In this document: piece by piece, positions 1 through 64,000 of the stretch
Numbering within the stretch: the stretch's first letter is position 1
Layout of the letters: each line of letters opens with the position of its first letter
DNA from: Escherichia coli
GTDB lineage: Bacteria; Pseudomonadota; Gammaproteobacteria; Enterobacterales; Enterobacteriaceae
Length of the DNA stretch: 64,000 bases
NCBI RefSeq assembly: GCF_002854065.1
Contig: NZ_CP024147.1
Strand: one strand, 5' to 3'
The notes under the pieces: model-generated
Database searches by the model: none
Seen by the model: the letters and a program-made list of their open reading frames with translations, nothing else
Told to the model about the DNA's origin: nothing
Translations under genes and position numbers: made by a program

Positions 1-434
<434 letters not shown>

Positions 435-468
435 TTGCCGATAACATTTGACGCAATGCGCACTAAAA

Positions 469-492
469 GGGCATCATTTGATGCCCTTTTTG
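469..492 (+). terminator. rho-independent terminator after tufB
   Basis: GC hairpin gggcatca / tgatgccc with 2-nt loop followed by TTTTTG. Confidence 0.75.
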
Positions 493-663
493 CACGCTTT
501 CGTACCAGAACCTGGCTCATCAGTGATTTTCTTTGTCATAATCATTGCTGAGACAGGCTCTGTTGAGGGCGTATAATCCGAAAAGCTAATACGCGTTTCG
601 ATTTGGTTTGCCTCGCGGTCGCGGGGTGAAAATGTTTGTAGAATACTTCTGACAGGTTGGTTT

Positions 664-1047
664 ATGAGTGCGAATACCGAAGCTCAAGGAAGCGGGCGCG
701 GCCTGGAAGCGATGAAGTGGGTCGTTGTGGTGGCATTGCTCCTGGTGGCGATTGTCGGCAACTACCTTTATCGCGACATTATGCTGCCGCTGCGTGCGCT
801 GGCCGTAGTAATTCTGATTGCTGCAGCGGGTGGTGTCGCGCTGTTAACGACAAAAGGTAAAGCTACCGTTGCTTTTGCCCGTGAAGCGCGTACCGAAGTC
901 CGTAAGGTCATTTGGCCGACTCGCCAGGAAACATTGCACACCACGCTGATTGTGGCTGCGGTTACCGCAGTAATGTCACTGATCCTGTGGGGACTGGATG
1001 GTATTCTGGTTCGCCTGGTATCCTTTATCACTGGCCTGAGGTTCTGA
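664..1047 (+). CDS. secE: preprotein translocase subunit SecE
   Basis: 127-aa ORF, hydrophobic membrane protein, sequence recognised as SecE; position immediately upstream of nusG. Confidence 0.95.
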
Positions 1048-1048
1048 G

Positions 1049-1594
1049 ATGTCTGAAGCTCCTAAAAAGCGCTGGTACGTCGTTCAGGCGTTTTCCGGTT
1101 TTGAAGGCCGCGTAGCAACGTCGCTGCGTGAGCATATCAAATTACACAACATGGAAGATTTGTTTGGTGAAGTCATGGTACCAACCGAAGAAGTGGTTGA
1201 AATCCGTGGCGGTCAGCGTCGCAAAAGCGAACGTAAATTCTTCCCTGGCTACGTCCTCGTTCAGATGGTGATGAACGACGCGAGCTGGCACCTGGTGCGC
1301 AGCGTACCGCGTGTGATGGGCTTCATCGGCGGTACTTCCGATCGTCCTGCGCCAATCAGCGATAAAGAAGTCGATGCGATTATGAACCGCCTGCAGCAGG
1401 TTGGTGATAAGCCGCGTCCGAAAACGCTGTTTGAACCGGGTGAAATGGTCCGTGTTAATGATGGTCCGTTCGCTGACTTCAACGGTGTTGTTGAAGAAGT
1501 GGATTACGAGAAATCTCGTCTGAAAGTGTCTGTTTCTATCTTCGGTCGTGCGACCCCGGTAGAGCTGGACTTCAGCCAGGTTGAAAAAGCCTAA
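1049..1594 (+). CDS. nusG: transcription termination/antitermination factor NusG
   Basis: 181-aa ORF beginning [22 protein letters not shown], recognised NusG; 1-bp spacing from secE. Confidence 0.97.
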
Positions 1595-1633
1595 CCCAGC
1601 GATCAAAAAAGCGGCGATTTAATCGTTGCACAA

Positions 1634-1672
1634 GGCGCGAGATTGGAATACAATCTCGCGCCTTTTGTTTTT
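1634..1672 (+). terminator. rho-independent terminator after nusG
   Basis: Inverted repeat ggcgcgagattg...caatctcgcgcc followed by TTTTGTTTTT. Confidence 0.75.
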
Positions 1673-1689
1673 ATGGGTCTTGCCCGTAA

Positions 1690-2889
<1,200 letters not shown>

Positions 2890-3180
2890 TGCCTTTACGT
2901 GGGCGGTGATTTTGTCTACAATCTTACCCCCACGTATGCTAACGAAAGTTAGCAGCTAAAAAGATTTGTTCGTTGGAGCCTGGCCTATCCAGGCCTCCGT
3001 CGAAGACCGCAGGAGTTTCGCAAGAAACTTAATCCCCTGCGTAGACGGTGACAGAACGGTAAGATTATTCTTTTATATTCTGGCTTGTTTCTGCTCACCG
3101 TAATTAAGACGCTCTCTCCGTTTGGAGGAGTGAAGTGAGTTCCAGAGATTTTCTCTGGCAAACATCCAGGAGCAAAGCTA
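2890..3180 (+). promoter_or_regulatory. rplJ-rplL leader region (L10 operon promoter and structured leader used for translational autoregulation)
   Basis: 290-bp non-coding interval between rplA and rplJ; the long structured leader upstream of rplJ is established for this operon; exact element boundaries not resolved by eye. Confidence 0.5.
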
Positions 3181-3678
3181 ATGGCTTTAAATCTTCAAGA
3201 CAAACAAGCGATTGTTGCTGAAGTCAGCGAAGTAGCCAAAGGCGCGCTGTCTGCAGTAGTTGCGGATTCCCGTGGCGTAACTGTAGATAAAATGACTGAA
3301 CTGCGTAAAGCAGGTCGCGAAGCTGGCGTATACATGCGTGTTGTTCGTAACACCCTGCTGCGCCGTGCTGTTGAAGGTACTCCGTTCGAGTGCCTGAAAG
3401 ACGCGTTTGTTGGTCCGACCCTGATTGCATACTCTATGGAACACCCGGGCGCTGCTGCTCGTCTGTTCAAAGAGTTCGCGAAAGCGAATGCAAAATTTGA
3501 GGTCAAAGCCGCTGCCTTTGAAGGTGAGCTGATCCCGGCGTCTCAGATCGACCGCCTGGCAACTCTGCCGACCTACGAAGAAGCAATTGCACGCCTGATG
3601 GCAACCATGAAAGAAGCTTCGGCTGGCAAACTGGTTCGTACTCTGGCTGCTGTACGCGATGCGAAAGAAGCTGCTTAA
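3181..3678 (+). CDS. rplJ: 50S ribosomal protein L10
   Basis: 165-aa ORF, recognised L10; RBS aggagcaaagctaATG. Confidence 0.97.
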
Positions 3679-3744
3679 TCGCAGTTATCTTTTTAACGCA
3701 TTCGCTTACGTATAAACTTATTCTGATATTCAGGAACAATTTAA

Positions 3745-4110
<366 letters not shown>

Positions 4111-4125
4111 GCCAACCCTTCCGGT

Positions 4126-4185
4126 TGCAGCCTGAGAAATCAGGCTGATGGCTGGTGACTTTTTAGTCACCAGCCTTTTTGCGCT
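4126..4185 (+). terminator. rplL-rpoB intergenic attenuator (partial terminator)
   Basis: Two consecutive hairpins, agcctgagaaatcaggct and ggctggtgactttttagtcaccagcc, the second followed by TTTTTGCG; position matches the known rpoBC attenuator. Confidence 0.7.
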
Positions 4186-4429
4186 GTAAGGCGCCAGTAG
4201 CGTTTCACACTGTTTGACTACTGCTGTGCCTTTCAATGCTTGTTTCTATCGACGACTTAATATACTGCGACAGGACGTCCGTTCTGTGTAAATCGCAATG
4301 AAATGGTTTAAGCGTGATAGCAACAGGCATTGCGGAAAGTGTTCCATTTTCCGGTCAACAAAATAGTGTTGCACAAACTGTCCGCTCAATGGACAGATGG
4401 GTCGACTTGTCAGCGAGCTGAGGAACCCT

Positions 4430-7400
4430 ATGGTTTACTCCTATACCGAGAAAAAACGTATTCGTAAGGATTTTGGTAAACGTCCACAAGTTCTGGATGT
4501 ACCTTATCTCCTTTCTATCCAGCTTGACTCGTTTCAGAAATTTATCGAGCAAGATCCTGAAGGGCAGTATGGTCTGGAAGCTGCTTTCCGTTCCGTATTC
4601 CCGATTCAGAGCTACAGCGGTAATTCCGAGCTGCAATACGTCAGCTACCGCCTTGGCGAACCGGTGTTTGACGTCCAGGAATGTCAAATCCGTGGCGTGA
4701 CCTATTCCGCACCGCTGCGCGTTAAACTGCGTCTGGTGATCTATGAGCGCGAAGCGCCGGAAGGCACCGTAAAAGACATTAAAGAACAAGAAGTCTACAT
4801 GGGCGAAATTCCGCTCATGACAGACAACGGTACCTTTGTTATCAACGGTACTGAGCGTGTTATCGTTTCCCAGCTGCACCGTAGTCCGGGCGTCTTCTTT
4901 GACTCCGACAAAGGTAAAACCCACTCTTCGGGTAAAGTGCTGTATAACGCGCGCATCATCCCTTACCGTGGTTCCTGGCTGGACTTCGAATTCGATCCGA
5001 AGGACAACCTGTTCGTACGTATCGACCGTCGCCGTAAACTGCCTGCGACCATCATTCTGCGTGCCCTGAACTACACCACAGAGCAGATCCTCGACCTGTT
5101 CTTTGAAAAAGTTATCTTTGAAATCCGTGATAACAAGCTGCAGATGGAACTGGTGCCGGAACGCCTGCGTGGTGAAACCGCATCTTTCGACATCGAAGCT
5201 AACGGTAAAGTGTACGTAGAAAAAGGCCGCCGTATCACTGCGCGCCACATTCGCCAGCTGGAAAAAGACGACGTCAAACTGATCGAAGTCCCGGTTGAGT
5301 ACATCGCAGGTAAAGTGGTTGCTAAAGACTATATTGATGAGTCTACCGGCGAGCTGATCTGCGCAGCGAACATGGAGCTGAGCCTGGATCTGCTGGCTAA
5401 GCTGAGCCAGTCTGGTCACAAGCGTATCGAAACGCTGTTCACCAACGACCTGGATCACGGCCCGTATATCTCTGAAACCTTACGTGTCGACCCAACTAAC
5501 GACCGTCTGAGCGCACTGGTAGAAATCTACCGCATGATGCGCCCTGGCGAGCCGCCGACTCGTGAAGCAGCGGAAAGCCTGTTCGAGAACCTGTTCTTCT
5601 CCGAAGACCGTTATGACCTGTCTGCGGTTGGTCGTATGAAGTTCAACCGTTCTCTGCTGCGCGAAGAAATCGAAGGTTCCGGTATCCTGAGCAAAGACGA
5701 CATCATTGATGTTATGAAAAAGCTCATCGATATCCGTAACGGTAAAGGCGAAGTCGATGATATCGACCACCTCGGCAACCGTCGTATCCGTTCCGTTGGC
5801 GAAATGGCGGAAAACCAGTTCCGCGTTGGCCTGGTACGTGTAGAGCGTGCGGTGAAAGAGCGTCTGTCTCTGGGCGATCTGGATACCCTGATGCCTCAGG
5901 ATATGATCAACGCCAAGCCGATTTCCGCAGCAGTGAAAGAGTTCTTCGGCTCCAGCCAGCTGTCTCAGTTTATGGACCAGAACAACCCGCTGTCTGAGAT
6001 TACGCACAAACGTCGTATCTCCGCACTCGGCCCAGGCGGTCTGACCCGTGAACGTGCAGGCTTCGAAGTTCGAGACGTACACCCGACTCACTACGGTCGC
6101 GTATGTCCAATCGAAACCCCTGAAGGTCCGAACATCGGTCTGATCAACTCTCTGTCTGTATACGCGCAGACTAACGAATACGGCTTCCTTGAGACTCCGT
6201 ATCGTAAAGTGACCGACGGTGTTGTAACTGACGAAATTCACTACCTGTCTGCTATCGAAGAAGGCAACTACGTTATCGCCCAGGCGAACTCCAACCTGGA
6301 TGAAGAAGGCCACTTCGTAGAAGACCTGGTAACTTGCCGTAGCAAAGGCGAATCCAGCTTGTTCAGCCGTGACCAGGTTGACTACATGGACGTATCCACC
6401 CAGCAGGTGGTATCCGTCGGTGCGTCCCTGATCCCGTTCCTGGAACACGATGACGCCAACCGTGCATTGATGGGTGCGAACATGCAACGTCAGGCCGTTC
6501 CGACTCTGCGCGCTGATAAGCCGCTGGTTGGTACTGGTATGGAACGTGCTGTTGCCGTTGACTCCGGTGTAACTGCGGTAGCTAAACGTGGTGGTGTCGT
6601 TCAGTACGTGGATGCTTCCCGTATCGTTATCAAAGTTAACGAAGACGAGATGTATCCGGGTGAAGCAGGTATCGACATCTACAACCTGACCAAATACACC
6701 CGTTCTAACCAGAACACCTGTATCAACCAGATGCCGTGTGTGTCTCTGGGTGAACCGGTTGAACGTGGCGACGTGCTGGCAGACGGTCCGTCCACCGACC
6801 TCGGTGAACTGGCGCTTGGTCAGAACATGCGCGTAGCGTTCATGCCGTGGAATGGTTACAACTTCGAAGACTCCATCCTCGTATCCGAGCGTGTTGTTCA
6901 GGAAGACCGTTTCACCACCATCCACATTCAGGAACTGGCGTGTGTGTCCCGTGACACCAAGCTGGGGCCAGAAGAGATCACCGCTGACATCCCGAACGTG
7001 GGTGAAGCTGCGCTCTCCAAACTGGATGAATCCGGTATTGTTTACATTGGTGCGGAAGTAACCGGTGGCGACATTCTGGTTGGTAAGGTAACGCCGAAAG
7101 GTGAAACCCAGCTGACCCCAGAAGAGAAACTGCTGCGTGCGATCTTCGGTGAGAAAGCGTCTGACGTTAAAGACTCTTCTCTGCGCGTACCAAACGGTGT
7201 ATCCGGTACGGTTATCGACGTTCAGGTCTTTACTCGCGATGGCGTAGAAAAAGACAAACGTGCGCTGGAAATCGAAGAAATGCAGCTCAAACAGGCGAAG
7301 AAAGACCTGTCTGAAGAACTGCAGATCCTCGAAGCGGGTCTGTTCAGCCGTATCCGTGCTGTGCTGGTAGCCGGTGGCGTTGAAGCTGAGAAGCTCGACA

Positions 7401-8458
7401 AACTGCCGCGCGATCGCTGGCTGGAGCTGGGCCTGACCGACGAAGAGAAACAAAATCAGCTGGAACAGCTGGCTGAGCAGTATGACGAACTGAAACACGA
7501 GTTCGAGAAGAAACTCGAAGCGAAACGCCGCAAAATCACCCAGGGCGACGATCTGGCACCGGGCGTGCTGAAGATTGTTAAGGTATATCTGGCGGTTAAA
7601 CGCCGTATCCAGCCTGGTGACAAGATGGCAGGTCGTCACGGTAACAAGGGTGTAATTTCTAAGATCAACCCGATCGAAGATATGCCTTACGATGAAAACG
7701 GTACGCCGGTAGACATCGTACTGAACCCGCTGGGCGTACCGTCTCGTATGAACATCGGTCAGATCCTCGAAACCCACCTGGGTATGGCTGCGAAAGGTAT
7801 CGGCGACAAGATCAACGCCATGCTGAAACAGCAGCAAGAAGTCGCGAAACTGCGCGAATTCATCCAGCGTGCGTACGATCTGGGCGCTGACGTTCGTCAG
7901 AAAGTTGACCTGAGTACCTTCAGCGATGAAGAAGTTATGCGTCTGGCTGAAAACCTGCGCAAAGGTATGCCAATCGCAACGCCGGTGTTCGACGGTGCGA
8001 AAGAAGCAGAAATTAAAGAGCTGCTGAAACTTGGCGACCTGCCGACTTCTGGTCAGATCCGCCTGTACGACGGCCGCACTGGTGAACAGTTCGAACGTCC
8101 GGTAACCGTTGGTTACATGTACATGCTGAAACTGAACCACCTGGTCGACGACAAGATGCACGCGCGTTCCACCGGTTCTTACAGCCTGGTTACTCAGCAG
8201 CCGCTGGGTGGTAAGGCACAGTTCGGTGGTCAGCGTTTCGGGGAGATGGAAGTGTGGGCGCTGGAAGCATACGGCGCAGCATACACCCTGCAGGAAATGC
8301 TCACCGTTAAGTCTGATGACGTGAATGGTCGTACTAAGATGTATAAAAACATCGTGGACGGCAACCATCAGATGGAGCCGGGCATGCCAGAATCCTTCAA
8401 CGTATTGTTGAAAGAGATTCGTTCGCTGGGTATCAACATCGAACTGGAAGACGAGTAA
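4430..8458 (+). CDS. rpoB: DNA-directed RNA polymerase subunit beta
   Basis: ORF track 4397..8458; the RpoB N-terminus [20 protein letters not shown] begins at 4430 giving 1342 aa. Confidence 0.98.
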
Positions 8459-8534
8459 TTCTCGCTCAAACAGGTCACTGCTGTCGGGGTAAAACCCGGC
8501 AGCGGATTGTGCTAACTCCGACGGGAGCAAATCC

Positions 8535-11500
8535 GTGAAAGATTTATTAAAGTTTCTGAAAGCGCAGACTAAAACCGAAGAGTTTGATGCGATCAAAATT
8601 GCTCTGGCTTCGCCAGACATGATCCGTTCATGGTCTTTCGGTGAAGTTAAAAAGCCGGAAACCATCAACTACCGTACGTTCAAACCAGAACGTGACGGCC
8701 TTTTCTGCGCCCGTATCTTTGGGCCGGTAAAAGATTACGAGTGCCTGTGCGGTAAGTACAAGCGCCTGAAACACCGTGGCGTCATCTGTGAGAAGTGCGG
8801 CGTTGAAGTGACCCAGACCAAAGTACGCCGTGAGCGTATGGGTCACATCGAACTGGCTTCCCCGACTGCGCACATCTGGTTCCTGAAATCGCTGCCGTCC
8901 CGTATCGGCCTGCTGCTCGATATGCCGCTGCGTGATATTGAACGCGTACTGTACTTCGAATCTTATGTCGTTATCGAAGGCGGTATGACCAACCTGGAGC
9001 GTCAACAGATCCTGACTGAAGAGCAGTATCTGGACGCGCTGGAAGAGTTCGGTGACGAATTCGACGCGAAAATGGGTGCGGAAGCAATCCAGGCTCTGCT
9101 GAAGAGCATGGATCTGGAGCAAGAGTGCGAACAGCTGCGTGAAGAGCTGAACGAAACCAACTCCGAAACCAAGCGTAAAAAGCTGACCAAGCGTATCAAA
9201 CTGCTGGAAGCGTTCGTTCAGTCTGGTAACAAACCAGAGTGGATGATCCTGACCGTTCTGCCGGTACTGCCGCCAGATCTGCGTCCGTTGGTTCCGCTGG
9301 ATGGTGGTCGTTTCGCGACTTCTGACCTGAACGATCTGTATCGTCGCGTCATTAACCGTAACAACCGTCTGAAACGTCTGCTGGATCTGGCTGCGCCGGA
9401 CATCATCGTACGTAACGAAAAACGTATGCTGCAGGAAGCGGTAGACGCCCTGCTGGATAACGGTCGTCGCGGTCGTGCGATCACCGGTTCTAACAAGCGT
9501 CCTCTGAAATCTTTGGCCGACATGATCAAAGGTAAACAGGGTCGTTTCCGTCAGAACCTGCTCGGTAAGCGTGTTGACTACTCCGGTCGTTCTGTAATCA
9601 CTGTAGGTCCATACCTGCGTCTGCATCAGTGCGGTCTGCCGAAGAAAATGGCGCTGGAGCTGTTCAAACCGTTCATCTACGGCAAGCTTGAACTGCGTGG
9701 TCTTGCTACCACCATTAAAGCTGCGAAGAAAATGGTTGAGCGCGAAGAAGCTGTCGTTTGGGATATCCTGGACGAAGTTATCCGCGAACACCCGGTACTG
9801 CTGAACCGTGCACCGACTCTGCACCGTCTGGGTATCCAGGCATTTGAACCGGTACTGATCGAAGGTAAAGCTATCCAGCTGCACCCGCTGGTTTGTGCGG
9901 CATATAACGCCGACTTCGATGGTGACCAGATGGCTGTTCACGTACCGCTGACGCTGGAAGCCCAGCTGGAAGCGCGTGCGCTGATGATGTCTACCAACAA
10001 CATCCTGTCCCCGGCGAACGGCGAACCAATCATCGTTCCGTCTCAGGACGTTGTACTGGGTCTGTACTACATGACCCGTGACTGTGTTAACGCCAAAGGC
10101 GAAGGCATGGTGCTGACTGGCCCGAAAGAAGCAGAACGTCTGTATCGCTCTGGTCTGGCTTCTCTGCATGCGCGCGTTAAAGTGCGTATCACCGAGTATG
10201 AAAAAGATGCTAACGGTGAATTAGTAGCGAAAACCAGCCTGAAAGACACGACTGTTGGCCGTGCCATTCTGTGGATGATTGTACCGAAAGGTCTGCCTTA
10301 CTCCATCGTCAACCAGGCGCTGGGTAAAAAAGCAATCTCCAAAATGCTGAACACCTGCTATCGCATTCTCGGTCTGAAACCGACCGTTATTTTTGCGGAC
10401 CAGATCATGTACACCGGCTTTGCATATGCAGCGCGTTCTGGTGCATCTGTTGGTATCGATGACATGGTCATCCCGGAGAAGAAACACGAAATCATCTCCG
10501 AGGCAGAAGCAGAAGTTGCTGAAATTCAGGAGCAGTTCCAGTCTGGTCTGGTAACTGCGGGCGAACGCTACAACAAAGTTATCGATATCTGGGCTGCGGC
10601 GAACGATCGTGTATCCAAAGCGATGATGGATAACCTGCAAACTGAAACCGTTATTAACCGTGACGGTCAGGAAGAGAAGCAGGTTTCCTTCAACAGCATC
10701 TACATGATGGCCGACTCCGGTGCGCGTGGTTCTGCGGCACAGATTCGTCAGCTTGCTGGTATGCGTGGTCTGATGGCGAAGCCGGATGGCTCCATCATCG
10801 AAACGCCAATCACCGCGAACTTCCGTGAAGGTCTGAACGTACTCCAGTACTTCATCTCCACCCACGGTGCTCGTAAAGGTCTGGCGGATACCGCACTGAA
10901 AACTGCGAACTCCGGTTACCTGACTCGTCGTCTGGTTGACGTGGCGCAGGACCTGGTGGTTACCGAAGACGATTGTGGTACCCATGAAGGTATCATGATG
11001 ACTCCGGTTATCGAGGGTGGTGACGTTAAAGAGCCGCTGCGCGATCGCGTACTGGGTCGTGTAACTGCTGAAGACGTTCTGAAGCCGGGTACTGCTGATA
11101 TCCTCGTTCCGCGCAACACGCTGCTGCACGAACAGTGGTGTGACCTGCTGGAAGAGAACTCTGTCGACGCGGTTAAAGTACGTTCTGTTGTATCTTGTGA
11201 CACCGACTTTGGTGTATGTGCGCACTGCTACGGTCGTGACCTGGCGCGTGGCCACATCATCAACAAGGGTGAAGCAATCGGTGTTATCGCGGCACAGTCC
11301 ATCGGTGAACCGGGTACACAGCTGACCATGCGTACGTTCCACATCGGTGGTGCGGCATCTCGTGCGGCTGCTGAATCCAGCATCCAGGTGAAAAACAAAG
11401 GTAGCATCAAGCTCAGCAACGTGAAGTCGGTTGTGAACTCCAGCGGTAAACTGGTTATCACTTCCCGTAACACCGAACTGAAACTGATCGACGAATTCGG

Positions 11501-12758
11501 TCGTACTAAAGAAAGCTACAAAGTACCTTACGGTGCGGTACTGGCGAAAGGCGATGGCGAACAGGTTGCTGGCGGCGAAACCGTTGCAAACTGGGACCCG
11601 CACACCATGCCGGTTATCACCGAAGTAAGCGGTTTTGTACGCTTTACTGACATGATCGACGGCCAGACCATTACGCGTCAGACCGACGAACTGACCGGTC
11701 TGTCTTCGCTGGTGGTTCTGGATTCCGCAGAACGTACCGCAGGTGGTAAAGATCTGCGTCCGGCACTGAAAATCGTTGATGCTCAGGGTAACGACGTTCT
11801 GATCCCGGGTACCGATATGCCTGCGCAGTACTTCCTGCCGGGTAAAGCGATTGTTCAGCTGGAAGATGGCGTACAGATCAGCTCTGGTGACACCCTGGCG
11901 CGTATTCCGCAGGAATCCGGCGGTACCAAGGACATCACCGGTGGTCTGCCGCGCGTTGCGGACCTGTTCGAAGCACGTCGTCCGAAAGAGCCGGCAATCC
12001 TGGCTGAAATCAGCGGTATCGTTTCCTTCGGTAAAGAAACCAAAGGTAAACGTCGTCTGGTTATCACCCCGGTAGACGGTAGCGATCCGTACGAAGAGAT
12101 GATTCCGAAATGGCGTCAGCTCAACGTGTTCGAAGGTGAACGTGTAGAACGTGGTGACGTAATTTCCGACGGTCCGGAAGCGCCGCACGACATTCTGCGT
12201 CTGCGTGGTGTTCATGCTGTGACTCGTTACATCGTTAACGAAGTACAGGACGTATACCGTCTGCAGGGCGTTAAGATTAACGATAAACACATCGAAGTTA
12301 TCGTTCGTCAGATGCTGCGTAAAGCTACCATCGTTAACGCGGGCAGCTCCGACTTCCTGGAAGGCGAACAGGTTGAATACTCTCGCGTCAAGATCGCAAA
12401 CCGCGAACTGGAAGCGAACGGCAAAGTGGGTGCAACTTACTCCCGCGATCTGCTGGGTATCACCAAAGCGTCTCTGGCAACCGAGTCCTTCATCTCCGCG
12501 GCATCGTTCCAGGAGACCACTCGCGTGCTGACCGAAGCAGCCGTTGCGGGCAAACGCGACGAACTGCGCGGCCTGAAAGAGAACGTTATCGTGGGTCGTC
12601 TGATCCCGGCAGGTACCGGTTACGCGTACCACCAGGATCGTATGCGTCGCCGTGCTGCGGGTGAAGCTCCGGCTGCACCGCAGGTGACTGCAGAAGACGC
12701 ATCTGCCAGCCTGGCAGAACTGCTGAACGCAGGTCTGGGCGGTTCTGATAACGAGTAA
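8535..12758 (+). CDS. rpoC: DNA-directed RNA polymerase subunit beta-prime
   Basis: 1407-aa ORF starting with GTG at 8535 ([28 protein letters not shown]), zinc-binding CxxC motifs, recognised RpoC. Confidence 0.98.
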
Positions 12759-12779
12759 TCGTTAATCCGCAAATAACGT

Positions 12780-12806
12780 AAAAACCCGCTTCGGCGGGTT
12801 TTTTTA
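12780..12806 (+). terminator. rho-independent terminator after rpoC
   Basis: aaaaacccgcttcggcgggttttttt: GC stem with TTCG loop and T-run. Confidence 0.85.
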
Positions 12807-12970
12807 TGGGGGGAGTTTAGGGAAAGAGCATTTGTCAGAATATTTAATGAATTTCTGGATACTCATAATCAATGTAGAGATGACTAATATCCTGAAACTG
12901 ACTGAACTAATTGAGTCAAGCTCGGCAAGAATTCGATACTATTCCTGTGTGACTTTCTTAAGGAACGAGA

Positions 12971-13510
12971 ATGAAACAGGAAGTGGAGAAGTGGCGACCT
13001 TTTGGACATCCGGATGGTGATATTCGTGATTTATCATTTCTTGATGCTCATCAGGCTGTCTACGTTCAGCATCATGAGGGCAAAGAGCCTTTAGAGTATC
13101 GCTTCTGGGTTACCTACTCTCTTCACTGCTTCACAAAAGATTATGAACATCAGACTAACGAAGAAAAACAATCGTTAATGTACCACGCGCCTAAAGAATC
13201 TCGTCCCTTCTGCCAGCACCGTTATAACTTAGCGCGCATACACTTAAAAAGAACCATTTTGGCGCTGCCAGAAAGCAACGTTATTCATGCTGGGTATGGT
13301 AGCTATGCCGTGATTGAAGTGGATTTAAACGGAGGAGACAAGGCATTTTACTTTGTTGCGTTCAGGGCTTTCAGGGAAAAGAAAAAACTTCGTTTGCATG
13401 TAACTAGCGCTTATCCCATTTCTGAAAAACAGAAAGGTAAATCAGTGAAATTTTTCACCATTGCCTACAACTTATTGAGAAATAAGCAGCTTCCTCAGCC
13501 CTCAAAATAA
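12971..13510 (+). CDS. yjaZ: stationary-phase/heat-shock associated protein YjaZ (HtrC)
   Basis: 179-aa ORF with RBS aaggaacgagaATG; position directly after rpoC matches yjaZ. Confidence 0.85.
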   Translation: MKQEVEKWRPFGHPDGDIRDLSFLDAHQAVYVQHHEGKEPLEYRFWVTYSLHCFTKDYEHQTNEEKQSLMYHAPKESRPFCQHRYNLARIHLKRTILALPESNVIHAGYGSYAVIEVDLNGGDKAFYFVAFRAFREKKKLRLHVTSAYPISEKQKGKSVKFFTIAYNLLRNKQLPQPSK

Positions 13511-13512
13511 CA

Positions 13513-13535
13513 AAACCCACCTTAAGGTGGGTTTC
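13513..13535. terminator. hairpin terminator overlapping yjaZ stop; stronger on minus strand
   Basis: Stem cccacc/ggtggg with ttaa loop; plus strand followed by only TTT, minus strand followed by TTTTGTTATTTT. Confidence 0.6.
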
Positions 13536-13837
13536 GCCAGAGAATTATCTCTGGTATTCAGAACGCCATTACCGGACTTTGCCTTGACCTTGCGATAATC
13601 GCAGGTTGCGGGATGTCTGAATTTCTTCAGTCTGCTGCATCCTGGAAGATGAGAACATGTGTTCTTATTTTCGTCTCTATCATAGTTGAGTATTTACTCT
13701 CTTACAATCAGATCTCTTTCATTGCTCAACAGGCGATGGCTTCAGACTTTGCATTACGGAATTTTTAAGAAAGGCAGGGCGAAACGAGGAAGAAGCTTTT
13801 CGCCCTGGACAACATTCCTGCTGACGGCACTACCATA

Positions 13838-13885
13838 AAAAAACGCAACGCTTTCAACAACCTTGCGTTTTTCATCTTCCGTAGC
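13838..13885 (-). terminator. candidate terminator downstream of thiH (thi operon end)
   Basis: Inverted repeat aacgcaa...ttgcgtt flanked by A7 on one side and T5 on the other; on the minus strand it reads hairpin then TTTTTTT, about 40 bp after the thiH stop. Confidence 0.55.
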
Positions 13886-13919
13886 GGCTCGTAATAAATT
13901 TACGTTCTTACATTCTGTC

Positions 13920-15053
13920 TCATGGCCTTTGCGAGGCGCGTCCCAGATAGCTGTCCCAGTCTTTCCATACCGGCTGCAAACCCTGAGCGGTTAACGCGGC
14001 AGCAACCGCTTCCGGTCTGCGATCGTCGTGCGGTGAGAACTGTTCCAACTCGGGGTGATTATCAGCATAGCCACCTGGCTGCGTTTTCGAGAAGGCGCTG
14101 ACGTTATTGATCGCCAGCGGAATAACGCGATCGCGAAACCACGGTGATTCCCGCGTGGAGAGTGACAGTTCAATCTCCGGTGCAAGCAGTCGGAAGGCGC
14201 AGATGGTTTGCACTAACTGGCGTTCATCCATAATCGACGCAGGCTCAATGCCGCCAGTACATGGACGCAGGCGTGGGAAGGAGACAGAGTAGCGGCTTTG
14301 CCAGTAATGCTGTTGCAGCCATAGCAAATGTTCTGCAACCATATAGCAGTCAACTCGCCAGTTGTCGGAAAGGCCAATTAGCGCGCCGAGGCCAATCTTA
14401 TCAATCCCCGCACGCCCCAGCCGATCCGGCGTTTCCAGCCGCCAGAAGAAGTCCTGTTTTTTCCCTTTCAGATGATGGCGGGCGTATGTCGCCTCGTGAT
14501 ACGTCTCCTGATAAACCATCACGCCATCGAGACCAAGCTGTTTTAGCTCGGCATATTCCGCCTCCGCCAGCGGTTGTACTTCCATCTGTAGTGAAGAGAA
14601 CTGTTCACGCAGGGCAGGGAGATGACGACGAAAGTAATCCATCCCCACTTTCGCCTGATGTTCACCGGTGACTAAAAGCAGATGTTCAAAGCCCATCTCC
14701 CGTATAGCGGCGCTTTCCCTGGCAATATCCGCTTCATCCAGCGTTTTGCGCTTGATGCGGTTGCTCATAGAGAATCCGCAGTACGTGCAGTCGTTAGCGC
14801 AAAGATTGGAAAGATAAAGCGGGACGTAGAAACTAACTGTGTTGCCAAATCGCTGACGGGTCAGACGCTGCGCCCGTTGGGCCAGTTGTTCCAGATAGCC
14901 ACTGGCGGCTGGCGATAACAGCGCCATCATATCGTCGCGGGTGAGTTGCGAGGCATTTAGCGCCCACTCTACGTCAGCAGCCGTTTTGCCGTTGATACGC
15001 AGGCGGATGTCGTCCCAGTCCAGTTGTCGCCAGCGATCGCTGAAGGTTTTCAT
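13920..15053 (-). CDS. thiH: 2-iminoacetate synthase ThiH (radical SAM)
   Basis: 377-aa ORF with CxxxCxxC radical-SAM motif ([10 protein letters not shown]); last gene of thiCEFSGH. Confidence 0.93.
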
Positions 15054-15820
15054 ACCGATGCCTCCAGAAATCCGGTCAGCGGGCTGGTGGCATGAGCAAA
15101 ATAACTGCGGCTGCCCGGTCCGGCCTGACGTGCCAGCAGGCCTGCTTCTACCGCCAGACGAAATGCCTTCGCCATGTTGACGGGATCGTCCGCGACGGCA
15201 ATTGCCGTATTCACTAACACCGCGTCGGCCCCCATTTCCAGCGCCTGCGCGGCATGGCTGGGAACGCCGATGCCAGCATCGACAACCACCGGCACTGTGG
15301 CCTGCTGGATAATAATCTCCAGCATGGCGCGGGTTTCCAGTCCCTGATTCGAGCCAATCGGCGCGCCGAGCGGCATCACCGCTGCACAGCCGACTTCTTC
15401 CAGACGTTTACACAATACCGGATCGGCCCCGCAGTAAGGCAGCACGACAAATCCCTGTTGTACCAGCGTTTCGGCGGCTTTCAGGGTTTCGATGGGATCG
15501 GGCAACAGCCAGCGGGCGTCAGGGTGAATCTCTAATTTTAACCAGTTTGTGCCTAACGCTTCACGAGCCAGATGGGCGGCGAAAATGGCTTCTTCCGCTG
15601 TTTTCGCCCCGGATGTATTTGGCAGCAGGGTCACACCCGCCGCGATAAGCGGTTCGAGGATAGCGTCGTTGTGCTGGCGCAAGTCGACACGTTTCATCGC
15701 CAGTGTCACCAGCTGGCTGCCGGAAGCGCGGATCGCCTCCACCATCAGTTGTGAAGAAGCGAATTTCCCTGTGCCGGTAAACAGATGTGAATCAAACGTT
15801 TTGTCCGCAATACGTAACAT
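15050..15820 (-). CDS. thiG: thiazole synthase ThiG
   Basis: ORF track gives extended 342-aa frame; ThiG sequence [20 protein letters not shown] begins at 15820 (256 aa); 4-bp overlap with thiH. Confidence 0.9.
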
Positions 15821-15821
15821 T

Positions 15822-16022
15822 TCAACCCCCTGCAATAACCTGAAAAAGCAGGATCTGGTCGCCATCCTGCACGATATGTTGCGCCCACTGCTCACGCGGG
15901 ACGATTTGCTGATTAATCGCCAGAGCCGCGCCCGCTTGTCGTTGGTCGAGTTGCTCCAGTAGTTCGTGAACAGTTTGCCCGGCGGCGCACTGCATCGGTT
16001 GATCGTTAAACAGGATCTGCAT
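15822..16022 (-). CDS. thiS: sulfur carrier protein ThiS
   Basis: 66-aa product MQILFNDQ...LFQVIAGG with C-terminal Gly-Gly inside the 75-aa track ORF. Confidence 0.9.
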
Positions 16023-16761
16023 TGCTTCCTCCGCATACCGGGCAACCACTGGCGCGGCGCAACGCCAGGCTGCGCCACTGGCTCGATTTACCGTCGAACA
16101 GTCGGAGTTCTCCCGCAGGTGTCTCTATACCGCTTAATAACTTAATGGCTTCCAGTGCCTGCAAAGTGCCCATAACCCCGACCACCGGGCCAACCACGCC
16201 CGCCGTGCGGCAGTTGCGTTCTGGCTCCTGGTTATCTGGCCACAGGCAGCGGTAACACCCCTGCTCCCAGGGCGGCGTCAGTACCATCAACTGACCGCCA
16301 AATCCGACCGCGCTGGCGGTGATAAGCGGCGTGTTGAGTGCCACGCAGGCGGCATTAATCTCCTGGCGAGTCGCCATATTGTCGGTACAGTCGAGCACCA
16401 CATCGGCCCGTGCAACCGCATCTTTTAACGCCTCACCCGTTAACCGTTGTTGTAATGCTGTCAGTTGAATGTCGGGATTCAACTGTGTCAGTCGCTGTTG
16501 GCTGACCTGCGATTTCGGGCGATCGATATCTTCAGTGGTAAAGAGGATTTGTCGTTGCAGATTGCTTAAATGCACATCGTCGTCATCTGCCAGTACCAGC
16601 GTCCCGACGCCAGCGCCCGCCAGGTACAGCGCAGCAGGTGTACCCAGCCCGCCCAGACCGATAATCAGCACCTGGCTGTCGAGCAGTTTTTGCTGCCCGT
16701 CCAGAGCGATATCGTCGAGCAGGATTTGGCGGCTATAACGCATAAAGTCACGGTCATTCAT
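16006..16761 (-). CDS. thiF: ThiS adenylyltransferase ThiF
   Basis: 251-aa product starting [16 protein letters not shown]1-like fold motifs ([19 protein letters not shown]; CxxC pairs); track ORF is N-terminally extended. Confidence 0.9.
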
Positions 16762-17388
16762 CGCCAACTCCTGCAATTTCCAGCAACTGTGCCGTTGCCA
16801 AACGCCAGTCTGCGGCTTGAGTAATGGCGCTGACGACGGCGATACTGCCGACACCCGTTGCTATCACCGCAGGCGCGCGTGCCAGACTGATACCGCCAAT
16901 CGCCACGGTGGGATAATCCGCCAGTCGCTCAACATGCCGTGCCAGCTGTTCCAGCCCCTGCGGTGCAGAAGGCATCTGTTTGGTTTGCGTCGGGAACACA
17001 TGTCCCAGCGCGATATAAGAGGGGCGTGCTGCCAGCGCGACGTCGATTTCCATATCGTCATGTGTCGAAACGCCCAGTCGCAGGCCTGCCGCGCGGATGG
17101 CATTGAGATCGGTGGCTTGCAAATCTTCCTGCCCCAAATGGACGCCATACGCCTGATGCTTGATCGCCAGCCGCCAGTAATCGTTGATAAACAATCGCGC
17201 GTTATAGCGGCGGCCCAGCGCAATTGCCGCCACGACATCGGCTTCCACCTCTTCATCGCGCCAATCTTTGATGCGTAGCTGGAGAGTACGTACGCCTGCA
17301 TCCAACAGACGTTCGATCCACTGTACGCTGTCCACCACCGGGTACAGTCCTAAACGAAAAGGTACAGGAGGAAAATCAGGCTGATACA

Positions 17389-17389
<1 letters not shown>
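16754..17389 (-). CDS. thiE: thiamine-phosphate synthase ThiE
   Basis: 211-aa product [20 protein letters not shown]; overlaps thiF start and thiC stop (translational coupling). Confidence 0.92.
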
Positions 17390-19287
<1,898 letters not shown>

Positions 19288-19329
19288 TCATTCCAAAAAG
19301 TTAAGGACGTGGCTTGTCAGACGACGGAT

Positions 19330-19480
19330 GAAGCAAGAGACGATCGCCGCAAAGGCGATGCGATAGCAGATTAACTCTTGTTCCCTTCGCAGGTATTAGC
19401 CTGATCAGGTTCCGCGGATCCCGAATAAACGGTCTCAGCCAGTTAAGGCACTCCGACAAGAAATTAGCCCCCACAAACGG
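19330..19480 (-). promoter_or_regulatory. TPP riboswitch (thi-box) in thiC leader
   Basis: Minus-strand leader contains ...GGGGUGCCUUAACUGGCUGAGACCGUUUAUUCGGGAUCCGCGGAACCUGAUCAGGCUAAUACCUGCGAAGGGAACAAG... with the conserved CUGAGA thi-box; boundaries approximate. Confidence 0.8.
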
Positions 19481-19517
19481 GGCGTTGAATGTAAATTACG
19501 CGTTAACAGCGCAGAAC

Positions 19518-19994
19518 TCAAGCAGGATGTTTGACGCGGGCAGCGTCAAGCACCAGCAGAATCAGCTTATCTTCCAGCACAAAGCGCGCTTCCAGCGCCT
19601 CGCCGATGTCAGATAAAACCTGTTGAAACTCAAGGTAATTATCATGATCGATGGCGGTTTCCAGGCTGGAATCGTAGTAATCCATAATCTGTTGGGTATT
19701 GGCTTCGAGTTGCGGCCAAATCTTCGCGGCGCGCGCGAGTTGCCCGTTGCCTTCCAGCTTATGAAGAATGCGCTCATAAATACTGAAATGCCCGGCAGAC
19801 AAGTAATCGACCAGGCTCTGACAAAAATCATCAAGGGCTTTTTCGTTTAGCCTCATGTACGATTCTTTGCCAGGCTTAATGCCAACCAGATTGTAGTAAG
19901 CCACGAGCAGATGCTTACGTACATGTAGCCAGCGATCAACCAGTTTGTTACTTCCTCTGACGCGCTCCGTCAGGTTATCGAGCTGGTTAAGCAT
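19518..19994 (-). CDS. rsd: regulator of sigma D (anti-sigma70) Rsd
   Basis: 158-aa ORF, recognised sequence and position between thiC and nudC. Confidence 0.92.
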   Translation of the reverse strand: MLNQLDNLTERVRGSNKLVDRWLHVRKHLLVAYYNLVGIKPGKESYMRLNEKALDDFCQSLVDYLSAGHFSIYERILHKLEGNGQLARAAKIWPQLEANTQQIMDYYDSSLETAIDHDNYLEFQQVLSDIGEALEARFVLEDKLILLVLDAARVKHPA

Positions 19995-20088
19995 GATTGA
20001 CTCCGCAAGTTTGTATTCAAAAACTGCTCAGTGAGAAATGTAAAAACCATGTTAAACATGCCAGTGATGCAAAGGTAGTGCAAGAGCT

Positions 20089-20862
20089 ATGGATCGTATA
20101 ATTGAAAAATTAGATCACGGCTGGTGGGTCGTCAGCCATGAACAAAAATTATGGTTGCCGAAGGGAGAATTGCCATATGGCGAAGCGGCAAATTTCGATC
20201 TTGTGGGTCAGCGCGCACTACAAATCGGCGAATGGCAGGGGGAACCTGTTTGGTTAATACAACAGCAGCGGCGTCACGATATGGGGTCGGTACGTCAGGT
20301 CATTGATCTCGATGTTGGGCTGTTTCAACTGGCCGGACGTGGCGTGCAACTGGCGGAGTTTTACCGATCGCATAAATACTGTGGTTACTGCGGGCATGAA
20401 ATGTATCCAAGCAAAACCGAATGGGCGATGCTGTGCAGCCATTGCCGTGAGCGTTACTACCCGCAAATCGCCCCCTGCATTATTGTTGCCATCCGTCGCG
20501 ATGATTCGATCCTCCTCGCCCAGCATACCCGCCATCGTAACGGTGTCCATACGGTACTTGCCGGATTCGTCGAAGTGGGCGAAACCCTCGAGCAGGCGGT
20601 CGCGCGGGAAGTGATGGAAGAGAGCGGAATTAAAGTTAAACACTTGCGTTATGTGACTTCCCAGCCGTGGCCGTTTCCTCAGTCTTTAATGACCGCGTTT
20701 ATGGCGGAATATGACAGCGGCGACATCGTGATCGACCCGAAAGAATTGCTCGAGGCGAACTGGTATCGCTATGACGATTTGCCGTTACTCCCGCCGCCCG
20801 GCACCGTAGCGCGCCGTCTGATAGAAGATACGGTGGCGATGTGTCGGGCAGAGTATGAGTGA
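20089..20862 (+). CDS. nudC: NADH pyrophosphatase NudC
   Basis: 257-aa ORF with zinc-binding Cys cluster ([24 protein letters not shown]) and Nudix box ([23 protein letters not shown]). Confidence 0.93.
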
Positions 20863-20901
20863 TGATACACTGACCGCCTGACGCACTAAGGAACAGCCAA
20901 A

Positions 20902-21966
20902 ATGACCGAACTTAAAAACGATCGTTATCTGCGGGCGCTGCTGCGCCAGCCCGTTGATGTCACTCCAGTATGGATGATGCGCCAGGCGGGTCGCTATCTA
21001 CCGGAATATAAAGCCACGCGCGCCCAGGCGGGCGATTTTATGTCGCTGTGCAAAAACGCCGAGCTGGCGTGCGAAGTGACTTTGCAACCGCTGCGTCGCT
21101 ACCCGCTGGATGCGGCGATCCTCTTTTCCGATATCCTCACCGTGCCGGACGCGATGGGGTTAGGGCTCTATTTTGAGGCCGGAGAAGGTCCGCGTTTTAC
21201 CTCGCCAGTCACCTGCAAAGCTGACGTCGATAAACTGCCAATTCCGGACCCGGAAGATGAGCTGGGTTACGTGATGAACGCGGTGCGTACCATTCGTCGC
21301 GAACTGAAAGGCGAAGTGCCGCTGATTGGTTTTTCCGGCAGCCCGTGGACGCTGGCAACCTACATGGTGGAAGGCGGCAGCAGCAAAGCGTTCACCGTGA
21401 TCAAAAAAATGATGTATGCCGATCCGCAGGCGCTGCACGCTCTGCTCGATAAACTGGCGAAAAGCGTCACTCTGTATCTGAATGCGCAGATTAAAGCCGG
21501 TGCTCAGGCAGTGATGATTTTCGACACCTGGGGCGGTGTGCTTACCGGGCGCGATTATCAACAGTTCTCGCTCTATTACATGCATAAAATTGTTGATGGT
21601 TTACTGCGTGAAAACGACGGTCGCCGCGTACCGGTCACGCTGTTTACCAAAGGCGGCGGACAGTGGCTGGAAGCGATGGCAGAAACCGGTTGCGATGCGC
21701 TGGGCCTCGACTGGACAACGGACATCGCCGATGCGCGCCGCCGTGTGGGCAATAAAGTCGCGTTGCAGGGTAATATGGATCCGTCGATGCTGTACGCGCC
21801 GCCTGCCCGCATTGAAGAAGAAGTAGCGACTATACTTGCAGGTTTCGGTCACGGCGAAGGTCATGTCTTTAACCTTGGTCACGGCATTCATCAGGATGTG
21901 CCGCCAGAACATGCTGGCGTGTTCGTGGAGGCAGTGCATCGATTGTCTGAACAGTATCACCGCTAA
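20902..21966 (+). CDS. hemE: uroporphyrinogen decarboxylase HemE
   Basis: 354-aa [39 protein letters not shown], recognised HemE. Confidence 0.95.
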
Positions 21967-21975
21967 GGAGCGATT

Positions 21976-22647
21976 ATGGATCTCGCGTCATTACGCGCTC
22001 AACAAATCGAACTGGCTTCTTCTGTGATCCGCGAGGATCGACTCGATAAGGATCCGCCGGATCTGATCGCCGGAGCCGATGTCGGGTTTGAGCAGGGCGG
22101 AGAAGTGACGCGAGCGGCGATGGTGCTGCTGAAATACCCCTCGCTTGAGCTGGTGGAGTATAAAGTGGCCCGCATCGCTACCACCATGCCTTACATTCCA
22201 GGTTTTCTTTCCTTCCGCGAATATCCTGCGCTCCTGGCAGCGTGGGAGATGCTGTCACAAAAACCTGATTTAGTGTTTGTCGATGGTCATGGGATCTCGC
22301 ATCCTCGCCGTCTTGGCGTCGCCAGCCATTTTGGTTTGCTGGTGGATGTGCCGACCATTGGCGTAGCGAAAAAACGACTATGCGGTAAATTCGAACCGCT
22401 CTCCAGCGAACCGGGCGCGCTGGCCCCACTGATGGATAAAGGCGAGCAGCTGGCCTGGGTCTGGCGCAGCAAAGCGCGCTGTAACCCGTTGTTTATCGCT
22501 ACCGGCCATCGGGTCAGCGTGGACAGCGCGCTGGCGTGGGTACAACGCTGCATGAAAGGCTATCGTCTGCCGGAGCCAACGCGCTGGGCGGACGCGGTGG
22601 CCTCGGAACGTCCGGCGTTCGTGCGCTATACAGCAAATCAGCCCTAA
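21976..22647 (+). CDS. nfi: endonuclease V
   Basis: 223-aa ORF, recognised Nfi, 9 bp after hemE. Confidence 0.93.
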
Positions 22648-22689
22648 TTCAGGTAAACTGCGGGTAATTTCCGTATTTGAGAACTCAAC

Positions 22690-23280
22690 ATGTTACAAAA
22701 CCCAATTCATCTGCGTCTGGAGCGCCTGGAAAGCTGGCAGCATGTCACTTTCATGGCTTGCTTATGCGAACGCATGTACCCCAATTACGCCATGTTCTGC
22801 CAGCAAACCGGTTTTGGTGATGGGCAAATTTACCGTCGTATTCTCGATCTCATCTGGGAAACGCTGACCGTTAAAGACGCAAAAGTAAATTTCGACAGCC
22901 AACTGGAGAAATTTGAAGAAGCGATTCCTTCAGCCGACGATTTCGATCTGTACGGCGTTTATCCGGCAATCGATGCCTGCGTGGCGTTAAGTGAACTGGT
23001 CCATTCGCGTTTGAGTGGTGAAACGCTCGAACACGCGGTGGAAGTGAGTAAGACCTCCATCACGACCGTTGCGATGCTGGAAATGACTCAGGCTGGTCGC
23101 GAAATGAGCGATGAAGAGCTCAAAGAAAACCCAGCTGTAGAGCAAGAATGGGACATTCAGTGGGAAATATTCCGACTTTTAGCTGAGTGCGAAGAACGCG
23201 ATATCGAGCTGATAAAAGGCCTTAGGGCAGACCTGCGTGAGGCGGGTGAGAGCAATATTGGTATAATTTTTCAGCAATAA
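22690..23280 (+). CDS. yjaG: DUF416 family protein YjaG
   Basis: 196-aa acidic ORF in the conserved position between nfi and hupA. Confidence 0.85.
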   Translation: MLQNPIHLRLERLESWQHVTFMACLCERMYPNYAMFCQQTGFGDGQIYRRILDLIWETLTVKDAKVNFDSQLEKFEEAIPSADDFDLYGVYPAIDACVALSELVHSRLSGETLEHAVEVSKTSITTVAMLEMTQAGREMSDEELKENPAVEQEWDIQWEIFRLLAECEERDIELIKGLRADLREAGESNIGIIFQQ

Positions 23281-23466
23281 GACCAGAAAACGTGATTTAA
23301 CGCCTGATTTGTCATACCTGGAGTCTTCCCTTTCGCCCCCCGTCTGGTCTACATTTGGGGGGCGAAAAAAAGTGGCTATCGGTGCGTGTATGCAGGAGAG
23401 TGCTATTCTGGCATTTCCGTCGCACTCGATGCTTAGCAAGCGATAAACACATTGTAAGGATAACTT

Positions 23467-23739
23467 ATGAACAAGACTCAACTGATTGATGTAATTGCAG
23501 AGAAAGCAGAACTGTCCAAAACCCAGGCTAAAGCTGCTCTGGAGTCCACTCTGGCTGCAATTACTGAGTCTCTGAAAGAAGGCGATGCTGTACAACTGGT
23601 TGGTTTCGGTACCTTCAAAGTGAACCACCGCGCTGAGCGTACTGGCCGCAACCCGCAGACCGGTAAAGAAATCAAAATTGCCGCAGCTAACGTACCGGCA
23701 TTTGTTTCTGGCAAGGCACTGAAAGACGCAGTTAAGTAA
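23467..23739 (+). CDS. hupA: DNA-binding protein HU-alpha
   Basis: 90-aa [29 protein letters not shown]...[14 protein letters not shown], recognised HU. Confidence 0.97.
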
Positions 23740-23745
23740 GATTGC

Positions 23746-24447
23746 GTGGCAGTGAACAGTTTTAACGAAGGGGTGGTTTCACCCCTTTTGTCTTTCTGGC
23801 GTCGATCATTGATGCTGGCTGGCGCTCTGTTTCTCACTGCCTGTAGCCACAACTCTTCACTTCCTCCCTTTACCGCCAGTGGATTTGCTGAAGACCAGGG
23901 CGCGGTACGTATCTGGCGAAAAGACAGCGGCGATAATGTGCATCTGCTTGCCGTGTTTAGCCCGTGGCGCAGTGGCGATACCACGACGCGAGAGTATCGC
24001 TGGCAGGGCGATAACCTCACGCTCATCAATATCAATGTTTACAGCAAACCGCCGGTGAACATTCGCGCGCGTTTTGACGATCGCGGTGATCTGAGCTTTA
24101 TGCAACGTGAATCCGATGGGGAAAAGCAGCAGCTTTCTAACGACCAAATCGATTTATACCGTTATCGTGCTGATCAGATCCGCCAGATTAGCGATGCCTT
24201 ACGTCAGGGGAGAGTCGTGCTGCGCCAGGGGCGCTGGCATGCGATGGAACAGACCGTGACCACCTGTGAAGGGCAAACCATTAAACCTGATTTAGATTCG
24301 CAGGCGATAGCGCATATCGAGCGCCGCCAGAGCCGCTCTTCTGTTGATGTCAGCGTGGCATGGCTGGAAGCGCCCGAAGGTTCGCAATTACTGTTAGTGG
24401 CAAACTCTGATTTCTGTCGCTGGCAACCCAACGAGAAAACGTTCTGA
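23746..24447 (+). CDS. yjaH: putative lipoprotein YjaH (DUF1481); true start probably downstream at 23812
   Basis: Track ORF is 233 aa, but the hupA terminator hairpin lies in its first 20 codons and an in-frame ATG at 23812 begins a lipoprotein-like signal MLAGALFLTAC-S. Confidence 0.8.
   Translation: MAVNSFNEGVVSPLLSFWRRSLMLAGALFLTACSHNSSLPPFTASGFAEDQGAVRIWRKDSGDNVHLLAVFSPWRSGDTTTREYRWQGDNLTLININVYSKPPVNIRARFDDRGDLSFMQRESDGEKQQLSNDQIDLYRYRADQIRQISDALRQGRVVLRQGRWHAMEQTVTTCEGQTIKPDLDSQAIAHIERRQSRSSVDVSVAWLEAPEGSQLLLVANSDFCRWQPNEKTF
23769..23796 (+). terminator. rho-independent terminator after hupA
   Basis: Stem aggggtg/cacccct with gttt loop followed by TTTGTCTTTC. Confidence 0.8.
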
Positions 24448-24448
24448 T

Positions 24449-24868
24449 TTACCAGTGGCCCATACCCATATGACCGCCACCACCGCAGCCGCCGTAACCC
24501 ATTCCGGTACCGCGCGGAATACCCGCTTCAGCCATCGCAATATCTCGTTTCACCCGTAACTCATCTAACGACTGACGCAAATTCTCCATCTCTTTGGCGA
24601 CCGCGTTAATTTTGCTGCTATCCGGTGGGTTCGCGGCTAACAGGGCATTGTATTCATAACGCTTCGTCACCAGTTGCTGTTGCAGTGCGCTGCTTTGAGC
24701 GTAAAAGTCATTATGGATTTTCTGCCACGCTGTCTGTTGTTCGCTGGTCAAAGGCGCGGCATTTTGCTGCCACATACCGTGTCCGCCGTGAGCAAATGCA
24801 GATGTCGATCCCATCGCCATTGCTGAAAGCGCCATCATCACCAGGGCAATTTTCGTGTTCCGTTTCAT
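24449..24868 (-). CDS. zraP: zinc resistance-associated periplasmic protein ZraP
   Basis: Signal peptide MKRNTKIALVMMALSAMAMGSTSAFA, His/Gly-rich ends (HGGHGMW...GGCGGGGHMGMGHW); track ORF is N-terminally extended. Confidence 0.9.
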   Translation of the reverse strand: MKRNTKIALVMMALSAMAMGSTSAFAHGGHGMWQQNAAPLTSEQQTAWQKIHNDFYAQSSALQQQLVTKRYEYNALLAANPPDSSKINAVAKEMENLRQSLDELRVKRDIAMAEAGIPRGTGMGYGGCGGGGHMGMGHW

Positions 24869-24902
24869 GGTTAATCCTCCAGTGGTTGTCTTACTTCGGG
24901 TA

Positions 24903-24919
24903 TTGCATCTTCCGTGCCA
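24903..24919 (-). promoter_or_regulatory. sigma-54 promoter of zraP
   Basis: Minus strand reads TGGCACGGAAGATGCAA (GG-N10-GC spacing) about 35 bp upstream of zraP ATG. Confidence 0.7.
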
Positions 24920-24961
24920 ACGATGAAACGCTGATATGACGGGTAATCTGGCATGATAAAC

Positions 24962-25007
24962 GAGTAAAAATGACTCGCCTGCGGCGGGTAGCGAGTCATT
25001 TTTACTC
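24962..25007. promoter_or_regulatory. ZraR enhancer-binding palindrome
   Basis: Perfect 17-bp inverted repeat gagtaaaaatgactcgc ...12 bp... gcgagtcatttttactc centred between the divergent sigma-54 promoters. Confidence 0.75.
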
Positions 25008-25058
25008 ATTGAAACTTAAGCCTTTGTGTTACAGCGCAGGGTAAGCGCTGATAAAAGA

Positions 25059-25074
25059 TGGCATGATTTCTGCT
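25059..25074 (+). promoter_or_regulatory. sigma-54 promoter of zraSR
   Basis: TGGCATGATTTCTGCT (GG-N10-GC) about 30 bp upstream of zraS start. Confidence 0.65.
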
Positions 25075-25105
25075 GTCAGAAAGGGATGAGCAGGCAAAGA
25101 AGAAG

Positions 25106-26482
25106 ATGCGTTTTATGCAACGTTCTAAAGACTCCTTAGCTAAATGGTTAAGCGCGATCCTCCCCGTGGTCATTGTTGGGCTGGTAGGGTTGTTTGCGGT
25201 GACGGTGATTCGCGATTATGGGCGCGAGACTGCCGCCGCCAGACAAACGCTGCTGGAAAAAGGCAGTGTACTTATTCGCGCTCTTGAATCCGGCTCGCGC
25301 GTCGGCATGGGGATGCGCATGCATCATGCGCAGCAGCAGGCCTTACTGGAAGAAATGGCCGGGCAGCCTGGAGTACGTTGGTTTGCGGTCACGGATGAAC
25401 AAGGAACAATCGTGATGCATAGCAACTCCGGCATGGTGGGAAAACAGCTTTATTCCCCGCAGGAAATGCAGCAGTTACATCCGGAAGATGAAGAAGCGTG
25501 GCGGCGGATCGATAGCGCAGACGGTGAGCCTGTTCTGGAAATTTATCGCCAGTTTCAACCGATGTTTGCTGCTGGAATGCACCGGATGCGCCATATGCAG
25601 CAGTATGCCGCGACACCACAAGCAATTTTCATCGCTTTCGACGCCAGTAATATTGTGAGTGCCGAAGATCGTGAGCAGAGAAACACCCTGATTATCCTCT
25701 TCGCCCTGGCGACGGTCTTGCTGGCAAGCGTATTGTCATTCTTCTGGTATCGCCGCTATCTGCGCTCGCGCCAGCTTCTACAAGATGAAATGAAGCGCAA
25801 AGAGAAGCTGGTGGCGCTGGGGCATCTTGCGGCAGGCGTTGCCCACGAAATCCGTAACCCACTTTCCTCGATTAAAGGACTGGCGAAATACTTTGCCGAG
25901 CGCGCGCCTGCAGGGGGAGAAGCGCATCAACTGGCGCAGGTGATGGCGAAAGAGGCCGACCGTTTAAACCGCGTGGTAAGCGAGTTGCTGGAACTGGTTA
26001 AGCCAACGCATCTGGCTTTGCAGGCGGTGGATCTCAACACGCTGATTAACCACTCATTACAGCTGGTAAGCCAGGATGCAAACAGCCGGGAGATCCAGTT
26101 ATGCTTTACCGCCAACGACACATTACCGGAAATTCAGGCCGATCCGGACAGGCTGACTCAGGTCCTGTTGAATCTCTATCTCAATGCTATTCTGGCGATT
26201 GGTCAGCATGGCGTGATTAGCGTGACGGCCAGCGAAAGCGGCGCGGGCGTGAAAATCAGCGTTACCGACAGCGGTAAGGGAATTGCGGCAGATCAGCTTG
26301 AAGCCATCTTCACTCCGTACTTCACCACCAAAGCCGAAGGCACCGGATTGGGGCTGGCGGTCGTGCATAATATTGTTGAACAACACGGTGGTACAATTCA
26401 GGTCGCAAGCCAGGAGGGAAAAGGCTCAACGTTCACCCTCTGGCTTCCGGTCAATATTACGCGTAAGGACCCACAAGGATGA
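25106..26482 (+). CDS. zraS: sensor histidine kinase ZraS
   Basis: 458-aa ORF with two TM segments, H-box (HEIRNPLSSIKG) and ATPase G-boxes (DSGKGI, GTGLGLAVV). Confidence 0.93.
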   Translation: MRFMQRSKDSLAKWLSAILPVVIVGLVGLFAVTVIRDYGRETAAARQTLLEKGSVLIRALESGSRVGMGMRMHHAQQQALLEEMAGQPGVRWFAVTDEQGTIVMHSNSGMVGKQLYSPQEMQQLHPEDEEAWRRIDSADGEPVLEIYRQFQPMFAAGMHRMRHMQQYAATPQAIFIAFDASNIVSAEDREQRNTLIILFALATVLLASVLSFFWYRRYLRSRQLLQDEMKRKEKLVALGHLAAGVAHEIRNPLSSIKGLAKYFAERAPAGGEAHQLAQVMAKEADRLNRVVSELLELVKPTHLALQAVDLNTLINHSLQLVSQDANSREIQLCFTANDTLPEIQADPDRLTQVLLNLYLNAILAIGQHGVISVTASESGAGVKISVTDSGKGIAADQLEAIFTPYFTTKAEGTGLGLAVVHNIVEQHGGTIQVASQEGKGSTFTLWLPVNITRKDPQG

Positions 26483-27804
26483 CGCACGATAATATCGATA
26501 TTCTGGTGGTGGATGATGACATTAGCCACTGCACTATTTTGCAGGCTTTACTGCGCGGCTGGGGCTATAACGTCGCGCTGGCGAACAGCGGGCGACAGGC
26601 GCTGGAGCAGGTGCGGGAACAGGTTTTTGATCTTGTGCTTTGCGATGTGCGAATGGCGGAGATGGACGGCATCGCCACGCTGAAAGAGATCAAAGCGTTA
26701 AACCCGGCAATTCCGGTGCTGATTATGACTGCGTACTCCAGCGTCGAGACGGCGGTAGAGGCACTGAAAACTGGGGCGCTGGATTATCTCATCAAGCCGC
26801 TGGATTTCGATAACCTACAGGCGACGCTGGAAAAGGCGCTCGCGCATACGCACAGTATTGATGCTGAAACACCTGCGGTGACTGCCAGCCAGTTCGGTAT
26901 GGTCGGTAAAAGCCCGGCGATGCAACACCTGCTCAGTGAAATCGCCCTCGTCGCGCCATCGGAAGCCACGGTGCTGATCCACGGCGATTCCGGCACCGGT
27001 AAAGAGCTGGTCGCCAGGGCGATTCACGCCAGTAGCGCACGTAGCGAAAAACCGCTGGTAACGCTCAACTGTGCGGCACTTAACGAATCCTTGCTGGAAT
27101 CTGAATTGTTCGGTCACGAAAAAGGGGCGTTTACTGGAGCCGATAAACGCCGGGAAGGGCGCTTTGTTGAGGCGGACGGCGGCACGCTGTTTCTCGATGA
27201 AATTGGCGATATCTCGCCGATGATGCAGGTGCGTCTGCTGCGTGCGATTCAGGAGCGCGAAGTTCAGCGTGTCGGTAGCAACCAGACTATCTCGGTTGAT
27301 GTCCGGCTGATTGCGGCGACCCATCGCGATCTTGCCGCAGAGGTGAATGCCGGGCGTTTTCGCCAGGATCTCTACTATCGCCTGAATGTGGTGGCGATTG
27401 AAGTACCATCGCTGCGGCAACGGCGGGAAGATATCCCTCTGCTGGCTGGCCATTTTCTTCAGCGCTTTGCCGAGCGTAATCGCAAGGCGGTAAAAGGCTT
27501 TACGCCACAGGCGATGGATTTGCTGATCCACTACGACTGGCCGGGAAATATTCGTGAACTGGAAAACGCGGTGGAACGGGCGGTAGTGCTGCTGACCGGG
27601 GAATATATTTCCGAACGCGAGCTGCCGCTGGCGATTGCCGGTACGCCGATCCCGCTGGGGCAAAGTCAGGATATTCAGCCGCTGGTGGAAGTCGAAAAAG
27701 AAGTGATTCTGGCGGCACTGGAGAAAACGGGCGGCAACAAAACCGAAGCCGCCCGTCAGTTAGGGATCACGCGCAAAACGCTATTGGCAAAACTGTCGCG
27801 TTAG
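26479..27804 (+). CDS. zraR: sigma-54-dependent response regulator ZraR
   Basis: 441-aa ORF: receiver domain, AAA+ sigma-54 activator motifs ([14 protein letters not shown]), C-terminal HTH; 4-bp overlap with zraS. Confidence 0.95.
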
Positions 27805-29090
27805 TTCTGCTCGCGTTCGATGGCGCGCCAACCGATATCTTTCCGGCAGAAGCAATCATCCCAGTGGATATCGGTCATTAAGGCGTAGGCGCGTTTCTGC
27901 GCTTCTGCCACGGTATGACCCAGCGCGGTGACGCACAGTACGCGCCCGCCGCTGGTTACCACCTGCTCGTCATCCGCCAGTTTCGTGCCCGCGTGGAACA
28001 CTTTGCCGTCAGCCACTTCTTCCAGCGGCAGGCCGTGGATCACATCGCCGGTGCGGTAATCGCCCGGATATCCACCCGCAGCCATCACCACGCCGAGAGA
28101 AGCACGTTCATCCCACTCTGACGTTTTCTCGTCCAGTTTGCCTTCACAGGCCGCCAGGCAGAGCTCAACCAGATCGGACTTCATGCGCAGCATAATCGGC
28201 TGGGTTTCCGGATCGCCAAAGCGGCAGTTAAATTCAATAACCTTCGGATTGCCCTGTTTGTCGATCATCAGGCCCGCGTAGAGAAAACCGGTGTAGGTGT
28301 TGCCTTCCGCCGCCATGCCTTTCACGGTTGGCCAGATAATACGTTCCATGGTGCGCTGATGAACTTCATCGGTTACTACCGGCGCGGGGGAGTAAGCGCC
28401 CATCCCGCCCGTGTTTGGTCCGGTATCTTTATCGCCTACGCGTTTGTGATCCTGGCTGGTAGCCATCGGCAGCACATGCTCGCCGTCCACCATCACGATA
28501 AAGCTCGCTTCTTCGCCATCGAGGAACTCTTCGATAACGATGCGATGACCCGCGTCGCCAAAAGCGTTGCCCGCCAGCATATCGTGAACAGCCGCTTCCG
28601 CTTCTTCCAGCGTCATCGCCACGATAACGCCTTTCCCGGCAGCCAGACCGTCCGCTTTAATGACGATTGGCGCGCCTTTCTCACGCAGATACGCCAGCGC
28701 AGGTTCTACCTCGGTGAAGTTCTGGTATTCCGCCGTAGGGATCTTATGGCGGGCCAGGAAATCTTTGGTAAACGCTTTTGAGCCTTCCAGTTGGGCCGCA
28801 CCTGCGGTTGGGCCGAAGATTTTCAGCCCGGCGGCGCGGAAGGTATCGACCACGCCTTTCACCAGCGGCGCTTCCGGGCCGACGATGGTCAGATCAATCT
28901 TTTCGTTTTGTGCGAAATCCAACAGCGCCGGGATATCGGTCACGCCGATAGCAACGTTTTGCAGCGCGGGTTCCAGCGCAGTGCCTGCATTACCCGGAGC
29001 AACAAAAACAGTCTCAACCAGCGGCGACTGGGCCGCTTTCCAGGCCAGCGCGTGCTCGCGCCCGCCGTTACCAATCACTAATACTTTCAT
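27801..29090 (-). CDS. purD: phosphoribosylamine-glycine ligase PurD
   Basis: 429-aa ORF MKVLVIGNGGREHALAWKAAQS, recognised PurD. Confidence 0.96.
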   Translation of the reverse strand: MKVLVIGNGGREHALAWKAAQSPLVETVFVAPGNAGTALEPALQNVAIGVTDIPALLDFAQNEKIDLTIVGPEAPLVKGVVDTFRAAGLKIFGPTAGAAQLEGSKAFTKDFLARHKIPTAEYQNFTEVEPALAYLREKGAPIVIKADGLAAGKGVIVAMTLEEAEAAVHDMLAGNAFGDAGHRIVIEEFLDGEEASFIVMVDGEHVLPMATSQDHKRVGDKDTGPNTGGMGAYSPAPVVTDEVHQRTMERIIWPTVKGMAAEGNTYTGFLYAGLMIDKQGNPKVIEFNCRFGDPETQPIMLRMKSDLVELCLAACEGKLDEKTSEWDERASLGVVMAAGGYPGDYRTGDVIHGLPLEEVADGKVFHAGTKLADDEQVVTSGGRVLCVTALGHTVAEAQKRAYALMTDIHWDDCFCRKDIGWRAIEREQN

Positions 29091-29101
29091 CTATTGCTCC
29101 A

Positions 29102-30691
29102 TTAATGGCGGAAGTGGCGCATGTCGGTGAAGAGCATCGCAATACCGTGCTCGTCGGCGGCGGCAATCACTTCGTCATCACGGATGGAACCGCCTGGCTG
29201 GATTACGCAGGTCACGCCCGCAGCGGCGGCGGCATCAATACCGTCGCGGAACGGGAAGAACGCGTCAGAAGCCATCGAGGAACCTTTCACTTCCAGGCCT
29301 TCATCGGCAGCTTTAATACCGGCGATTTTCGCGGAGTACACGCGGCTCATCTGGCCCGCGCCAATACCGATGGTCATATTGTTTTTGGCATAGACGATAG
29401 CATTGGATTTCACGAACTTCGCCACTTTCCAGCAGAACAGCGCATCACGCAGTTCCTGTTCGGTCGGCTGACGTTGGGTGACGACGCGCAGTTCTTCCGC
29501 ACCGACCATCCCCAGGTCACGATCCTGAACCAGCAGACCGCCGTTCACGCGTTTGAAATCAAGACCCGGAACACGCTCGCCCCACTGACCGCAGGTCAGA
29601 ACGCGTACGTTCTGCTTGGCGGCGGTGATTGTCAGGGCTTCTTCGCTGGCGGAAGGCGCAATAATCACTTCGACAAACTGACGAGAAATGATGGCCTGTG
29701 CGGTTTCCGCATCCAGCTCGCGGTTAAAGGCAATGATGCCGCCGAATGCGGAGGTCGGGTCGGTTTTGTACGCGCGATCGTAAGCATCAAGAATGGAATT
29801 GCCGATAGCCACGCCGCAAGGGTTGGCGTGCTTCACAATCACACATGCCGGCTCGGCGAACTCTTTCACGCACTCCAGCGCCGCATCGGTATCGGCGATG
29901 TTGTTATAAGAGAGGGCTTTACCCTGAACCTGGGTTGCGGTAGCAACGGAGGCTTCTTTCACATTCTCTTCTATATAGAAGGCAGCCTGCTGGTGGCTGT
30001 TCTCGCCGTAACGCATATCCTGCTTCTTAATGAAGTTCAGGTTCAGCGTGCGTGGGAAGCGACCGGCGGCTTCTTTGCTTTCACCGTGGTAAGCCGGAAC
30101 CATGCTGCCGAAGTAGTTGGCAATCATGCTGTCGTAGGCGGCAGTGTGTTCGAAGGCTTTGATGGCGAGGTCGAAACGGGTTGCAAGCGTCAGCGATCCT
30201 TCGTTGTCATCCATCTCTTTAATAATGGCGTCGTAGTCGCTGCTCTTCACCACGATTGCGACATCTTTATGGTTCTTGGCGGCGGAGCGCACCATCGTTG
30301 GGCCGCCGATATCGATGTTCTCAACCGCATCTTCCAGCGAGCAACCTTCACGGGCCACGGTCTGGGCGAACGGATACAGGTTAACAACCACCATATCGAT
30401 AGGCTGGATCTGATGTTCTTCCATAATGGCATCGTCCTGGCCGCGACGGCCCAGAATGCCACCATGTACTTTCGGATGCAGGGTCTTCACGCGTCCATCC
30501 ATCATCTCCGGGAAACCGGTGTAATCGGAAACTTCGGTTACCGGCAGACCTTTTTCTGCTAACAGACGGGCAGTGCCCCCTGTAGACAGCAGCTCCACAC
30601 CGCGTGCGGAAAGTGCCTGGGCGAATTCGACGATACCGGCTTTGTCAGAAACACTGAGCAGAGCGCGGCGGACTGGACGACGTTGTTGCAT
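29102..30691 (-). CDS. purH: bifunctional AICAR transformylase / IMP cyclohydrolase PurH
   Basis: 529-aa ORF, recognised PurH, upstream of purD in same operon. Confidence 0.96.
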
Positions 30692-30959
30692 GGTAAATCC
30701 CCTGGATTTGACTATTACAGAGAGCGTTAGCTGAATTTTTCGCGAAAAACTCAGCTAACGCCCCTAACGGGGCATCTTTATTTTTCGCCCGCATTGTAAC
30801 GAAAACGTTTGCGCAACGCTCGCGAATTTTTCTCTTTCAATGGTGATCACAATTTTGACAGTGGTTACCGTGGGAAAAATACAGAAATTACATTGATGAT
30901 TGTGGATAACTCTGTGCGTAAAAAGGTATAAAGCGGGGTTTTGCTGGGGAATGCAGCAG

Positions 30960-31130
30960 TCAGTCATTTTTCTGCAATTTTTCTATTGCGGCCTGCGGAG
31001 AACTCCCTATAATGCGCCTCCATCGACACGGCGGATGTGAATCACTTCACACAAACAGCCGGTTCGGTTGAAGAGAAAAATCCTGAAATTCAGGGTTGAC
31101 TCTGAAAGAGGAAAGCGTAATATACGCCAC
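30960..31130 (+). promoter_or_regulatory. rRNA operon tandem promoters P1 and P2 with AT-rich UP region
   Basis: P1: ...ttctattgcggcctgcggagaactccctataatgcgcc (TATAAT at 31008-31013, AT-rich UP element upstream); P2: ttgactctgaaagaggaaagcgtaatatacgcc (TTGACT 31096, TAATAT 31119). Confidence 0.8.
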
Positions 31131-31162
31131 CTCGCGACAGTGAGCTGAAAGCCGCGTCGCAA

Positions 31163-31175
31163 CTGCTCTTTAACA
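31163..31175 (+). promoter_or_regulatory. boxA antitermination element in rRNA leader
   Basis: tgctctttaacaa matches the rrn boxA consensus. Confidence 0.85.
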
Positions 31176-31307
31176 ATTTATCAGACAATCTGTGTGGGCA
31201 CTCGAAGATACGGATTCTTAACGTCGCAAGACGAAAAATGAATACCAAGTCTCAAGAGTGAACACGTAATTCATTACGAAGTTTAATTCTTTGAGCATCA
31301 AACTTTT

Positions 31308-32849
<1,542 letters not shown>

Positions 32850-32934
32850 CCTTAAAGAAGCGTTCTTTGCAGTGCTCACACAGATTGTCTGATAGAAAGT
32901 GAAAAGCAAGGCGTCTTGCGAAGCAGACTGATAC

Positions 32935-33010
32935 GTCCCCTTCGTCTAGAGGCCCAGGACACCGCCCTTTCACGGCGGTAACAGGGGTTCGAATCCCCTA
33001 GGGGACGCCA
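32935..33010 (+). tRNA. gltV: tRNA-Glu (UUC) in 16S-23S spacer
   Basis: gtccccttcgtctagaggcccaggacaccgccctttcacggcggtaacaggggttcgaatcccctaggggacgcca, 76 nt cloverleaf with anticodon-loop cctttcacgg. Confidence 0.97.
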
Positions 33011-33203
33011 CTTGCTGGTTTGTGAGTGAAAGTCGCCGACCTTAATATCTCAAAACTCATCTTCGGGTGATGTTTGAGATATTTGCTCTTTAAAAATCTG
33101 GATCAAGCTGAAAATTGAAACACTGAACAACGAAAGTTGTTCGTGAGTCTCTCAAATTTTCGCAACACGATGATGAGTCGCAAGAAACATCTTCGGGTTG
33201 TGA

Positions 33204-36107
<2,904 letters not shown>

Positions 36108-36199
36108 CAACGCCGAAGATGTTTTGGCGGATTGAGAGAAGATTTTCAGCCTGATACAGATTAAATCAGAACGCAGAAGCGGTCTGATAAAACAGAATT

Positions 36200-36319
36200 T
36201 GCCTGGCGGCCGTAGCGCGGTGGTCCCACCTGACCCCATGCCGAACTCAGAAGTGAAACGCCGTAGCGCCGATGGTAGTGTGGGGTCTCCCCATGCGAGA
36301 GTAGGGAACTGCCAGGCAT
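36200..36319 (+). rRNA. rrfE: 5S ribosomal RNA
   Basis: TGCCTGGCGGCCGTAGCGCGGTGGTCCCACCTGACCCCATGCCGAACTCAG...GGAACTGCCAGGCAT, 120 nt. Confidence 0.98.
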
Positions 36320-36320
36320 C

Positions 36321-36360
36321 AAATAAAACGAAAGGCCATCCTGACGGATGGCCTTTTTGC
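36321..36360 (+). terminator. rRNA operon terminator
   Basis: aaaggccatcctgacggatggcctttttgcg hairpin plus T-run immediately after 5S. Confidence 0.85.
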
Positions 36361-36433
36361 GTTGGTGCAAAAAAATGCCGGATGCGACGCTGGCGCGTTT
36401 TATCCAGCTTACGCAGGCACGATAGGGGGCAGC

Positions 36434-36877
36434 TTATTCCCCCACATACGCCAGATTCAGCAACGGATACGGTTTCCCCAAATCGTCCACCTCAGAGCGT
36501 CCCGTAACCTTAAAACACACCTTCTTATAGAACCCAACCGCCTGCTCATTTTGCTCATTAACGTTGGTTGTCAGTTCCGGTGCCATCGAGAGCGCATGCT
36601 CCACCAGCATCCGACCCACGCCGCAGCCGCACACATCAGGATCGATAAACAGCGCATCCATATGCTGCCCACTTAACAACATAAACCCAACCGGCTGATC
36701 CCGTTCATTAACCGCGACCCACAACGGTGCTTCCGGCAGAAAGGAACGAACCAGCTCTTCCAGCTCGGCCCGATACTCTGCTGATAAAAAATCGTGGGTG
36801 GCATCGACAGATCGACACCAAATCGCAACGAGTTCCTCCCCTTCCTCATGCCGTGAGCGGCGAATACTAATAACCAT
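36434..36877 (-). CDS. yjaB: GNAT family N-acetyltransferase YjaB
   Basis: 147-aa ORF with GNAT acetyl-CoA-binding motif (VDPDVCGCGVGRMLVEHA); divergent from metA. Confidence 0.88.
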   Translation of the reverse strand: MVISIRRSRHEEGEELVAIWCRSVDATHDFLSAEYRAELEELVRSFLPEAPLWVAVNERDQPVGFMLLSGQHMDALFIDPDVCGCGVGRMLVEHALSMAPELTTNVNEQNEQAVGFYKKVCFKVTGRSEVDDLGKPYPLLNLAYVGE

Positions 36878-36990
36878 TTTCTCTCCTTTTAGTCATTCTT
36901 ATATTCTAACGTAGTCTTTTCCTTGAAACTTTCTCACCTTCAACATGCAGGCTCGACATTGGCAAATTTTCTGGTTATCTTCAGCTATCT

Positions 36991-37022
36991 GGATGTCTAA
37001 ACGTATAAGCGTATGTAGTGAG
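36991..37022 (+). promoter_or_regulatory. tandem MetJ boxes in metA promoter/leader
   Basis: Contiguous 8-bp units ggatgtct aaacgtat aagcgtat gtagtgag resembling the AGACGTCT met-box, just upstream of metA RBS. Confidence 0.6.
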
Positions 37023-37033
37023 GTAATCAGGTT

Positions 37034-37963
37034 ATGCCGATTCGTGTGCCGGACGAGCTACCCGCCGTCAATTTCTTGCGTGAAGAAAACGTCTTTGTGA
37101 TGACAACTTCTCGTGCGTCTGGTCAGGAAATTCGTCCGCTAAAGGTGCTTATCCTTAACCTGATGCCGAAGAAGATCGAAACTGAAAATCAGTTTCTGCG
37201 CCTGCTTTCAAACTCACCTTTGCAGGTCGATATTCAGCTGTTGCGCATCGATGCCCGTGAATCGCGCAACACGCCCGCAGAGCATCTGAACAACTTCTAC
37301 TGTAACTTTGAAGATATTCAGGATCAGAACTTTGACGGTTTGATTGTAACTGGTGCGCCGCTGGGCCTGGTGGAGTTTAATGATGTCGCTTACTGGCCGC
37401 AGATCAAACAGGTGCTGGAGTGGTCGAAAGATCACGTCACCTCGACGCTGTTTGTCTGCTGGGCGGTACAGGCCGCGCTCAATATCCTCTACGGCATTCC
37501 TAAGCAAACTCGCACCGACAAACTCTCTGGCGTTTACGAGCATCATATTCTCCATCCTCATGCGCTTCTGACGCGTGGCTTTGATGATTCATTCCTGGCA
37601 CCACATTCGCGCTATGCTGACTTTCCGGCAGCGTTGATTCGTGATTATACCGATCTGGAAATTCTGGCAGAGACGGAAGAAGGGGATGCATATCTGTTTG
37701 CCAGCAAAGATAAGCGCATTGCCTTTGTGACGGGCCATCCCGAATATGATGCGCAAACGCTGGCGCAGGAATATTTCCGCGATGTGGAAGCCGGACTAAA
37801 ACCGGATGTACCGTATAACTATTTTCCGCACAACGATCCGCAAAACAAACCGCGAGCGAGCTGGCGTAGTCACGGTAATTTGCTATTTACCAACTGGCTC
37901 AACTATTACGTCTACCAGATCACGCCATACGATCTACGGCACATGAATCCAACGCTGGATTAA
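37034..37963 (+). CDS. metA: homoserine O-succinyltransferase
   Basis: 309-aa [48 protein letters not shown], recognised MetA. Confidence 0.96.
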
Positions 37964-38007
37964 TCTTCTGTGATAGTCGATCGTTAAGCGATTCAGCACC
38001 TTACCTC

Positions 38008-38032
38008 AGGCACCTTCGGGTGCCTTTTTTAT
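38008..38032 (+). terminator. rho-independent terminator after metA
   Basis: aggcaccttcgggtgcct hairpin followed by TTTTTTATTT. Confidence 0.8.
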
Positions 38033-38107
38033 TTCCGAAACACACCTCAGTAGGTGAATAAATTTTATTCATATTGTTATCAATAAGTTATCAAGTATTT
38101 TTAATTA

Positions 38108-38140
38108 AAATGGAAATTGTTTTTGATTTTGCATTTTAAA
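38108..38140 (+). promoter_or_regulatory. IclR operator in aceB promoter
   Basis: aaaatggaaattgtttttgattttgcattttaa contains TGGAAAT-N-ATTT half-sites typical of IclR boxes, in AT-rich promoter region upstream of aceB. Confidence 0.6.
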
Positions 38141-38231
38141 TGAGTAGTCTTAGTTGTGCTGAACGAAAAGCGCACAACGATCCTTCGTTCACAGTGGGGA
38201 AGTTTTCGGATCCATGACGAGGAGCTGCACG

Positions 38232-39833
38232 ATGACTGAACAGGTAACAACAACCGATGAACTGGCTTTCACAAGGCCGTATGGCGAGCAGGAGAAGCAA
38301 ATTCTTACTGCCGAAGCGGTAGAATTTCTGACTGAGCTGGTGACGCATTTTACGCCACAACGCAATAAACTTCTGGCAGCGCGCATTCAGCAGCAGCAAG
38401 ATATTGATAACGGAACGTTGCCTGATTTTATTTCGGAAACAGCTTCCATTCGCGATACAGACTGGAAAATTCGTGGTATTCCCGCGGACTTACAAGATCG
38501 TCGAGTCGAGATAACTGGCCCGGTTGAGCGCAAGATGGTGATCAACGCACTGAACGCCAATGTGAAAGTCTTTATGGCCGATTTCGAAGATTCACTGGCA
38601 CCAGACTGGAACAAAGTGATCGACGGGCAAATTAACCTGCGCGATGCGGTTAACGGCACCATCAGTTACACGAATGAAGCAGGCAAAATTTACCAGCTCA
38701 AGCCCAATCCAGCGGTTTTGATTTGTCGGGTACGCGGTCTGCACTTGCCGGAAAAACATGTCACCTGGCGTGGTGAGGCAATCCCCGGTAGCCTGTTTGA
38801 TTTTGCGCTCTATTTCTTCCACAACTATCAGGCACTGTTGGCAAAGGGCAGCGGTCCCTATTTCTATCTGCCGAAAACCCAGTCCTGGCAGGAAGCGGCC
38901 TGGTGGAGAGAAGTCTTCAGCTATGCAGAAGATCGCTTTAATCTGCCGCGCGGCACCATCAAGGCGACGTTGCTGATTGAAACGCTGCCCGCCGTGTTCC
39001 AGATGGACGAAATCCTTCACGCACTGCGTGACCATATTGTTGGTCTGAACTGCGGTCGTTGGGATTACATCTTCAGCTATATCAAAACGTTGAAAAACTA
39101 TCCCGATCGCGTCCTGCCAGACAGACAGGCAGTGACGATGGATAAACCCTTCCTGAATGCTTACTCACGCCTGTTGATTAAAACCTGCCATAAACGTGGT
39201 GCTTTTGCGATGGGCGGCATGGCGGCGTTTATTCCGAGCAAAGATGAAGAGCGCAATAACCAGGTGCTCAACAAAGTAAAAGCGGATAAATCGCTGGAAG
39301 CCAATAACGGTCACGATGGCACATGGATCGCTCACCCAGGCCTTGCGGACACGGCAATGGCGGTATTCAACGACATTCTCGGCTCCCGTAAAAATCAGCT
39401 TGAAGTGATGCGCGAACAAGACGCGCCGATTACTGCCGATCAGCTGCTGGCACCTTGTGATGGTGAACGCACCGAAGAAGGTATGCGCGCCAACATTCGC
39501 GTGGCTGTGCAGTACATCGAAGCATGGATCTCCGGCAACGGCTGCGTGCCGATTTATGGCCTGATGGAAGATGCGGCGACGGCTGAAATTTCCCGTACCT
39601 CAATCTGGCAGTGGATCCATCATCAAAAAACGTTGAGCAATGGCAAACCGGTGACCAAAGCCTTGTTCCGCCAGATGCTGGGCGAAGAGATGAAAGTCAT
39701 TGCCAGCGAACTGGGCGAAGAACGTTTCTCCCAGGGGCGTTTTGACGATGCCGCACGCTTGATGGAACAGATCACCACTTCCGATGAGTTAATTGATTTC
39801 CTGACCCTGCCAGGCTACCGCCTGTTAGCGTAA
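38232..39833 (+). CDS. aceB: malate synthase A
   Basis: Track ORF 38214..39833; AceB N-terminus [33 protein letters not shown] starts at 38232 (533 aa). Confidence 0.95.
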
Positions 39834-39862
39834 ACCACCACATAACTATGGAGCATCTGCAC

Positions 39863-41167
39863 ATGAAAACCCGTACACAACAAATTGAAGAATTACAGAA
39901 AGAGTGGACTCAACCGCGTTGGGAAGGCATTACTCGCCCATACAGCGCGGAAGATGTGGTGAAATTACGCGGTTCAGTCAATCCTGAATGCACGCTGGCG
40001 CAACTGGGCGCGGCGAAAATGTGGCGTCTGCTGCATGGCGAGTCGAAAAAAGGCTACATCAACAGCCTCGGTGCACTGACTGGCGGTCAGGCGCTGCAAC
40101 AGGCGAAAGCGGGTATTGAAGCAGTCTATCTGTCGGGATGGCAGGTAGCGGCGGACGCTAACCTGGCGGCCAGCATGTATCCGGATCAGTCGCTCTACCC
40201 GGCGAACTCGGTGCCAGCGGTGGTGGAGCGGATCAACAACACCTTCCGTCGTGCCGATCAGATCCAATGGTCCGCGGGCATTGAGCCGGGCGATCCGCGC
40301 TATGTCGATTACTTCCTGCCGATCGTTGCCGACGCGGAAGCCGGTTTTGGCGGTGTCCTGAATGCCTTTGAACTGATGAAAGCGATGATTGAAGCCGGTG
40401 CAGCGGCAGTTCACTTCGAAGATCAGCTGGCGTCAGTGAAGAAATGCGGTCACATGGGCGGCAAAGTTTTGGTGCCAACTCAGGAAGCTATTCAGAAACT
40501 GGTCGCGGCGCGTCTGGCAGCTGACGTGACGGGCGTTCCAACCCTGCTGGTTGCACGTACCGATGCTGATGCGGCGGATCTGATTACCTCCGATTGTGAC
40601 CCGTATGACAGCGAATTTATTACCGGCGAGCGTACCAGTGAAGGCTTCTTCCGTACTCATGCGGGCATTGAGCAAGCGATCAGCCGTGGCCTGGCGTATG
40701 CGCCATATGCTGACCTGGTATGGTGTGAAACCTCCACGCCGGATCTGGAACTGGCGCGTCGCTTTGCACAAGCCATCCACGCGAAATATCCGGGCAAACT
40801 GCTGGCTTATAACTGCTCGCCGTCGTTCAACTGGCAGAAAAACCTCGACGACAACACTATTGCCAGCTTCCAGCAGCAGCTGTCGGATATGGGCTACAAG
40901 TTCCAGTTCATCACCCTGGCAGGTATTCACAGCATGTGGTTCAACATGTTTGACCTGGCAAACGCCTATGCCCAAGGCGAGGGTATGAAGCACTATGTTG
41001 AGAAAGTGCAGCAGCCGGAATTTGCCGCCGCGAAAGATGGCTATACCTTCGTATCTCACCAGCAGGAAGTGGGTACAGGTTACTTCGATAAAGTGACGAC
41101 TATTATTCAGGGCGGCACGTCGTCGGTTACCGCACTGACGGGGTCCACTGAAGAATCGCAGTTCTAA
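39863..41167 (+). CDS. aceA: isocitrate lyase
   Basis: [38 protein letters not shown]..., 434 aa, catalytic KKCGH motif present. Confidence 0.96.
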
Positions 41168-41184
41168 GCAACCTACAAACGTTG

Positions 41185-41328
41185 CTGACTGTAGGCCGGA
41201 TAAGGCATTTACGCCGCATCCGGCAATCGGTGCACGATGCCTGATGCGACGCTTGCGCGTCTTATCATGCCTACAACCGTTGCCGAACGTAGGCTGGATA
41301 AGGCGTTTACGCCGCATCCGGCAATTCT
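41185..41328. repeat. REP/BIME cluster (three REP units) in aceA-aceK intergenic region
   Basis: Imperfect palindromes gtaggccggataaggcatttacgccgcatccggca / gcctgatgcgacgcttgcgcgtcttatcatgcctac / gtaggctggataaggcgtttacgccgcatccggca. Confidence 0.9.
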
Positions 41329-41350
41329 CTGCTCCTGATGAGGGCGCTAA

Positions 41351-45242
<3,892 letters not shown>

Positions 45243-45558
45243 TTAAATATCTCATTGTTTATTGATGTCTTGAATTTTAACTATCAGAACAGTGAAAAAA
45301 TTTAATATGATAACAAGTAAAGAAATATCATAAATCGCTCAATCTCATAATGCAGCCGTAAAAGTTTCGGTGGAATGAGATCTTGCGATTTTGTTAATAA
45401 TTAAGTGGTTTGATGTTTAAAAATAATGCTGAGTTAATAAAAGTGTGTGAAGTGTATGACAATAAGTTATTTTGGCGTCAATGCGATTAACAGACACCCT
45501 TATTCTATTGCCACTCAGGTATGACGGGCAGAATATTGCCTCTGCCCGCCAGAAAAAG

Positions 45559-46383
45559 TCAGCGCATTCCACCGTACGCCAGCGTCACTTCCTTCGCCGC
45601 TTTAATCACCATCGCGCCAAACTCGGTCACGCGGTCATCGGTAATACGTGAAATCGGTCCGGAAATAGAAATTGCGGCAAACGGTTCACGGTGCTCATCG
45701 AAAATACACGCTGCAAGGCAACGTAGCCCCAGCGCATGTTCCTCATCGTCAAATGAATAACCCCGTTTGCGCGTTTGGGCGAGATCTTCTTTTAAATGCA
45801 CAGGCGACACCAGCGTTGCGTGGGTATAGGCATGTAACCCTTTGCGGTGCAGCAGCTTCGTCACCTGTTCTTCGCTCAGTTGGGCTAAAAAGGCTTTACC
45901 CGCACCGGAAGCGTGCATCGGCAATTTACCGCCGATAGGCGCGGACATTCGCATCAGGTGGGTACACTGTACCTGGTCGATAATAATCGCTTCGTGATCG
46001 CTTTGATCAAGCACCGCCATATTGACCGTTTCGCCAGACTCTTCCATTAGATTGCGCAGGATAGGGTGAACAATTGCTAACAAATTACGGCTCTGGAGAA
46101 AGCTGCTGCCGACCATAAAGGCATGTGCGCCGATTGCCCAGTGTCCCAGTTCGCCAACCTGACGCACGAAACCCTGCTGTTGCATCGTGGTTAGCAGGCG
46201 GTGGGTCGTGGAATTGGGTAACCCGGCTTGTTGCGCCAGCTCTGTGAGTGCCACACTGCCATTGGATTCGGCAATCCACTCCAGTAATTTCAGGCCACGC
46301 GTTAAAGACTGAACCTGTCCAGTCGCTGGTGCGGTGGCAACGGCGGGTTTTCTGCCGCGTTTCGCGGGAATGGGTGCGACCAT
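45559..46383 (-). CDS. iclR: glyoxylate shunt repressor IclR
   Basis: Track ORF 287 aa; IclR sequence MVAPIPAKRGRKPAVATAPATGQVQSLTRGLKLLEWIAES starts at 46383 (274 aa); HTH plus IclR effector domain. Confidence 0.93.
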   Translation of the reverse strand: MVAPIPAKRGRKPAVATAPATGQVQSLTRGLKLLEWIAESNGSVALTELAQQAGLPNSTTHRLLTTMQQQGFVRQVGELGHWAIGAHAFMVGSSFLQSRNLLAIVHPILRNLMEESGETVNMAVLDQSDHEAIIIDQVQCTHLMRMSAPIGGKLPMHASGAGKAFLAQLSEEQVTKLLHRKGLHAYTHATLVSPVHLKEDLAQTRKRGYSFDDEEHALGLRCLAACIFDEHREPFAAISISGPISRITDDRVTEFGAMVIKAAKEVTLAYGGMR

Positions 46384-46406
46384 GACAGTCTCCTTTTTCT
46401 GTATCG

Positions 46407-46421
46407 TGGAAATCATTTTCA
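46407..46421. promoter_or_regulatory. IclR autoregulatory operator
   Basis: tggaaatcattttca, a near-palindromic IclR box about 25 bp upstream of iclR start. Confidence 0.6.
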
Positions 46422-46582
46422 TTTTTATTGTTAGCTAATGCAATAGTTGCTGAACTGATCCGATGAGTTAATGTTGAACAAATCTCATGTTGCGTGGTGG
46501 TCGCTTTTACCACAGATGCGTTTATGCCAGTATGGTTTGTTGAATTTTTATTAAATCTGGGTTGAGCGTGTCGGGAGCAAGT

Positions 46583-50266
<3,684 letters not shown>

Positions 50267-50299
50267 TTCACAAATCTGTCACTTTTCCTTACAACAAAC

Positions 50300-50332
50300 A
50301 GGGCGCTCAATGAGTGCCCTGTCTCTTTATTA
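50300..50332 (+). terminator. candidate terminator after metH
   Basis: agggcgctcaatgagtgccct imperfect hairpin followed by T-rich gtctctttatt. Confidence 0.5.
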
Positions 50333-50485
50333 ATATGAAACACTTATACTGGAAACAGGCTGGAATAATCTTAGCCGGAAAAACGAATGTCAAAAGGCAC
50401 AGTAAAGATGCCAGTCAGCGTGTTTCCGGTCCTTTGGTCATTCAATTGCTTCAGGAACATATAACGATAAGGAGAACCTGAACTC

Positions 50486-52117
50486 GTGTTAACGCTGCTT
50501 CACCTGCTTTCTGCCGTCGCCCTGCTGGTCTGGGGGACTCATATTGTTCGAACCGGCGTAATGCGCGTCTTCGGCGCGCGTTTGCGTACTGTCCTTAGCC
50601 GGAGCGTCGAAAAAAAGCCGCTCGCCTTTTGCGCGGGGATCGGCGTTACCGCACTGGTGCAGAGCAGTAATGCCACCACCATGCTGGTGACCTCGTTTGT
50701 CGCTCAGGATCTGGTAGCCCTCGCACCGGCTCTGGTGATTGTGCTGGGTGCAGATGTCGGGACGGCGCTAATGGCGCGTATTCTCACCTTCGACTTATCC
50801 TGGCTGTCACCGTTACTTATTTTTATCGGCGTGATTTTTTTCCTCGGACGCAAACAGTCACGCGCCGGGCAACTGGGCCGCGTCGGTATTGGTCTTGGGC
50901 TGATTTTGCTGGCGCTGGAGTTGATTGTGCAGGCCGTAACGCCGATCACCCAGGCAAACGGCGTTCAGGTAATCTTTGCCTCGCTGACCGGCGATATTCT
51001 GCTGGATGCGCTGATTGGCGCGATGTTCGCCATTATCAGCTACTCCAGCCTTGCTGCTGTACTGCTGACTGCGACTCTGACCGCCGCAGGCATTATCTCC
51101 TTCCCCGTGGCGCTCTGTCTGGTGATTGGTGCTAACCTCGGTTCCGGCCTGCTGGCGATGCTCAACAACAGTGCCGCCAATGCCGCAGCCCGCCGTGTCG
51201 CGCTGGGTAGTTTGCTGTTTAAGCTGGTGGGTAGCCTGATTATCCTGCCGTTTGTCCATTTGCTGGCAGAGACAATGGGGAAGTTGTCATTGCCAAAAGC
51301 GGAACTGGTGATCTATTTCCACGTCTTCTACAACCTTGTACGTTGCCTGGTCATGCTGCCATTTGTTGACCCGATGGCACGGTTTTGCAAAACGATTATT
51401 CGCGATGAACCGGAACTGGATACCCAGCTACGGCCCAAACATCTGGATGTCAGCGCGCTGGATACGCCCACGCTTGCTCTGGCGAACGCCGCGCGCGAAA
51501 CCCTGCGCATTGGCGACGCCATGGAACAGATGATGGAAGGGCTGAATAAAGTGATGCACGGCGAGCCACGGCAGGAGAAAGAGCTGCGTAAGCTGGCAGA
51601 TGATATCAACGTTCTCTATACCGCCATTAAGCTGTATCTGGCGCGGATGCCAAAAGAAGAGCTGGCGGAGGAAGAGTCGCGCCGCTGGGCGGAGATCATC
51701 GAAATGTCGCTCAACCTTGAACAGGCCTCCGATATCGTCGAGCGCATGGGGAGCGAAATTGCCGATAAATCGCTGGCAGCACGGCGGGCATTTTCGCTTG
51801 ATGGCTTGAAGGAACTGGATGCGCTCTATGAGCAATTGCTCAGTAATTTAAAACTGGCAATGTCGGTTTTCTTCTCTGGTGATGTTACCAGCGCCCGTCG
51901 TTTGCGCCGCAGCAAGCATCGCTTTCGCATTCTTAATCGCCGCTATTCCCACGCCCACGTCGATCGCCTGCATCAGCAAAACGTGCAGAGCATTGAAACC
52001 AGTTCGCTACATTTAGGCTTACTGGGAGATATGCAGCGTCTGAACTCGCTGTTTTGTTCGGTGGCTTACAGTGTGCTGGAACAGCCGGATGAAGATGAAG
52101 GACGGGACGAGTATTAA
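50486..52117 (+). CDS. yjbB: Na/Pi-cotransporter family inner membrane protein YjbB
   Basis: 543-aa ORF, GTG start with RBS aaggag, highly hydrophobic N-terminal 350 aa and soluble C-terminal domain. Confidence 0.88.
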   Translation: MLTLLHLLSAVALLVWGTHIVRTGVMRVFGARLRTVLSRSVEKKPLAFCAGIGVTALVQSSNATTMLVTSFVAQDLVALAPALVIVLGADVGTALMARILTFDLSWLSPLLIFIGVIFFLGRKQSRAGQLGRVGIGLGLILLALELIVQAVTPITQANGVQVIFASLTGDILLDALIGAMFAIISYSSLAAVLLTATLTAAGIISFPVALCLVIGANLGSGLLAMLNNSAANAAARRVALGSLLFKLVGSLIILPFVHLLAETMGKLSLPKAELVIYFHVFYNLVRCLVMLPFVDPMARFCKTIIRDEPELDTQLRPKHLDVSALDTPTLALANAARETLRIGDAMEQMMEGLNKVMHGEPRQEKELRKLADDINVLYTAIKLYLARMPKEELAEEESRRWAEIIEMSLNLEQASDIVERMGSEIADKSLAARRAFSLDGLKELDALYEQLLSNLKLAMSVFFSGDVTSARRLRRSKHRFRILNRRYSHAHVDRLHQQNVQSIETSSLHLGLLGDMQRLNSLFCSVAYSVLEQPDEDEGRDEY

Positions 52118-52128
52118 TACCGTGACCC

Positions 52129-52202
52129 TGTAGGCCTGATAAGACGCGTAAAGCGTCGCATCAGGCACTATGAACAAGATGCCGGATCATGCATCCGGCA
52201 AT
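52129..52202. repeat. REP elements between yjbB and pepE
   Basis: gtaggcctgataagacgcgtaaagcgtcgcatcaggc and gccggatcatgcatccggca palindromic units. Confidence 0.85.
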
Positions 52203-52206
52203 TCAC

Positions 52207-52896
52207 TTAAAAACGGTGACCCGCTTCCAGCGGAACCGCTTCTTCACCGGCCTTAAACACATAGGTGGTGTTCGGGCCACCCAGCGTTGCGTGACCTTTA
52301 CTCACTGTGATCCAGTTACCTTCCGGTAGACCAATAATCGTCAGTTCTGGCGCGACGACCAGCAGTTCGCGAATACGCTGTTCACGGGTTTCACCTTTAT
52401 GGCCTTCCGGCAGCGCGTTGGTGAAGTGCGGGTTGATTTGCAACGGGAACAGATTCAGCGCATCGAAACCTTGCGGATCGACAATCGGCATATCGTTGGT
52501 GGTACGAATGGTTGGGCAAGCAAGGTTAGCGCCTGCGCTCCAGCCAATATACAGTGCGCCACGTTTAACCACGTCAGTAATTGGTGCCAGCAGCCCGCGC
52601 TCGCGGCACTGTTTCAGCAACTGGAAAGTATTACCGCCGCCGACAATCACGATCTCAGCATTTTCAATCGCGGCAACGGGATCGACAACGCTATGAATAC
52701 CGGTGACAGAAACACCCAGCGGAGCGAGAACCGCAGCCGTTTTCTCTGTGTAATCATCCCAGGTCTGCGTTACGCCAGCGAAAGGGATAAACACCGCTGA
52801 GCGGCGACCCTGCAACTGTTCAGCAATTAGCGGCAGTGCATGTTCCAGCCAGGCTTTACCCGGCAGCGTCGAGTTACTCAATAAAAGCAGTTCCAT
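52207..52896 (-). CDS. pepE: dipeptidase E (alpha-aspartyl dipeptidase)
   Basis: 229-aa [31 protein letters not shown], recognised PepE. Confidence 0.93.
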
Positions 52897-53017
52897 TACT
52901 TCTCCGGTTAGTAAGAAATCACGGAAGGAATGCTACCACTGCGAATTTAACCACTTACTGACATGGCTCACGATGTCACGTATTGCACAGGCGCTGAGAC
53001 TGATGACAAACACAGCA

Positions 53018-53120
53018 TTGCCTGATGCGCTACGCTTACCTGGCCTACCAGATAACTGCAATATATTGAATTTTCAAAATTATGTAGGCCGAATAAGGCT
53101 TTATTCCGCATCCGGCATAA
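53018..53120. repeat. REP elements at pepE / sor operon junction
   Basis: gcctgatgcgctacgcttacctggcctac and gtaggccgaataaggctttattccgcatccggca. Confidence 0.8.
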
Positions 53121-53277
53121 ACAATGTGTACTTTGCCACCAATTTGAGCGCCCCTTAAGGCGCTGATGTTTTTTTATCCTTCTCGTGCACATTGGGCCGC
53201 TTCAGCAATCAGCCGCACATCAGGTCGCGAAGTTGCCGCGGCGACCAGCCAGCGACATGCAGAGTTAAGTAGCGCGA

Positions 53278-54507
53278 TTAATCATGGGAAATTGCCTCTG
53301 CATGAGTGAGCAGATATTGCTCCGCCTCACCGGACCAGATCCCCTGATGACGCGCCAGAATCGCCGCCAGTGCTTGATCCTGAATCTGCGTGAGTGACGT
53401 CAGCGGCAGGTATTTCCCGGTATACACCAGCTTTTTGCCGCCGCCGACGGCAGGCAATTCAAGCGTGGTTTCGCCCGCGGCATTCAGCCCAAGAATATGT
53501 GTTACCACTTTTGCGGCCTGCACTTTTTTCTCTTCGATCAGTTTGACCGCCGCGCGCATGTCGTCGGTATTGCCGCCTGACGTGCCCACGTAGTGGGTAA
53601 ATGCATAATGCACATCGTAGAAATTAATTGGCGCGCTGAAATGTTTATCCTGCGGTCCGGCGAAGAAATTCAGGCAACCATCTGTCGCCAGCAAGGAAGA
53701 GGCGAGAGTCACCAGTCCTTCATTAGGCACAAAGACGAAAATATCATCGAAGCCGTGACCGCCACTCAGCGCCATTAGCGTATCAAATGCTGCATCGGTG
53801 GCATTGAGATAATGAATCAGTGTTTGCGATTCTGATGGATAGTGCTTGCGCGCATAACTCAATTTATCGTTGTCGGTATCGGTAATGACGAGCAGCGACG
53901 GGTTAACGGGTCCATGCAGCGCATAATCAATCGCCAACAGTCCCATTGGTCCGGTGCCGCCGAGGATCAGCGTGCGCCCTTGCGGGCGAATCCCCATCGT
54001 GTGGTTATAACTACCTTCCTGAAGATGATAGTTGGCGTTGAACGCGCCAATCACGCAGGAAAGCGGTTCAACCAGCGAGCCTTCAAAATAGGTTTCGCCG
54101 TCGTATGCCAGCAGGCAATCTTGTTCCATGACCTCGTTGGGAATAACCACATGCGTGGCTTCGCCGCCTACCCACGGGAAGGAGTAGCCGGGGCAGTCCG
54201 GGCGGTCGGGGAGTTGCAGGTTGGCCTGAATCACATAACGCTGACCCGGCTGGAATTTGTGCTGCCACTTTTTACCCACGGCCAGAATATCGCCGCAAAA
54301 CTCGTGGCCGATGATGATTGGGTTGGTCGCCACATCGTCGGGTACTTTTTTATGGTTTTCACCCAGGTTGGCCTCTTTCCAGGAAGAGAGGCACAGGCTG
54401 TCAGTGACCACCGTCGCGAGGATTTCTTCCTCCTGCATTTCAGGAAGGTCAAAGGTTTCCAGGCGTAAATCACGTTTACCATAAAGACGCAGAGCTGTTG
54501 TTTTCAT
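53278..54507 (-). CDS. sorE: L-sorbose-1-phosphate reductase (zinc-dependent MDR dehydrogenase)
   Basis: 409-aa product from MKTTALRLYG; GHEFCGDI zinc-ADH motif and Rossmann GGTGPMG; last gene of seven-gene sor cluster. Confidence 0.8.
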   Translation of the reverse strand: MKTTALRLYGKRDLRLETFDLPEMQEEEILATVVTDSLCLSSWKEANLGENHKKVPDDVATNPIIIGHEFCGDILAVGKKWQHKFQPGQRYVIQANLQLPDRPDCPGYSFPWVGGEATHVVIPNEVMEQDCLLAYDGETYFEGSLVEPLSCVIGAFNANYHLQEGSYNHTMGIRPQGRTLILGGTGPMGLLAIDYALHGPVNPSLLVITDTDNDKLSYARKHYPSESQTLIHYLNATDAAFDTLMALSGGHGFDDIFVFVPNEGLVTLASSLLATDGCLNFFAGPQDKHFSAPINFYDVHYAFTHYVGTSGGNTDDMRAAVKLIEEKKVQAAKVVTHILGLNAAGETTLELPAVGGGKKLVYTGKYLPLTSLTQIQDQALAAILARHQGIWSGEAEQYLLTHAEAISHD

Positions 54508-54558
54508 AAACCACCTCATGTTGAGCGATGGCCCCGGCAGTCGTGCCGGGGCGAAGAA

Positions 54559-55383
54559 TCAGGACAGGAAGCCCAGCGCATTGCCGATAATTCCTAAGCC
54601 AAACAGGGCGAAAATCAGCCATACCGGGTTAATTTTTTTGTTGAGCAGACGAACCATTAGTAGCGTCAGACCGAGCGCCAGCAAACCAGGGCAAAGTTGG
54701 TCGAGAATGTTCTGCACGGTCATGGTGACGGTGGAGCCATCGGCGGCATGCGTTTGTGAAACCACCAACGGTACGTTGATTGACGTCCATTTGGTGACCA
54801 GCACGCCCATCACAAACAGTCCGAGAATCGACGCGCCTTCGGTGAGTTTTTGCAGCACATTCCCGCCCATATCGCTGACGATATTCACCCCTTTGCGAAA
54901 GCCGAGCTGTAGGCCATACCACTTCATCGCCAGACGCACCGCGTTGAAAATAAAGAAGAACAGCAGCGGGCCGAGAATGTTGCCCGAAAGTGCCAGAGAT
55001 GCGCCGAGCGCGGCGGTAATCGGGCGCAGCGTTCCCCAGACCAGTGGGTCGCCAACCCCTGCCAATGGTCCCATCAGACCGACTTTGATGCCGTTAATGG
55101 TACCGTCATCAATTTCCGCGCCGTTGGCCCGCGCCTCTTCCATGGCGGCAGTGACGCCGATGACCGGGCCACATACGGCTGGCGTGGTATTGAAGAACAC
55201 CAGGTGTCGCCTGAGCGCCGCAACCTGATCCTCTTTTAATGGGTAAAGTCGCTTGATGGCGGGGATCATGTCGTAGCAAAAACCCAGCCCGTGAATACGT
55301 TCAAAGTTAAAGGACGCCTGTTGCAGGTTGGAGCGCAGAAACATGCTCACCAGATCGCTGCGTGTAATTTTTCTCTGTTCCAT
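54559..55383 (-). CDS. sorM: PTS mannose/sorbose-family EIID component
   Basis: 274-aa product from MEQRKITRSDLVSMFLRSNLQQASFNFERI, resembling ManZ N-terminus; multi-TM. Confidence 0.8.
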   Translation of the reverse strand: MEQRKITRSDLVSMFLRSNLQQASFNFERIHGLGFCYDMIPAIKRLYPLKEDQVAALRRHLVFFNTTPAVCGPVIGVTAAMEEARANGAEIDDGTINGIKVGLMGPLAGVGDPLVWGTLRPITAALGASLALSGNILGPLLFFFIFNAVRLAMKWYGLQLGFRKGVNIVSDMGGNVLQKLTEGASILGLFVMGVLVTKWTSINVPLVVSQTHAADGSTVTMTVQNILDQLCPGLLALGLTLLMVRLLNKKINPVWLIFALFGLGIIGNALGFLS

Positions 55384-55393
55384 GATGGCTCCG

Positions 55394-56191
55394 TTAATCG
55401 TCAAGTTGGTCAAGGGCGGTGGAGGCGGTGGCCTGGAGTTGAGGTTCAGCTTTACGCCACTGTGGATTTAGCTGGATGTAGACCAGGGCCATGATCACGC
55501 CGACGCCACCGAACGCCAGCAGACTGAGATCGAGGTAGCCACCTGCGAGGAAACCGAGGAAAAAGAAAGGCATCAAATATTTCACGCCCATCATACGTAG
55601 CACCATGGCGTAACCGACCACCACGATAAAACCGCCAGCAATCTGTAGTCCTCGGGTCACAAATTCGGGAATGGCGTTTAACATATTGCTGACCATATCG
55701 GCGCTGACGAACAGCGAGACAATCAGTGCCGGAATAGCAACGCGCAGCGCCTGCACGCCAAGCGCGGAGACATGCAGAATATCGAAAGTGCGAAACCGCG
55801 CCTCTTCCGCTGCTTTATCCGCCGCGTGCTGGAACACTACGGTGATGGTACGGGCAAACACCGTCAGCACCTGGCCTGCCGCAGCCACAGGCAACGCGAT
55901 GGCGATTCCGGTGGCGATGCTTTGCTGACCAACGATAACCAGAATGGCGGAGATTATGCTGGCGAGTGCAGAGTCCGGAGATTGCGCCGCGCCGACGTTC
56001 ATCCAGCCGAGAGCTATCAATTCCAGCGTACCACCGAGTATTATTCCGGTTTTTAAATCACCGAGAATTAAACCAATCACCGTACAGGCAATTAACGGGC
56101 GATGAGTCTGAAATTCATCCAGCACGCTGCCCATTCCGGCAATACAGGAAAAAAGAAATATAGCAATAATTTGTAGGGTACTTATTTCCAT
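55394..56191 (-). CDS. sorA: PTS mannose/sorbose-family EIIC component
   Basis: 265-aa hydrophobic ORF MEISTLQIIAIFLFSCIAGMGSVLDEFQ, ManY-like. Confidence 0.8.
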   Translation of the reverse strand: MEISTLQIIAIFLFSCIAGMGSVLDEFQTHRPLIACTVIGLILGDLKTGIILGGTLELIALGWMNVGAAQSPDSALASIISAILVIVGQQSIATGIAIALPVAAAGQVLTVFARTITVVFQHAADKAAEEARFRTFDILHVSALGVQALRVAIPALIVSLFVSADMVSNMLNAIPEFVTRGLQIAGGFIVVVGYAMVLRMMGVKYLMPFFFLGFLAGGYLDLSLLAFGGVGVIMALVYIQLNPQWRKAEPQLQATASTALDQLDD

Positions 56192-56256
56192 GATTTGTCA
56201 CCTTTTAAGTGTCGTCATCCCTGCCTGTTAAAGCATATGTACACAGGCGCTATTAT

Positions 56257-56751
56257 TTAATTTGCGATTAACTGTTCGTTTATTTTGTCGATAATATTGA
56301 TTGAGGGATCTGACGCTACGACGCGTAAATCCAATATGACGCCAAGATTATTTAACTCATGAAATGCGTTAATATCATCATCATCTAATGAAACCGCTTT
56401 GGTTAACTGTTTTTTACCGGGCCGCCAGGCCATGCCGCCAATATTCAGGGTGCCTATTTTTACCCCCTGGCGAACCATCGCTAAGGCATCCTGTGGGCGA
56501 GTGAAAAGATAAAAAACGGTTTCGTCCTGATATTGCGGGTTGTGATAAACCGCGATGGCTTTTTCAATATTGACCACGTTAACCTTCATTCCCGGTGGCG
56601 CAGCCTGACGCAATAATGTCCGGCGAACTTCATCGTTATAAACTTCGTCATTGCAGATAATAATGCGCTGGGCGTTAGCCACTTTCGACCAGACGGTAGT
56701 GACCTGACCGTGGATCAGGCGGTCATCAATGCGGGCGAGCGTAATGTTCAT
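56257..56751 (-). CDS. sorB: PTS mannose/sorbose-family EIIB component
   Basis: 164-aa ORF with RIDDRLIHGQV phosphohistidine motif of EIIB-Man family. Confidence 0.8.
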   Translation of the reverse strand: MNITLARIDDRLIHGQVTTVWSKVANAQRIIICNDEVYNDEVRRTLLRQAAPPGMKVNVVNIEKAIAVYHNPQYQDETVFYLFTRPQDALAMVRQGVKIGTLNIGGMAWRPGKKQLTKAVSLDDDDINAFHELNNLGVILDLRVVASDPSINIIDKINEQLIAN

Positions 56752-57158
56752 CAGAAATCCTCCTCTGTCGTTGCCAGTTGTTTCCAGACAACGCAGGATT
56801 GCTTTGCGATTTGCGTCAGGTGTTCACACAGTTCATCAACATTCATGCTGTCCTGGTTATCAACCAGTTCGAGGGCCAGCGGCAGAGAAAGGCCGCTGAT
56901 TACCCGCAGACGAGGATTGCGCATCGCAAGCATCGCTGCCGCATTCCACGGGCTGCCGCACTGTAAATCCACGGTAATCAGCCACTCATCTTGATTGTGA
57001 ATGCTTACTAACTTTTCCAGCTTTGCTACGATGTCTCCGGCGTTCTCGCCGGGCACAAATTCAACGGCTTCAACATTGGTGTTGCCGTAAACCATCTGAA
57101 CCGATTCCAGCATGGCGCAAGCTAATTTGCCGTGGGCACAAAAAATGGCGTTGACCAT
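56751..57158 (-). CDS. sorF: PTS mannose/sorbose-family EIIA component
   Basis: 135-aa ORF MVNAIFCAHGKLACAML, EIIA-Man fold. Confidence 0.78.
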   Translation of the reverse strand: MVNAIFCAHGKLACAMLESVQMVYGNTNVEAVEFVPGENAGDIVAKLEKLVSIHNQDEWLITVDLQCGSPWNAAAMLAMRNPRLRVISGLSLPLALELVDNQDSMNVDELCEHLTQIAKQSCVVWKQLATTEEDF

Positions 57159-57167
57159 AAAGCCTCC

Positions 57168-57974
57168 TTATCCGCGCGTTTTGCCGCCCGCAATGTTAGT
57201 GGTTACTCCGGTGATGTAGCTGGCGCGTTCAGACAACAGATAACAAACAAAATCAGCGACTTCTGCTAATCTTCCGGCGCGCCCAATAGGAATGGCGTTT
57301 TTGGTATAGCCTTCACGCAGCTGCTCGACGGTGATATTGCGCGTCCACGCCAGCGCCTCTTCATATTCCGGCGTGCGTAGCCCGGTTTTTTCCAGAATCC
57401 CCGGCGCGATACCGACCACACGGATACCGTGTTTACCCAGCTCTTTCGACCAGGAGCGCGTGAAGCTATTGAGCGCGGCTTTGGTAGCGGCGTAACAGCT
57501 TTGTCCTTCTGAGCCTTCCAGTCCACTTTCTGAGGAAACATTCACAATCACGCCATCATGTTGTTTGACCATCTGTCGCGCCACCGCCTGCGACATCAGA
57601 AAAACGCCTTTCTGGTTGATATTGACCATTTTTTCGAATACAGCTTCGTTGAGTTCATACTTCCCGGCAGGCGCTTTCTCATCGACCAGCAGACGCGGGA
57701 AATTGACCCCGGCGTTATTGACCAGACCGTCGATGCGACCAAAACGCTGGATAATTTCCGCTACCGTATGATTTACCTCTTTGGCGCTGGAAATATCGGT
57801 CGGCCAAAACTGATAGCCTTTATGACCTTCATATTGTCCATCGCCACCGTGAATATCGACCATCTGTACATTCGCGCCTTGTGCTAATAATTCCTCTACA
57901 ATAGCCAGACCAATACCGGATGCGCCGCCGGTGACGATAATGATTTTATCCTGCAAATTTAACCACGTTTGCAT
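57168..57974 (-). CDS. sorD: SDR-family sorbitol(glucitol)-6-phosphate dehydrogenase
   Basis: 268-aa ORF with TGGASGIG cofactor motif and catalytic YxxxK (YAATKAAL). Confidence 0.8.
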   Translation of the reverse strand: MQTWLNLQDKIIIVTGGASGIGLAIVEELLAQGANVQMVDIHGGDGQYEGHKGYQFWPTDISSAKEVNHTVAEIIQRFGRIDGLVNNAGVNFPRLLVDEKAPAGKYELNEAVFEKMVNINQKGVFLMSQAVARQMVKQHDGVIVNVSSESGLEGSEGQSCYAATKAALNSFTRSWSKELGKHGIRVVGIAPGILEKTGLRTPEYEEALAWTRNITVEQLREGYTKNAIPIGRAGRLAEVADFVCYLLSERASYITGVTTNIAGGKTRG

Positions 57975-58043
57975 AACAGACTCCTGATTTTAGATAATAG
58001 GGACCCGCCGTAATTTTTATTACGATAATCATCGGGAAGATTT

Positions 58044-58991
58044 TTATTTCAGTAATAGTTCAGCTGTGCTGCTATTCGTTACCAGACAATTAATATATTT
58101 TCCACGCAGTGCACCAATAATTCCGCTGTATTTTTCTTCACTCATGGCAATGCCAATTGAATATCGTGCCTGCTTTAATTTATTCATTTCGATAGAGAGT
58201 GTTTTTTCGCTCATATTCGTTTCAACCATTGCGCCGTGAATATCAAAAAAGCGCGAGCAAATATCGCCAGCAACCTGGCGGGCATTCAGGTCGTCACTCT
58301 CTTCACCACCATAAAACGCATGCCAGTTAGCGCCGTCGCGAATGGCCGGTGAGCCAATTCCCACCAGGGCGACATCCAGATTATCCCAGTAGGCAGAGAT
58401 GGTTTTAAAGTGCTGAGACTGCATGATCCCATTACGAATTAAGGGGTTATCCAGCAGAGCCGGAAAATCCGCGAGATGCGATTCCCCTTTCAGCTTCGCA
58501 GCCGCGCTGTAGGTTAATGTGTTTACGTGATAGCGGCTTTCGAGTTTACCGGACGGTCCGCCAATAATTGGTACGCAGATTAACTGCCGCGATTGCCCCG
58601 CCTGCGGCAAGTTTTCAACCAGTGCGCTCACCGCGCGACCCCAGGAAAAACCGACAATATCGCCAGGCTCCAGCAAGCGATCCAGCAGTTGCGCGCCGTG
58701 TAACCCCATCATCGCCAGTTGAGTCTCTTCATCCTCATCATTTCCCGACACCACCACAACGTCTTTCAGGCCAAACTTTTGCTTCAGTTGCTGCTCCAGC
58801 CAGAGATTTTCGTTGTAGTCATAGTTGATGGCGATGGTGACAATTCCCTGATCGCGGCCTCGTTTAAGCAAGCGGCTGATGGTGGTGCGGTAAATACCCA
58901 GTTCGCGCGCGATTTGCGCCTGCGTCATATCCTGTTCGTAATAGAGTTGGGCAATCTTCACAATCAAACGGATATCGTCACTGTTTTCCAT
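58044..58991 (-). CDS. sorC: SorC-family transcriptional regulator of the sorbose operon
   Basis: 315-aa product from MENSDDIRLIVKIAQLYYEQDMTQAQIARELGIYRTTISRLL (N-terminal HTH) plus sugar-phosphate-binding domain; track ORF N-terminally extended. Confidence 0.8.
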   Translation of the reverse strand: MENSDDIRLIVKIAQLYYEQDMTQAQIARELGIYRTTISRLLKRGRDQGIVTIAINYDYNENLWLEQQLKQKFGLKDVVVVSGNDEDEETQLAMMGLHGAQLLDRLLEPGDIVGFSWGRAVSALVENLPQAGQSRQLICVPIIGGPSGKLESRYHVNTLTYSAAAKLKGESHLADFPALLDNPLIRNGIMQSQHFKTISAYWDNLDVALVGIGSPAIRDGANWHAFYGGEESDDLNARQVAGDICSRFFDIHGAMVETNMSEKTLSIEMNKLKQARYSIGIAMSEEKYSGIIGALRGKYINCLVTNSSTAELLLK

Positions 58992-59338
58992 TGCCGCCTC
59001 CTGGTTCTGCACATTTGTGCAAATACGCTTTCTCACCGCTTGATCTGATATAACCCCATCATGATGGCCTTTCAAAGCGATTTTTCACTCTTTGCATGGG
59101 GAGAAATAGCGCTTTCTCTTGCACATTTGTTTCTCTGCGCAGTAGTCATCAGCACAGGTGTGCAGCGATTCGTAATATGTTGATTATCCTTATTTTGACA
59201 GGCAAATTTGCATTGTACTTCCGGAGACACTTTTGTGATAAAAGGCGTGGCAGATCACATTTAATTTCGACGTTGCCGCATAACCCTGTTTTTCCCCGCT
59301 AAGAGGTACGGTATATTCCGCGTTTTACAGGAGAATTT

Positions 59339-60211
59339 ATGCTGCCCGACTCATCAGTCCGTTTAAATAAATACATCAGCGAAAGCGGAATTTGCTCACG
59401 CCGCGAAGCGGATCGCTATATCGAGCAAGGCAATGTGTTCCTTAATGGCAAGCGAGCCACCATTGGCGATCAGGTGAAACCCGGCGACGTTGTGAAAGTA
59501 AACGGTCAGTTGATTGAACCTCGGGAAGCCGAAGATTTGGTACTTATCGCCCTGAACAAGCCCGTCGGTATTGTCAGCACCACCGAAGATGGCGAGCGCG
59601 ATAACATTGTCGATTTTGTTAACCACAGCAAACGCGTGTTCCCGATTGGCCGCCTGGATAAAGACTCCCAGGGGCTGATTTTCCTCACCAATCACGGCGA
59701 TCTGGTGAATAAGATCCTCCGTGCGGGTAACGATCATGAGAAAGAGTATCTGGTGACGGTCGATAAACCGATTACCGATGAATTTATTCGTGGTATGGGG
59801 GCGGGGGTGCCGATCCTCGGGACGGTGACTAAAAAGTGCAAAGTCAAAAAAGAAGCGCCGTTTGTCTTCCGCATTACCCTGGTGCAGGGGCTGAACCGTC
59901 AGATCCGGCGCATGTGCGAGCATTTCGGCTATGAAGTGAAAAAGCTGGAACGTACGCGCATTATGAACGTCAGCTTAAGCGGCATTCCGCTGGGAGAATG
60001 GCGCGATTTAACCGACGACGAGCTTATCGATCTCTTTAAGCTCATTGAAAATTCCTCTTCCGAGGCGAAGCCCAAAGCGAAGGCCAAACCGAAAACAGCG
60101 GGCATCAAACGTCCAGTCGTTAAGATGGAAAAAACGGCGGAAAAAGGCGGTCGCCCGGCGTCCAACGGTAAGCGTTTTACCTCGCCGGGGCGTAAAAAGA
60201 AGGGGCGCTAA
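59339..60211 (+). CDS. rluF: 23S rRNA pseudouridine synthase RluF
   Basis: 290-aa ORF with S4 domain and RsuA-family catalytic motif ([13 protein letters not shown]), lysine-rich C-terminal tail. Confidence 0.92.
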
Positions 60212-60484
60212 TCAGCGCCTGCCGCGCGTCGACGTATTTGCTGACCAGCTAAATGACGCTTCAGGATCCGGTTTATAAGCCTGCTTTTTCTTCAATTGGC
60301 GGGCTTTTTTTGCTTCAGCCTCACGCTCAACCATTAATTTATCGATGTAATCTTTCTTAATGCTGTTGGTTTCGGAGTTGGTCAGTACGCGACCATGCGC
60401 AATCCGCGCCCGATCCAGCAGTGTTTTAAGTTCACGCTGCTCGCGTTCAGTCATCTCTTTTTGGGTAATACGGGGGAGTGCCAT
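60212..60484 (-). CDS. yjbD: DUF3811 family protein YjbD
   Basis: 90-aa basic ORF MALPRITQKEMTEREQRELKTLLDRA; stop codon abuts rluF stop. Confidence 0.85.
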   Translation of the reverse strand: MALPRITQKEMTEREQRELKTLLDRARIAHGRVLTNSETNSIKKDYIDKLMVEREAEAKKARQLKKKQAYKPDPEASFSWSANTSTRGRR

Positions 60485-60582
60485 GATGGTGCCCTCAGTG
60501 AGCCAGAGAGTTCAGTGTACGGGAATTCGTTTGCGAGCAGAACTGATAATATTCCTTTGTTCTCTTCGGTAATGACTCCAAC

Positions 60583-61086
60583 TTATTGATAGTGTTTTAT
60601 GTTCAGATAATGCCCGATGACTTTGTCATGCAGCTCCACCGATTTTGAGAACGACAGCGACTTCCGTCCCAGCCGTGCCAGGTGCTGCCTCAGATTCAGG
60701 TTATGCCGCTCAATTCGCTGCGTATATCGCTTGCTGATTACGTGCAGCTTTCCCTTCAGGCGGGATTCATACAGCGGCCAGCCATCCGTCATCCATATCA
60801 CCACGTCAAAGGGTGACAGCAGGCTCATAAGACGCCCCAGCGTCGCCATAGTGCGTTCACCGAATACGTGCGCAACAACCGTCTTCCGGAGCCTGTCATA
60901 CGCGTAAAACAGCCAGCGCTGGCGCGATTTAGCCCCGACGTATCCCCACTGTTCGTCCATTTCCGCGCAGACGATGACGTCACTGCCCGGCTGTATGCGC
61001 GAGGTTACCGACTGCGGCCTGAGTTTTTTAAATGGCGGAAAATCGTGTTGAGGCCAACGCCCATAATGCGGGCGGTTGCCCGGCAT
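60583..61086 (-). CDS. insB: IS1 transposase InsB (expressed as InsAB by -1 frameshift)
   Basis: 167-aa [54 protein letters not shown], overlapping insA in -1 frame. Confidence 0.97.
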
Positions 61087-61280
61087 CCAACGCCATTCAT
61101 GGCCATATCAATGATTTTCTGGTGCGTACCGGGTTGAGAAGCGGTGTAAGTGAACTGCAGTTGCCATGTTTTACGGCAGTGAGAGCAGAGATAGCGCTGA
61201 TGTCCGGCAGTGCTTTTGCCGTTACGCACCACCCCGTCAGTAGCTGAACAGGAGGGACAGCTGATAGAAACAGAAGCCAC
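61005..61280 (-). CDS. insA: IS1 protein InsA
   Basis: 91-aa [46 protein letters not shown], zinc-finger plus HTH. Confidence 0.97.
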
Positions 61281-61330
61281 TGGAGCACCTCAAAAACACC
61301 ATCATACACTAAATCAGTAAGTTGGCAGCA

Positions 61331-62035
61331 TCACCCGTTGGTGCTTTCCCAGCTTAATGCCGCTGAGGTGGTTTTTATCATGACTTCTGTTCGGTAGCCT
61401 GCATCTTTGAGTTTTTTTAATGTTTGTAGCGGCGTAGCGGCATTACGAAATGTTCCTTCGACAACAATATTGAGTTTATTGGCTATGGCCCTCTCTATTG
61501 CACGTTCGACCGTTTCGCCGGAAAATTTTGCCGTATGGGTAACAAAATCGTCGCCATAAGTTTGATATATATAATTAAAATCAGGGTGTAGAAATCTGAA
61601 ATCATCACCATTAATAATCATTATATTATTCTTTGTTTCCCTTTTTGCTAATTCGATTAGGGCGGATTTTCCGGCTCCTGGTTGTCCACCTAAAACAAAA
61701 CCAATGGGACTCTGCTGGGATGTGACGTCATGGTTTGTCAGACGCTGCCAAATAGAATCAAAAGACGCTTTATTTTCTGAATGCGCAGTATTATTAAATT
61801 CACGCTGATACTTTTTTCTGACCTGCTGGAGGCGTAACTTTTCCTGTGTAAAATCAACAAGTTCTGCTTGAGTGGAATAAAGATTGTCGCGATAGCTGAC
61901 TAATTGTGATAGCTCATCGTCTGAGTCCTGAACTTGTGAGGAAAAACAACTGTCGACGATATTTGATAAAAACGCGATGCACTGACTGGCGCCGTTTAAA
62001 AGTGCATCCTTTTCCATTAAAGTAGCCATTAACAC
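61331..62035 (-). pseudogene. zeta-toxin-family P-loop kinase with N-terminal extension (EzeT-like), 3-prime end truncated by IS1
   Basis: Walker A GGQPGAGKS and colinear similarity to zeta/PezT toxins; stop codon TGA is formed by bases 3-5 of the IS1 inverted repeat. Confidence 0.7.
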
Positions 62036-62173
62036 TCCTGTTAAATGATATTTTTCGGTGATTGTAATACTGTTCTACAGGAGTGATTTTGCTTTTCAGA
62101 TATTATTTAATCTATGTTTTCAGTGAGGATGGCGTATAACAATTGGTGAGCGTTATACGCCAGTAGGGAAATA

Positions 62174-63523
62174 TTACTCAAACAAATTAAAATGCAGCTT
62201 CTGCACCACCTGCTCGGCATCTTCGCCGGGTACCAGGAAGCACAGGTTATGGCTGGATGCGCCGTAACAAATCATGCGAATGTTGAACGGTTCCAGTACG
62301 CCGAATACCTCTTTGCCAACGCCGCAGGCTTTTGACAGGTCATTGCCAATCAACGCGACCAGCGCCAGACCTTCTTCCACCTCCACCCGGCACAGTGCGG
62401 AAAGCTCCATCAGCAGAGATTGCGTCAGCAACGTATCGCCAGTGGAGGTTGAACCGGTGGTATCAAGGGTTAATGCCACGCTCACTTCTGACGTGGTGAT
62501 TAAGTCTACCGAAATATTATGCCGCGCGAGGATGCCGAAAACTTCCGCGAGGAAACCGCGAGAATGCAGCATATTCAGGCTGTGCAAAGTGAGCAGAGTC
62601 TGATTGCGACGAAGCGCCAGCGCGCGGAACAGCGGCGGATTTTCAGTTTTATTGCACACCAGCGTACCACCTGCGCGTGGGTCTTTGCTGGAGCCGACAA
62701 AGACCGGGATATCGCTGCGTACTGCGGGTAGCAACGTTGCCGGATGCAGTACTTTTGCACCAAAAGTTGCCATCTCTGCCGCTTCGGCAAACGCGATTTC
62801 ATCAATGCGTTTTGCTGCGGAAACTACGCGTGGATCGGTGGTGTAGATGCCCGGGACGTCGGTCCAGATATCAACACGAGATGCGTGTAAAGCCTCCGCC
62901 AGCAAGGCTGCCGTATAATCGCTGCCTCCACGGCCAAGCGTCGTTGTACGACCTTTATTTTCGCTACCGATAAATCCCTGGGTGATCACTAAGCCTTCAT
63001 TGAGACGTGGGAGCAGCTGCAGCGCGGCCAGTTCCGCCAGCGCGGCTATATCTGGCTCTGCACGACCAAATCGGTCGTTGGTACGCATCACTTTACGTAC
63101 ATCAAACCACTGTGCCTGAACATCGCGTTCGCGCAGGATCTCAACAAACAGCAGGGTCGACATCAGCTCGCCGTGGCTGACCAGCTCATCTGTCAGCGCC
63201 GGAGACGTTGCCAGCGCCGCCGCTTCTGCCAGAACAGTAATGTTCTCCAGCAGACGTTCAATCTCTTCACGGATAACGTTCGGGTAACGCAGACGTTCCA
63301 GAATGGCAAACTGGATGTTGCGAATAGCGTCGAGTTTTTCGAATCGCTCGCCAGGTTCCAGTCCTTCAGCTAAAGCGACCAGCAGATTAGTGATACCAGC
63401 AGAAGCCGAGAGGACAACTAAACGCACGTTGGCATCAGAAAGCACAATATCAGCGCTGCGGTTCATGGCGTCAAAATCAGCTACGCTGGTACCGCCAAAT
63501 TTGGAGACAACAATTTCAGACAT
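62174..63523 (-). CDS. lysC: lysine-sensitive aspartokinase III
   Basis: 449-aa ORF MSEIVVSKFGGTSVADFDAMNRSADIVLS, recognised LysC. Confidence 0.96.
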   Translation of the reverse strand: MSEIVVSKFGGTSVADFDAMNRSADIVLSDANVRLVVLSASAGITNLLVALAEGLEPGERFEKLDAIRNIQFAILERLRYPNVIREEIERLLENITVLAEAAALATSPALTDELVSHGELMSTLLFVEILRERDVQAQWFDVRKVMRTNDRFGRAEPDIAALAELAALQLLPRLNEGLVITQGFIGSENKGRTTTLGRGGSDYTAALLAEALHASRVDIWTDVPGIYTTDPRVVSAAKRIDEIAFAEAAEMATFGAKVLHPATLLPAVRSDIPVFVGSSKDPRAGGTLVCNKTENPPLFRALALRRNQTLLTLHSLNMLHSRGFLAEVFGILARHNISVDLITTSEVSVALTLDTTGSTSTGDTLLTQSLLMELSALCRVEVEEGLALVALIGNDLSKACGVGKEVFGVLEPFNIRMICYGASSHNLCFLVPGEDAEQVVQKLHFNLFE

Positions 63524-63815
63524 AACTACCTCGTGTCAGGGGATCCATTTTCAGCCTTGGCACAAGGGAAGAGCGGAAGACGGGTGGGCGCAGAGCGATA
63601 CTTCGCTACTATTTTCACCCAGAAGTGCTCCACCACTTGCGAAACGCCCGACTGCGAACGCTTCTGGTGACAACCCAGGGGATTCAGCCCCTGTAGCCGA
63701 TGATGAACGTGGCCAGCCGTTCAATCACCTCGGCGATGCACCCCCTCAGGTGTTATCACAGGACTGGCTCCTCCAACACCGTTACTTGGGCAACGCGCCT
63801 CTTCTGGCCTGCGCT
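63524..63815 (-). promoter_or_regulatory. lysine riboswitch (LYS element / L-box) in lysC leader
   Basis: About 290-nt minus-strand leader reading ...GAGGCGCGUUGCCCAAGUAACGGUGUUGGAGGAGCCAGUCCUGUGAUAACACCUGAGGGGGUGCAUCGCCGAGGUGAUUGAACGGCUGG..., matching the lysC riboswitch as I recall it. Confidence 0.8.
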
Positions 63816-64000
63816 AGCGCAGGTAGTACATTTATAAATAAAGGGTGAGCGGGGCGGTTGTCAACGACGGGGTCATGCGGATTTTTCATCCACTCCTGGC
63901 GGTCAGTAGTTCAGCTAATAAATGCTTCACTGCGCTAAGGGTTTACACTCAACATTACGCTAACGGCACTAAAACCATCACATTTTTCTGTGACTGGCGC

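Follow-up and report, generated by a model that had tools for sequence, protein, structure and literature searches.

The stretch of E. coli DNA analyzed here, a window of 64,000 nucleotides, carries a short zeta-toxin-like ORF between lysC and an IS1 element, which raises the question of whether this ORF is a working toxin gene or what is left of one. In this work, we found that the ORF very probably represents the 5′ three quarters of ezeT, cut by an IS1 insertion and by stepwise IS1-mediated deletion. Its conserved flanks, as placed by the ORF list of the window and by relatives, are lysC (aspartokinase III; 62174..63523, minus strand), directly upstream of ezeT, and yjbD (DUF3811; 60212..60484, minus strand), on the far side of the ezeT islet.

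The minus-strand ORF of 234 aa that the original prediction placed between lysC and IS1 is present at 61331..62035 and ends in ...SWESTNG*. The real start is probably the ATG at 62029 and not the GTG at 62035 of the ORF listing, because the GTG falls within the Shine-Dalgarno sequence AGGAG (62039-62035), which sits 5 nt before the ATG, and because the ATG is the RefSeq start in strains XJ34 and CUWW06. With this start, the truncated gene (ezeT′; 61337..62029, minus strand) has 231 native codons, the translation of which equals residues 1-231 of the intact XJ34 allele. It encodes the cis-antitoxin domain (approximately residues 1-83), followed by the N-terminal two thirds of the zeta-type UNAG kinase. 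The lysC-ezeT intergenic region (62030..62173, minus strand), which holds the ezeT upstream signals, is intact by sequence comparison, with 100% identity to XJ34 and 142 of 144 positions identical to the EzeT reference locus. It measures 144 bp from the ATG to the lysC stop and not the predicted 138 bp; the accompanying claim that no epsilon-like antitoxin ORF lies upstream was upheld. A scan of this spacer for consensus promoters gave nothing above chance, which fits the published description of the ezeT promoter as weak, with a -10 element and no -35 element (PMC4803016). The remaining ORF is probably still transcribed and translated as a 232-aa product, composed of 231 native residues and one Gly.

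On the minus strand, the junction reads AAC (N231), G|GG (Gly), and TGA. The last native base is 61336, and the junction alignment places the fusion codon GGG (one native base and two IS1 bases) together with the stop codon at 61331..61336. Because the left inverted repeat (IRL) begins right after native base 61336, the TGA (61333-61331) is IS1 sequence, namely, bases 3-5 of the IRL, and mapping of the IS1 end thus bears out the idea of a stop codon inside the inverted repeat. The element is a 768-bp, IS1B-type IS1 (60568..61335, minus strand) with mapped terminal repeats and its ORFs present. The IRL (61313-61335; beginning GGTGATGCTGCC, in full GGTGATGCTGCCAACTTACTGAT) abuts ezeT′, the right inverted repeat (IRR) lies at 60568-60590, and the element contains insA (61005-61280) and insB′ (60583-61086). 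There are 0 mismatches over 768 bp between this element and the IS1B-annotated copies at the same locus in strains CUWW06 and ET201. IS1 is 768 bp long, has imperfect terminal inverted repeats of approximately 23 bp, and expresses insA/insB′ with a programmed frameshift; a 9-bp target-site duplication is expected after a simple insertion. No such 9-bp duplication was found at the IS1 flanks of the window (GCACCAACG versus GAAGAGAAC), which points to deletion or recombination after insertion. A simple insertion was rejected, as the target-site duplication is missing and the 3′ end of ezeT is absent. Of the proposal that the toxin locus was inactivated by IS insertion, the truncation by IS1 holds; a plain insertion does not, since deletion took two more genes.

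The assignment to the zeta family was supported by several comparisons. The Pfam model Zeta_toxin (PF06414), the HMM check proposed in the original prediction, matched the ORF significantly (E 2.8e-32) and covered model positions 10-140 of 199 alone, which indicates that the domain is truncated. A phmmer search of PDB with the intact allele retrieved PezT (2p5t, E 2.6e-32) and zeta (1gvn, E 1.1e-27), with alignments extending to residue ~299, and reproduced the matches to zeta and PezT strings that had been drawn by eye. The PezT model of NCBIfam matched EzeT below threshold (129 bits versus a cut-off of 470). EzeT is said to have been described by Rocker and Meinhart in 2015 as a single-chain zeta toxin of E. 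coli. The allele of E. coli XJ34 is intact and begins with the 231 native residues of ezeT′; the retained 838 bp have 100% nucleotide identity with this strain, in which the gene runs to 309 codons (309 aa). The intact XJ34 allele in turn shares 89% amino acid identity with EzeT WP_000212693.1 over 308 aligned residues without gaps (88% for residues 1-231), and the reference EzeT locus encodes WP_000212693.1 at the same site, directly downstream of lysC. According to a 2023 review, this protein is EzeT, a dual toxin-antitoxin validated by experiment, and is associated with lysC (PMC10532202).

The domain layout also agrees with EzeT. The original prediction described a long N-terminus before the P-loop (~115 residues versus ~40 in zeta), and we measured 113 versus ~38. 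In the AlphaFold2 model of the intact allele, this region forms a three-helix unit (residues 4-27, 32-51, and 60-73) that is followed by the kinase. These helices, the 89% identity to WP_000212693.1, and the site by lysC bear out the single-chain EzeT layout. In the published work, full-length EzeT is harmless, and cells with EzeT-deltaN83 lyse and accumulate UNAG-3P below 30°C (PMC4803016; PMC4826407), and EzeT(1-82) neutralizes the deltaN83 toxin in trans (PMC4803016). Both the UNAG 3′-kinase activity and the low-temperature toxicity have been reported for the reference EzeT alone (PMC4803016). The window ORF has the Zeta_toxin domain, the N-terminal cis domain of ~80 residues, the position, and the close identity to WP_000212693.1; it does not have a complete kinase domain, as the native sequence stops at N231. 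The ORF at 61331..62035 is therefore a truncated EzeT member, i.e., a pseudogene and not a functional member. It shares with EzeT the site directly downstream of lysC and the architecture of an N-terminal cis-antitoxin joined to a zeta-type UNAG kinase, but it belongs to a minority allele class and lacks residues 232-309 because of IS1. Compared with epsilon/zeta of pSM19035 and PezAT of Streptococcus pneumoniae, the kinase is homologous (E 1e-27 to 3e-32; predicted-fold TM 0.76-0.81), and the Walker A, catalytic Asp, and EGTxR motifs are common to those systems and the window allele. However, their antitoxin is a separate upstream gene, whereas the window locus has ~75 extra N-terminal residues in its stead.

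Comparison with genomes lacking this IS1 copy recovered the intact 3′ end (XJ34, 309 aa) and confirmed that IS1 cut off the C-terminus, since the intact alleles have 78 residues more than the window copy (residues 232-309). Three motifs that are invariant in a 40-sequence family alignment are retained in the stub. The predicted Walker A motif (P-loop) GGQPGAGKS was found at 61664..61690 (minus strand; G114-S122, including Lys121). Asp142 (61604..61606, minus strand) corresponds in the phmmer alignment to zeta Asp67 and PezT Asp66, which is the catalytic base (PMC3062530). EGTFR (E191-R195; 61445..61459, minus strand) aligns with zeta EGTGR, such that R195 corresponds to zeta R120, which contacts the UNAG phosphates in the zeta structure (PMC3062530). 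Beyond the cut lie nine residues that are invariant among the same 40 sequences, namely, R233, R245, D253, V255, L259, N262, F285, I299, and E302. R233 and R245 correspond to zeta R158 and R171; mutational work by Meinhart et al. in 2003 reportedly established the functional importance of the latter two. We found no mention of these two zeta residues in PMC3218275. Among the claims made for the lost part, the loss of these arginines and their invariance stood, but the label of substrate-binding arginines was imprecise, as the residue that corresponds to the UNAG-contacting R120 is the retained R195.

The structural model gives the same picture of the loss. The AlphaFold2 model of the intact allele (pLDDT 89.5, pTM 0.88) had zeta 1gvn_B (TM 0.76, rmsd 1.7 Å) and PezT 2p5t as its best Foldseek matches (TM 0.76-0.81). 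In this model, the cut falls within the helix of residues 223-239, and the truncation removes the helix 249-268, the strands 274-278 and 283-286, and the helix 295-304. Residues 232-309 are missing from the kinase fold, and with them two invariant arginines. Although the 232-aa polypeptide keeps Lys121, Asp142, and the EGTFR motif, we infer from this loss that it is a non-toxic, non-functional pseudogene product, and both kinase activity and toxicity would have been lost. The capacity for stable folding was probably lost as well.

Among 5,426 complete E. coli genomes, the retained 838 bp were found in 1,433, always as a single chromosomal copy annotated as "zeta toxin family protein." The 3′ 236 bp of ezeT were found in 1,431 of these, the exceptions being CUWW06 and ET201. 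A natural homologue ending at the same residue, named in the original prediction as grounds for abandoning it, thus did not emerge. The window allele class is a minority, with ~47 of the 1,433 genomes at ≥95% nucleotide identity. The common class (~1,384 genomes, ~89% nucleotide identity) encodes WP_000212693.1. Between the two classes, codons 1-83 (the cis-antitoxin) have 77% amino acid identity, compared with 91-94% for the kinase (to residue 308). The truncation in ET201 affects the EzeT-reference allele, involves an IS1 in the opposite orientation, has its junction 4 bp further (after codon 233), and has another distal endpoint. A shared ancestry of the ET201 and window events was rejected, as the allele class, the IS1 orientation, and both junctions differ. 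Two other inactivated forms of ezeT were seen in public protein clusters. In one, represented by 79 member sequences, a frameshift leaves 230 aa; the other has an in-frame loss of 19 aa, which takes out FRFLHPDFNYIYQNYGDD beside the catalytic Asp.

The ezeT-IS1 junction of the window is shared with CUWW06 alone among the 5,426 complete genomes. RefSeq annotates the identical stretch of CUWW06 as a pseudogene ("zeta toxin family protein; incomplete; missing C-terminus"). Flanking the deletion that distinguishes them, the two sequences have 100% identity, along 3,433 bp on the side that contains IS1 and along 872 bp on the opposite side. In CUWW06, the deletion is limited to 217 bp: the last 19 bp of ezeT remain beside IS1, and the nucleotidyltransferase and slipin genes behind them are intact. 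The window lacks a further 2,420 bp (CUWW06 locus 4909-7328), which contain the genes for the RlaP-type nucleotidyltransferase and the slipin, and this deletion ends 83 bp upstream of yjbD. Relative to XJ34, IS1 replaces 1,271 bp in the window (XJ34 locus 5839-7109). At the distal endpoint, 83 bp of the yjbD upstream region remain beside the IRR (60485..60567), and window position 60567 corresponds to XJ34 locus 7110 and to CUWW06 locus 7329.

A fixed junction at one end of the IS and an endpoint that moves outward are the signature of IS-adjacent deletions. We infer the order and mechanism of these events as follows. IS1 would have entered ezeT after codon 231, and IS1-mediated deletion would then have started at the opposite end of the element and advanced in two or more steps, with the ezeT-side junction remaining fixed. 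The first step would have removed 217 bp, i.e., the rest of ezeT except its last 19 bp, and this state is preserved in CUWW06. The second step would have removed the further 2,420 bp with the nucleotidyltransferase and slipin genes, giving the state seen in the window. The deletions may have arisen by transpositional adjacent deletion. Recombination between this IS1 and a second copy upstream of yjbD would explain them equally well, given the 12 genomes with IS1 near the endpoint and the insertion in strain G3/10 ~5 bp away. CUWW06 may also be a cousin rather than a true intermediate, with both states derived independently from a simple insertion that was not observed. IS-adjacent deletions without target-site duplications, which start small and then grow, have been documented in E. 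coli (PMC11708052). The IS150 deletions of the long-term evolution experiment show the same fixed junction, the same outward steps, and the same lack of target-site duplication (PMC11708052). The present case differs from that one in its element, IS1, and in that the steps are reconstructed from natural isolates and were not followed over time.

Other explanations were weighed against this scenario of IS1 insertion and deletion. That the ORF is a natural, untruncated short zeta-like protein is next to impossible. All that speaks for it is a frame that opens with a start codon and closes with a stop codon, but the stop codon is IS1 sequence, the identical DNA in XJ34 runs on for 78 codons, and the Pfam model, PezT, and zeta all reach past the cut. 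With the IS1-derived stop, the XJ34 continuation, and the presence of the 3′ end in 1,431 genomes, a natural short isoform was rejected. An assembly artefact, in which an IS1 in ezeT (as in CUWW06) was merged with another upstream of yjbD and the 2.4 kb between them was dropped, would account for the distal IS1 junction, which was found in none of the 5,426 complete E. coli genomes and is represented by this assembly alone. It would also agree with the presence of IS1 upstream of yjbD in other strains, such as G3/10, ~5 bp away. However, the 64-kb window crosses a complete rrn operon as well as IS1, as expected when repeats have been resolved; assemblies from short reads usually end at IS1, as seen among the draft contigs with the 232-aa product. 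We therefore regard an artefact as exceedingly unlikely, and even if one had occurred, ezeT would be truncated at the same codon.

A more biological alternative is that the stub is still useful and that recurrent truncation was selected; it could work alone as an antitoxin or anti-addiction factor when zeta/EzeT-type toxins come in, or it could have a dominant-negative effect. The stub keeps the whole N-terminal antitoxin domain, which as EzeT(1-82) neutralizes the toxin domain in trans (PMC4803016), and its upstream region and ribosome-binding site are intact. An index of public assemblies lists the exact 232-aa product in 126 blocks, and in ET201 an allele of the other class was truncated independently by IS1 at a distance of 4 bp. 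Yet such truncations occur in only two of the 1,433 complete genomes with ezeT, and clonal sampling of one lineage explains the abundance in assemblies. Of the contigs inspected that encode the 232-aa product, some run on into insA and others stop at the IS1 border or shortly after entering it, and the 126 blocks fit a sampled clonal lineage. Full-length EzeT is already self-neutralized, such that a benefit is not obvious, and a fragment that breaks off midway through a kinase-core helix would, according to the model, likely misfold. The clustering of IS1 is explained by a local target preference (AACG), and IS1 recurs upstream of yjbD too. We consider it very unlikely that the stub is useful. 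In a related proposal, ezeT codons 231-233 are a recurrent IS1 target, and their disruption is favored by selection: both allele classes, hit independently within 4 bp, kept the antitoxin domain and a dead kinase stub, which would act as an orphan antitoxin or protect against addiction by zeta-type toxins that enter the cell. This proposal appears similarly improbable. The preferred reading remains a gene remnant left by IS1 insertion and IS1-mediated deletion, and an EzeT remnant with IS1 decay is a known system undergoing ordinary gene decay, i.e., biology that has already been described.

The sites occupied by IS1 at this locus have features of their own. The IS1 junctions of ET201 (locus 4100-4950) and of the window are 4 bp apart and both follow an AACG motif, and two insertions within 4 bp would be a coincidence of ~1% if insertion were uniform over 930 bp. 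This suggests a local IS1 hot spot in ezeT, with ACCAACGAACGG as the candidate region. The AT-rich region upstream of yjbD (60485-60567 in the window) is also prone to IS1, which is present there in 12 complete genomes. In strain G3/10 (locus 2293-3069), there is a clean IS1 insertion with the 9-bp duplication GGCAAAATG, ~5 bp from the deletion endpoint of the window. The site of this insertion is a K-12-type empty site without ezeT.

In most genomes with ezeT, two convergent genes follow it, and together they form a lower-GC islet of ~3.4 kb between lysC and yjbD (reference locus 5001-8430). One gene encodes an RlaP-family nucleotidyltransferase (263 aa; PF10127, E 1.4e-96) and the other a slipin/SPFH-Band 7 protein (375 aa; PF01145, E 7e-24), for which the NCBIfam HflK/C matches were weak. 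In a PADLOC scan, none of EzeT, the nucleotidyltransferase, and the slipin had a meaningful match. The G+C content of ezeT (41%, versus 54% for lysC) suggests that the islet may have been acquired. In K-12 MG1655 (4231632-4231883), the islet is absent and the lysC-yjbD spacer is 252 bp; its first 122 bp, counted from the lysC stop, are unrelated to the sequence of genomes that carry the islet. XJ34 (locus 6056-6664) has an IS-free deletion of 1,364 bp that takes most of the nucleotidyltransferase gene and the 3′ end of the slipin gene and leaves ezeT intact, which indicates that the islet erodes by several routes.

The EzeT module of this strain is in all likelihood dead, which matters little beyond annotation, and the locus offers no new insight into toxin-antitoxin biology. 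The islet of ezeT, the RlaP-type nucleotidyltransferase, and the slipin is being worn down stepwise by IS1, and the window and CUWW06 together provide a natural example of a nested series of IS1-mediated deletions. The truncated locus could act as a lineage marker.

Further observations concern other parts of the window. A second variable islet lies at this locus beyond rluF, where the window (53000-59100) and XJ34 carry genes for a SorC-type sugar-binding regulator and an SDR oxidoreductase together with PTS genes, whereas rluF is directly followed by pepE in 07-4299, ET201, G3/10, and K-12. The Rfam search of the window found ordinary E. coli features, namely, a complete rrn operon (16S, tRNA, 23S, and 5S; 31308-36317), sroH and a TPP riboswitch (13512-13672 and 19365-19465), and the lysine riboswitch of lysC (63615-63811).
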